A DNA stretch of 64,000 nucleotides from Macrostomum lignano (taxonomy: Eukaryota): assembly GCA_002269645.1 (NCBI GenBank), contig NIVC01001587.1, positions 200,716 through 264,715 of the forward strand. Reading direction: 5' to 3'. The stretch's first letter is position 1. Every line of letters starts with the position of its first letter. The notes beneath the pieces are model-generated. The model worked only from the letters and a program-made list of their open reading frames with translations. It did not search any database and was not told the origin of the DNA. A program made the position numbers and the translations under genes. Shown one piece after another: positions 1-64,000 of the stretch.

Positions 1-278
1 GCCTAAGAGTCAATTAAGTCTCCTTAAACTACAGAAACTGCACTCTGATCCTCGTGTTTTGCTATACGAGTTTGGCATACAGAAAGTGCCAAAGAGCTGC
101 CAATAATAAGCTGCTCAAATTGAAATTAGTCTGAATTAAAGAACAGAAACTTCATTCGACTAATGCCATGCAAGCTGCTTGGAAATTTTTAGCGAAAGCT
201 CGCTTTTACAAAAGATTATGGCTTCCCCCTGACAATTTATGTTGCTGCGCCGCTAGAGGACAGTCGCAGGCAGGGGCT

Positions 279-596
279 GTGCGCACCCTGGCGCACTTTA
301 AGCGACATTGTCACACAACCGGCGAGAGGCATTGCTGCCCATTTCGCCGACTTCTCTGAGCAGGCACACAAGCGCGCGGATACGTACGCAGTCATACGCA
401 CAGGCACACACTCACACAGGAGTGTACAGCGGCCCTAACTTTATTTATCGTTCAGCATGTACACTTCACTGTGCCTTGGGGGTTGGCCATCAAGGCCGTT
501 AATTGCACGAGCAGAGCCAAGCCGAGATTCCAATTTAGCCCCAAATTAATGCGACTGCACTTGGAATCGAGCCTGGGCCGCTGGCACATGAGAGCG
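279..596 (-). mobile_element. 5'-truncated copy of tRNA-derived SINE (same family as 16832-17215)
   Basis: Reverse complement of 279-596 aligns with about 16863-17190 at high identity by eye. It keeps the B box (GGCTCGATTCC) but lacks the A box. Confidence 0.8.
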
Positions 597-974
597 GTAG
601 AATGAGACACATGAGAAGGCTAAATTGATTATAAACTGTACAATAAGGGATATGGGAAATATCTTCGTCCCGGCGCAGCAAATAGAAATTGTCAGTGAGG
701 AATAAGTTTAGTAAGTGTCAACTACTCTGTGAGAGAAGGCGAAGCACTTTAAGCTTTCAATAGATTTCCATAACTTTTCAAGTGTTAAAGTCCTTAGCTA
801 ATGATTTAGCAGTGCACAGCGTCGGCTTGAGTTTGGTAAGTCAGTGTCCATCTAGTTCAGTTAGCTAGTAATAGAATCCAATTGCATTTGATTATTAGCT
901 GCTTTGGCTTTCACGTACCAACACGTCGCTCACTCCATCCATCCTGAGCAGCGGCTGGCTTATCAACTGTTGCC

Positions 975-1709
975 ATGGTGATGGACAACCGGCCCTGTCA
1001 CACTATCTACGTGAACAATCTGAACGATCGCGTGAAGAAATCCGATTTAAAAGCTGGCTTATATTACCTGTTTAATCAGTTCGGCAAGGTGGTCGATCTT
1101 GTCGCCATGAAGACGCCGAGTATGCGCGGCCAGGCATTTATTGGCTACAAAGACATCAGCCATGCCACGGTTGCTGTGCGATCTCTGCAGGGCTTCCTGC
1201 TGTTTGACAAGCCAATGCGGCTGCAGTTCGCCAAGCGAGACTCCACTGTTGTTAAACGGCTCAAAGGGGGCACCGCGCTTGATAAGAAATCCGCTGGCAA
1301 AGCCGCCGCCGCAGCCGCCTCAGCTGCCGCCGCCGGCTCGCAGGATGAAGCTGACAAGCGCAAGAAGAAGATCACCATCCGGATGATGACGGACGCTGAA
1401 TCGGCTGCTGCCGCCGCATCGGCCGCTGCCGCTTCATCTGAGGCTGAAGAGCCAATGGAGGAACAGGAAGGAGAGGCCAACAATGTGCTGCTATTGAACA
1501 ACCTACCCGACGAGACCACTGCCGAGATGTTGCAGATGTTGTTCTCTCAGGTGGACGGACTTAAAGAGGCCAGGTGCATCGATGGCCGGCCCGATGTGGC
1601 TTTTATTGAATACGAGACCGAGGAGCAGGCCAAGTCCGCCATGGACATTTATCAGGGCTTCAAAATCGATCACGAACACGCTATGCGTATCAGTTTTGCC
1701 AAGAAGTAG
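975..1709 (+). CDS. SNRPB2: U1A/U2B''/SNF-family two-RRM snRNP protein, intronless (U2B''-like loop)
   Basis: RRM1 HTIYVNNLNDRVKK...DLVAMKTPSMRGQAF...SLQGFLLFDKPMRLQFAK; Lys/Ala-rich linker; RRM2 NNVLLLNNLP...VAFIEY...YQGFKIDHEHAMRISFAKK. VAMKT resembles U2B'' VALKT more than U1A LVSRS. Family is secure; orthology within it is not. Confidence 0.9.
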   Translation: MVMDNRPCHTIYVNNLNDRVKKSDLKAGLYYLFNQFGKVVDLVAMKTPSMRGQAFIGYKDISHATVAVRSLQGFLLFDKPMRLQFAKRDSTVVKRLKGGTALDKKSAGKAAAAAASAAAAGSQDEADKRKKKITIRMMTDAESAAAAASAAAASSEAEEPMEEQEGEANNVLLLNNLPDETTAEMLQMLFSQVDGLKEARCIDGRPDVAFIEYETEEQAKSAMDIYQGFKIDHEHAMRISFAKK

Positions 1710-1759
1710 TGTGCTCATTGTCTGCTCCTGCTGCAATTAATTCCCTACTGTAGTCATTG

Positions 1760-2234
1760 GGCCTTCCCACACCCCAGTACTGAGCCTTCCCACACCCCAG
1801 TACCGAGCCTTCCCACACCCCAGTACCGAGCCTTCCCACACCCCAGTACTGAGCCTCCCCCACACCCAGTACTGAGCCTTCCCACACCCCAGTACTGAGC
1901 CTTCCCACACCCCAGTACCGAGCCTTCCCACACCCCAGTACCGAGCCTTCCCACACCCCAGTACCGAGCCTTCTCCACACCCCAGTACTGAGCCTTCTCC
2001 ACACCCCAGTACCGAGCCTTCCCACACCCCAGTACCGAGCCTTCCCACACCCCAGTACTGAGCCTCCCCACACCCAGTACTGAGCCTTCTCCACACCCCA
2101 GTACTGAGCCTTCCCACAACCCATTACAGAGCCTTCCCCACACCCAGTACTGAGCCTTCCCACACCCCAGTGCCAGTACTGAGCCTTCCCACACCCCAGT
2201 GCCAGTACAGAGCCTTCCCCACACCCCAGTACCG
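1760..2234 (+). repeat. 23-bp minisatellite (GAGCCTTCCCACACCCCAGTACT) in the snRNP gene 3' region
   Basis: About 20 visible tandem copies starting about 50 bp after the stop codon. Accounts for the GVGRL/WEGSVLG pseudo-ORFs. Confidence 0.95.
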
Positions 2235-2863
2235 AGGCTGAGCCCGACCGTACATTTACACGTATTAAATACCCATTAATGATTGGGTTGTTCGTTTTTA
2301 ATAATAATACTGATTTTCGTGGCAGTGATGGCGTAAACTTTGAACTTTCGCATTTCTTTGTTTGTTTTGCTATTTCTCTCCCTTGTCGTTTCATCATGTT
2401 ACTCATAATGCCTTGTAGTCGTCTAATTATAGTAGGCAAGTAGGAAAATTTTCTTAATAAATTGTTTCCTAATATAAAGTCTGTTAGCTCCTTTCAACGA
2501 CTTCTGTTCTCTATTGTTACTTGCTTGCTCTTCAATAAAAATAACCATTTGTTTCACTTTATGACATTATTGTTTTGCCCTATGTTTATTTAACAAGCCA
2601 AGCGGAATTAAAAGTGTATTATTAACCTCCTTTTTCAGCAAGCAAAAATTTGGAGCAAAAGAGTTTTCTAAGTAATTGAGGCTTTATTCATTTATTTATT
2701 TGCTTACAGTTTTGAGTAAAGACACATTCTATTTAGCCTACTTACAAGAGTAGAAAGAAGAACATTTTTTGAAACAATTATATTCGATTCGTAGCTTACT
2801 TAGACTACTGATGACAGTAGACAGTAGAACATTTTAAAATAATTGTATTGGCATAATACCCCG

Positions 2864-5800
2864 CTGAAGCTAACAGTGACCACCCTGAGCGGCGAAGGCG
2901 CCGTTGCTCAAGTGGACGCCTCGCCGGACATGACCGTGTCCGAGCTGTTGGCCGTCTGCCGCGCCGAACTCCGCATGCCGGCTGGCAACAACATAGTGCT
3001 GTTGCACAATGGCCAGCCGTTGAATTCGCCTCAGGCTAAACTAAGCCAGGCTGGCGTCACTGACGGCGATATGATTATTGCTCAGCCTATGCCTAATCAA
3101 CAGCAGATGCAGCAGCAACAGCAGAGGCAGCGGCAGCAGCCGGCTCGAGGAGGTGGCGGCGGCGGCGCTGCCGGCGGAATGCCGCTTATTGATTTTTCAG
3201 GCGTTCGGCTTGGCAGCGGAGGGAGCGGCGGCAGGCAGGCGCAGCCGCAGCGCCGGTTTGAGGTCCGGAGCAGTAGGGAGTAGTGATCATGAGGATAGGG
3301 AATGGTGATCATGAAGATAGGGAATGGTGATCATGAAGATAGGGAATGGTGATCATGAAGATAGGGAATGGTGATCATGAGGATAGGGAATGGTGATCAT
3401 GAGGATAGGGAATGGTGATCATGAGGATAGGGAATGGTGATCATGAGGATAGGGAATAGTGATCATGAAGATTAGGGAGCGAGGATAAGGGGATTATAAA
3501 AGCGCTAGGATAAGGGGATAGAATCGCTAGGATAAGGGGATAGAATCGCTGAGATAAGGGGATAGAATCGCTAGGATAAGGGGATAGAATCGCTAGGATA
3601 AGGGGATAGAATCGCTGAGATAAGGGGATAGAATCGCTGGGATAAGAGATAGAATCGCTAGGATAAGGGGATAGAATCGCTGGGATAAGGGATAGATACG
3701 CTAGGATAAGGGGATAGAATCGCTAGGATAAGGGGATAGAATCGCTAGGATAAGGGGAAAGAATCGCTGAGATAAGGGGATAGAATCGCTGAGATAAGGG
3801 GATAGAATCGCTGAGATAAGGGGATAGAATCGCTAGGATAAGGGGATAGAATCGCTAGGATAAGGGGATAGAATCGCTGAGATAAGGGGATAGAATCGCT
3901 AGGATAAGGGGATAGAATCGCTAGGATAAGGGGATAAAATCGCTGAGATAAGGGGATAGAATCGCTAGGATAAGGGGATAGAATCGCTGAGATAAGGGAT
4001 AGAATCGCTAGGATAAGGGGATAGAATCGCTGAGATAAGGGGATAGAATCGCTAGGATAAGGGGATAGAATCGCTAGGATAAGGGGATAGAATCGCTGGG
4101 ATAAGGGGATAGAATCGCTGAGATAAGGGATAGAATCGCTAGGATAAGGGGATAGAATCGCTGAGATAAGGGGATAGAATCGCTAGGATAAGGGGATAGA
4201 ATCGCTAGGATAAGGGGATAGAATCGCTGGGATAAGGGGATAGAATCGCTGAGATAAGGGGATAGAATCGCTGGGATAAGGGGATAGAATCGCTGAGATA
4301 AGGGGATAGAATCGCTGGGATAAGAGATAGAATCGCTAGGATAAGGGGATAGAATCGCTGGGATAAGGGATAGACTCGCTAGGATAAGGGGATAGAATCG
4401 CTGAGATAAGGGATAGAATCGCTAGGATAAGGGGATAGAATCGCTGGGATAAGGGATAGACTCGCTAGGATAAGGGGATAGAATCGCTGGGATAAGAGAT
4501 AGAATCGCTAGGATAAGGGGATAGAATCGCTGGGATAAGGGGATAGAATCGCTGGGATAAGAGATAGAATCGCTAGGATAAGGGGATAGAATCGCTGGGA
4601 TAAGGGATAGACTCGCTAGGATAAGGGGATAGAATCGCTGAGATAAGGGGATTAGGGTAATGAGTCATGACAAAGACGCAGCTTGATCGCATTGATCATT
4701 GACACCCATAAACACCAACTCCAGACTGACGAGGAAGCCTCGGCCGCGGTGGCCTCGAACCCGGAGATCCTTCGCCAAGCCCTGCTATCGATGCCCGAAC
4801 AGCTGGCCGCCCTTCGCCAACAGAATCCTCAGCTGGCCGACGCCGTGTCCGACCCGGACAGATTTGCCCAGCTTGTCCGAACGGCCCAGTCTGAGCGGTC
4901 ACGCGCCGCCCAAGAGCGAGCCCGCCTGATGGCCGCCAATCCGTACGATCCCCGCGTGCAGCAGGAGATTCAGAGCCTCATACAGCAGCAGAATATCGAT
5001 TCCAGCATGGAAACCGCACTGGAGCACATGCCCGAGGCCTTCGCCCCCGTCAATATGCTCTACATTGATGTTAAAGTGAGCTGCTGCTGGCCACACACTG
5101 CGGACTGCTTATTCAATATAGTCAGCCTTTTCTATCCATAATCCACTGAATCTAATTCATAATCTACTGACATCTAATTCATAATCCACTTACATCTATT
5201 CATAATCCACTGGCATCTAATCCATAATCTACTGACATCTAATTCATAATCTACTGACATCTAATTCATAATCCACTGTTATCTAATCCATAATCCACTG
5301 TCATCTAATCCATAATCCACTTACATCTATTCATAATCCACTGTCATCTAATCCATAAGCCACTTACATCTATTCATAATCCACTGGCATCTAATCCATA
5401 ATCCACTGACATCGGATCCATAATCCACTGACATCTATTCATAATCCACTGGCATCTAATTCATAATCTACTGACATCTATTCATAATCCACTGACATCT
5501 AATTCATAATCCACTGACATCTAATTCATAATCTACTGACATCTATTCATAATCCACTGGCATCTAATTCATAATCTACTGACATCTATTCATAATCCAC
5601 TGACATCTAATTCATAATCCACTGACATCTAATTCATAATCTACTGACATCTATTCATAATCCACTGGCATCTAATTCATAATCTACTGACATCTATTCA
5701 TAATCCACTGACATCTAATTCATAATCTACTGACATCTAATTCATAATCCACTGTCATCTAATTCATAATATCCTGACATCTAATTATAATCCACTGTCA

Positions 5801-8402
5801 TCTAATTCATAATCCACTGTCATCTAATCCATAATCCACTTAAATCTATTCATAATCCACTGACATCGGATCCATAATCCACTGACATCTATTCATAATC
5901 CACTGGCATCTAATTCATAATCTACTGACATCTATTCATAATCCACTGACATCTAATTATAATCCACTGGCATCTAATTCATAATCTACTGACATCTAAT
6001 TCATAATCCACTGGCATCTAATTCATAATCTACTGACATCTAATTCATAATCCACTGGCATCTAATTCATAATCTACTGACATCTATTCATAATCCACTG
6101 ACATCTAATTCATAATCTACTGACATCTAATTCATAATCCACTGTCATCTAATTCATAATCTACTGACATCTAATTCATAATCCACTGGCATCTAATTCA
6201 TAATCTACTGACATCTATTCATAATCCACTGACATCTAATTATAATCCACTGGCATCTAATTCATAATCTACTGACATCTAATTCATAATCCACTGGCAT
6301 CTAATTCATAATCTACTGACATCTAATTCATAATCCACTGGCATCTAATTCATAATCTACTGACATCTATTCATAATCCACTGACATCTAATTCATAATC
6401 TACTGACATCTAATTCATAATCCACTGTCATCTAATTCATAATCTACTGACATCTAATTCATAATCCACTTACATCTAATTATAATCCACTGGCACCTAA
6501 TTCATAATCTACTGACATCTATTCATAATCTACTGACATCTATTCATAATCTACTGACATCTAATTATAATCCACTGACATCTAATCCATAATCTACTGA
6601 CATCTAATTATAATCCACTGACATCTAATCCATAATCCACTGACATCTAATTTATAATCCACTGACATCTAATCCATAATCCACTGACATCAGATCCATA
6701 ATCCACTGACATCTACTAATCGTTTAAAGATATCAAAGTCGTCAGAAGATGACCGAGAGGCATCTATAAATCAAGATACTGGTACAATTTTTACATTAAT
6801 CGCAATATTCGTGTAACTTTGGCAAACCCGCCCAGGTGAATGGCCATCCGGTGAAGGCATTCGTAGACAGCGGCGCCCAGATGACAATCATGTCGCTGCC
6901 CTGCGCCCAGCGCTGCAACGTTGAGCGCCTGATTGACAAGCGCTGGGCGGGCATCGCCAGAGGCGTCGGCACTCAGACCATTGTGGGCAGAATTCACCTC
7001 GGCCAGCTCCAGATAGGCGGCGACTATCTCGCTTGCAACTTTAGCGTGCTGCGAGACCAGAGCATGGACCTGCTGCTGGGCCTTGACATGCTCAAGAGGC
7101 ACCAGTGCCTGCTGGACCTCAAGGTTTGTTTGTTTCTTGCTTTTATCCCCGTGCTTCCCCTCTATCAGATCCCCATGCTTCCCCTCTATCAGATCCCCCT
7201 GCTTCCCCTCTATCAGATCCCCATGCTTCCCCTCTATCAGATCCCCATGCTTCCCCTCTATCAGATCCCCATGCTTCCCCTCTATCAGATCCCCGTGCTT
7301 CCCCTCTATCAGATCCCCATGCTTCCCCTCTATCAGATCCCCATGCTTCCCCTCTATCAGATCCCCATGCTTCCCCTCTATCAGATCCCCGTGCTTCCCC
7401 TCTATCAGATCCCCATGCTTCCCCTCTATCAGATCCCCATGCTTCCCCTCTATCAGATCCCCATGCTTCCCCTCTATCAGATCCCCCTGCTTCCCCTCTA
7501 TCAGATCCCCATGCTTCCCCTCTATCAGATCCCCGTGCTTCCCCTCTATCAGATCCCCATGCTTCCCCTCTATCAGATCCCCATGCTTCCCCTCTATCAG
7601 ATCCCCGTGCTTCCCCTCTATCAGATCCCCATGCTTCCCCTCTATCAGATCCCCGTGCTTCCCCTCTATCAGATCCCCATGCTTCCCCTCTATCAGATCC
7701 CCATGCTTCGCCTCTATCAGATCCCCGTGCTTCCCCTCTATCAGATCCCTCTGCTTCCCCTCTATCAGATCCCCATGCTTCCCCTGTATCGGATCCCCAT
7801 GCTTCCTCTATCCCCTATCCCAGATCCCAATTATCTTATATCCCCAATCTTCTCAGATCCCTAATCCTGTCAGATCCCCAATTCTCTCAGATCCCCAATC
7901 CTGTCAGATCCCCAATTCTGTCAGATCCCCAATCCTGTCAGATCCCATTCCTGTCAGATCCCCAATCCTCCCAGATCCCCATCCTCATAGATCCCCAATC
8001 CTCCCAGATCCCCAATCCTGTCAGATCCCCAATCCTGTCAGATCCCCAATCCTGTCAGATCCCCAATCCTCCCAGATCCCCAATCCTCCCAGACCCCCAA
8101 CCCTCTGACCAGCCCCGCCCCGCCGCCCGCAGTCGAACAAGCTGGTGATCGGCACTACAGGCACAGTCGCCCCGTTTCTATCCGAGGCCGACCTGCCCGA
8201 GGACGCCCGGGCCAGCGGCGGCGGCAGCGGCGGCGAGGGCGGCAAGCCGATCACCCAGGAGTCTATCGACGCCGTCGTAGCCGGAGGTCCCGACGGTACA
8301 ACAGCCGACGATGCTCGAGAAGCGCTGATGCACGCTCTAGGCGAGGTGGACGCCGCTATAGCCTTTCTGGTTGCTAAGCAGAGCGAGAGGTCCGGGCAGT
8401 GA
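2864..8402 (+). CDS. DDI1: DNA damage-inducible protein 1 (UBL - helical domain - retropepsin-like aspartyl protease - UBA-like tail), 4 exons
   Basis: Exons about 2864-3262, 4725-5075, 6836-7123, 8133-8402, all GT-AG and phase 0. Motifs: UBL (KLTVTTLSG...[13 protein letters not shown]), [37 protein letters not shown]|[20 protein letters not shown] (catalytic Asp intact), [19 protein letters not shown]|[25 protein letters not shown]-like C-terminus. No ATG at the expected start (see findings). Confidence 0.93.
3283..4650 (+). repeat. Two adjacent 22-bp minisatellites in DDI1 intron 1 (GTGATCATGAGGATAGGGAATG; GGATAAGGGGATAGAATCGCTA)
   Basis: About 9 copies of the first unit (3283-3475), then about 50 copies of the second. 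Confidence 0.95.
5135..6715 (+). repeat. 22-bp minisatellite (CATAATCCACTGACATCTAATT) in DDI1 intron 2
   Basis: About 70 tandem copies filling nearly the whole intron. Confidence 0.95.
7148..8100 (+). repeat. 24-bp (ATGCTTCCCCTCTATCAGATCCCC) then 17-bp (CCCAATCCTGTCAGATC) minisatellites in DDI1 intron 3
   Basis: Visible tandem arrays. They generate the PMLPLYQI read-through pseudo-ORF. Confidence 0.95.
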
Positions 8403-8884
8403 AACAATTCTGTCCCAATCCTCACGCCGCAGGTGGGAAGACTCCGGGGAAACTGACACACTCGCTAGGGCCGAATTTCCCCTTAATCAGTTTGACAATT
8501 ATATATCTGTATATTCCGAGAGCAAACTATCCTATTGCTAATGTAAATTATTGGTTGCTCAAAAAAATTGTTACAAACAGATCAGTTTGCTGCTTATTTA
8601 ATTACAATAGCTGCTTTCTAATTGCTGTTTACTCAAGCGCTTGTTGAAAACCTGCCCCCGGTTTAGCATACTATTCCTTTCCTCCGTTTGTCTCTGTTTT
8701 TTGTGTTTTTTCTAATTCTTTTTTAATTGTACCCTAGCAACACTGCGCTGGACCCTCCATTGCTAGCTGTGCGCTTATTAACGATAATAATAAACGCAAT
8801 AGGAGCGTTAAATATGGTACATATAAGTTGCCTTTTTTCATTTGCCGGATTATTGTCTTCTTAGGATCTGATTGTGGCTTCTGA

Positions 8885-9480
8885 AATCACTCAATTCACT
8901 TATAAACTCATGAACTCGCTCATAATTCACTTATAAACTCCACGAACTCGCTCATAATTCACTTATAAACCCACGAACTCGCTCATAATTCAATTATAAA
9001 CTCATGAACTCGCTCATAATTCACTTATAAACTCATGAACTCGCTCATAATTCACTTATAAACTCATGAACTCGCTCATAATTCACTTATAAACTCATGA
9101 ACTCGCTCATAATTCACTTATAAACTCACGAACTCGCTCATAATTCATTTATAAACTCACGAACTCGCTCATAATTCATTTATAAACTCATGAACTCGCT
9201 CATAATTCACTTATAAACTCATGAACTCGCTCATAATTCATTTATAAACTCACGAACTCACTCATAATTCACTTATAAACTCACGAACTCACTCATAATT
9301 CACTTATAAACTCATGAACTCGCTCATAATTCACTTATAAACTCATGAACTCACTCATAATTCACTTATAAACTCATGAACTCGCTCATAATTCACTTAT
9401 AAACACACGAACTCGCTCATAATTCACTTATAAACTCATGAACTCACTCATAATTCATTTATAAACTTATAAATTCATAA
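8885..9480 (+). repeat. 31-bp minisatellite (CTCATAATTCACTTATAAACTCATGAACTCG) between DDI1 and SNX3
   Basis: About 19 tandem copies. Confidence 0.95.
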
Positions 9481-9657
9481 ACTCACTAATCGTCTTTTGG
9501 GAATTTTCTAAATTGCATGCAAAACCTGTTTTAATCAGTAAATTGAAAATTTTTAAACACAAAGACATTGTTGTAGATTTTTGCAACAAGATTCGATAAA
9601 TTAAAGTGACTATCCTGTCAGCACTACTAGCCAATCGAGCAGAGCAGCAGTAGTATA

Positions 9658-11121
9658 ATGAGCACATCGACACAGAGCGCCGCTTCAATCCAGCGACTGC
9701 AGCACAAGCGCCAGACGCTCGAGGACGCGTATTCGCCGCCCGCTAATTTTTTAGAAATCGACGTCTGCAATCCGGAGACGCACGGAGTTAACAAGGACCG
9801 CTACACGGACTATGAGGTCCGGATGCGCACTAACCTGCCCGTGTTCCGGCTCAAGGAGTCCTCGGTGCGTCGGCGCTACTCGGAGTTCGAGTGGCTTCGA
9901 GGCGAATTAGAGCGCGACTCGAAAATTGTGGTGCCGAAACTTCCAGGTGAGATTGGCTGTCACAGTTAACAGCATTGATTGGTCCTTGTCGGGAGTCAAA
10001 ATCGCTTTTTATCTACCCCGAGACCCTTTGATCTTAGCCGCCAGCTAATTAGCATCACTTTGATCTCAGCCGCCACCTAATTAGCATCACTTTGATCTCA
10101 GCCGCCACCTAATTAGCATCACTTTGATCTCAGCCGCCACCTAATTAGCATCACTTTGATCTCAGCCGCCACCCAATTAGCATCACTTTGATCTCAGCCG
10201 CCACCTAATTAGCATCACTTTGATCTCAGCCGCCACCTAATTAGCATCACTTTGATCTCAGCCGCCACCCAATTAGCATCACTTTGATCTCAGCCGCCAA
10301 CTAATTAGCATCACTTTGATCTCAGCCGCCACCTAATTAGCATCACTTTGATCTCAGCCGCCACCTAATTAGCATCACTTTGATCTCAGCCGCCACCCAA
10401 TTAGCATCACTTTGATCTCAGCCGCCACCTAATTAGCATCACTTTGATCTCAGCCGCCACCTAATTAGCATCACTTTGATCTCAGCCGCCACCCAATTAG
10501 CATCACTTTGATCTCAGCCGCCAACTAATTAGCATCACTTTGATCTCAGCCGCCAGCTAATTAGTATCACTTTGATCTCAGCCGCCAGCTAATTAGCATC
10601 ACTTTGATCTCAGCCGCCAACTAATTAGTATCACTTTGATCTCAGCCGCCAGCTAATTAGCATCACTTTGATCTCAGCCGCCAACTAATTAGCATCACTT
10701 TGATCTCAGCCGCCAACTAATTAGCATCACTTTGATCTCAGCCGCCAGCTAATTAGTATCACTTTGATCTCAGCCGCCAGCTAATTAGCATCACTTTGAT
10801 CTCAGCCGCCAACTAATTAGCATCACTTTGATCTCAGCCGCCAGCTACATGTAATTAGCATTACTTTGATCTTAGCCGCCACCTAATTAGCATCACTTTG
10901 ATCCCGCAGGCAAGGCTCTCCGGCTTCAGCTGCCGTTTCGCGGCGGAGGCGACGGCCGCTTCGATGACGAATTGATCGAAGAGAGACGCCGCGGCCTCGA
11001 GGACTTCATCAACAAGGTGGCCGGGCACCCCCTGGCCCAGAATGAGAAGTGCCTGCACATGTTCCTACAGGAGCAGACTGTTGACAGGGGCTACGTGCCC
11101 GGCAAAGTGCGAACCACTTGA
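9658..11121 (+). CDS. SNX3: Sorting nexin 3/12 (PX-only), 2 exons
   Basis: Exons 9658-9946 and 10910-11121 (phase 1, CCAG|GTGAGA ... CCCGCAG|GC). Motifs: YSPPANFLEIDVCNPETHGV...YTDYEVRMRTNLPVFRLKESSVRRRYSEFEWLRGELERDSKIVVPKLPG|KALRLQLPFR...IEERRRGLEDFINKVAGHPLAQNEKCLHMFLQE. Confidence 0.96.
10030..10905 (+). repeat. 32-bp minisatellite (CTAATTAGCATCACTTTGATCTCAGCCGCCAC) in the SNX3 intron
   Basis: About 27 copies. The last variant copy forms the real 3' splice site. Confidence 0.95.
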
Positions 11122-11589
11122 CCTTCTGACCCAGCTATCTGGGCCTAGCGACCAACACCATCATGCATTACACTACTGAATTGACCAAGGACTCCTAAAT
11201 TCATGAGCTAACTGAAAAATAGGACTGAAGAAGATCTCAGCCAGTGGAACAAGTAGTTATTGCTAGCTAAACGTTCTTAACAGCCAGACTTCCACTCGGA
11301 CCTGTTGGGTACAGAAATTGTAAAGAAAATAGTTTATTATCGATTTTCGCTTGGCTCTACTGCTAGTAAGTAGTAGGTTGAGCGAGTCTAGTTTTAGATT
11401 ATTCAAGATTATTCAGAACTATGCACCGCCAGGATATTTTATCCAATTCAAGTAGACGGGTAAATTCATTTGTACTTATCTGTGTAGCATATTTGTGCGC
11501 TGTGTCATTCATTGATATTTTCGTTGCCAGTCATTTGTTGCTTTGTTGTGAATTGAGACCCAAGATTTGAAACTTGAGCTGCCGCCCAC

Positions 11590-12460
11590 AGATTCTCAGT
11601 TGCTGGGCCAGCCTCCCAGATCCTCAGTTGCTGGGCCAGCCTCCCAGATCCTCAGTTGCTGGGCCAGCCTCCCAGATCCTCAGTTGCTGGGCCAGCCTCC
11701 CAGATCCTCAGTTGCTGGGCCAGCCTCCCAGATCCTCAGTTGCTGGGCCAGCCTCCCAGATCCTCAGTTGCTGGGCCAGCCTCCCAGATCCTCAGTTGCT
11801 GGGCCAGCCTTCCAGATCCTCAGTTGCTGGGCCAGCCTCCCAGATCCTCAGTTGCTGGGCCAGCCTCCCAGATCCTCAGTTGCTGGGCCAGCCTTCCAGA
11901 TCCTCAGTTGCTGGGCCAGCCTCCCAGATCCTCAGTTGCTGGGCCAGCCTCCCAGATCCTCAGTTGCTGGGCCAGCCTCCCAGATCCTCAGTTGCTGGGC
12001 CAGCCTCCCAGATCCTCAGTTGCTGGGCCAGCCTCCCAGATCCTCAGTTGCTGGGCCAGCCTCCCAGATCCTCAGTTGCTGGGCCAGCCTTCCAGATCCT
12101 CAGTTGCTGGGCCAGCCTCCCAGATCCTCAGTTGCTGGGCCAGCCTCCCAGATCCTCAGTTGCTGGGCCAGCCTTCCAGATCCTCAGTTGCTGGGCCAGC
12201 CTCCCAGATCCTCAGTTGCTGGGCCAGCCTCCCAGATCCTCAGTTGCTGGGCCAGCCTCCCAGATCCTCAGTTGCTGGGCCAGCCTCCCAGATCCTCAGT
12301 TGCTGGGCCAGCCTCCCAGATCCTCAGTTGCTGTGCCAGCCTCCAAGATCTTCAGTTGCTGGGCCAGCCTCCCAGATCCTCAGTTGCTGTGCCAGCCTCC
12401 AAGATCTTCAGTTGCTGTGCCAGCCTTCCAGATCCTCAGTTGCGGGGCCAGCCTCCCTGC
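11590..12460 (+). repeat. 28-bp minisatellite (CTGGGCCAGCCTCCCAGATCCTCAGTTG) downstream of SNX3
   Basis: About 31 near-identical copies. Source of the three-frame QILSCWASLPD pseudo-ORFs. Confidence 0.96.
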
Positions 12461-13104
12461 CAGTACCTTTAATTAGGGATTTAAAATCAAGTACATTTAA
12501 AGACAAAGAAGATTCCTACTGGCACCGATATTCTTGAAAACTGCAGCTGTCCAGCCGTATTTTATTCCTGCGACAACAGATCTCCCCGCTCGCTTGTCTG
12601 TCGGTCTGTGTCCCTGTGCTATTTTTGCTAATCGCTATATTCGAGAATCTCAAAAGCACCGTTCTTTTCTCACCTATGCTCTCTTTACTGATTTTTACCT
12701 TTTCTGTAGTAGTACGCAAGCTTCATTTTACTTGAGTAAAAGAAACCTTACTCGCTAAGTAGTATATAGCGACTGTTGCAGTGGAAAAGAATTGACTTCT
12801 AACGCCAGCGCTTTTGTCTCGTCTGTCTGTCTGTATGTCGATGCCGAGTTTTATCTCTAAGGATTGTTTAATAACTTTTTTATTAGTTCGTTTGCACTGG
12901 TGCCCCGCCTCCCACCTGTCTCAAGTTGAAAATAAACCGACATTAAATAATCTCTCTCTCTCTCTTGATGGACTTTCACTGTTAATTATATTGATTTATT
13001 CGAAATCGTAAAGTGTCATAATTATCTAACGTTGCTCTTCTGTTCCTTTTTAATTAGTTTAGTTTGTTTAAATTTAATTGAAGCCCATGCAACCTGAATC
13101 TCTT

Positions 13105-13705
13105 GAAATCAAAAAACCCTAGAGAATCTCATAGAAAAATCGCCAAGATAATCTCAACAAGCCGGAGAGAATCTCAAAGAAAAATCGCCAAGATAATCTC
13201 AACAAGCCGGAGAGAATCCCATAGAAAAATCGCCAAGATAATCTCAACAAACTCGATAGAATCACAGAAAAATCGCCAAGATAATCTCAACTCAACAAGC
13301 CGGAGAGAATCTCATAGAAAAATCGCCAAACAATCTCAACAAACTCGATAGAATCTCAGAAAAATCGCCCAGGATAATCTCAACAAACCGGAGAGAATCT
13401 CATAGAAAAATCGCCAAGAAATCTCAACAAGCCAGAGAGAATCTCATAGAAAAATCGCCCAGGATAATCTCAACAAACCAGAGAATCTCAGAAAAATCGC
13501 CCAGGATAATCTCAACAAGCCAGAGAGAATCTCATTGAAAGATCGCCCGGGATAATCTCAACAAATCAGAGAGAATCTCCCAGAAATATCACCCAGGATA
13601 ATCTCAACAAACCGGAGAAAATCTCCCAGAAAAATCACCCAGGATAATCTCAACAAACCCGAGAGAATCTCCCAGAAAAATCACCCAAGATAATCTCAAC
13701 AAACC
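13105..13705 (+). repeat. Degenerate ~45-bp tandem repeat (CGCCAAGATAATCTCAACAAGCCGGAGAGAATCTCATAGAAAAAT)
   Basis: About 13 diverged copies. Confidence 0.9.
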
Positions 13706-14918
13706 TGAATCTTTAGTTCACTGCAAACCTGAGAGATTCCTCATGATTTGTTCTCCCATGAAGTGCCTGTCAAGAAACTCAGGATTGACTCGCATCTTGT
13801 TACAAATCTGGGCAAGGATTTGTAACTGCTGCCACTGCTGCTTTCCTATTGGCTGGGAGGCGTCAGTCACTCCGGCCAATGGGAGCTCAGTAGCAAGGAG
13901 GTAGTTAAAGCTTGATTCAACCATTGAAGTCGGGGCCGCGCAAAGATTAACGGGTGAGTTTGGAGACTGTTCAACCCTAAGCCCCTATAAAATTATTTTT
14001 AACAGCTAAACTGCAAGGATTTACCATACAAAAAGAGAAAGCTTCGAAAGCTGTAATATTTGTCTGGCTGGAATAAATTAATTGCAAAGGTGAGTACAGC
14101 TGCCTACCAATTATTCTGCTTGATGAGTTCAACCATGTTCGCTTATGTTGACATTGCAGCGTCCTGACTTAGTGTCTGTTAAAACTTTCTGAAATTCTGA
14201 AAAAATCCATTAGAGAGCCTGAGAGATGGCTTTAATACGAGTTACTAAGTCCTCCTTAATCCCTGAGAAGCGCGCACTGCTCAGCTCCGCTTTGGGGAAA
14301 TGATTTGTGTAGCTTATAGTGGACAAACTGGGATGTTAGGAGTTGTGTAGCTGAAATACGATACCATTGACAGCAAAGTGGCTAAGCATGAGGAGGGGTT
14401 GGCTAAGTACCTGATATCCCTTGTGCTCGACCTACTCCTTAACGCAGTGCTCCTGTTAATATTCGCTCCGTTGCATCTTGAGTTGCCTCAGGTCATGCCA
14501 TGATGGCTGTGGCAGCCTCTCCCTGCTGCGTCTCTTCTCTTTGTTCCACAAGTGCGCAAGAATCGCCTGGCACAATTGGGAAATCTGAGTCCGATTGAGA
14601 ACAACCGGGCTAAAGGCCATGTTAACTGTGTCCTGTGAACTCTCCGTTCACAAGTATACTCGTAGCTAGCGGTTGTAATTTCTTACATCATTCGCTTTGA
14701 GTCGATGATACGGTCATCCTCTGCAAGCTTTGGGGCGTGCGCTCATACAGGGTGCGCCGCGGCCGTCACTATTCATTTAGCGCTATGCGTCCTCTATGCT
14801 GTTAATGGTAGAGCATGTTAAATGCACTGGATTTTTTTCTGCACATGTGTGCACACTCCGCTTTGGGGTCAACTGCAGCTAAGCAATGATCTCTCAAACA
14901 TCAGAGGGGGGCAGTGCC

Positions 14919-16395
14919 CAGGGGGTGTCGCCATGGATTTAATGGTGGGGGGACAAAGCCAAGAATTCTACATGTACATTATTTTCAGAATCGGTGCTAT
15001 CAGCGTCCATTTTGGCGCCGCAGGCATTCATTTTGGCGCCACAGGCATTTTTTGGCGCCGCAGGCACTCTTGGCGCCAAACACTCATTTTGGCGCCACAG
15101 GCACTCATTTTGGCGCCACAGGCACTCATTTTGGCGCCACAGGCACTCATTTTGGCGCCGCAGGCATTTTTTGGCGCCGCAGGCACTTTTGGCGCCACAG
15201 GCACTCATTTTGGCGCCGCAGGCACTTTTGACGCCACAGGCACTCATTTTGGCGCCACAGGCATTTTTTGGCGCCGCAGGTACTCTTGGCGCCACAGGCA
15301 CTCATTTTGGCGCCACAGGCACTCATTTTGGCGCCGTAGGCATTTTTTGGCGCCGCAGGCACTCATTTTGGCGCCACAGGCACTCATTTTGGCGCCACAG
15401 GCACTCATTTTGGCGCCACAGGCACTCATTTTGGCGCCACGGGCACTCATTTTGGCGCCACTGGCACTCATTTTGGCACCACAGGCACTCATTTTGGCGC
15501 CACAGGCACTCATTTTGGCGCCACATGCACTCATCTTGGCGCCACAGGCATTTTTTGGCGCCGCAGGTACTCTTGGCGCCACAGGCACTCATTTTGACGC
15601 CACAGGCACTCATTTTGGCACCACAGGCACTCATTTTGACACCGCAGGCACTCATTTTGGCGCCACATGCACTCATTTTGGCGCCACAGGCATTTTTTGG
15701 CGCCGCAGGTACTCTTGGCGCCACAGGCACTCATTTTGACGCCACAGGCACTCATTTTGGCGCCACAGGCACTCATTTTGGCGCCACAGGCACTCATTTT
15801 GGCGCCGTAGGCATTTTTTGGCGCCGCAGGCACTCATTTTGGCGCCACAGGCACTCATTTTGGCGCCACAGGCACTCATTTTGGCGCCGTAGGCATTTTT
15901 TGGCGCCGCAGGCACTCATTTTGGCGCTGCAGGCACTCATTTTGGCGCTGCAGGCACTCATTTTGGCGCCACAGGCACTCATTTTGGCGCCGTAGGCATT
16001 TTTTGGCGCCGCAGGCACTCATTTTGGCGCCACAGGCACTCATTTTGGCGCCGCAGGCACTCATTTTGGCGCCACAGGCACTCATTTTGGCGCCGTAGGC
16101 ATTTTTTGGCGCCGCAGGCACTCATTTTGGCGCTGCAGGCACTCATTTTGGCGCTGCAGGCACTCATTTTGGCGCCGTAGGCACTCATTTTGGCGCTGCA
16201 GGCACTCATTTTGGCGCCGTAGGCACTCATTTTGGCGCCGCAGGCACTCATTTTGGCGCTGCAGGCGCTATGCTTTGTCGTCCTGAAGCAAAATGATTGA
16301 TTTCCATAATGGGTCGCAAGGTTGGCATGTCCCCCCATACCTTCTATTGAGGGGGGCATGTTTTCCCTGTCCCCCTCCCGGTGGCGTCGTCCTTG
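14919..16395. mobile_element. hAT-like MITE with 8-bp TSD enclosing a 21-bp satellite
   Basis: TSD GCAGTGCC at 14911-14918 and 16396-16403. Imperfect TIRs CAGGGGGTGTCGCC / GGCGTCGTCCTTG. Confidence 0.65.
15007..16265 (+). repeat. 21-bp minisatellite (TTTTGGCGCCACAGGCACTCA)
   Basis: About 60 copies, with shortened variants recurring in higher-order blocks. Confidence 0.96.
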
Positions 16396-16831
16396 GCAGT
16401 GCCCCTCTGCCCCACCCCCTGTTCCGCAGTCCCTGTCAACCACTGAATTTCTCATGCTCTGTACGCACTGTAGGAAATCACTGCAGCAGTGCGTACAAGC
16501 CTTTTTAACTGATCACCGTATGTTCTCATTAATTATTTATGGAATTTCTGATGCTCTGTCGAACAAAGCATAGGAGGAATCAGTGAGGGAACTCTTCATC
16601 GTTTGAGCTGCTCTTGAGTCTTTTGGGTTCATTTAGTCTTTAAATGTTTAACTAAATAGTCAGACAGGGTTTTTATGGCGGAGGCAGCCCAAGTTGAGTT
16701 CATTGTTCTTTGCCTGTTGGTTTGGTTTGAGCTGCCAGACTCACAGCAGCATCTTTGCATCAAGACAAGCTTCGGTTTCGTTGTCAATTCAATTCTGCAA
16801 AGCATCTCCCATGGCCCTTAGGGGTGACAGG

Positions 16832-17215
16832 GGGGGGGGGGTAGCCCAGTGGTCCAGCGCGGCGCTCTCATGTGCCAGCGGCCCAGGCTCGATTCCAAGT
16901 GCAGTCACATTAATTTGGGGCTGAATTGGAATCTCGGCTTGGCTCTGCTCGTGCAATTAACGGCCTTGATGGCCAACTCCCAAGGCACAGTGAAGTGTAC
17001 ATGCCTAACGACAAATAAAGTTAGGGCCGCTGTACACTCCTGTGTGAGTGTGTGCCTGTGCGTGTGACTGCGTACGTATCCGCGCGCTTGTGTGCCTGCT
17101 CAGGGGAGTCGGCGGAATGGGCAGCAATGCCTCTCGCCGGTTGTGCGACAATGTCGCTTAAAGTGCGCCAGGGTGCACACAAGCCTGTAAGCTAAACTAT
17201 CTGTAACAACATGTA
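16832..17215 (+). mobile_element. Full-length tRNA-derived SINE
   Basis: G-run 5' end, Pol III A box TAGCCCAGTGG (16842-16852) and B box GGCTCGATTCC (16886-16896). Flanking direct repeat GGTGACAGG at 16823-16831 and 17216-17224. Second copy at 279-596. Confidence 0.8.
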
Positions 17216-18224
17216 GGTGACAGGACCGCTTGGTGACTTCATACTTGAGCAGAGTCTCAGCTCCTCATTCTCACTTCGGTGCTCAACTTTTACTAAATGC
17301 GAATCATCTGCAGCCGCAAATCTTTCTTCATCTTTTGCATTTTCATTTCTAAATGAATGAGAGAACACGAGGGGCTCGGTTAAGAGACCCCGGTAGACTC
17401 ATCAGAGAAGATTAGGGCGGCGGGACCGCATCCTGAATGCAAGGATTTAGTGAAGCAGCATTATTATTAATATTATTATTATTATTGTGACAGCCCGCCC
17501 AGACTAACCAACAATGGCCTCCAATACACTCTCTGCGGCACAATGCTTTTGACCCGGCCGTGGGGTTGCGGGAGAAAAGATTTGGAGGGACTACATGCGT
17601 GTGTGTGTGTCGGAGCTCTGGATGCGGGACTGCAAAACCAGCGCCTCAGATCCAAGTGCGGGCGGTTGCCGCCGCCCCCCCCCCCTTCATCGGGCCCATC
17701 AGGAAGTTGTCCGCATTGACCTAGTGGCTCAGAAACCGCGGGAATCACTGCGGCCATTGTGGATGGTGAGCACACGGGCTGGGGTGGTGTTAGTGTCACA
17801 GTTGAGCACTGTGGGGACTGCAGATTAAGGCCCAGCATTATTCATTCGCTCTGTAGAATTCCTTTGTCACGCAATCCAGATCAGCGGAAGAGATGTCAGA
17901 GAGCGACTCCAGAGCTGCTGTACCTTCAGCAAACCCAGCATTTCCCCGATCGCACACATTCTCTCTCAGCCGAAAATTATCCTAGCGCCATGAGCGTCGA
18001 TAATCTGATGTCGAGTTTTCGAACTGTCGCATTCGCGTGAGAAGGAAATTCTGTGCAGCAAAGAAACTCAAGAAGAATGCTTTCAGAGTTTTCAGGGATT
18101 GTGTAAGGTTTTTACTTCTTTTGATCGAAGTCTTGTTTAACTTGCTTTGCTTCTAGTAGCAATGTTCTGCTGCTGGGAAATGGATAGGGTTCGAGTCTGC
18201 GGAACACAAGTGGATCTCCGCCTT

Positions 18225-19235
18225 TCCATCCACTCTCCGACTTTCCCCATCCACTCTCCGCCTTTCCCCATCCACTCTCCGCCTTTTCCCATCCACTCTC
18301 CGCCTTTTCCCATCCACTCTCCGCCTTTCCCCATCCACTCTCCGCCTTTCCCCATCCACTCTCCGCCTTTTCCCATCCACTCTCCGCCTTTTCCCATCCA
18401 CTCTCCGCCTTTCCCCATCCACTCTCCGCCTTTTCCCATCCACTCTCCACCTTTCCCCATCCACTCTCCGCCTTTCCCCATCCACTCTCCACCTTTCCCC
18501 CTCCACGCTCCACCTTTCCCCATCCACGCTCCACCTTTCCCATCCACGCTCCACCTTTCCCCATCCACTCTCCACCTTTCCCCATCCACTCTCCGCCTTT
18601 CCCCATCCACTCTCCACCTTTCCCCATCCACGCTCCACCTTTCCCCATCCACTCTCCGCCTTTCCCCATCCACTCTCCACCTTTCCCATCGACTCTCCAC
18701 CTTTCCCCATCCACTCTCCACCTTTTCCCATCCACTCTCCACCTTTCCCCATCCACTCTCCGCCTTTTCCCATCCACTCTCCACCTTTCCCCATCCACTC
18801 TCCGCCTTTCCCCATCCACTCTCCACCTTTCCCCATCCACTCTCCGCCTTTTCCCATCCACTCTCCACCTTTCCCCATCAACTCTCCACCTTTCCCCATC
18901 CACTCCACCTTTCCCATCCACTCTCCACCTTTCCCCCTCGACTCTCCGCCTTTCCCCATCCACTCTCCGCCTTTTCCCATCCACTCTCCACCTTTTCCCA
19001 TCCACTCTCCGCCTTTTCCCATCCACTCTCCACCTTTCCCCTCGACTCTCCGCCTTTCCCCATCCACTCTCCGCCTTTCCCCATCCACTCTCCGCCTTTT
19101 CCCATTCACTCTCCACCTTTTCCCATCCACTCTCCGCCTTTTCCCATCCACTCTCCACCTTTTCCCATCCACTCTCCGCCTTTCCCCATCCACTCTCCGC
19201 CTTTCCCCATCGACTCTCCGCCTTTCCCCATCGAC
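18225..19235 (+). repeat. 21-bp pyrimidine-rich minisatellite (CCATCCACTCTCCGCCTTTCC)
   Basis: About 48 copies. Confidence 0.95.
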
Positions 19236-20070
19236 TCTTGCATCCCCTACTCTCATAGCTAGCTTAATCCTATCAATAAACAGCAGACACGGGTCTAGAC
19301 AAGCGCCGCTAAAACGCTGCCTATATCGGATAAATATTCTGCAGCAGCAGCCAATAATGGTGCAAAAGTGGCTTGTCTCTCATCTCTCAACTGTCATAGT
19401 TATAGGAGACACTGGCCTAAGGCTGTTCATTGTCTGATTGCCCAAGTCCGTCTATGGAGAGCACAGACTCTCAGCTCCAAGCCACTTCAACATCGAGAAG
19501 GAGGAAGTAGCTGCTGCTGCTGCTGCTGCTGCTGTTGTTGGGCTCTTCAGAGCAGCCTAAAATATGCTCTGTGTGTATATAGCAGTGTGTGCTGTGCCTT
19601 TCCTGTGACTGACAGAGCAGATCCCGATTGAGCTATGGCACTGGGAGGGAGGGGTTGGCGGGTAGAGATTTCCTGCACTGCTCATAACTCCCTGCTGCCG
19701 CACAGGCTCACGGAACCAGCTCCACACGCCAGGGTAGTTGAGAGAGAAAATCTTCTTGTTTTCGACCATCATTTTCCCTCACCTTTGTCCCCTGCACCCA
19801 ACTCCAGCTTTACTTGAAATTAGTCATACATCATCCGGGGGTCCTTGGCACTTGTGCTTCCGTGTGTCCAACCCGCATTAGCCCTCCCATTGAGTCTCTT
19901 ATCTGAGCAGGAAATCAAACAGAGATAGGGGAGGCAGATTGACTCAAAAAACCAACTCATTGCTGTGCTGCGATTTCCCCAGCATTTTTTTGCGAATCCC
20001 GCTTGCAATTACAGCCACATTTTCAAACTCCATTTGGCTGTGATGAGAGATGGGACACTGAGAGCGATCA

Positions 20071-21110
<1,040 letters not shown>

Positions 21111-22589
21111 GACTTCCCTCAAAATCCTTTCCTTCGCATAGCCTTGGGGAAAAATATTCCTCAAAGGGGAAGTCGCAGCAGACTCATAATTTATTACTCA
21201 AACGGCTGTCTGATTCTCACATTTATTTCCTCCAAATTAACTCTTCAACGAATAAAAAGATTCGCCAGATAATCAGGAAAGGTTGCCTTAGGCCCGTTGC
21301 CTGTTACATTTTAACATGAAAGCTTCTAATACAAAGATCGCAAATCAGTAATGCTCCTTGGTAAACTTAACTACACTACATATCGGCAGTGTGTCTTTCA
21401 GAAGACTTGCGCAAGGTCAAGCAGGGCGTACAGAGCCTCTGATGCATTTATTAATTGAACTTTTCCTTATTGCCTTTTGAAAGAAGTTGCCCATGAGAAC
21501 CGAACCTAAGGAATCTATGGAATCGAACCCCGATCCTTCCGCCACCTTGTGACCTCTTCAAACCAGCCGGGGCCACAGGCTGTTAAAAATTGGTTAAAAA
21601 GACAGGAAAACAAGAATCGGCCATTTCTTCTGTGGAAGCACTAAACTTGCTGTCTCTTCTTCTTCAAGCAAAAACATCCTCCCACTTTTTTGCTTGGCGT
21701 GAAAGGCAATACGCCTGACGGCCCTTTCCCAGCTGGGACAGAAGCAAGAGATTGCCCAGAGATAAAGCTGTCATGCTTGCGGAGGCGTGGCAGGTCCATC
21801 CGCCCCTGTCTTCTAGGAGAGGAAGACCTGAGTCTCAGCGGTTCTAGTTTTACTGTTTCTGCTAAAAAGCCACCGTGAAACAATGCAGCGATTTTGTTTA
21901 AAAAAACACGGTTGCCCATGCAGTTGCTGCGGCAGGAGAAAAGCAGAAAGAAATTCTGTTGCAACAATTGGCCGCTGTTGCTTGCGCTGCTGTCTCTTTC
22001 GGCTCGCTCATCTCATCCGACACTTTTTTGAGTTCGCCAGCAGCGGAACTGGCTCTGTCACGAATGTCGAATTATCAATCGGGAGAGAGAGAGTAACCAG
22101 AAGCGACTGAGGGTTAGGGATAGATGAAGTCGAGTGAGCGAGAGAGACTGGGGGAGAACGCCAGAAATCCCAATGGGGAATTAAGATGAGAAGATTCCCC
22201 AAGCGCAGCAAAATCCCATTTTCGCCAACTTTTTCCCCGGAGGTGCACGTGGCTTCGGTTTAGAGACAGGGGGGGGGGGGGGGCACCGCGGCCAGCAGCA
22301 GCCATGGGCGGAGTTGGCGCTAATTTGACGGGCCTTCGGGTTGCACGCCACTTGAGCCGCTCTTTAGCCACTTGTCCGCCGCCGCAGCCCCTCCCATCAG
22401 CTGCGCGATGAGCGTCACGCGACCCCTCAGAAACCGACGAAGGGGTAAGAGAGAGAGAGAGAGAGAAAGAAAAGGGCAAAGCGTTTTTTCGAAAAAAAAT
22501 CGAAATATGAGCAACTTGTTTGCAGGATTTTTGAACCTCATATAGTGGGAAAACTGAGTAGGTAAGTGAGCTCCTGAGTTAGTTCGCGA

Positions 22590-23725
22590 GTGGGTGAGTT
22601 ATGGGTGAGTTATGGGTGAGTTCATAAGTGAGTTCATGAGTGAGTTCATGAGTGAGTTCATAAGTGAGTTCATGAGTGAGTTCATGAGTGAGTTCATAAG
22701 TGAGTTCATGTGTCAAGTCATGAGTGAGTTCATGAATAAAGTCATGAGTGAGTTCATGAGTGAGTTCATGAGTGAGTTCATGAGTCAAGTCATGAGTGAG
22801 TTTATGAGTGAGTTCATAAGTGATTTCATGTGTCAAGTCATGAGTGAGTTCATAAGTGAGTTCATGTGTCAAGTCATGAGTGAGTTCATAAGTGAGTTCA
22901 TGTGTCAAGTCATGAGTGAGTTCATAAGTGAGTTCATGTGTCAAGTCATGAGTGAGTTCATAAGTGAGTTCATGTGTCAAGTCATGAGTGAGTTCATGAG
23001 TGAGTTCATGTGTCAAGTCATGAGTGAGTTCATGAGTGAGTTCATGTGTCAAGTCATGAGTGAGTTCATGAGTGAGTTCATGTGTCAAGTCATGAGTGAG
23101 TTCATGAGTGAGTTCATGTGTCAAGTCATGAGTGAGTTCATGAGTGAGTTCATGTGTCAAGTCATGAGTGAGTTCATAAATGAGTTCATGTGTCAAGTCA
23201 TGAGTGAGTTCATGAATAAAGTCATGAGTGAGTTCATGAGTGAGTTCATGAGTGAGTTCATGTGTCAAGTTATGAGTGAGTTCATGAATAAAGTCATGAG
23301 TGAGTTCATGAGTCAAGTCATGAGTGAGTTCATGAGTGAGTTCATGTGTCAAGTCATGAGTGAGTTCATGAATAAAGTCATGAGTGAGTTCATGAGTGAG
23401 TTCATGAGTGAGTTCATGAGTCAATTCATGAGTGAGTTCATGTGTCAAGTCATGAGTGAGTTCATGAGTGAGTTCATGTGTCAAGTCATGAGTGAGTTCA
23501 TAAGTGAGTTCATGTGTCAAGTCATGAGTGAGTTCATAAGTGAGTTCATGTGTCAAGTCATGAGTGAGTTCATAAGTGAGTTCATGTGTCAAGTCATGAG
23601 TGAGTTCATAAATGAGTTCATGTGTCAAGTCATGAGTGAGTTCATGAATAAAGTCATGAGTGAGTTCATGAGTGAGTTCATGAGTGAGTTCATGAGTCAA
23701 GTCATGAGTGAGCTCATGGGTGAGC
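22590..23725 (+). repeat. 12-bp minisatellite (GAGTGAGTTCAT) with 36-bp higher-order units
   Basis: Monomer variants GAGTGAGTTCAT, AAGTGAGTTCAT, GTGTCAAGTCAT and GAATAAAGTCAT in repeating order. Confidence 0.95.
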
Positions 23726-24936
23726 TCTATCAGTGGCAGAGCTGGCAGTCGCACCGCAACTCGCAGAGTTGGAGGATTAAGACCAATCAACTTCGGGGTC
23801 TCAGCTGCGCTGAGCCTAAAAACCGAAATCCCCCTTAGAAAAAATGAGATATAAAATGATCGAGTTCAATAATGGAGGCTCATGACCCGCAGGAGCAGCA
23901 GTCATTCCTATCTGCTGTCCTAAATGAGCGTAAAAAAAGCAACACAGAAGCCCCTCCTGCAGGCTTCATGACAACAAAATATTGCTAAGTCGCATATGCG
24001 GAAAATTTGGGCAAGAATTATTAGAGCGAAATCCTATTGAGAGGATCAGATTTAGGGGAAGACTAGTATGGCTTTAGCGGGGCGCCCACCCACCCCCTCC
24101 CAGCCCAGCTGCAACTCATAACTCCCTGTGGAGCTCTCGGCGGGGGGTCATAAAAACCGGGACAGTTTCTCAACCGCATCATCCGACTGCGGGCTTCGTT
24201 TTGTCTTATCGGATCTCGTGGCCTATAAATATGGTGAAAACTTTTTCCAAGCTCACTGAATTGGAATGACGGTCGTATTGATTATAATAATTTATGTCCA
24301 CCATTATGTTTATTACCAAGCTCACGGACTGTGATGCAACGATTCAGTTTTGCTCGGTTGATTTTAATTCAGTATGTGGCTAATATGGGTCTAATATGGT
24401 TGTATTATGAGGCTAATACACTCCTCAGGTATTAAATGCCTTCTGTACAAAATTCTGTGCAAAATCTATTGAAGGTTAGGCCTCATAAATATGATTTCAT
24501 GTAATAATCTTTTAAATTTAACAATATAGCGGCAGTCTAATTTATAGTATATCTTAACCCACTTCTAAGTATGACAAATACTTATCTATATATCGCAATG
24601 GAATGTGAGTCTCCGCTCCCTCTCCCTCTCGGCTTATGAGCACCAGCGGCTTAGGGGGACAAGGGAGAGGAAATGACTTTTGCGAGCTTAGAGATTGCAG
24701 CGAAGGGGCTTCTTAGGGAGGGGGCAACAGTTTTAAGGGGACCGGAGTGAATTCTGAAGAGGCCCGATGGGTTGTGTGTGGGTGGGGGGTTGGTGCAGAG
24801 GCTGGGAGGACCAGAAAAAAGTGGGAAAATTGAATTCTTTTCTCTTTCTGGGCTACAGACTTTCTCCTCTGGCTACTTGGGTTTTACTTCCCAATATCTA
24901 GAACGAAGGTCAAGGATGCGATTGCTTGGCCCCTGG

Positions 24937-25492
24937 CAGTGGCATAGCCAGGATTTTCAATTGGGAGAGCGTATTTTGGGGCGCCAGCACCAAGGGGCGC
25001 CAGCACCAAGGGCGCCAGCACCAAGGGGCGCCAGCACCAAGGGCGCCAGCACCAAGGGGCGCCAGCACCAAGGGGCGCCAGCACCAAGGGGCGCCAGCAC
25101 CAAGGGGCGCCAGCACCAAGGGGCGCCAGCACCAAGGGGCGCCAGCACCAAGGGGCGCCAGCACCAAGGGGCGCCAGCACCAAGGGGCGCCAGCACCAAG
25201 GGGCGCCAGCACCAAGGGGCGCCAGCACCAAGGGGCGCCAGCACCAAGGGGCGCCAGCACCAAGGGGCGCCAGCACCAAGGGGCGCCAACACCAAGAGGC
25301 GCCAGCACCAAGGGGCGCCAGCACCAAGGGGCGCCAGCACCAAGGGGCGCCAACACCAAGAGGCGCCAGCACCAAGGGGCGCCAGCACCAAGGGGCGCCA
25401 GCACCAAGGGGCGCCAGCACCAAGGGGCGCCAGCACCAAGGGGCGCCAGCACCAAGGGGCGCCAGCACCAAGGGGCGCCAGCACCAAGGTGC
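24937..25492 (+). repeat. 16-bp minisatellite (GGGGCGCCAGCACCAA) preceded by a MITE-type left terminus
   Basis: About 32 copies at 24977-25492. CAGTGGCATAGCCAGGA at 24937 matches 15/17 the reverse complement of the MITE end at 63731-63747. No right TIR found. Confidence 0.9.
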
Positions 25493-27136
25493 CCCCTAGG
25501 CTAATTCATAATTTTGTCTATATGAGCTACTGCGGTCCGTATATTGTATGAAGTGCAGGAATTCACTAGGAATGGAAGACTCAGTCAGTATGCAGCTAAG
25601 TGAGCACTCAGTCAGTAACAGTAGCAGAAAGAAATTGCTCAGACAAGGCAAACCTCTCTCTCCCAATGCATAAAACAAGCATTAGCAATAGCCATAAAAG
25701 TGTTTTTGTTTAAATGGAGAGTTGTATAAAAGACACGCACTGGGCGGGGGTAGAGCTCATGTCGACTTGAAATACCAGCTGCAATCCTCAGATCCTCAGA
25801 TAGTGAAGGAAGCAAAGCGCTTGCTATAATATGGAGACAGTGGAAAACAAACATTTATAGTCGTCAATCATTAAAATCCCGCGTTTAAGACTAGCTAACA
25901 GTGGAATAGCGGTTTCCATACTTGGTAATCCTTGTAGAGAGGAATCGACGAAAACTTCGGCGGAGAAAAAAATATGTTTTTTTGAAGAGGTTTGCAAGAG
26001 CGTTAGTGATGAGCAAACAGTGCTACGAGTCCAGTGTCCGCTGCTCCCAATACTATAGTAGTCGATCTCCGCTCTCTGTCTCTGGCACTAGTGCTTAACT
26101 ACAAGGGCTCTTCAGCGCTCAGGCTTCCACTTCTTCATTGGAACAATTTAAAACGGCGCGGCATTGACCGACGAGTTGCGAGTTTCGCTGAGGGGCGGGA
26201 ACTGTTGCGGCTTGCATTCTATTCTAAACTACTCATGTTTTACACGAGTCCCGCTTGGCGCATGTTTTCCACTATAATGCTACGGGCGGCGGCAGCAATC
26301 GAAAAGAGAGAGAGAGGGGGAGAGGGCGGAGAGCAGGGGTTCAGGAGAGTGGGAGAATTCTCACTAGGGGGCGCGATCCCTTCACCTACAGCACCCCCCC
26401 CCCCGATACCCCTCTGCCGGCTGGAAGCTTGAGCACAGCAGCTGCTGCCGCTGTGTTTGAGAAGAAGACTGGAGGGTCGGCTAGGGCGGAACTGCTGACA
26501 CAGAGCTGAGCAAGTTTTATTGCGCAGCATTTTGGTAAACTCGCAGTAGTCAGCTGCTTAAAAACTCGCTGATTTCTCTACTGTCTTCCCTCAGCTGCGA
26601 CTCCTGAGCCTCCCCCCGAGCAGCTCTTCAAAGTTTTTATCGCAGGGGTAGGAGGGGAGAATTGGGAGAGGCGGTTCGCGCGCCAATCTCAATGATATGT
26701 TTGTCTTTAATTTCGGTCGGGAAATATTCAAATTCTAATAGTGAGCTTGGGAGGTCGGAAAGGGGGTCGAGTCCCAAGGCCAAACTAGACTATAAGGGGT
26801 GGCCGATGCGGCCTCTGTTTACCCAGTTTGAAGAGGCCAAAGCACAAGGAAGAGACACTGCAATGGGTTGCTTTGCTGGGCTAAACCACTTTTTGTGTTT
26901 TTTTTTCCCAAAACTGCCTTTCCATGCGGGTTCCTTGTGCTGTGGGAAAAGTTTACACCGAGCACTGGCTGAGCAAGCAGAGGGAAGCGGTGCGTTTATT
27001 TAACGGAGAGAAAATGGACAAGAGGTTGGTCATGATTTTACCAGTATGTACTCGAGAATGGGCACCGCCAGAGTCATTTTATCACATTCTCGGACACCCT
27101 GTCTATAGTGCGATCAATGACTAGCCACATAATATC

Positions 27137-27448
27137 GACCTCACTCCGAAATGTACACTGACAAAAGCAATTGTGTCTATCATCAGCCTTCCTCTCTAAC
27201 CCATTAGCGCCCACCTCACTCCGCAATGTACACTGACAAAAGCAATTGTGTCTATCATCAGCCTTCCTCTCTAACCCAGCTGCGCCCACCTCACTCCGCA
27301 ATGTACACTGACAAAAGCAATTGTGTCTATCATCAGCCTTCCTCTCTAACCCATTAGCGCCCACCTCACTCCGCAATGTACACTGACAAAAGCAATTGTG
27401 TCTATCATCAGCCTTCCTCTCTAACCCATTAGCGCCCACCTCACTCCA
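27137..27448 (+). repeat. 78-bp tandem repeat x4 just upstream of the protocadherin
   Basis: Four near-identical copies of CACCTCACTCCGCAATGTACACTGACAAAAGCAATTGTGTC... Confidence 0.93.
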
Positions 27449-27597
27449 CTATTGATCCGATTTAGATGTTTTAGGAGCCCTCCCCGAAGGGGGCGCAAAT
27501 GACTAGTCCACATATACTAAGCAAAGCGTATGCAAAGCGTAGCACACAGTCACCTTCTCTGCTTCAATTGCATTGCAGGCAACAGTAAGTGCAGCAA

Positions 27598-30500
27598 ATG
27601 TCGTTGCTGCTGCCGCTCCTGGCGGGACTGTTCCTGACGCCGAGCCTCACAGTTCTCACCTCGGCCGTACTGCTGCAAGAGACACTAAGCTTCGATGAGA
27701 AACAGCCGCCCAGCACTCTGGTTGGCAGCCTGCGCCCGCCATTGAGGCGCTACCTCACCGACTCCGAATTGGCAAACGTCTCCCTGACGCGCCTGTCTGC
27801 CAACCAGCCGGGTGCGAGCCTCTTCGACATCCGGCAAGATGGCGGAGTGTATACCGGCCGTCTGACGCTCGATCGAGACCGGCTGTGCAACACGGACGGC
27901 CTCTGCTGCGAACCCGACATGCGACAGCTGGGCGACCTGGCCGTGTGCGAGTTCAAGCAGCTGGTGGTGGCTACGCACAGCGCTGGCTCACCGGTTACTC
28001 TGGAGCTGACTCTACAGCTCAGAGATCTCAACGACCATTCGCCGGCATTCTCTGCCGATAAGTACGTAGTGCACTTCCGCGAAACTGACCAGATAGATCA
28101 ACTGGTGCTGCTCCCGTTGGCTATTGACGCTGACTGGGGTAGAAACGGCATCGTGAGCTACCGGCTGCGAGAGCCAAGCGACTTCTTCAAGCTGCAGGAG
28201 GTGCGAAAAGGCGACAAGATCACCGAGCTGCGGCTGCTGAACCGGCAGCCGCTAGACCGCGAGTCCAGCGCGTGGCACAGCCTGCACCTAGTGGCCGAGG
28301 ACGGCGGCAGGAAGTCCGGTGCCACATTAATCAATGTCACGATTGATGATGTCAACGATTGCAGCCCGGAGTTTGTTAACGGTAGCCAGGTGTCTGTCGA
28401 CGTGCCCGAAGACAAGCGCGAACGCTCCGTGGTGGCCAGCGTTCTGGCTACGGACAAGGACGAAGGACAGAACGGCCGGGTGAGCTACAGGCTGCGCCAG
28501 GGCCAGTCGGGGCAGCCCTCGGCGCTGCTTTTCGGAGTCGACGCCCACACCGGTCGCATTTGGCTCTACCGGCCACTCACCTTCTGGCCCCAGCGGCCGG
28601 CGAGCAACTGGCACGACCTCACCGTGGTGGCGTTCGACCACGGCTCGCCAAGTCGGTCAGCCGAGATCACCGTCCGCATTCGCGTGCTGGACGTCAACAA
28701 CCACGCGCCAAGCATCAACGTGCAGAGCCTCCTTGCCGGGCCGGCGGGAGCCGCTGCCTCGACTGATCCGGTTGTCCACGTGCTGGAGAATCAGCAGTAT
28801 GGTGCTCAGCGACCCATAGCTTCGTTACACTCGCAAGATCAGGACGACGCTGAGAATGGCCGAGTCCGGTGCGACCTGAAGTCGGGCGCGGACATGTTCG
28901 GCCTGCAGCTCATCAGCCAGATGAAAACTGGCGACTGCATCTACCATCTACTGGCGCTGCAGACCTTTGACAGAGAAGCCGTGGCGCGTCACACTGTCAC
29001 GGTGCGGTGCTCCGACCAGGGGCAGCCGGCGCAGCACAGCGAGTTAGTCATCCGTGTTGAGGTCGATGACGTGAATGATTCGCCGCCGGTGTGGCCGAGC
29101 TCCGCCCCGATTTCGCTAGCCGTTCTGGAGAATCAGCCGACCGGGGCGCCGCTCGGCTTCGCCCGCGCCGAAGACGCCGACGTTGGGCCGAACGCGGTCA
29201 TCGAGTACCGCCTGGAGCCGCCGGAGATCCTGGCGGACCTGGCCATCGACACTGCGAGCGGCCAGCTGACCACCGCTCGGTCCTTCGATCGAGAGTCGCA
29301 GGCCAGCCTGTCGTTCCGCGTCGTGGCGGTCAATCCAGCTCCGCCTGGGTTCTCTGCCACCGCGGAGGCGAGCCTCCGGATTCTGGACGAGAACGACAAC
29401 CAGCCGATTGTGACTGAGGACACGCCCGGGACGGTCACAGTGTTGGAGGGCGCCCCGGTCGGCACGGTGGTCACCCGGATCAACGCTACGGACGCAGACG
29501 AAGGTCCGCAACGTTTTCGATTCACAATCAAGAGTGGCGGCGGCGGGAAATTTGTCGTCCGCAACAACGGCGAGATCGCACTGTCGGGCCAGCTGGACCG
29601 GGAGCTCACCGCTGAGCACCAGCTGCTCATTGGGGTGGCCGACTCTGGCGTGCCCAGCCAGCGGACCGAGTTCCGTCTCACCGTGCTGGTCGGGGATATC
29701 AACGACTCGCCGCCGAGGTTTGTCTTCCCGCCGGCTGAGAGGCCCGGCCCGCCACATCAGGTGAGAGGCAGCTGGGCGATAGTAGTGGTGGGGAAGCTGA
29801 CTTCATGACAGTTTCATTCAGAAAAAATTTTACGATGTCACGATGATGTCCCGACTATAATTCTGTCAAATGCTGTCACGATGCTTCCAGGAAACTTTTG
29901 TACAAGCATTTTTGTACCGCTCCACCCCAACCTGCGCAGGTGAACATCTCAATCAACCAGATTCCCGGCAATCCAGTCGCCACCATCATCGCACACGACG
30001 ACGACACGGGACAGAACGGCAACGTCACCTACCGGCTGCTGCGGTCGGTTTCCGGCAGCGCGCCGGCGCCTGCCTCTTCGTCGGGTTCAGCTGCCGGCGC
30101 CGAGACACCGACTGACTTCGCCGACTATTTCAACCTGGAGCCGCTGACCGGCAGGCTGCTTCTGCGGCGACGCCTCCAAGGCGTCCCCGCTGCCGACGGC
30201 TGCCTCGGCGGCGGGTCCGGCCGCCTGCTGCGGTTGGAAGCGTCTGACCAAGGACAGCCGTCTCTGAAGCGGGTGACTCAGCTACGAATCTGCGCCGTCA
30301 ACGACGTCAGCGACGGAGGCGGAGGTGCCGGCGGTGGCAACGGCAGCCCGCCATCGTCGTCCGGGCAGGACGGGCGCACCTGGCCTGGCGCCGGCGGCAG
30401 CGGCGGAAACGGCGAAGTTTTTAACGGCGGCGATTTGTCTAGCGCAATCGTGCTGCTGACTGCCGGCCTGGCCATTCTCGTGCTGCTGGCGCTCATTCTG

Positions 30501-33500
30501 TCTGTGGTGTTCCTCATTGTGAGGCGGCGGGCCGAGGGATTCTCTGCTGCCGGCGGCGGCGCGTCTGCCGGAGTGGGGCGGGGTGAGTGAGAATAGGGTG
30601 GGGAGAGTGAGAATAGGGTGGGGTGAGTGAGAATAGGGTGGGATGAGTGAGAATAGGGTGGGGTGAGTGAGAATAGGGTGGGGTGAGTGAGAATAGGGTG
30701 AGGTGAGTGAGAATAGGGTGGGGTGAGTGAGAATAGGGTGAGGTGAGTGAGAATAGGGTGGGATGAGTGAGAATAGGGTAGGGTGAGTGAGAATAGGGTG
30801 GGGTGAGTGAGAATAGGGTGGGATGAGTGAGAATAGGGTGGGGTGAGTGAGAATAGGGTGGGGTGAGTGAGAAAAGGGTGGGGTGAGTGAGAATAGGGTG
30901 GGATGAGTGAGAATAGGGTAGGGTGAGTGAGAATAGGGTGGGGTGAGTGAGAATAGGGTGGGGTGAGTGAGAAAAGGGTAGGGTGAGTGAGAATAGGGTG
31001 GGGTGAGTGAGAATAGGGTGGGGTGAGTGAGAATAGGGTGGGGTGAGTGAGAATAGGGTGGGGTGAGTGAGAATAGGGTGGGGTGAGTGAGAATAGGGTG
31101 GGGTGAGTGAGAATAGGGTGGGGTGAGTGAGAATAGGGTGGGGTGAGTGAGAATAGGGTGGGATGAGTGAGAATAGGGTGGGGTGAGTGAGAATAGGGTG
31201 AGGTGAGTGAGAATAGGGTGGGGTGAGTGAGAATAGGGTGGGGTGAGTGAGAATAGGGTGGGGTGAGTGAGAATAGGGTGGGTGAGTGAGAATAGGGTGG
31301 GGTGAGTGAGAACAGGGTGGGGTGAGTGAGAATAGGGTGGGGTGAGTGAGAAGAGGAGGGGGGTAAGTGAGGCTGGGACTCAGGGTAAGTGAGGCAGGGA
31401 TTAAGGGTGAGTGAGGCTGGGATTAAGGGTGAGTGAGGCTGGGATTAAGGGTGAGTGAGGCTGGGATTAAGGGTGAGTGAGGCTGGTATTAAGGGTGAGT
31501 GAGGCTGGGATTAAGGGTGAGTGAGGCTGGGATTAAGGGTGAGTGAGGCTGGGATTAAGGGTGAGTGAGGCTGGGATTAAGGGTGAGTGAGGCTGGGATT
31601 AAGGGTGAGTGAGGCAGGGATTAAGGGTGAGTGAGGCAGGGATTAAGGGTGAGTGAGGCTGGGATTAAGGGTGAGTGAGGCTGGGATTAAGGGTGAGTGA
31701 GGCAGGGATTAAGGGTGAGTGAGGCTGGGATTAAGGGTGAGTGAGGCTGGGATTAAGGGTGAGTGAGGCTGGGATTAAGGGTGAGTGAGGCTGGGATTAA
31801 GGGTGAGTGAGGCAGGGATTAAGGGAGAGTGAGGCAGGGATTAAGGGAGAGTGAGGCTGGGATTAAGGGTGGGTGAGGCAGGAACTCAGGGTGAGTGAGG
31901 CTGGGATTAAGGGTGAGTGAGGCTGGAATTAAAGCTGAGTGAGGCTGGGATTAAGGGTGAGTGAGGCTGGAACTCAGGGTGAGTGAGGCTAGGATGAGGC
32001 ACACTGAAGCGGTTAGGCTGAAGACTGCCTGGGTTATGACGCAACGCGGGCCACTCCAAGGCCAAGAATGAAGTGTGCATTCAGCTTAGCATAGAGTGGG
32101 GGCTTTTACGTGCCAAAAGAAATAAAAAAGGATCCATCAAGTAAAACGATGCGGACAGGAGCCGGGGGGGGGGGCTGAGCAGAGCAGGCAGATAATGAAG
32201 GCGCGGAGGACTCAACGGGAACTCAAAGGACTGAAATCGGAAATGTTTGCCAAGAGGCCTGGAATGGAGACTACCCCAACCGGCCCAGCTGGGCTCGGGG
32301 CGTGAAACTCTCGGCAGTCATCATGTCGGAATGCCGAGTCCAGCGCCCGCGATCGGAAGAAGCTCGCGATTTTCGAGGCCCCTCTCAAGTGGACCGCCTG
32401 AGCTGGGTGGGATTTTGGCACCGCGGGGAGCAGATTAGGGAGTGTTGAGGTGATTGAGAATGGCCTGGTTAGGCTCCCCGGACTGTCAGTTTAGTTAGTT
32501 GAACGAACAAGGGAAGACACAACTTCCTGTTCGTGGGGGGGGGGGGGTTCGGCCGATTGAAGTTCAACTAGACTCACGTTTGGGAGCAAGCTTTTTTATC
32601 CGATTTTTGTAACTCGCTAACTGGGGCTTTAGGGGCGCTAGCAGGGGCGCTAGCAGGGGCGCTAGCAGGAACAATGAGAGGGGCGCTAGCAGGGGCGCTA
32701 GCAGGGACAATGAGAGGGGCGCTAGCAGGGGCGCTAGCAGGAACAATGAGAGGGGCGCTAGCAGGGGCGCTAGCAGGAACAATGAGAGGGGCGCTAGCAG
32801 GGGCGCTAGCAGGAACAATGAGAGGGGCGCTAGCAGGGGCGCTAGCAGGGACAATGAGAGGGGCGCTAGCAGGGGCGCTAGCAGGAACAATGAGAGGGGC
32901 GCTAGCAGGGGCGCTAGCAGGGACAATGAGAGGGGCGCTAGCAGGGGCGCTAGCAGGGGCGCTAGCAGGAACAATGAGAGGGGCGCTAGCAGGGGCGCTA
33001 GCAGAGACAATGAGAGGGGCGCTAGCAGGGACAATGAGGAGGGCGCTAGCAGGGACAATGAGAGGGGCGCTAGCAGGGGCGCTGAGAGGGGCGCTAAGAA
33101 CATGAGCTTCAGTAGAGGCACTGATTGAAATGAAAAATCAGCGATCAAACCGAGATTCCACAGCAGCGTCCTCCGAAAAAAAGGATTCAAAGTTGTGCCT
33201 TGACATGCGTGCCTCGATTCCCTCGTTTCGCTTCTCTTATTGTTCTCATTTATCGCTGGATCTAGTCCCATACTCGTATCATCAGTAGTCTGATTTTTCA
33301 TAGCTTCTCTCTGAGTGAAAGCCTGGGTGAAATCGCATTTCTCAATCCAAGTAAATCTGTCTGATCAGTGCAGTCCAGGTTACCCTTGCGTGCGCAATAT
33401 CATCTTACTTGCTGGGCCTTTTCCCTCAGCCCCCTCTCTCTCCCGTATTATCCTGTTGCGCAAGATGCCAATACTGATAGGGGATCAGCAGCGGCAGATC

Positions 33501-36379
33501 CATGGGAATAGCTTTGCCTTTGTCTCGCGGAGGCAGATGAGGAAGGCGTGTGTAGCTGTTAACTCAATCAGCCAGTTGAAATGCCACACTATATACTCAC
33601 TAGGGCCTGCAGGCCTGCTTTCTCATTAATTCAATTCATCCCTCTAATCCGTTCTGCTCTTGCCCCCATCCCAAGGATAAAACAAGCCTTACTAGTCAAA
33701 CTGAGCGTCACCGCGTGTAGTGCGGGATGCAGATGGATAAAATATTAGCCCTGCCCACCTGCCACTTCCTTCATCGCGAATTGCAAATATTCGTCGTTAC
33801 TGAATCCTGAGACAGCTTTTTGAGTCGAAAAATTAATTAACTCACTAGGCGAAAACCTGAGCTGCTCTCTTAGAAAAAACGACTAAAGAGAGAATTAGCC
33901 GCTTGACTGGACAAAATCTGATCAAAACTGCTCTTGTTCAGTTAATTCTTTGATAACTCTGCCGTTGGTTCTGGCACTGAATCAATTTTTTCTTTGAGGT
34001 GTGTTTTCAATTACTCAAGTAAATTCTCCCCTCACTGCATTCTGCCTCATGCCAGATGTCCAAGGATTATCCAGCAAGAACATCAGCCTGCCTAGCTACG
34101 ATCCGGTACTGAAGGTCTCTGGAGACAACGCCCTGAGCAGCCTGCACGGATATCCGGCTCAGTCAATGGTTAGCGTTTGTGAAATTTGCCATGAGACTCG
34201 CGGTCTAGGGATACCTCAGTCTTCAAAGAAACCTCACTCCGTAAAGACCTCTTACTCTGCAAAGACACCTCACTCTGCAAAGACAACTCACTCTGTAAAG
34301 AAACCTCATTCTGCAAAGACACCTCACTCCACAAAGACACCTCACTCTGCAAAGACACCTCACTCTGCAAAGACACCTCACTCTGCAAAGACAACTCACT
34401 CTGCAAAGACACCTCACTCTGCAAAGACATCTCACTCTGCAAAGACATCTCACTCTGCAAAGACACCTCACTCTGCAAAGACACCTCACTCTGTAAAGAC
34501 ACCTCACTTTGCAAAGACACCTCACTCTGCAAAGACACCTCACTCTGCAAAGACACCTCACTCTGCAAAGACACCTCACTCTGCAAAGACACATCACTCT
34601 GCAAAGACACCTCACTCCACAAAGACACCTCACTCTGCAAAGACACATCACTCTGCAAAGACACCTCACTCTTCCAAAGACACCTCACTCTGCAAAGACA
34701 CCTCACTCTTCCAAAGACACCTCACTCTGTAAAGACATCTCACTCTGCAAATACACCTCACTCTGTAAAGACACCTCACTCCACAAAGACACCTCACTCT
34801 GCAAAGACACCTCACTCTGTAAAGACACCTCATTCTGCAAAGACACCTCACTCCACAAAGACACCTCACTCTGCAAAGACATCTCACTCTGCAAAGACAT
34901 CTCACTCTGCAAAGACACCTCACTCTGCAAAGACACCTCACTCTGTAAAGACACCTCACTTTGCAAAGACACCTCACTCCACAAAGACACCTCACTCTGC
35001 AAAGACACATCACTCTGCAAAGACACCTCACTCTGCAAAGACACCTCACTCTGCAAAGACATCTCACTCTGCAAAGACATCTCACTCTGCAAAGACACCT
35101 CACTCTGCAAAGACACCTCACTCTGTAAAGACACCTCACTTTGCAAAGACACCTCACTCTGCAAAGACACCTCACTCTGCAAAGACACCTCACTCTGCAA
35201 AGACACCTCACTCTGCAAAGACACCTCACTCTGTAAAGACACCTCACTCTGCAAAGACACCTCACTTTGCAAAGACACCTCCCTCTTCCAAAGACACCTC
35301 ACTCTGCAAAGACACCTCACTCTGCAAAGACACCTCACTCTTCCAAAGACACCTCACTCTGCAAAGACACCTCACTCTGCAAAGACACCTCACTCCGAAA
35401 AGACATCTCACTCTGCAAAGACACCTCACTCCGAAAAGACACCTCACTCTGCAAAGACACCTCACTCCGAAAACACACCTCACTCTGCAAAGACACATCA
35501 CTCTGCAAAGACACGACACTTCATTAAAGACACGTCACATCGTAGACACCCCAAATCCGTTTTCGCAATTCCCCCTTCAGCTCTCTCTCTCTCAACCTTC
35601 GCAGCACATGTCACTCAGCAAGAACCGGCGCAAGCGAGGCCTTGAGCTGGAGCAGCTCGAGCTTGAAGCCAGCGAGAAGATGCTGTCGTCAGCGGCCAGT
35701 CGACCCGACGTTGCCCAGGGAGCGCCTGTCGAGACGATGCGGCGAGGCACGGATCCAGGTGATCCAGGCGTTGATGTTAAGCTGATGAACTGGAAAAGAA
35801 AGAAAGAAGAGGGACAGATAGCAGGACTCCAGAATCTCGAGTCTACCCACCCAGTTAAAGAGAACTAGACTACAGCAATCTAATTAGTGGAGGCAAACAA
35901 ATAAAGGAATGAATATTTTTGGAAAAAATTCACCATTCCTGTCGATTTTGCCAGGCTTCCTTGACCAACGCGGCTACTTCAGCGGCGCGGTCAGCCAGTC
36001 GGACGAAAATCTGTTCCGAGATGTCGGCGTCGCGGCTGCTGGCGGTTCGTCCGCTACAATGCATCGCCGGCAGCCACCGCAGCAGCAACAGCAGCAGCAG
36101 CAGCAGCAAAGACGTCAGACGAGGCAGCAACAGCAGCAGCATCCGGCTGACATGTACAGTATTCCCATGCCACCGCTACTGCAGGGGGCCGGTGCCATCA
36201 TAGGATCGGCAACGGGATCTCGGGATCAGCTGCGCTCCAAACAGCCGCTGAACTACACACAGCTTACCAGCCTGTCCCAGCCAGTGTGCCAGGACTATGC
36301 CAATCCGGTGACCTCTTTGGCCACCATAAATAGCAATCGACCGGCCCGCTTGCCCTACGATCATGTTAGCGACGTCTGA
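27598..36379 (+). CDS. Protocadherin with 7 extracellular cadherin repeats, TM helix and cytoplasmic tail; 5 exons
   Basis: Exons 27598-29760, 29940-30582, 34056-34168, 35605-35758, 35955-36379 with phase-consistent GT-AG junctions (0,1,0,1). Signal peptide MSLLLPLLAGLFL; repeated DRE, DxD and DxNDxxPxF motifs; TM AIVLLTAGLAILVLLALILSVVFLIV followed by RRR. Cytoplasmic exons were joined by hand and are less certain. Confidence 0.88.
30583..31990 (+). repeat. 20-bp (GTGAGTGAGAATAGGGTGGG) and 22-bp (GTGAGTGAGGCTGGGATTAAGG) minisatellites starting at the protocadherin intron-2 donor
   Basis: About 38 and about 28 copies. The first GTGAGT is the predicted donor. Confidence 0.96.
32630..33097 (+). 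repeat. 12-bp modular minisatellite (GGGGCGCTAGCA / GGAACAATGAGA)
   Basis: Visible 36-bp higher-order repeats. Confidence 0.93.
34225..35515 (+). repeat. 18-bp minisatellite (ACACCTCACTCTGCAAAG) in protocadherin intron 3
   Basis: About 70 copies. Confidence 0.96.
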
Positions 36380-36814
36380 GCTGAACTTCGCATTTTCTGA
36401 CGCACGTTTCTTCTTTGACTAGCAACGGATACAAATAAAAGCTAAATGGGCCAGAAACTGTACTTTTAGGTTGGATGGCTTAGCGCGCTGAACCTCTCCG
36501 ACGTCGCAAAATCTCTAACCCCCGTCCCGCCGCCGCATTTTAATGCCTTCTCTTCATTGGTCCAGCCAGCCTAATGCTGTCATGTACATTTAAGTTGGCG
36601 CTGGCTAATGTACATTGCGGCTGCAACAATAGCAAGTTAAATTGTCGATTTAAAAGTCTGCAAGTCACTCTAAACTGCTACATAAAATAGCTCACAATTT
36701 CTTCTTTGCTACTGATTGAAAGTAGAAAGACTATTTTAACACGGCAGTATGCCTAAGCGGCCCATCTTGCTTTTATAGGATCTGTGATTGAGACTATGTC
36801 TATACACAATCGCC

Positions 36815-36965
36815 TTCTTAGTTCTGATTGGCTGCCAATTTCTCTAGCAGCCACCTCACCTACCCCGTCCTTCCTTTCTCTGTTTTCTGATTGGCTGCCA
36901 ATTTAAGTAGCAGCCACCTCTCTTACTCGCCCTTCCTATCCCTCTTTTCTGATGGCTGCCAGTTT
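36815..36965 (+). repeat. Three degenerate ~65-bp repeats (TCTGATTGGCTGCCAATTT...TAGCAGCCACCTC); the retrotransposon inserted in the third
   Basis: Visible direct repeats at about 36822, 36886 and 36948. Confidence 0.7.
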
Positions 36966-37086
36966 AATCGTTAGCTTGACTTACTTGACTTAGCTGCAGG
37001 GTGGTCCGTAGACACAGCGGGGAGGCGAGGGTCGCCCATTCCGCTAGCCCCTGAAGGCCCGCAGACAGGCAGAGGCGTGGGGCCGG

Positions 37087-40000
37087 TCAGGGTGGTCCGC
37101 CGGTCCGTCCTGCAGCGTGATCTTCCGTTGGGAAGAAACTGGCTCGTCTAGTCGCCCGAAGGAACTGGATGAGCCGTGGGATGCTGTCGGGCTGGCAAAC
37201 CTCGTCAATGGACGGGTTCGGCCCGAGGTAGCGTAGCCGGTCTCTGTTAAAGAAAGGGCAGTGACAGACAAAGTGCTGAGCATCTTCATTGTCGCACTCG
37301 CAAAAGGGGCAAATTTCGCTCTCGAGGTCGCCTCGGAGGAAGCAGTGCCTGGCGAGGTAGCCATGGCCGGTAAGGGTCATGACAAGGGCTCGAATATCCT
37401 TCCGATTCTGGTTCAGAAGGATGTTTCTGAGCCTGTGAGACGGGCAAGGAACCGCGGCACGAGATTGCCGGCAGTTTTGGGTGCCCGCCCATCTGTCCCT
37501 GTGGAGGGAGTCAGCCCAGTCGTCGATCTGACGATTGATGACTGTCAAGGGCATAGGGACCAGGGGGGCAGGGCCGAAAAAAGAGCCAGAGCCGCCCCTC
37601 TTGGCGAGGGTGTCTGCCAGCTCGTTCCCCGGAAACCCTGCGTGCCCTGGGATCCACTTCAGCCTGACAGTATTGCTTCTGGCCAGGAGGTTGAGCTGCC
37701 GGGCGCAGTCGGCGACTGTCCGGGAGTTCGTTGTGGTGTGGCAAAGGGCCTGTAAGGCCGCTTGGCTGTCGGAGTGGATGACAATAGTCTTTCCTCTCGT
37801 AACCTTGGCGTTTAGCTCTGCAGCGCAAGAGCTGATGGCAAGGACTTCGTTCTGGAAGACTGTGGAGAGTCTACCAGTGTGCTGGGCATGCGTGGCAATT
37901 ACGCGGCCGTTGATGATGATGCAGACCCCAAAGCCGGCGCGACCGTCTTTGATGGATCCGTCCGTGTAGCAATGGACCTCCTGGAAATTCCAGTGGTCAT
38001 TGGCAGCATCCCTAGAGGGGATGGTGACCTTGTAGCGCTGAAAGAGGTTGAGAGTGCGGGGTTCGCCGTCAGATAGGACGTGGAGCCCGCCGCTGTCTCT
38101 CAAGTCCTTGAGGCAGAGGTCAGCGTGGGGCAGAAGCTTGCGCTTAGCCATGGCCCTATGGGGCTGGATTCGAATGCCAGCGTCAGCTAGACGGCGGGCA
38201 GTCTTAGCCGCTTCCCTGCGGACAAAGATGTCCAGCGGAGGAATGTTGAGGAAGGCGTTGAGGCCATCGTAAGGAGCAGACGGAGGGGCGCTCATGATCG
38301 TGCGACAAGCGCGCCCTTGCGCTCTCCTGAGAGCCTCTAGACAGGTCTTTATCTGCAGGGCGCTAGCCCAGATCAGGCCGCCATACGAGATAGCGGGCCT
38401 AACCATTGCAGTGTAGATCCACCAGAGGCGCTTGGGGGTGAGCCCCCAGGTGGTGCCGACGGCCCTGCGCAATTGCGCGAGGACTGCGAAGGCCTTTTTG
38501 GCTTTTGTTTGAACGTGGGGAGACCAGTTCAGCCTGTGGTCCAGGGTAATACCCAGACATTTAGTCTGCTTGCAGAAGGGGATTTCCCTTCCGTAAAGCG
38601 TGAGCGGCCGAATCTGCCACTTGGTCCTGCTGGTGAACATGATCGCTGCGGTCTTAGTCTCAGAGAGCCTTAAACCACAGCGGTCCGCCCATTGCTCAGC
38701 AGCGTAGATGAAGTTCTGAAGAAGGTCCCTGAGGGTATCAGGGGACGGACCAGATGCCACCGCGGTGACATCGTCCGCATATCCAACTTTCAGAATGGGG
38801 TCAGGCCGAACATCCCGGAGGAGCTCATCGATGACCATATTCCAGAGAACTGGAGACAGCACCCCACCTTGCGGGCTACCTTTGCAGACGGGGACCGTCC
38901 TCTGGTAGCCCAGCAGACTGGCGGTGGCCGTGCGATGGCTGATCATGTACATGATCCATCTGGTGAGATGTGAGTGCGTTAGCCTCTCACAAAGAGCTCT
39001 TCGGAACGCCTCAAAGAGGACGTTATCGAAGGCGCCAATGATGTCCAGGAAGATCCCCAGAGCAAAGCCACTACCAAGCACGGCCTTCTCGAGTTTATCG
39101 ACCAGGACGTGCAGCGCGCTTTCAGTGGAGCGACCCGCCCGAAAAGCGTGCTGGTTCTCGCTGAGAGGTTTGTTCTTCAGCTCAACAGAGAGAAGGCGCC
39201 AAAGCACCAGTCTCTCCATCAGCTTGACCAGGGAGGAGGTCAAGCTGATCGGTCTGAAGGATTTGATAGAATGGTAGTCCGGGCGGCCTGGCTTAGGGAT
39301 AAAGATCACCTTTGCCTCGGTCCATGCCTGCGGGACATAACCAAGCGTGATGCATGCCCGAAGAAGGCTGCAAAGTTTGCGCAGGAAGCCTGGGCATTTA
39401 ACCGCCTCTCTTAGAAGGGCCGGTACAATGCCGTCGGGTCCTGGGGCTTTGAAAGGCTTGAAGGAATTTGCCGCTCTCACAATGCGGTCCTCCGTGATGA
39501 TAGATGCAGCCAGCGCGTGACCTCCCTCCGAGTGATCCGGAGTGGTCTGGTTAGCTGGCTCGTTAGGGAAAAACGCAGTGAGCATTACATCAAGCGTTTC
39601 CCCTGGGTTGTCCGTGGACGTACCGTCGGTGCGTTTGACCGAGGAGAGCTTAGACATTTTGTCCAGCGTGAGCGCTTTCACAACTCTGGAGGTGGGGCGT
39701 GAGCCCTCTAGCTCCTCACAGTATTGTCGCCATTTTTGAGCCTTTGCATTCCTAACCTGCCTTTTAAACTCATGAATTGCTTCATGATAGGCGGTTTGGT
39801 CTGCAGGGCTCTTAGTTTTAGTTGCTCTGCGGTGGAGTCTCTTAGCCCTGCGACGGAGGTTGCCGAGCTCGGGATTCCACCACGGCGCCGATTTTTTCCC
39901 TTTATAGGCTTTTAAAGGGCAGGACGCCTCAAAGGCGGCGGTTAGCGTCTCTGTCAAAACAGTCGCGCACTCATCCGCCTCTCGGCACGACGTGATCGTG

Positions 40001-40791
40001 AATGGTTGGCCAGGAGACCGATGGAATTCCTTCAGGGCGAGCCCGAAGGTTTCCCAATCAGTATTTCTGGCGTTCCGTCTCCACATAACACGAGTTGCGC
40101 TACGCGCGGCCATTAGGTTGAAGGAGATGAACTTGTGATCCGATAGTGAGGACACTGGAAGCACCCGCCACGCCCCAATACTCTGGTAGAGTCTGGGCGT
40201 TGCGAGCGTAGCGTCGATCACCTCCGACCACCGTCCGTTGTCAAAGGTAGGGGTGGACCCAGAGTTGCAGAACTCGAGGGTCGTAGAGGCAACGTAGGCT
40301 AGGAGGTCTTCGCCTCTCTGATTAATGCCAGTGCTGCCCCAGTGAGTGTGGTGGGCGTTGATGTCGCCGGCAACCATGAGCTCGTAGTTTTTGGCAGAGC
40401 AGAGCTCTACCAGCGTAGCGAGGGCTCTGGGGACGACCGCAGCATCGCCTGGTAGGTAAACCGAGGCAATGAGGGTGGTCTTCCCAGGAAGAAGGTCCTC
40501 GGATTGGATGACGCAGATGTCCCTGTTGGACAGGTCCGATCTGAGCCACGCACTGAGCGTTTTGCTCGCAAAGATGCAAGCTCTGGGAGGCTGGTTGGCC
40601 TCGCGAGGGTAAGTATAAAAACAATTGTAGCCAGCAGGGGCGTTTTGAGGCTTACCTCTGAGAGTCCAGGGTTCCTGGACGAGGATGAGCCCCGGCTTGT
40701 CGAGCTCGGCGTAACGCATAAGGTTGACCGAGGCTGCGACGCAGTGCTGCAGATTAATCTGCAGGCAATGGATTCCCTGGTTGCTGATCAT
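37087..40791 (-). CDS. Retrotransposon ORF2: apurinic endonuclease, reverse transcriptase, RNase H, C-terminal CCHC finger
   Basis: Uninterrupted, about 1234 aa from the ATG at 40791. APE: LVQEPW, SVYLP, GDINAHH, SDH. RT: KAPGPDG, FRPISL, QHAFR, FLDIIGAFD, GSPQGGVLSP, YADD. RNase H: YTDGS, EVLAI, SDSQAAL, WIPGH, GNELAD. Finger: CPFC...HFVCHC. Confidence 0.97.
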   Translation of the reverse strand: MISNQGIHCLQINLQHCVAASVNLMRYAELDKPGLILVQEPWTLRGKPQNAPAGYNCFYTYPREANQPPRACIFASKTLSAWLRSDLSNRDICVIQSEDLLPGKTTLIASVYLPGDAAVVPRALATLVELCSAKNYELMVAGDINAHHTHWGSTGINQRGEDLLAYVASTTLEFCNSGSTPTFDNGRWSEVIDATLATPRLYQSIGAWRVLPVSSLSDHKFISFNLMAARSATRVMWRRNARNTDWETFGLALKEFHRSPGQPFTITSCREADECATVLTETLTAAFEASCPLKAYKGKKSAPWWNPELGNLRRRAKRLHRRATKTKSPADQTAYHEAIHEFKRQVRNAKAQKWRQYCEELEGSRPTSRVVKALTLDKMSKLSSVKRTDGTSTDNPGETLDVMLTAFFPNEPANQTTPDHSEGGHALAASIITEDRIVRAANSFKPFKAPGPDGIVPALLREAVKCPGFLRKLCSLLRACITLGYVPQAWTEAKVIFIPKPGRPDYHSIKSFRPISLTSSLVKLMERLVLWRLLSVELKNKPLSENQHAFRAGRSTESALHVLVDKLEKAVLGSGFALGIFLDIIGAFDNVLFEAFRRALCERLTHSHLTRWIMYMISHRTATASLLGYQRTVPVCKGSPQGGVLSPVLWNMVIDELLRDVRPDPILKVGYADDVTAVASGPSPDTLRDLLQNFIYAAEQWADRCGLRLSETKTAAIMFTSRTKWQIRPLTLYGREIPFCKQTKCLGITLDHRLNWSPHVQTKAKKAFAVLAQLRRAVGTTWGLTPKRLWWIYTAMVRPAISYGGLIWASALQIKTCLEALRRAQGRACRTIMSAPPSAPYDGLNAFLNIPPLDIFVRREAAKTARRLADAGIRIQPHRAMAKRKLLPHADLCLKDLRDSGGLHVLSDGEPRTLNLFQRYKVTIPSRDAANDHWNFQEVHCYTDGSIKDGRAGFGVCIIINGRVIATHAQHTGRLSTVFQNEVLAISSCAAELNAKVTRGKTIVIHSDSQAALQALCHTTTNSRTVADCARQLNLLARSNTVRLKWIPGHAGFPGNELADTLAKRGGSGSFFGPAPLVPMPLTVINRQIDDWADSLHRDRWAGTQNCRQSRAAVPCPSHRLRNILLNQNRKDIRALVMTLTGHGYLARHCFLRGDLESEICPFCECDNEDAQHFVCHCPFFNRDRLRYLGPNPSIDEVCQPDSIPRLIQFLRATRRASFFPTEDHAAGRTGGPP

Positions 40792-40793
40792 TA

Positions 40794-42259
40794 TCACGCA
40801 GTTGGGGAATCGTTGAGCAGGTCATCCTCCTCCTTTTCAGTGGTGGGTGACCCGCAGACCTCCATGGGAGTTTCAGCGTCCTCAGCAGTTAGGGTGGCTG
40901 TGGAGTCCTCCGCGGACGTGAGCCCAGCGTGGACGTTACCGTCGCCTCTCCTGCGTGCTTCGGTGCTGTCACTGCCCGTCCCCTCTGCCTCGTCGGTCAG
41001 GTCGATGCGGGTGGCGCCAGCCTCCTGGTGAGTCACAGACTCGAACCAGTCGGTCGGAGCCTCCCCGCTTAGAGTCTGGCCTTCTGGCTGTTGGGGTGGA
41101 GCGCGAGAAGCGCGGGCCCGCTCACGATGCGCACGAAGGTTCTTGGCCTGGTCCAGCGCGCGCTGGATCAGGCCGGACCTCCGGGTGCTCCTGGCGGGTC
41201 TGCGATTGCGATTTCCGGTTTCAGCAGCGCGAACTGCCTTACCGGGCATAGGATCGGCCGTTTGCCTCGGCTTCTTTGCCGGAGGAGCCTGGGCCCCAGT
41301 TCCGGTTTCGGAAGCTTTGGCATTCTTGGCTTCATCAGCTTTCCGCTCCTCGCAACGGAGGATGGTCAGCTGAGTCAGACCAATATGAATTGTGGACTTA
41401 GGCGGCAAGCGCTTAGCCCAGTCATCAGAGAGCCCTAGGATCACCGTAGCCCCCTTCTCCTTGCGGGAAGTGGCGTGGTGTAGGAGCCCGTTGACCTTAA
41501 GGTCGGGGTGCAGCTTTAGCAATATTTGCCTAAGCTGATCTCCGGACTTAATGGCACTGCCGGCCGGGATCCAGACGCGAAAGCGCTGGGTCTTCTGTCG
41601 TTCGCCCTCGCTGGCGAAGACGAGCTTGCCGAGCTTCTTGGGCCAGTTCAGCTTTGGCAGAAGCTCGCGTAGATTGCGGCTGCTCTCCTCCGAGCTGCAC
41701 CAGATGAAGATGCAGCCGTCGGTCTTGGCAGACTTGACCACGCTCACAGGGCGGCCCGCCAGGAGCTGGTCGATGAGCGCAGCATCGATGGTGCGCCAGG
41801 CACTGTCGAGCTCGTCGGCCGTGAGGTCCTGCTCTTCCCCGAAGACGATGACCGCCGGTTGGAGCTTGACCTTTGAGGCGTAGTTGGTGGCGGCGGTTCC
41901 CGAAGGCCCGGCCGCGCTTGTAGCAGGTATACTGGGTGGCTCACCAGCGGGGGTTGTATCCTGGGGGCAGGGGTTGCTGTGGTTCCTTTCGGCCCAACAG
42001 CAGCCTCGCCCTCCCTAGGTTCCCCTTCCGCCGGTGGCCGGCCCGCAGTACCCCGTAGTCGCCGTCGCCGCTCGTTGCGGCGTTGGTTGCGGGTGCGTCG
42101 GGCTTCAGCGGAGGGCCCGGTTGCGCGTGCGGGCATGTCACCAGCCGAGCCGGCGGCAAGCCCATCTGCCCCCGGTGGGGCGGCGCTGGTGCCAGAGTCA
42201 CCGGCCGGAGTTGCCGGGGCCCCGGCTTCAGCGGGGGTTAAAGAGGCGGATGACGCCAT
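40794..42259 (-). CDS. Retrotransposon ORF1 (DUF4780-like central region by resemblance), with one frameshift near 41963-41967
   Basis: ATG at 42259 opens an Arg-rich N-terminus. The frame of track ORF 40794-41747 stays open upstream (NYASKVKLQPAVIVFG...WRTIDAALIDQLL). One extra G in the G5 run at 41963-41967 would fuse the two frames. Confidence 0.75.
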
Positions 42260-42480
42260 AGCTGAAAGCGGGAAGGAGTGAGCTGAGTCACAAAAGAAAG
42301 AGGAAAGAAGAAAAAGAAAAGGACCGCTAGCGACCGGACAACCCCCCGGCCTTCCAGCCCATCGGCACGGTCAAACACCTTAGGCATTAGGGGGTACGTT
42401 AAGCAGTACCACGGCCTGCAGGCTGGCAAGCCAGACCCGCATACCCAAATTCGGCCGAAGCCACTGGATGGGTCGCCAGC

Positions 42481-42732
42481 GTCGGAGCCCAGTCTGTCCA
42501 GCAGCCCTAGGGTCTGCCTTGAACACACGCGGGGACGAGTACCCTGGGTCGACTTGTGAAACAGCGTGAGGGGGGGGGGTCTGCGGCTGCCAGTGGCAAA
42601 TAGCGGGTGCAGACCTCCCTCTCCAGCCTTGACCTGCTGAATATAGGGGCAGGCGTGAAGCATCGCAGACCGTAGCCCTTAGGCCTGGTCTGTCTCATAC
42701 TTCACTGGCGTGCTGAATACACCTTCGCGTGC
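42481..42732 (-). ncRNA. Putative HDV-like self-cleaving ribozyme at the retrotransposon 5' terminus
   Basis: Hand-folded nested double pseudoknot: P1 GCACGCG/CGCGUGU, P2 GUCGACCCA/UGGG(C)UC(C)GAC, P3 GGG/CCC, L3 UACUCGU, P1.1 AC/GU, P4 hairpin, J4/2 CAGAC. G1 abuts the TSD. Confidence 0.85.
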
Positions 42733-43252
42733 TTAATCGTTAGCTTCATCCGCAAGCGCGTTAACGGCGTTGTTCGAGCTACTTGTATTCGAGATTATTT
42801 GATATTTGACTATTGCAATAAACTACTCGTAATTTCTTTATTTGATTCATATTCCAAGGAACTCATGAGCTACGCGCATTCATCTGATTCACTGAGAATT
42901 TGCGTGAAGCCTTAATTGTTTTAATTTTTGTTTGTTCTGTAAATTGCCCACCGACCATAAGTTAATGATGCGGATTTGCTGCCCAAGCCTTGTTTTTATA
43001 GCACAGTATATATGGCAGTATTTTCATCATGAATTTACGTTAACTCACTTCTATTTTTTACCTTAGCTAGTCAGTGTTTATTTATGTAAACATTACAAGT
43101 TTGCTTCCTTTTTATAGTTACGTTTCGCACTTCGTTTTTGTCTATTTATTGCTTGCCATATTAAAAAAAATGCATTGAAATTCCTCTGAAACTATAAAAT
43201 TTTGCTTTTTAAAGGCTGGCAATGCTTCAATAAAATTATTTAAAATTCATCA

Positions 43253-43380
<128 letters not shown>

Positions 43381-46374
43381 AATATGAATTTCGGGATTCT
43401 GATAAATTTTTACCTCAGTGCTAATGCAGTGTTCAACCAAAAGCAGCTGCATGTTTTCATCAGTTCAGCTCGAAATCAAATTACCCTTCCGATGCTTAAA
43501 AGAATCGTGAGCTTTGAGAATCGACTGAAACAGTTTTCCCCAGTGACCGGAGTTCGTTGTTTTCCAAGGCCTTTATTACATTATTCAGAAGTAGTGCGCA
43601 TGCACAGCAAAAAAATTCTATAATAGCTAGGAACGGGATATTTGCAAGTCTGATTAATCCCTTGAATTCCGCTGCCAAGCGCTGCTCCCCTACTAAACAA
43701 GTTAGGATCGTATTTAAACTATTATTTTGTTCCAAATGATCCCACATACGAGAGCTACTTTTTGGACGCATGATCTTACACATACATTCCGCATATTACT
43801 CTATGCATGTTTGAAGCCAAGCCGGGAAGTCAGACATCGAGGCCGTTCAACAGCACAACAACTCGTCGTTTTGTCATTTCGTCGTTCGTATTATTTTTAG
43901 CCAAAATTATGACATTATGTTAAGCTTCTTAACTATACATTCTGCCTTTTATTGCATGAACGAACGTGTCTCTGGAGTTTATAACTACGACAACTAAGGT
44001 TGTTGCTATATGTACAAAAGATCGATAATATAGTACACATGGACAAACTGGAGTTGTACAGATGGAGCCTCTTCATATCGCCGGTTCGAAAAACGGAACC
44101 GGTTCCGAACCGGTTCGACGCTCTTCATATCGATGGTTCGAAAAACAGAATCAGTTCCGGAACATGGTTCTGGTTCTAGAATATGGTTCGAGAAATTTTC
44201 TCGATCCGTTGTCATGTTTACACTTTAACAGTAAAATATATTTGAAATCGTCAATTTTTATTATTGTTATATAATTATTCCTTCTTTGTCATATCCAAGA
44301 GGAAACAAAGTAAAAAAAACGACAAAATTAAATTGTAAAGACTGTCAAACATAAAATGGGTTCGAAGCTCCTCATTTCACACTGGTTCTGGTTCTAGAAC
44401 TCGAATTTATTCTGGTTCTAGAACCGATTGCCATGAAGAGGCTCATGGTAATATACATGTACATGTACACGTGTTGCCACGCACCATGTTCAGCTTAAAT
44501 CAATGGCTATTATTTTATATAAAATCGCGGATTGCTTATTTTGGGGGTATTCCATCTGGTCGACAGCCCCCGCTGGAGATGTGTGCCCTCACAATTGAAC
44601 CATAGACAAAATTTTATGCAGAAATTTCTCAAAACATCTTAGAATTCTCATTAAGTTTTAAATCGATCTTTTGTCGCAGGCCATAGACAATGTTTTAGTA
44701 TGAATTTTCATTATTATTTTCTCAACAGTCAGCAAGTGAAAGAATTTGTAAAAAGGAGAGAAGCGAGTGTGACAAAATTAGCCTAACTGCTTTACCGCAG
44801 ATTTGTGCTATTCAGTTTGCTATGGCTGCTGCTGAGGAAGACTTCGACTTCTCTGATTTCTTCAACTTATTTAAGAATCCACCTGCTGCTGATGCGGTGC
44901 ATCCATCTTTACCTTCAATAAAGCCGTGTGGGTGAGTTGCTTGATTCGACCGACTTGGATCGCAGGATGTCCGAGAGTCTGCCGAATTCTACGCGCGCGA
45001 AGTAAAAGTGGGAAGTCAAAGTGTTTAGAACATGGAAGGAAAATCGCTACGAACTGCAGCTTAGAGAAGTGAATGGCTTGATAGTGCTATAGTCTTAAAA
45101 TTTTTAAATTCGAAAATTCAAGTTCAAATTCAAATTTGGCGCGACTTCAAAAGAAAAAGAATTGTATTTTCAAACTTTTTGAACGAACCAAACAATCTAA
45201 CTCACACTGCTGCACTAAAAAACTCTGCACAAAAATGAACTGCAACTGAGTAAACTGTCACAGTGTTTTAATCATGAGCGATTTTCATTGTGATCCATTG
45301 CAATTTGCAACCTAAAATAATAATGTAATGTGCCTGCAAGCAGTAATGTCACATCAGTAATCAGTATTGTCCTATGCCCTCATCCCTATGCTATGGCTAT
45401 CTTAATCTATTATTAGTTATCATTAAATAGTTTATATTGATATTTAACTAAATATAAAACAAATTAACTATTATGTTTTTTTTAGTTTTTAAAAATCTTA
45501 AAAAGGCTATTTTTCTAATATTTAAGCTTAGAAATTTCTTTTAAAAGATATTTCTCAATAGGCCTACTCAAATAGTTTAGATAAGTCAGTCAATTAAATA
45601 GTTAATAGGGCCTAAGATTACATTGCCCATTTAATGATACCTTTAAATTTAAATAAGTTGTGTTATATTATATATTATCCACATAAACAATTATGTTAAA
45701 AATAAGAATTTTTTTTACTTTAACAAAATGGTTTATTTATCTATCAATTTGCACTACAAAAAGGTCTTTAACCTAATATGCTTAATACATAAATCATAAT
45801 TGAGCTGTTAAGACCTTCATTAATGTATATTTTTATGTGTTTAGTATAATAAAGTATAATAATATAAACTATGAATATAATTTATTGTTAATCTTATTAG
45901 CATTTTCAAATGTTTAATTACTGTATATTCTATGTTTCAATATAGTTTTTTTAGATTAAAACACAAAATAGTGCATAGTTAACATATAGATAGCATAGAT
46001 TTACTCCTCAAAAAATATTTTGATGTATACTATGCAATTTTCCTGACTATTTTTATTTATTGTTTGACTTGTAATAGTATATAAAATATATTATAATTCT
46101 ATAGTCTAATAATAGCCAATTACAAACTTCTCAAGCTTAACTTAACTATTTGATTTTTTGTTAACTACTTAAGCTTAGCTCAAATAGAAAATCTAGGCTT
46201 ATTGGGACTCTACTTCTAGGTATGCAGAAGTAGCAATTAGTTAGTATTAGATCTAGTCACTATATTATAATCAACAAATGCCAATGAATCCCAATGCCAA
46301 GAAACTCCAAATTCAAAATTGAAAACCAACCAATAATACATTTTGATCCTCTAAGGTAAATCTCCTTTTAAACC

Positions 46375-46545
46375 ATCCCACAGAATCTTTCCTTAATCCA
46401 TCCCAGAGTATCTTCCCTTAATCTATCCTAAATAATCTCCCTTTAATCTATCCCAGATAATCTCCCCTCAATCCATCCCAGATAATCTCGCCTTAATCCA
46501 TTCCAGATAATTTCCCCTAATCCATCCCAGAGAATCTCTCCTTAA
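46375..46545 (+). repeat. Degenerate ~25-bp repeat (AATCTCCCCTTAATCCATCCCAGAG), also present at about 50750-50935
   Basis: Same unit in two separate short arrays. Confidence 0.8.
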
Positions 46546-46755
46546 TACAAGTTCCATGAATTAAGGAATTTATAACTTTTAAAGGTAAAATTTCCTTTTT
46601 TCAATCGTCATTGATTGAAGCAAAATAATTAAGCATTTAATAATGCATCCATCTAACTAATAAGTAATTGTAAAAAGTCAAATTTTCTAGTTCTATTGTT
46701 TCAACTACCCACAGCTTCCAGTATTAGATTAGACCCAAACCACTACAATAAAGCA

Positions 46756-47217
46756 ATGCCCAGGAAATCCCAATTGAAAACCAAGAACCGCCCGGCGGCA
46801 GATTTAGACCAAGTTGCCGCCGATTTAGCCTCGCCGACTCGAACCCGGGACCTTCTATATCGCCAACCAGACGAAGATCTGCCAGGCGCCGGCCAGTACT
46901 ATTGCCTTGTGTGCGCCAGGCACATGACGGATCGCCAGGCACTGCTGGAGCATCGGCGAGGCAAGCCGCATAAGCGCCGATTGAAGGAGCTCGGCGACAA
47001 GCCCTACGCCCAGGCTGAGGCCGACGCTGCTGGCGGTCTCGGCGTCTACAGTCGGCCGGCTGTTGGCGACAAACGGCGTCGGATTGTTGAACCGTTGAAG
47101 CCGGAGCTGAGCCTGCCGGCTGCGGGCTCGTCTGCGCCGATTGAACCGGCTGCGACTCCGGCTAAGGCTGCCAGACTGGTTGAACAGCCTATGCGGACTG
47201 GCAATAAAGATTTGTGA
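46756..47217 (+). CDS. ZNF593: Zinc finger protein 593 / Bud20 (pre-60S export factor), intronless
   Basis: DLDQV...DEDLPGAGQYYCLVCARHMTDRQALLEHRRGKPHKRRLKELGDKPYAQAEADAAGGLG matches the ZNF593/Bud20 C2H2 signature. ATG at 46756. Confidence 0.93.
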   Translation: MPRKSQLKTKNRPAADLDQVAADLASPTRTRDLLYRQPDEDLPGAGQYYCLVCARHMTDRQALLEHRRGKPHKRRLKELGDKPYAQAEADAAGGLGVYSRPAVGDKRRRIVEPLKPELSLPAAGSSAPIEPAATPAKAARLVEQPMRTGNKDL

Positions 47218-47234
47218 CGCTTAGTTAGATTGCT

Positions 47235-48012
47235 CAGCTGCCTGATCCTTCAGCTCCCGCTAGCTGCCTGATCCTTCAGCTCCCGCTAGCTGCCTGATCC
47301 TTCAGCTCCCGCTAGCTGCCTGATCCTTCAGCTCCCGCTAGCTGCCTGATCCTTCAGCTCCCGCTAGCTGCCTGATCCTTCAGCTCCCGCTAGCTGCCTG
47401 ATCCTTCAGCTCCCGCTAGCTGCCTGATCCTTCAGCTCCCGCTAGCTGCCTGATCCTTCAGCTCCCGCTAGCTGCCTGATCCTTCAGCTCCCGCTAGCTG
47501 CCTGATCCTTCAGCTCCCGCTAGCTGCCTGATCCTTCAGCTCCCGCTAGCTGCCTGATCCTTCAGCTCCCGCTAGCTGCCTGATCCTTCAGCTCCCGCTA
47601 GCTGCCTGATCCTTCAGCTCCCGCTAGCTGCCTGATCCTTCAGCTTCCGCTAGCTGCCTGATCCTTCAGCTCCCGCTAGCTGCCTGATCCTTCAGCTTCC
47701 GCTAGCTGCCTGATCCTTCAGCTTCCGCTAGCTGCCTGATCCTTCAGCTTCCGCTAGCTGCCTGATCCTTCAGCTCCCGCTAGCTGCCTGATCCTTCAGC
47801 TCCCGCTAGCTGCCTGATCCTTCAGCTCCCGCTAGCTGCCTGATCCTTCAGCTTCCGCTAGCTGCCTGATCCTTCAGCTCCCGCTAGCTGCCTGATCCTT
47901 CAGCTTCCGCTAGCTGCCTGATCCTTCAGCTCCCGCTAGCTGCCTGATCCTTCAGCTTCCGCTAGCTGCCTGATCCTTCAGCTCCCGCTAGCTGCCTGAC
48001 CCTTCAGCTCCC
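47235..48012 (+). repeat. 26-bp minisatellite (TAGCTGCCTGATCCTTCAGCTCCCGC) right after the ZNF593 stop
   Basis: About 30 near-identical copies. Confidence 0.97.
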
Positions 48013-48204
48013 GTTACGAGTATCGCAAGTGAATTATTTCGGCTTAAACATTGCATTGCAGTTTAATTGTTATAACTTTATCGATCGCAAACATAGAGTG
48101 GCCATGTTTAAAATTCAATAAATATTGAGTGGCTTTTCATTGTAAGCTGGAGATCTGCCTGTTCACCTTCCGTTATTTTTCTTTGGTTTTAAGCCTAAAG
48201 TCTA

Positions 48205-48945
48205 GCCTTAGATACCCCTACCCTCCTGATGCTTTGTTAGATCATTAACGAGGCCTTAGATACCCCTGATGCTTTTTTAGTTCATTAACAAGGCCTTAGA
48301 TACCCCTGATGCTTTTTTAGTTCATTAACAAGGCCTTAGATACCCCTGATGCTTTGTTAGTTCATTAACAAGGCCTTAGATACCCCTGATGCTTTTTTAG
48401 TTTATTAACAAGGCCTTAGATACCCCTGATGCTTTGTTAGTTCATTAACGAGGCCTTAGATACCCCTGATGCTTTGTTAGTTCATTAACGAGGCCTTAGA
48501 TACCCCTGATGCTTTGTTAGTTCATTAACGAGGCCTTAGATACCCCTGATGCTTTGTTAGTTCATTAACAAGGCCTTAGCTATCCCTGATGCTTTGTTAG
48601 ATCATTAACGAGGCCTTAGCTATCCCTGATGCTTTGTTAGATCATTAACGAGGCCTTAGCTATCCCTGATGCTTTGTTACATCATTAACGAGGCCTTAGA
48701 TACCCCTGATGCTTTGTTAGTTCATTAAAGAGGCCTTGGGTACCCCTGATGCTTTGTTAGTTCATTAAAGAGGCCTTGGGTACCCCTGATGCTTTGTTAG
48801 TTCATTAAAGAGGCCTTGGGTACCCCTGATGCTTTGTTAGTTCATTAAAGAGGCCTTGGGTACCCCTGATGCCTTATTAGTTTATTAACGAGGCCTTGGG
48901 TACCCCTGCTGCTTTGTTAGTTTATTAAAGAAGCCTTAGATACCC
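48205..48945 (+). repeat. 40-bp minisatellite (GGCCTTAGATACCCCTGATGCTTTGTTAGTTCATTAACGA)
   Basis: About 18 copies between ZNF593 and ZDHHC4. Confidence 0.95.
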
Positions 48946-49018
48946 CCCCCCCCGATTATTAGCTCATTAATCGAAGAATCCGTACATTAACGTACAATAC
49001 TCTTCAGAGTCTCCAACC

Positions 49019-52000
49019 ATGTTCGACCTTCTACCGTTGCTAATTGCCTACCTGGCAATCTGCACTGCGCTGTTGACTCTCTACTTTTTGTCCGACACAA
49101 AACTGCTGCGTAATTCGCCACTTAAAACCTACCTGATTCGATCCTATAAGGTGAGACAAATAATTCCCATCTGATTTAAAATAATGTTCTAATTAAGCTA
49201 CTATAAGTAGAAATTCAAGTAGTTTTCCCTAAAACACAAAAATCCTGTTTGCACAGTCAACCGTTCGCCTCTGCCCGATTGCTATTCGTCGAACTATCGC
49301 CGAACTTGTCACCGTGCTGCTCTACCGACGAAATACCGCCTTCCAATGCCTGCTAGTTGGCTTGCTGGGCCTCGGCTATTTTATAATGCTGCGCGATGCT
49401 ATTCCCATACTGTATCACTGGGACTACCACTCTAATCATGTGTTCTTGCCGCTGCTTCTGCTGTTCACCTGCCTGTGCTTCTATGCCTGCACCTGCCTGT
49501 CCGATCCGGGTATGTACATTTCTGTCAGCAATGTTATTTTAGTCTGCGAATGAGCCAGTGATCCCAATTGATTATGGGAATGAGTCAGTGATCCCATTTG
49601 AATCTTGGAATGCGTCAGTGATCCCACTTGATTATGGGAATGAGTCAGTGATCCCATTTGAATCTGGGAATGCGTCAGTGATCCCACTTGAATCTGGGGA
49701 TGAGTCAGTGATCCCACTTGAATCTTGAGATGAGTCAGTGATCCCACTTGATTATGGGAATGAGTCAGTGATTCCATTTGATTATGGAATGAGTCAGTGA
49801 TCCCATTTGATTATGGAATGAGTCAGTGATCCCATTTGAATCTGGGAATGCGTCAGTGATCCCACTTGAATCTGGGGATGAGTCAGTGATCCCACTTGAA
49901 TCTTGAGATGAGTCAGTGATCCCACTTGATTATGGGAATGAGTCAGTGATCCCATTTGATTATGGAATGAGTCAGTGATCCCATTTGATTATGGAATGAG
50001 TCAGTGATCCCACTTGAATCTTGAGATGAGTCAGTGATCCCATTTGATTATGGAATGAGTCAGTGATCCCACTTGAATTTTGAGATGAGTCAGTGATCCC
50101 ATTTGAATCTGGGAATGAGTCAGTGATCCCATTTGAATCTGGGAATGAGTCAGTGATCCCATTTGAATCTGGGAATGAGTCAGTGATCCCATTTGAATCT
50201 GGGAATGAGTCAGTGATCCCATTTGAATCTGGGAATGAGTCAGTGATCCCATTTGAATCTGGGAATGAGTCAGTAATTCCATTTGAATCTGGGAATGCGT
50301 CAGTGATCCCACTTGAATATGGGAATGTGTCAGTGATCCCACTTGAATCTTGAGATGAGTCAGTGATCCCACTTGATTATGGGAACGAGTCAGTGATCCC
50401 ACTTGAATCTTGAGATGAGTCAGTGATCCCACTTGATTATGGGAATGAGTCAGTGATCCCACTTGATTATGGGAATGCGTCTGTGATCGCAATCGAATCT
50501 GAGAATGAGTCAGTGATCCGGGAATGAGTCGCTAGCCAACCAGCACCCACCCGATCCCTATTCACAACGCCGCAGGTGAGATAACCGAGCGCACACTGTA
50601 CAAGTACCAACCAGTGTACGGGCATGACGGTCAGCTGTTTCGCGACGATAGTTGCTGTAGAACCTGCGGCTTTGTGCGACCAGCCCGATCTAGGCACTGC
50701 GGTATGTGCTGCCTTGTTATTTAGTTTATTCTTTGTATGGGATTTGGTACAGAATCTCCCCTTAATCCATCCTAGAGAATCTCCCCTTTATCCACCCATA
50801 GAATCTCCCCTTAATCCATTCCAGAGAATCTCCCCTTAATCCATCCCAGAGAATCTCCCCTTAATCCGCCACAGAATCTCCCCTTAATCCACCTACAGAA
50901 TCTCCCCTTAATCCGCCCCTAGGAATCTTTTAATCTACCTCATACGCCTACTCTAAATTCAGCTTATGACTTCCCTTCACCCCAAAGAATCTCCTGTTTT
51001 AAAACATTTTTTTCGATTTTGAATTCAGACACGTGCGACGTTTGCATCCACCGCTATGATCATCACTGCGTGTGGACCAACTGCTGCATTGGCGGACTGA
51101 ACCTTCGCTATTTTCTTGGCTTCTTAGTCTCCCTGTGCTGCGTCTGTCTCAACGCATCCTGGCTGGCTATCGAATCGCTGGGTCACGTTGTCTCCGCTCA
51201 TCGCATGTGGGAAGCCGTCTGGCTTGATGCTGAGAATCGTCAGCAGCCAATGAATTTGCGTGTACTAGTGCAGGTTGGCGAACTATTGTTGTCATTTGAA
51301 AATATTTGAATGCAATGCATTTTTCTCTATCTCTTTCTTGAATATATCTCCCACCTTTTGTAGTGTACACCCGGTCCTAGACTATCCCGCATACATCACC
51401 CATCCCCAATGTACATCCGACCCTAGACTATCCCGCACAAATCAATCATCCCCAATGTGCATCCGACCCTAGACTATCCCGCACACATCACCCATCCCCA
51501 ATGTACATCCGACCCTAGACTATCCCGCACAAATCAATCATCCCCAATGTGCATCCGACCCTAGACTGTCCCGCGCACATCACCCATCCCCAATGTACAT
51601 CCGACCCTAGACTATCCCGCGCACATCACCCATCCCCAATGTACTTCCGACCCTAGACTATCTCGCGCACATCAACCATCCCCAATGTACATCCGACCCT
51701 AGACTATCCCGCGCACATCACCCATCCCCAATGTACTTCCGACCCTAGACTATCCCGCGCACATCACCCATCCCCAATGTACTTCCGACCCTAGACTATC
51801 CCGCACAAATCAATCATCCCCAATGTGCATCCGACCCTAGACTGTCCCGCGCACATCAATCATCCCCAATGTACATCCGACCCTAGACTATCTCGCGCAC
51901 ATCACCCATCCCCAATGTACATCCGACCCTAGACTATCCCGCGCACATCACCCATCCCCAATGTACTTCCGACCCTAGACTATCTCGCGCACATCACCCA

Positions 52001-52671
52001 TCCCCAATGTACATCCGACCCTAGACTATCCCGCGCACATCACCCATCCCCAATGTACTTCCGACCCTAGACTATCCCGCGCACATCACCCATCCCCAAT
52101 GTACTTCCGACCCTAGACTATCCCGCGCACATCACCCATCCCCAATGTACATCTGACCCTAGATTATAATCCATCCTAAATACTAAGAAACCCTATTTGC
52201 AGTACTTATTCTAAGTGACCATAAGCTAATCCCCCGTTTCCATGGCAGCACTTATTTGTGACCTACCCCCGTCTGGTGCTGCTTGCTTTCGGGCCGGTCC
52301 TCGTTGCTTTGCCTTTAATTGGCTACACCTGCTATCACCTGTACTTGGCCGGCACAAACCAGACTGGATACGAGAGACGGAAATTGGCCAACTTGTTAGC
52401 CGAACGGCAGCGCTATTGTCGTCTAGGCGGCGATGTCAATGCTGGCGCCATCAGCGCCACTGGCTTCGGTCGGGGCTGGCGCCAAAATTGGCGCGAAGTT
52501 CTGCTGCCGCACGACCGACTTGGTCGCGACCGAGTCTACGGCAGCTCCTCCAGTGCAGCCGCCTCCGCTCGTCGAACCAGTTTTTCGTCTTCTAAACGGC
52601 GAAATAACGTTGCTACTGATTATGCTCCAGCTGGTAGTACTAATAGTAGCGGTGGTATGCGCGATTTGTGA
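49019..52671 (+). CDS. ZDHHC4: DHHC palmitoyltransferase, ZDHHC4/Swf1-like; 5 exons
   Basis: Exons 49019-49150, 49257-49509, 50576-50701, 51029-51273, 52249-52671, phase-consistent. Motifs: CRTCGFVRPARSRHC|DTCDVCIHRYDHHCVWTNCCIGGLNLRYF; RNTAFQ; HLFVTYPRLV...LYLAGTNQTGYE (ZDHHC4-type). Confidence 0.92.
49548..50530 (+). repeat. 30-bp minisatellite (GAGTCAGTGATCCCATTTGAATCTGGGAAT) in ZDHHC4 intron 2
   Basis: About 33 copies. Confidence 0.96.
51375..52165 (+). repeat. 46-bp minisatellite in ZDHHC4 intron 4
   Basis: About 17 copies of CCCAATGTACATCCGACCCTAGACTATCCCGCGCACATCACCCATC. Confidence 0.95.
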
Positions 52672-52922
52672 AAAACTATTATAACAAAGTTTCTTTTCAA
52701 CTAAATTGCACTGGATTTCATTGCTAGTCAATTTTGTGTAGATTACCACACAAACTAAACTTGAACAAAAATCGTTTATGCTGTTTGTTGCTACAAGTTT
52801 TTTTGTAAAGTCTGTCGAGGTAAATAAACAGTTTCTATATTATTTTACATAAAAAGTATTTTTCGAGTTTCTTATTTGGTTATTGCTGTCAACTTTGTTG
52901 TCTAGATCACGGATACTAATAA

Positions 52923-53341
52923 CTAGATGGGCCACTCAGGCATATATACTTAGCAAAACAGCTTTCTACTTTCAGTTCAGTAGCAAAGAAGAATACATAA
53001 GCTATTTTATAAACATAAAGGCAGCTGAACTGACTTTGATAAGTTTAGAAGCCCAACAAAAGCTTGCAGTCGTAAACAACTTGCTTATTGGTTCAGCAAT
53101 AATGTACATTAGCCAGTCCACTAAAATGTACATGGCAGCTTTAGGCTGGAATTCCGAGAAAGGCAATAAAATTGGGGCGGGGCGGGGGGTAGTTCGGAAA
53201 GGCGCGGTTTGAGGGTTCAAGCTGGGGGGGTAAGAGCCAATAAATGAGCCTTGGCTTTAAAAATACATTAAAATGCTTCTGTTTAACTTACTACTGAACT
53301 GAAAGTAGCTTACACGCAAATGTGCTGAGTGGCCCATCTAG
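52923..53341. mobile_element. MITE-like element bounded by 17-bp perfect inverted repeats
   Basis: CTAGATGGGCCACTCAG (52923-52939) and CTGAGTGGCCCATCTAG (53325-53341); weaker similarity extends outward. No clear TSD. Confidence 0.6.
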
Positions 53342-53563
53342 ATCTAGCTATTCTAGTATCTGTGGTATAGATAGAAACTTTATGTACAGAGACTACTAGA
53401 GACGCAAGAACTGGCTGCTTTATTTCTTGGAAAATTTTTGTTGAAGGCTGAAGAAAAAGACACTATCCAGATGGTAGTTTTTTAAATTAAATTTTAGTAT
53501 AAAATATCGAAGTTTTATTTAATTAACATTCGCAATGCTCTACTATATTTTCAGTAGTGTTTT

Positions 53564-56500
53564 ATGTCGTCTTCAGCTAATCCAACTCGAGGGGATAAAT
53601 TTCCTGATTTGGCGTCTGTTGAGTCGTTGGCGGACAAATTTTCCAATGTGAAAATTAATGACGGTTGGTTACAAATCACTTCTATTGTTTTTTTATTGTC
53701 ATAAAGCTAGTTGTACGCAATAAGCGATAGATATTCATATGCTGTACTGATATTCACGCAGACGCCTACTCTAGCGCTTTGGCTGACGTGGAGGCTGCTC
53801 TGTTGGCTAACCAGTCTGCAACACCTGGACTGGTGCAGTTTGCCTGCCACACTAAACTGCTGCACTGTCTTATTGGTGAGTGATGTATACGATATTAAGA
53901 TTTTAGTGAATAAAGAGTATTGGTGAATGGGATAGTGGTGAATTGGATATTAGTGAATGGGATATTAGTGAATGGGATATTGGTGAATGGGATATTGGTG
54001 AATGGGATATTGGTGAATGGGATAATTGGTGAATGGGATATTGCTGAATGGGATATTGCTGAATGGGATATTGGTGAATGGGATATTGGTGAATGGGATA
54101 TTGCTGAATGGGATATTTGTGAATGGGATATTGGTGAATGGGATATTGCTGAATGGGATATTGGTGAATGGGATATTGGTGAATGGGATATTGCTGAATG
54201 GGATATTGCTGAATGGGATATTGGTGAATGGGATATTGGTGAATGGGATATTGGTGAATGGGATATTGGTGAATGGGATATTGGTGAATGGGATATTGGT
54301 GAATGGAATATGGTGAATGGGATATTGGTGAATGGGATATTGGTGAATGGGATATTGGTGATTTCCCCATCCCGCCACCCCCTCAGGCTGTGCCAGTCGC
54401 CAGTCGGACGCCACCGCGGCAGCTCGCGGTCTGTCCGCCGCCGCCGGGCTGCTCCGCGCCTTGCCACCAACTCTGCGGGTCGAATGCCTTCGCGACGAGC
54501 TGCCCGACTGCCTGGCCGAGGCAGCCGCCCAGCTGCTGGCTGTCAGCGCCGCCTCCAGAGCGTCGGATTCTCCAGTCCGGCGTGCCCTGACCGACCTGAC
54601 CCTGGCTGTGCTTGGCAACCGGGCTAAGCTGACCCAGTGCTTCGAGTTGGCTCACTGCCAGCTGTACGGCAAAGTGCTGACTAACAAACCGGCTGCTCCT
54701 CTGCCTGCGCCGCCAAAGACTGCTGCGACCGATGCTGTGCTGACCGCCACGAGGCTGCGGGACCACTTAAAGTCGGAGTTGCCTGCTGCCTCTGAGCAGC
54801 CGCAGGTTAGCGCTGAAGGGATTTCTTGGCTGTGGGATTTTTCTGCTCAGTACGTCGAATTACCGGCTGTCTGATGACTGCAGGCTGTCAGGGTTACCGG
54901 CTGTCTGATGACTGCAGGGTGTCAGGGTTACCGGCTGTCTGATGACTGCAGGCTGTCAGGGTTACCGGCTGTCTGATGACTGCAGGGTGTCAGGGTTACC
55001 GGCTGTCTGATGACTGCAGGGTGTCAGGGTTACCGGCTGTCTGATGACTGCAGGCTGTCAGGGTTACCGGCTGTCTGATGACTGCAGGGTGTCAGGGTTA
55101 CCGGCTGTCTGATGACTGCAGGCTGTCAGGGTTACCGGCTGTCTGATGACTGCAGGCTGTCAGGGTTACCGGCTGTCTGATGACTGCAGGCTGTCAGGGT
55201 TACCGGCTGTCTGATGACTGCAGGCTGTCAGGGTTACCGGCTGTCTGATGACTGCAGGCTGTCAGGGTTACCGGCTGTCTGATGACTGCAGGGTGTCAGG
55301 GTTACCGGCTGTCTGATGACTGCAGGCTGTCAGGGTTAGCGGCTGTCTGATGACTGCAGGGTGTCAGGGTTAGCGGCTGTCTGTTGACTGCAGGGTGTCA
55401 GGGTTACCGGCTGTCTGATGACTGCAGGGTGTCAGGGTTACCAGCTGTCTGATGACTGCAGGGTGTCAGGGTTACCGGCTGTCTGATGACTGCAGGGTGT
55501 CAGGGTCAATGGATGCGGTCTAGCGTACAGAGATAAAGAATTTCTGTAACGGGTGTCCCAAAAAGACACTTTGTGCTCTCACCGTGTGGGCAGTCAGTTT
55601 TTCCTGTCACTCTGTAATTAAATTGTTCTACTAGCTTAATTACTGCACCGGCTTAAGCTCCTCTTGAAAGTTTTGGTCTGAATCAGGGGTCCCTCAACTC
55701 CGGCCTGTGAAGCCTCTATCCAGGTCCTCGGGTCCTTAAATGCAGGTGATCAAGTCGCACCCACTCCAAATACCTCCCGCGCAGCCGCAGGTGATCAAGC
55801 CGCACCCACTCCAAATACCTCCCGCGCAGCCGCAGGTGATCAAGCCGCACCCACTCCAAATACCTCCCGCGCAGCCGCAGGTGATCAAGCCGCACCCACT
55901 CCAAATACCTCCCGCGCAGCCGCAGGTGGGCAAGCCGGCTACAGTCTGCTACTCGGAGCTGGTCGGCCGATCCGACACAGTGTACGCCTCCGATGCAGAC
56001 GGCCAGTTGGAGCTGGGCCGCCACAAGCTGCCCTGGCCATTGCGTGCGGGTCACCGCCTGCCTCTCGGGCTGGGCCAATCAGTCAAGCTGGCCCTGTTGA
56101 ACACTCGGCAGGCCGCTATTGAGCTGACTAAAGGCGACATCGCCCCGGAGCTCATGTCGCTGATTAACTGCCGCGGCGGCCACCTGCTGCTTGGCCTGTC
56201 CCCGGCCTCAGCCTGCATCGAGGGTGTACAGGTGCGATTGGAGGACCGGGACCGCCTGGTGCTGGGCCTGCAGAACCTGCTGACCAAGGCGGTGCCGATG
56301 CCCGACCCCGGCCGCTTGTCCGTGCAGTTCCACCCAGTCACCGGCCAGATTGTCACCGGGAGGCGCTGCAATGCTGGCACACCGTTTGTTGTGCAGGTGC
56401 GGCACAGTGGGGGCATCTGGGCTGGGGGTGTGCTGTTCTCAGCTTCCCGGTTTTCTATCTTAGTTCTTGCTTGTTTGATTACTTTGCTCCCGTACTTTTC

Positions 56501-58194
56501 TCCCCATCCCTCCCGATCCTTGCATGTCCCTTACTGTCCCTTCATCTCCCTCTCTTGCTCTCTCTCCCTTCATCTCCCTCTCTTGCTCTCTCCCTTCGTC
56601 TTGCTCTCTCCCTTCATCTCCCTCTCTTCCTCTCTCTCCCTTCATCTCCCTCTTCCTCTCTCTTTCTTCATCTCCCTCTCTTGCTCTCTCCCTTCGTCTT
56701 GCTCTCTCCCTTCATCTCCCTCTCTTCCTCTCTCTCCCTTCATCTCCCTCTTCCTCTCTCTTTCTTCATCTTTCTCTCTTGCTCTCTCCCTTCGTCTTGC
56801 TCTCTCCCTTCATCTCCCTCTCTTCCTCTCTCTCCCTTCATCTCCCTCTTCCTCTCTCTCCCTTCATCTCCCTCTCTTGCTCTCTCCCTTCGTCTTGCTC
56901 TCTCCCTTCATCTCCCTCTCTTCCTCTCTCTCCCTTCATCTCCCTCTTCCTCTCTCTTTCTTCATCTTTCTCTCTTGCTCTCTCCCTTCGTCTTGCTCTC
57001 TCCCTTCATCTCCCTCTCTTCCTCTCTCTCCCTTCATCTCCCTCTTCCTCTCTCTCCCTTCATCTCCCTCTCTTGCTCTCTCCCTTCGTCTTGCTCTCTC
57101 CCTTCATCTCCCTCTCTTCCTCTCTCTCCCTTCATCTCCCTCTTCCTCTCTCTTTCTTCACTCCCTCTCTTTCTTTCCCTTCATCTCCCTCTCTTCCTCT
57201 CTCCCTTCATCTCCCCCTCTTCCTCTCTTTCCCTTCATCTCCCTCTCTTCCTCTCTCTCCCTTTATCTCCCTCTCTTCCTCTCTCCCTTCACCCCCCTCT
57301 CTTCCTCTCTCCCTTCTTCTCCCTCTCATCCTCTCTCTCCCTTCATCTCCCTCTCTTCCTCTCTCTCCCTTCATCTCCCTCTCTTCCTCTCTCCCTTCAC
57401 CCCTCTCTCTTCCTCTCTCCCTTCTTCTCCCTCTCATCCTCTCTCTCCCTTTATCTCCCTCTCTTCCTCTCTCCCTTCACCCCCCTCTCTTCCTCTCTCC
57501 CTTCTTCTCCCTCTCATCCTCTCTCTCCCTTCATCTCCCTCTCTTCCTCTCTCTCCCTTCATCTCCCTCTCTTCCTCTCTCCCTTCTCCCTCTCATCCTC
57601 TCTCTCTCCCTTCATCTCCCTCCCTTTTTCTCTCTCTCCCTTCATCTTCCTTTCTCCCTTCATTTTTCTCCCTTTTCCTTCATTTAACCTTTTTCCCTTC
57701 ATCCCCTTTCATCTCCCTTCACCCCCTGCATCTAGCTCCCTTTTTATAGTAGCCCTGCGTTTAGTCCTTCCCCTGATTTCCCCTGTAAGTCGTAATCATC
57801 AGGCTTACAAATTTTCATTTGCTTTCCTTTCATTTTACAAGTATTGTTTGCCCCTTTGACTCATCTATCCCCTTCAATATTTGCCGCTATTTGCTATTTT
57901 AATTCACCCTGACTAAATCTGTTAATATCGCAGGTGAGCATCAAGTCCAGCCCTCCGCTCCGCCTTCACGCCTACGAGGGCAAAATTTTTGTCCGTAGCA
58001 AACGCGGCGTGGTTCGCTGCCTTACCGACACGAACGAGATTCTCGCCGTCAATGCCAGACTGTTGCTGGCGCGCAGCGCCGCCGCTCAAGAGGCGCGCCG
58101 ATTGCGCGCCGAAGCTCGCCGACTGCGCGCTGAACTGGAAGCCTTCGGCTGTGAATTCTTGTCCGCGCCCGGCAACGATGAAGAAGCAAAATAG
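53564..58194 (+). CDS. Schlafen-like (AlbA_2 domain, SLFNL1-like) protein with a helical N-terminal region and C-terminal coiled coil; 5 exons
   Basis: Exons 53564-53663, 53762-53875, 54387-54805, 55926-56396, 57934-58194, phase-consistent (1,1,0,0). LINCRGGHLLLGL...IEGV...EDRDRLVLGLQNLL...PMPDP...VQFHPV...VVQ|VSI...YEGKIFVRSK resembles the AlbA_2 pattern (FLNSEGGSLLVGV...GI...DEDR...FIPV). Joining the N-terminal exons rests on phase only. Confidence 0.72.
53918..54360 (+). repeat. 15-bp minisatellite (TATTGGTGAATGGGA) in Schlafen-like intron 2
   Basis: About 29 copies. Confidence 0.96.
54861..55506 (+). repeat. 34-bp minisatellite (TTACCGGCTGTCTGATGACTGCAGGCTGTCAGGG) in Schlafen-like intron 3
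   Basis: About 19 copies. Confidence 0.96.
55746..55925 (+). repeat. 45-bp x4 tandem repeat whose units run GT...AG, at the exon-4 acceptor
   Basis: GTGATCAAGCCGCACCCACTCCAAATACCTCCCGCGCAGCCGCAG x4. Confidence 0.95.
56540..57720 (+). repeat. CT-rich compound repeat in Schlafen-like intron 4
   Basis: About 1.2 kb almost purely pyrimidine (TCCCTTCATCTCCCTCTCTTCCTCTC variants). Confidence 0.95.
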
Positions 58195-59009
58195 AATTTT
58201 TCGATACATATCGGCAGACATATTTCTTCGATACATACTACCTGAAATATATTTCCAATTCACATTTTAAAAACGATCAGGTTTGAAAATATAAGGAAAG
58301 CTATGTGTTTCATTGAAATGGATGATTTTTTCGATACATATCGGCACAAAGTATTTGTCGATACATATCAGCTCAGAGTGTTTTTCGATACATATCGTCT
58401 CAAGTGTTTTTCGATACATATCGTCTCAGATATCTGTCGATGCATATCGGCTCAAATTGTTTTTCGATACAAAGTGAATTTCCGGTGACAATTGTAAATC
58501 TGTTATATTACGGTTGGCATTTTCTTTTCAAATTTTTTTAAATCAATACATAAGAATACGATGGATTCAAATATCAGTTTATATGAATTGCGATACGGTC
58601 GTACTAATGGCGTCCAGCTTATTAAGTTTTTATTAAATAAATAAATCTGTCATGATAAAGTGCAAATCATTGTCTCTGTCTACTGTTAGTAGGTAAATTG
58701 GAAATTCGATGACAACTTATTAAATTCTTTATATTTTTAACTGCTTATTGAAGAGCTACCAGCCTACTACGCCGGAAGCTTACGATTGAGTGGTTGGTGG
58801 TTGGTGAATATTTTATGAAAAAGGTTGGCTGATTAACCAAGTTTTAAAGGTAAATGGATTTCTCCTAAACAATTTAGCGAGTGCGATGAATGCTGTATAA
58901 AGCTTGATTCCAACCTAGATATACAAACATTGTTGTACTCCCTCACTGTCTGATTCTGCTTCTTTTTACTGTCCTGTACATTTTGAACTCAGCTCAGCTG
59001 CTCATTGTC

Positions 59010-59990
59010 TCAGATTTGCTCTCATCTCTACTTCACATCCTCTTGCCTCTACTTAGGTTCTCTCATCTCTACTTCACATCCTCTTGCCTCTACTTAGGTT
59101 CTCTCATCTCTACTTCACATCCTCTTGCCTCTACTTAGGTTCTCTCATCTCTACTTCTGGATTCTCCCAAAGCTACTTCTGATCTTCTGATCTCTACTTC
59201 TTAGATTCTTCCAAAACTACTTCTGATTCTCTCACCTCTACTTCTTAGATTCTCCCAAAGCTACTTCTGATTCTCTCATCTCTACTTCTTAGATTCTTCC
59301 AAAGCTACTTCTGATTCTCTCACCTCTACTTCTTAGATTCTTCCAAAGCTACTTCTGATTCTCTCACCTCTACTTCTTAGATTCTCCTGAAGCTACTTCT
59401 GATTCTCTCATCTCTACTTCTTAGATTCTCCCAAAGCTACTTCTGATCCTCTGATCTCTACTTCTTAGATTCTCTCGAATCTACCTCTGGTCCTCTCACC
59501 TCTACTTCTTAGATTCTTCTGAAGCTACTTCTGATTCTCTCACCTCTACTTCTTAGATTCTCCCAAAGCTACTTCTGATTCTCTCACCTCTACTTCTTAG
59601 ATTCTCCCAAAGCTACTTCTGATTCTCTCATCTCTACTTCTTAGATTCTCCAAAGCTACTTCTGATTCTCTCACCTCTACTTCTTAGATTCTCCAAAGCT
59701 ACTTCTGATCCTCTCACCTCTACTTCTTAGATTCTCCCAAAGCTACTTCTGATCCTCTCATCTCTACTTCTTAGATTCTCCCGAAGCTACTTCTGATCCT
59801 CTCACCTCTACTTCTTAGACTCCCTCATCTCTACTTCTTAGACTCACTCATCTCTACTTCTTAGATTCTCCCAAAGCTACTTCTGATCCTCTGATCTCTA
59901 CTTCTTAGATTCTCTCGAATCTACCTCTGGTCCTCTCGCCTCTACTTCTTAGATTCTCCCGAAGCTACTTCTGATTCTCTCATATCTACT
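59010..59990 (+). repeat. ~44-bp minisatellite (CTCTACTTCTTAGATTCTCCCAAAGCTACTTCTGATTCTCTCAC)
   Basis: About 20 diverged copies. Confidence 0.92.
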
Positions 59991-60795
59991 TCTTGGGTTT
60001 GCTACAATCGCTACAGAAGACAGGCAGACTTGAGACGATAGCGTTTTAATTTTAACAGAATAAATTTTCCACAGCTCGCAGAGTAGAGTGCTGTAATAAA
60101 AATTATCGATTTTAAAGTTATATAAAAAAGCTCTGCTGCTCGCGCAACTTTCATTTGAAACTTGCGCGACATTCTTTTTCCTTGTCAAAATTGACCTTGA
60201 TGTCATTTTTATCCCACAGCTAGCTGGCATTTCATACGATATACCGCATGTCAGAGCGCCTTGCTGGCATCTGTAGGCCCATTGTCAAACATTTATTTGT
60301 CGGGCCTGAAAAACCCTCGGTACTGCTGTGTGAATGAAATAGTGGCTGCTTTTCTTGCGAGCTGGGTGTACGGCAGGGCAGATGACGCATTATGCAGTTG
60401 CTTGACTGGGGATAGAGTGACTGAACTTCTAGCCCAGTGCTGCTTTTGTCTGCTCATTTCGCTCACTCTCTCTCTCTCCCTCTCTCACGGCCATTGTATA
60501 TTTTTTCTGGTGTGTGTGTTTGGCATTTTTCAATTCGGAAGTGTTACCCGCGCAGAACATGCGCAATATGGGGTCTCTGCAAAAGCACTGAGACGGCCCA
60601 TTATACTCAACTCGAGGGACTCAGAGTCATGCTCACTGAGGCATTATATATACAGACTGTTGAATTGGAATTTCACGACAAAGCCGTCAGGTGTAGAACA
60701 CTCTTCCGTTGTAGTTTGGTTTCTTCTCAACGGAGTCATCTAAATCCCAGTTGGTGAGTCATTTCTAGAATAATTGGACCAGATCAAGTCGAAGC

Positions 60796-60833
60796 CACGG
60801 ACTACTATATAAGCGACAATTAAGTAGTCCGTG
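60796..60833. mobile_element. 38-bp mini-element with 11-bp perfect TIRs and 8-bp TSD
   Basis: GTCGAAGC|CACGGACTACT-16 nt-AGTAGTCCGTG|GTCGAAGC. Confidence 0.75.
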
Positions 60834-60854
60834 GTCGAAGCACTGCACGGGAAG

Positions 60855-61355
60855 ATTTTAGCGCCACAAAGATGATTTTAGCGCCACAAAGATGATTTTA
60901 GCGCCACAGGAAATGAGATTTTAGCGCCACACAGGAGATTTTGGCGCCACAGGAAGGGAGATTTTAGCGCCACAGGAAGAGAGACTTAAGCGCGACATAG
61001 GAGATTTTAGCACCACAGGAAATGATATTTTAGCGTCACCGAGAAGATTTTGGCGCCACATGGGGGATTTAGCGCCACATGGGAGATTTTAACGCCACAG
61101 GAGGGAAATTCCAGCGCCACAGAAAGTGAGATATTAGCGCCACAGAAAGTGAGATATTAGCGCCACGGGAAGGCAGATTTTAGCGCCATAAGGGAGATGT
61201 TAGCGCCATAAGGGAGATGTTAGCGCCATAAGGGAGATGTTAGCGCCATAAGGGAGATTTTAGCGCCATAAGGGGAGATTTTAGCGCCATAAAGGAGATT
61301 TTAGCGCCACAGGGGAGATTTTAGCGCCATAAGGGAGATTTTAGCGCCACAGTGG
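60855..61355 (+). repeat. Degenerate ~20-bp repeat with core GATTTTAGCGCCACAGG
   Basis: About 23 copies. The core resembles the 15007-16265 satellite. Confidence 0.88.
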
Positions 61356-61432
61356 AGATTAAAGGCGTTTAATGAAATTCATATTCCATTTTCAGATATT
61401 CAAAATAATTTTCCATTGAGGCTGCTAAGAAC

Positions 61433-64000
61433 ATGGCCGAAGCTCTATCTGTGAGTCTCAATTATATCATATTTATCATCATTTTACTTGCATTTTACCA
61501 ATCGCGACTCGACACTTTGCAGGGCGACCTTCCTCCTGAGCCGATGGACGATTTATCGCCGGAAAAGCAAAAACTTTTTCTCGAGGTTTGCACACAAAAA
61601 AATTTCGTTTTAGTGAAATGTAGTTTTTTTCTCAGATCGCCAAAATTTTCAATTTGCAGTTCAAGGACCAAGCCGCCAGTCTGATCGTGAAGGGCAAATT
61701 TCTGCACGAAGACCACTTTTTAAAGAAGTGGCTGATCGCCAGAAACTGGGACGTCAGCAAAGCTGTGGCCATGTTTGCCGAGGTGAGGGGGGGCAGTGCG
61801 TGCCTAACTAGATGTACGAGCCCCGATGCTTGCACCGGCACATGGGGCTTCATGTGCACCGGCAACCGGCTGCACGAATGCGATCTGGTTGCCAGGGATC
61901 TGGAGGCTCAGACCAGGCGACTGGGCGTATGTGTAGACAAAATGATCATCATCTTTGACCACTAGATTGACCACTCTTCTCAGCTCTCTTCTCTCTCCTC
62001 CCTCCCCTCTTCTCTCATTTTCTCTCCTTTTTTCCCTCTTCTAGAATGCCAAGTGTTACGTTTTGATACAATCGTGAATTTTAGTGGTCCTTGGCATGCA
62101 CTATCTGCACACTCCAGCTTCGGTACATGCACACCCCAGCTTCGGTACATGCACAGCCCAGCTTCGGTGCATGCACACCCCAGCTTCGGCACATGCACAG
62201 CCCAGCTTCGGTACATGCACACCCCAGCTTCGGCACATGCACAGCCCAGCTTCGGTGCATGCACACCCCAGCTTCGGCACATGCACACCCCAGCTTCGGC
62301 ACATGTACAGCCTAGCATCGGCACGTGCACACCCCGGCATCGGCACATGCACACCCCAGCTTCGGTGCATGCACACCCCAGCTTCGGCACATGCACAGGC
62401 CAGCTTCGGTGCATGCACACCCCAGCTTCGGCACATGCACAGCCCAGCTTCGGTACATGCACACCCCAGCTTCGGCACATGTACAGCCCAGCATCGGCAT
62501 ATGCACACCCCGGCATCGGCACATGCACAGCCCAGCTTCGGTACATGCACACCCCAGTTTCTTCATCCCCTTCCGCCACAGAGTGAGAAGTTCAAGAAGG
62601 AGATGGACGTGGATCACCTGCTGGACTGGGAGCCGCCGGAGGTGCTGAAGCAGTACTACTGCGGCGGTATCATAGGCCACGCCAAGGACGGCTCCCCTGT
62701 GAAGCTGGCCGCCACCAACCTGGACATGAAAGGCCTGCTGATGGCCTGTCGCCGGCAGGATGTCATTAAGAACCGGCTGCGGGAATGCGAGCTGGTTGTC
62801 AAGGAGCTGGAGGCTCAGACCAGGCGACTGGGTGTGTGGGTAGACAAAATGACCATCATCTTTGACCAGAGCCACGCGTCCCAGATGCTGTGGGGTCCAG
62901 GTGAGTCGGAGAGTCGGGCTGATGCTCATGCTTGGTGCTGATAAGGGTGTGGGGCTGATAAGGGTGTGGGGCTGATAAGGGTGGGGCTGCTGATAAGGGT
63001 GTGGGGCTGATAAGGGTGTGGGGCTGATAAGGGTGTGGGGCTGATAGGGGTATGGGGCTGATAAGGGTGTGGGGCTGATAAGGGTGTGGGCTGATAAGGG
63101 TATGGTGCTGATAAGGGTGTGGGGCTGATAAGGGTGTGGGGCTGATAAGGGTGTGGTGCTGATGAGGGTGTGGGGCTGATAAGGGTGTGTGGGCTGATAA
63201 GGGGGTGGGGCTGATAAGGGTGTGGGGCTGATAAGGGTGTGGTGCTGATGAGGGTGTGGGGCTGATAAGGGTGTGGGCTGATAAGGGTGTGGGGCTGATA
63301 AGGGTATGGGGCTGATAAGGGTGTGGGGCTGATAAGGGTGGGGCTGATAAGGGTGTGGTGCTGATGAGGGTGTGGTGCTGATGAGGGTGTGGGGCTGATA
63401 AGGGTGTGGGCTGATAAGGGTGTGGGGCTGATAAGGGTGTGGGGCTGATAAGGGTGTGGGGCTGATAAGGGTGTGGGGTGATTAGCTGTACAGCTCACCG
63501 CCAGGGTGTAGGGAGGGGGATAGGGGGATGTATCCCCCGCCCGAAGAGCCTGACCAAAACTTTTTCGTTGCCCTTTGTTGCTATACATGCTACCATGTCA
63601 CTCTGTCATAGCACTTTTACCTTGGTGTATCCCCCGTAGAAAATTCACCTTGGTGTATCCCCCGTAGAAAATTCACCTTGGTGTATCCCCCGTAGAAAAA
63701 TTCACCTTGGTGTATCCCCCCGTAGGAAATTCCTGGCTACGCCCCTGCTCACCGCCATTTCCTTCATTTTCGCCCCACAAGCCCGCGACATCAACACGTA
63801 CTTTGCCAAGATGCTGAGAGTAACTATCCCGAGATGTTGGGCAAAATGTTTGTCGTTAACGGTGAGTTTCAGCATTTCTATTTTTACCTTTGTATTCTAT
63901 CGGATAATAATTGGAAAGCAAAAAATAGAGAATAACTACAATATTTCAGCTCCGGCGATCTTCCCTCTTCTGTGGAAACTGTTTCGTCCGTTCCTGGCTG
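61433..64000 (+). CDS. SEC14-like lipid-binding protein (CRAL-TRIO; SEC14L2/3/4-like), 5'-complete, runs off the window; apparent 1-nt frameshift near 63816
   Basis: Exons 61433-61450, 61523-61585, 61660-61782, 62582-62900, 63782-63861, 63950-64000+. Motifs: DDLSPEKQKLFLE|FKD, FLKKWLIARNWDVSKAVAM, LLDWEPPEVLKQYYCGG, LDMKGLL, NYPEMLGKMFVVN|APAIFPLLWKLFRPFL. Confidence 0.9.
62100..62555 (+). repeat. 22-bp minisatellite (GCACACCCCAGCTTCGGTACAT) in SEC14-like intron 3
   Basis: About 21 copies. Confidence 0.95.
62935..63480 (+). repeat. 17-bp G-rich minisatellite (ATAAGGGTGTGGGGCTG) in SEC14-like intron 4
   Basis: About 31 copies. Confidence 0.95.
63502..63747. mobile_element. hAT-like MITE with 8-bp TSD in SEC14-like intron 4
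   Basis: TSD CTCACCGC at 63494-63501 and 63748-63755. Ends CAGGGTGTAG.../...CTGGCTACGCCCCTG. Internal ~28-bp repeat (AAAATTCACCTTGGTGTATCCCCCGTAG) x4. Confidence 0.8.

What the first reader, a model, noticed from the sequence alone, without database searches (positions are those of the whole stretch)
42481..42732. Complete HDV-like ribozyme fold forms the exact 5' end of the retrotransposon, with a co-varying P1.1 pair
Seen (minus strand): the first 7 nt after the TSD are GCACGCG (42732-42726). They pair perfectly with CGCGUGU (42531-42525), giving the G1-U wobble typical of an HDV cleavage site. The other elements follow in canonical order: P2 5' strand GUCGACCCA (42553-42545), P3 GGG, L3 UACUCGU, P3' CCC, P1', J1/4 GU, a P4 hairpin (42522-42497), J4/2 CAGAC with the putative catalytic C at 42496, and P2' UGGGCUCCGAC (42491-42481). 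L3 has AC and J1/4 has GU where HDV has CC and GG, a compensatory A-U for C-G swap in P1.1. Established: HDV-like ribozymes process the 5' ends of R2, RTE, L1Tc/ingi and Baggins-type non-LTR elements, and J4/2 C-N-R-A-N matches antigenomic HDV. Inference: this element cuts itself out of host read-through transcripts. I do not recall this being described for an RNase H-bearing flatworm element, but could not check.
Basis: partly seen in the sequence, partly recalled or inferred. Interest (0 to 1): 0.95.

Follow-up and report, generated by a model that had tools for sequence, protein, structure and literature searches.

The report
HDV-like ribozyme heading a flatworm retrotransposon
The first 252 bases of a Macrostomum lignano LINE-type retrotransposon fold into a hepatitis-delta-virus-like self-cleaving RNA that relatives also carry, so it is probably real, but this arrangement is already well known in other retrotransposons.

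Summary
A 5.76-kb non-LTR element (APE-RT-RNase H) lies on the minus strand at 42732..36977. It is flanked by a perfect 13-bp target-site duplication, and its first base, G42732, is G1 of an HDV-like nested double pseudoknot.

A loose descriptor match means little here, about 10 chance cores per 700 nt. A stricter descriptor anchored on element nt 1 was met by 0 of 3000 shuffles.

Relatives give the stronger evidence. Two close elements, L001 and L084, keep P1, P2 and P1.1 through compensatory changes, and the L001 contig starts exactly at the homologous G1. Four distant elements (ORF2 33-35% identical) carry canonical HDV-like cores at the same distance upstream of ORF2. Rfam's HDV-like models rank first on the compact one, though below their thresholds.

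The 172-nt J1/2 is a structured peripheral domain closed by a P1.2-like helix, as in drz-Agam-2 and R2 ribozymes.

Cleavage itself is inferred, not shown. HDV-like ribozymes at the 5' ends of R2, R4, RTE, Baggins and L1Tc (which also has RNase H) are established, so this is a new member of a known kind. Interest is moderate, not 0.95.

The parts
42733..42745 (-). 5' copy of the target-site duplication AGCTAACGATTAA. Its last base, A42733, would be the -1 nucleotide of the cleavage site.
   Evidence: two exact copies in the window, 0 expected.
42726..42732 (-). P1 5' strand GCACGCG. G42732 is G1, the first base of the element.
   Evidence: Covaries with P1' in L001, L005, L012, L014 and L076.
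42554..42725 (-). J1/2, a 172-nt structured peripheral domain.
   Evidence: the predicted fold is closed by a helix. J1/2 is 131-160 nt in L001, L005, L014 and L076, and 5 nt in L012.
42712..42722 (-). P1.2-like closing helix of J1/2, 5' strand (GUG.A..CAGC).
   Evidence: MFE fold. Equivalent closing helices: L001 GCAGGGCGC/GCGCUCUGC, L076 ACCAUAG/CUAUGGU, L005 CCAUG/CAUGG.
42556..42565 (-). P1.2-like closing helix, 3' strand (GCUG..UCAC), followed by AA and then P2.
42660..42700 (-). 41-nt hairpin block inside J1/2. It is the only 5' UTR stretch alignable by BLAST with L001 (88% identity, same offset 33-73).
42564..42568 (-). Second strand, CACGC, also complementary to P1'. It could form an alternative pairing or be a relic of an older compact P1.
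   Evidence: -8.5 kcal/mol against -11.4 for the terminal P1.
42545..42553 (-). P2 5' strand GUCG-A-CCCA.
   Evidence: P2 and P3 appear in the MFE fold. Covaries.
42542..42544 (-). P3 5' strand GGG.
42535..42541 (-). L3 UACUCGU. The U at position 1 and the C-G-U at positions 5-7 are invariant in all seven elements. Positions 2-3 form P1.1.
42532..42534 (-). P3 3' strand CCC.
42525..42531 (-). P1 3' strand CGCGUGU.
42523..42524 (-). J1/4 GU, the P1.1 partners of C42539 and A42540.
42497..42522 (-). P4 hairpin.
42492..42496 (-). J4/2 CAGAC. C42496 is the candidate catalytic cytosine.
   Evidence: The C is conserved in all seven elements. N-R-A is kept in the window and the four distant relatives, but not in L084 (CGUG) or L001 (CUGC).
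42481..42491 (-). P2 3' strand UGGG-CUC-CGAC.
40794..42259 (-). ORF1, split in this copy into 171-aa and 317-aa pieces in different frames.
   Evidence: L084 has one 506-aa ORF1 and L001 one of 525 aa.
37087..40797 (-). ORF2: AP endonuclease, reverse transcriptase, RNase H and a C-terminal Cys/His motif.
36977..37086 (-). 3' UTR ending in an AAGTCA-type short repeat.
36964..36976 (-). 3' copy of the target-site duplication.

Best explanation
Element bases 1-252 (window 42732-42481, minus strand) encode an HDV-like self-cleaving ribozyme of the 'large' type.

Proposed mechanism:
1. The element is transcribed as part of a longer RNA that starts upstream.
2. The 172-nt J1/2 domain folds on itself and is closed by a P1.2-like helix. 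This brings the 5'-terminal strand GCACGCG next to the core.
3. P1, P2, P3, P1.1 and P4 form the nested double pseudoknot.
4. C42496, directly after P4, acts as the general acid. A metal ion is held near the G1-U wobble and the L3 U...G pair.
5. The chain is cut between A42733 and G42732. The element RNA is left with a 5'-OH G1 and with the folded ribozyme as its 5' end.
6. Full-length reverse transcription copies the whole ribozyme into each new insertion. That is why the TSD abuts G1.

Shown here: the fold, its conservation and covariation in relatives, and its coincidence with the TSD-defined 5' end.

Inferred here: cleavage, its chemistry, and co-transcription with host RNA. Any role in translation or RNA stability is also inferred; such a role has been proposed for R2 and L1Tc.
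For: - Coordinates and pairings verified. The TSD abuts G1.
- Anchored descriptor: 0 of 3000 shuffles.
- L001 (ORF2 61% identical) begins at contig position 1 with GCCUGC, which pairs with its own GCAGGC downstream of GGG-UCUCCGU-CCC. The 41-nt conserved block sits at the same offset, 33-73, in both elements.
- L084 (ORF1 60% identical) keeps the core, with GCCG/CGGC in place of GUCG/CGAC.
- A scan that required only the P3 + L3 motif found cores in the distant relatives L005, L012, L014 and L076. All four turned out to have a G-initiated 7-bp P1, a 2-bp P1.1, a CNRA J4/2 and a P2. G1 lies 1680-1970 nt upstream of ORF2, against 1935 nt in the window.
- Negative control: of 40 chance matches to the same 18-base motif in bacterial genomes, 0 had both P1 and CNRA+P2.
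- Pair counts on the seven-element alignment: 97% of cells paired, 15 of 16 pairs changed on both sides, 0 of 500 shuffles as good, slid controls 41-49%.
- On the compact L012 ribozyme the four best Rfam hits are all HDV-like families and start within 2 nt of G1, apart from one 5'-truncated hit.
- J1/2 is closed by a helix in 4 of 5 elements. This matches the P1.2 'pinch' domain of large HDV-like ribozymes (PMC4908430) and the roughly 250-nt J1/2 that Bombyx R2 needs for activity (PMC3774820).
Against: - There is no biochemical evidence.
- Rfam gives no HDV-family hit on the window even at E<=10, nor on the other long-J1/2 forms. L012's hits are below gathering scores.
- In the two closest relatives only the C of J4/2 is kept (CGUG, CUGC), and L084 has a U-U in P1.1. 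Either catalysis tolerates this or those copies are decayed.
- The window's P2 is weak, at 4+4 bp.
- A second strand complementary to P1' lies just 5' of P2 in the window, L001 and L084.
- The distant members entered alignment A6 after a motif search, and I aligned them by hand to the structure, so the percentage paired is partly by construction.
- No TSD could be found to confirm G1 as the terminus in the distant loci.
- This copy has a frameshifted ORF1, so it is probably not autonomous.
Confidence: 0.75

Rival explanations
1. The fold is real and conserved but no longer catalytic in the Macrostomum lineage. On this view it serves as a structured 5' end: a binding site for the element's own proteins, an IRES-like module, or part of an internal promoter that sets the start at G1.
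For: The N-R-A part of J4/2 is not kept in L084 or L001. The 41-nt J1/2 hairpin is more conserved than the catalytic core. R2 protein binds the extended ribozyme, and the first 77 nt of L1Tc are both promoter and ribozyme (PMC6765202; PMC3383444, abstract).
Against: The window copy itself has every canonical catalytic feature: G1-U, the L3 U...G pair, P1.1, a C directly after P4, and CNRA. P1 to the very first nucleotide covaries, and a promoter or a protein site does not require that. These roles are also compatible with cleavage rather than alternatives to it.
Confidence: 0.13
2. The working P1 is the proximal strand just 5' of P2, giving a compact ribozyme like that of L012. The terminal complementarity would then be a competitor, a regulator, or a relic of a 5' extension.
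For: All three Macrostomum-type elements have a 5-6-bp complement of P1' there, and it covaries between L084 (GCUCGC) and L001 (CUCUGC). In L084 it starts with G and is followed by a 2-nt J1/2. L012 shows that compact forms exist in the clade.
Against: In the window it is only 5 bp, starts with C and is weaker (-8.5 against -11.4 kcal/mol). It overlaps the P1.2 3' strand. The TSD and the start of the L001 contig both put the RNA 5' end at the terminal G1, not at 42568. L005 and L076 have no such strand.
Confidence: 0.07
3. The fit is a chance match to a permissive descriptor in a GC-rich 5' UTR.
For: The loose descriptor yields many hits. The fold z-score is only -1.5. There is no Rfam hit on the window.
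Against: The anchored test gave 0 of 3000 shuffles. Homologous elements show compensatory changes. Distant relatives carry canonical cores, while the bacterial control gave 0 of 40.
Confidence: 0.03

Closest known systems
L1Tc ribozyme (L1TcRz) of Trypanosoma cruzi, L1Tc/ingi clade
   Same: An HDV-like ribozyme occupies the first nucleotides of a TSD-flanked, non-site-specific non-LTR element that encodes AP endonuclease, RT and RNase H. Cleavage is at element nt +1, and P1.1 has 1-2 bp (PMC3185411).
   Different: L1TcRz is compact, within 77 nt, and doubles as the Pr77 promoter. The window's ribozyme spans 252 nt with a 172-nt J1/2. I found no sequence similarity and did not resolve the clade relationship.
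R2 ribozymes with a large J1/2 (for example Bombyx mori, Drosophila)
   Same: [quoted passage not shown] J1/2 can reach about 250 nt, and in Bombyx part of it is required for activity (PMC3774820).
   Different: R2 is site-specific for 28S rDNA, has a restriction-like endonuclease, lacks RNase H and ORF1, and is transcribed by Pol I. Many R2s cleave upstream, inside 28S.
drz-Agam-2 family of large HDV-like ribozymes (P1.2 peripheral domain)
   Same: A helix within J1/2 brings the outer ends of P1 and P2 together, the 'pinch' (PMC4908430). The J1/2 domains here are closed by a comparable helix a few nucleotides from P1 and 2 nt from P2.
   Different: The Rfam drz-agam-2-2 model does not hit the window. 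It gives only a sub-threshold partial hit on L012.
Genomic and antigenomic HDV ribozymes
   Same: Same topology. From my own knowledge of the HDV sequence, its L3 is UCCUCGC against UACUCGU here, its J1/4 is GG against GU, and its J4/2 is CGAA against CAGA. Both have a G1-U wobble.
   Different: HDV has a short J1/2 and a viral rolling-circle context. Its P1.1 is two C-G pairs; here it is C-G plus A-U.
Twister-variant ribozymes of Schistosoma mansoni Perere-3 (RTE clade)
   Same: A flatworm non-LTR element whose TSD abuts the cleavage site of a 5' self-cleaving ribozyme (PMC8501958).
   Different: It is a different ribozyme class (twister) in a different clade, and its P1 substrate strand comes from the TSD.

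Membership tests
HDV-like self-cleaving ribozymes | Nested double pseudoknot with P1, P2, P3, P1.1 and P4 in canonical order, with P1' directly after P3'. | tested here: met
   The same order is found in six relatives.
HDV-like self-cleaving ribozymes | Helices supported by covariation among homologues. | tested here: met
   15 of 16 pairs changed on both sides, 97% of cells paired against 41-49% when partners are slid. The alignment was made by hand to fit the structure. The window/L001/L084 part rests on sequence homology.
HDV-like self-cleaving ribozymes | G at +1 at the base of a 6-7-bp P1, usually as a G-U wobble. | tested here: met
   G42732-U42525. G1 is present in all six elements whose 5' strand is known, as G-U in three and G-C in three.
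HDV-like self-cleaving ribozymes | 3-bp P3 closing a 7-8-nt L3 with the conserved U (position 1) and G (position 6), and P1.1 formed with J1/4. | tested here: met
   GGG/UACUCGU/CCC. The U at L3 position 1 and the C-G-U at positions 5-7 are invariant in the seven elements. P1.1 is 2 bp in six of seven. The role of the U...G pair rests on my own knowledge of HDV structures.
HDV-like self-cleaving ribozymes | Catalytic C opening J4/2 directly after P4, in a C-N-R-A context. | tested here: met
   C42496 in CAGA(C). The C is conserved in all seven. N-R-A is kept in five and lost in L084 and L001.
HDV-like self-cleaving ribozymes | Match to a curated Rfam HDV-like covariance model at its gathering score. 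| tested here: not met
   No hit on the window at gathering score or at E<=10. On the relative L012 the four top hits are HDV-like families, but at 16.5-25.7 bits against cut-offs of 37-50. These models do not allow a 130-170-nt J1/2, so the failure carries little weight.
HDV-like self-cleaving ribozymes | Site-specific self-scission giving 5'-OH and 2',3'-cyclic phosphate, abolished by mutating the catalytic C. | not testable with these tools
   Needs in vitro transcription and cleavage assays.
Ribozyme-terminated non-LTR retrotransposons (R2, R4, RTE, Baggins, L1Tc) | The ribozyme cleavage site coincides with the 5' end of full-length insertions. | tested here: met
   The TSD abuts G1 in the window. 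The L001 contig starts at the homologous G1.
Ribozyme-terminated non-LTR retrotransposons (R2, R4, RTE, Baggins, L1Tc) | Many independent genomic copies end at G1 with unrelated upstream flanks. | tested here: inconclusive
   The window holds only one copy. The exact ORF2 product is not on record elsewhere. L005 and L052 are the same locus. No TSDs were found for L012 or L014.

The most novel reading that the evidence does not exclude
In the Macrostomum-type elements the ribozyme may be gated by a four-strand switch. The 3' strand of P1.2 can pair with P1' instead, and in L001 the terminal P1 strand can pair with the 5' strand of P1.2. The highly conserved 41-nt J1/2 hairpin would then be a binding site, perhaps for the element's own protein, that selects the active or the inactive conformer. 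This would couple 5' processing to the availability of retrotransposition proteins.
Probability: 0.12. Interest if true: 0.6.

Novelty: new member of a known kind. Interest (0 to 1): 0.4.

Why it matters
It adds a free-living flatworm and a widespread, unnamed group of APE-RT-RNase H elements to the retrotransposons that define their RNA 5' end with an HDV-like ribozyme. That group is also common in environmental metagenomes.

It also supplies natural examples of both compact and large-J1/2 forms within one clade. These are useful for studying how peripheral domains arise and how they activate the core.

For annotation of the M. lignano genome, it gives a precise marker of full-length element 5' ends. 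It does not change the understanding of how such ribozymes or elements work.

Tried and rejected
- Rfam at gathering score and at E<=10 on the window, and on L001, L005, L014, L076 and L084: no HDV-family hit.
- A covariance model of the window/L084/L001 core found only those three among 85 sources. It is too sequence-specific for the distant relatives.
- Loose or wide descriptors gave as many or more hits on reverse complements and shuffles as on the forward strand. I therefore did not use descriptor hits alone as evidence.
- BLAST of the 5' UTR against all loci found only the 41-nt block in L001.
- Looking for further copies or 5' ends led nowhere:
  - No second copy in the window.
  - The exact ORF2 product is not on record.
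  - P0002 has no DNA available.
  - L002, L086 and L087 lack the 5' UTR.
  - L003 and L085, from the subfamily whose ORF1 carries DUF4780, show no detectable core.
  - The conserved-block pattern is absent from genome contigs and viral contigs.
- TSD searches in L012 and L014 were negative or not significant.
- The MFE fold of the 252 nt has an unremarkable z-score of -1.5 and cannot show pseudoknots.
- I considered the 141-aa ORF overlapping the region (42238-42663) and set it aside without testing it in L084 or L001; the same stretch shows helix covariation, which fits a structured RNA.

Full report
**What is in the window.** ORF2 (40797..37087, minus strand) has AP-endonuclease, reverse-transcriptase and RNase H domains. 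It is 98% identical over its aligned part to Macrostomum lignano proteins, so the window is M. lignano or a very close relative.

The element runs from 42732 to 36977. It ends in an AAGTCA-type short repeat and is flanked by a perfect 13-bp duplication, AGCTAACGATTAA. That sequence occurs only at 42733-42745 and 36964-36976, with 0 expected by chance. The insertion therefore begins exactly at G42732.

**The observation.**
- P1 is 7 bp with G1-U.
- P2 is 4+4 bp around a 1x3 internal loop.
- P3 is GGG/CCC.
- L3 is UACUCGU.
- P1' directly follows P3'.
- J1/4 is GU.
- P4 closes directly before C42496.
- J4/2 is CAGAC.
- P1.1 is C-G plus A-U.

P1 and P2 are separated by 172 nt.

**Is it more than chance?** A permissive HDV descriptor with free J1/2 length hits about ten different cores in 700 nt of this GC-rich sequence. 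In related loci it hits reverse complements and shuffles as often as the forward strand. The fold alone therefore proves nothing.

The informative test is anchoring. With a stricter descriptor there is one core in the 5' region, and its P1' pairs with element nt 1-7. None of 3000 dinucleotide shuffles of the 5' UTR reproduced this, and 0.13% did when J4/2 was relaxed to any C.

**Close relatives.**
- L001 is a Logan contig whose ORF2 is 61% identical. It starts at position 1 with GCCUGC, and 175 nt later it has GGG-UCUCCGU-CCC-GCAGGC-AG.
- The only BLAST-alignable 5' UTR block lies at nt 33-73 in both elements. The contig therefore begins at the base homologous to the TSD-defined G1.
- Relative to the window, P1 changes A3-U to C-G and C4-G to U-A. 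P1.1 changes from AC/GU to CU/AG. The proximal P2 changes C-G to U-A.
- L084 (ORF1 60% identical) starts inside J1/2. It keeps the core, with GCCG/CGGC in place of GUCG/CGAC, CCCAAA/UUUGGG, and a perfect 8-bp P4.
- A covariance model of the three cores finds only these three.

**Distant relatives.**
- Eighty metagenome loci encode ORF2 proteins 29-39% identical to the window's.
- A scan that required only a GC-rich P3 around a U-N-Y-N-C-G-U L3 gave 13 forward hits against 4 on the reverse complement.
- In the 5' regions it picked L005 (the same locus as L052), L012, L014 and L076.
- None of the other features was required by the scan, yet all four have them: a G-initiated perfect 7-bp P1, a 2-bp P1.1 (CC/GG or CU/AG), a C-N-R-A J4/2 (CUGA, CCAA, CGAA, CUAA) and a P2 of 6-10 bp.
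- J1/2 is 131-160 nt in three of them and 5 nt in L012.
- G1 lies 1680-1970 nt upstream of ORF2, against 1935 nt in the window.
- As a control, 40 chance matches to ACCTCCACGTTGGTGAN5GG in bacterial genomes gave 6 with a P1 strand and none with both P1 and CNRA+P2.
- On the compact L012 ribozyme the four best Rfam hits are HDV-F-prausnitzii, drz-agam-1, HDV_ribozyme and drz-agam-2-2. The three full-length hits start within 2 nt of G1; the drz-agam-2-2 hit is cut at its 5' end. All are below gathering scores.
- The long-J1/2 forms, including the window, are not hit. This is expected of models without room for such an insertion.

**Formal pair count.** I built an alignment of P1, proximal P2, P3, L3, P1', J1/4 and J4/2 for the seven elements by hand (A6).
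- 97% of cells pair.
- 15 of 16 pairs change on both sides.
- No shuffle of 500 does as well.
- Sliding the partners by 1-3 columns drops pairing to 41-49%.

The alignment was fitted to the structure and the distant members came from a motif search, so the percentage paired is partly by construction. The window/L001/L084 comparisons, and the features the motif scan did not require, are the unbiased part.

**The J1/2 domain.**
- The predicted folds of J1/2 are closed by a helix a few nucleotides after P1 and 2 nt before P2 in the window, L001, L005 and L076.
- Bombyx R2 has a J1/2 of about 250 nt, part of which is needed for cleavage (PMC3774820).
- Inside J1/2, a 41-nt hairpin (42700-42660) is 88% identical between the window and L001, while the rest of the UTR is unalignable. 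I do not know its role.

**An unexplained second strand.** In the window, L001 and L084, a 5-6-nt stretch just 5' of P2 is also complementary to P1'. It overlaps the P1.2 3' strand.
- Duplex energies are -8.5 to -12.7 kcal/mol, against -11.4 and -13.4 for the terminal P1.
- It covaries between L084 and L001.
- L005 and L076 have nothing comparable.
- It may be a competing, inactive pairing.
- It may instead be the relic of an older compact P1 like that of L012. The R2 literature proposes that 5' extensions create large J1/2 loops.
- The TSD and the start of the L001 contig argue that the terminal G1 is the RNA 5' end.

**Mechanism.** The best-supported reading is a large HDV-like ribozyme that cuts between A42733 and G42732. 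This frees the element RNA from any upstream transcript and leaves the folded ribozyme at its 5' end. The fold, its conservation and its coincidence with the insertion end are shown. Cleavage, the roles of C42496 and the metal ion, co-transcription with host RNA, and any IRES-like or protective role are inferred from R2 and L1Tc.

**Weak points.**
- There is no biochemistry.
- N-R-A of J4/2 is lost in L084 and L001.
- L084 has a U-U in P1.1.
- P2 is weak in the window.
- This copy has a frameshifted ORF1.

**Novelty.** HDV-like ribozymes at the 5' ends of R2, R4, RTE, Baggins and L1Tc are established. L1Tc also encodes RNase H and cleaves at nt +1. In flatworms a twister variant does this job for Perere-3. 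I found no paper linking HDV-like ribozymes with Macrostomum, and the two that mention both HDV-like and flatworm concern twister ribozymes and arthropod RNA viruses by title and were not opened. The library is incomplete, and Ruminski et al. 2011 could not be read. This is a new member of a known kind: solid, useful for annotation, and of moderate interest.

Noticed in passing
window 41744-41747 (minus strand); ORF1 pieces 42259..41744 and 41747..40794: ORF1 of this copy is split into 171-aa and 317-aa pieces in different frames. The relatives L084 and L001 have single ORF1s of 506 and 525 aa. This insertion therefore probably carries a frameshift, or the assembly has an error, and the copy is not autonomous.
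   Followed up: partly
window 42660-42700 (minus strand): A 41-nt hairpin inside J1/2 (GUAUGAGAnnGACCAGGCCyAAGGGCUAnGGUCUnCGAUGC) is 88% identical to L001 at the same offset, while the rest of the 5' UTR is unalignable. Its stem shows one compensatory change (C-G to G-C). Its function is unknown; it may be a protein-binding site.
   Followed up: partly
window 42564-42568; L084 about 72-77; L001 about 148-160: A second strand complementary to P1' lies just 5' of P2 in the three Macrostomum-type elements. It covaries between L084 and L001 and overlaps the P1.2 3' strand. It may be an alternative conformer or a relic of a compact ancestor.
   Followed up: partly
window 42400-42470 (minus strand); L084 165-215: The 5' UTR just downstream of the ribozyme (ACCCAUCCAG.GGCUUCGGCC.AAU..GGGUA...) is also conserved between the window and L084 and looks like a further hairpin domain.
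   Followed up: no
L012 848-968: A distant relative carries a compact version of the ribozyme with a 5-nt J1/2. Its sister subfamily L005 shares the same (TAAGG)n tail and 3' UTR motif but has a 131-nt J1/2. One clade therefore holds both architectures.
   Followed up: partly
window 36820-36960 (minus strand, just 3' of the element): Three spaced copies of UGGCAGCC(A)AUCAGAA, each followed by a purine-rich stretch, lie in the flank directly after the 3' TSD. TRF did not report them at score 40.
   Followed up: no
window 43253-43380: A (TGTC)32 microsatellite creates the spurious [13 protein letters not shown]... about 500 nt upstream of the element on its own strand.
   Followed up: no
L003 1619-3400; L085 930-2633: In some distant relatives ORF1 carries Pfam DUF4780. 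In those two loci I found no HDV-like core upstream. The ribozyme may be confined to part of the clade, or their version may escape my descriptors.
   Followed up: partly
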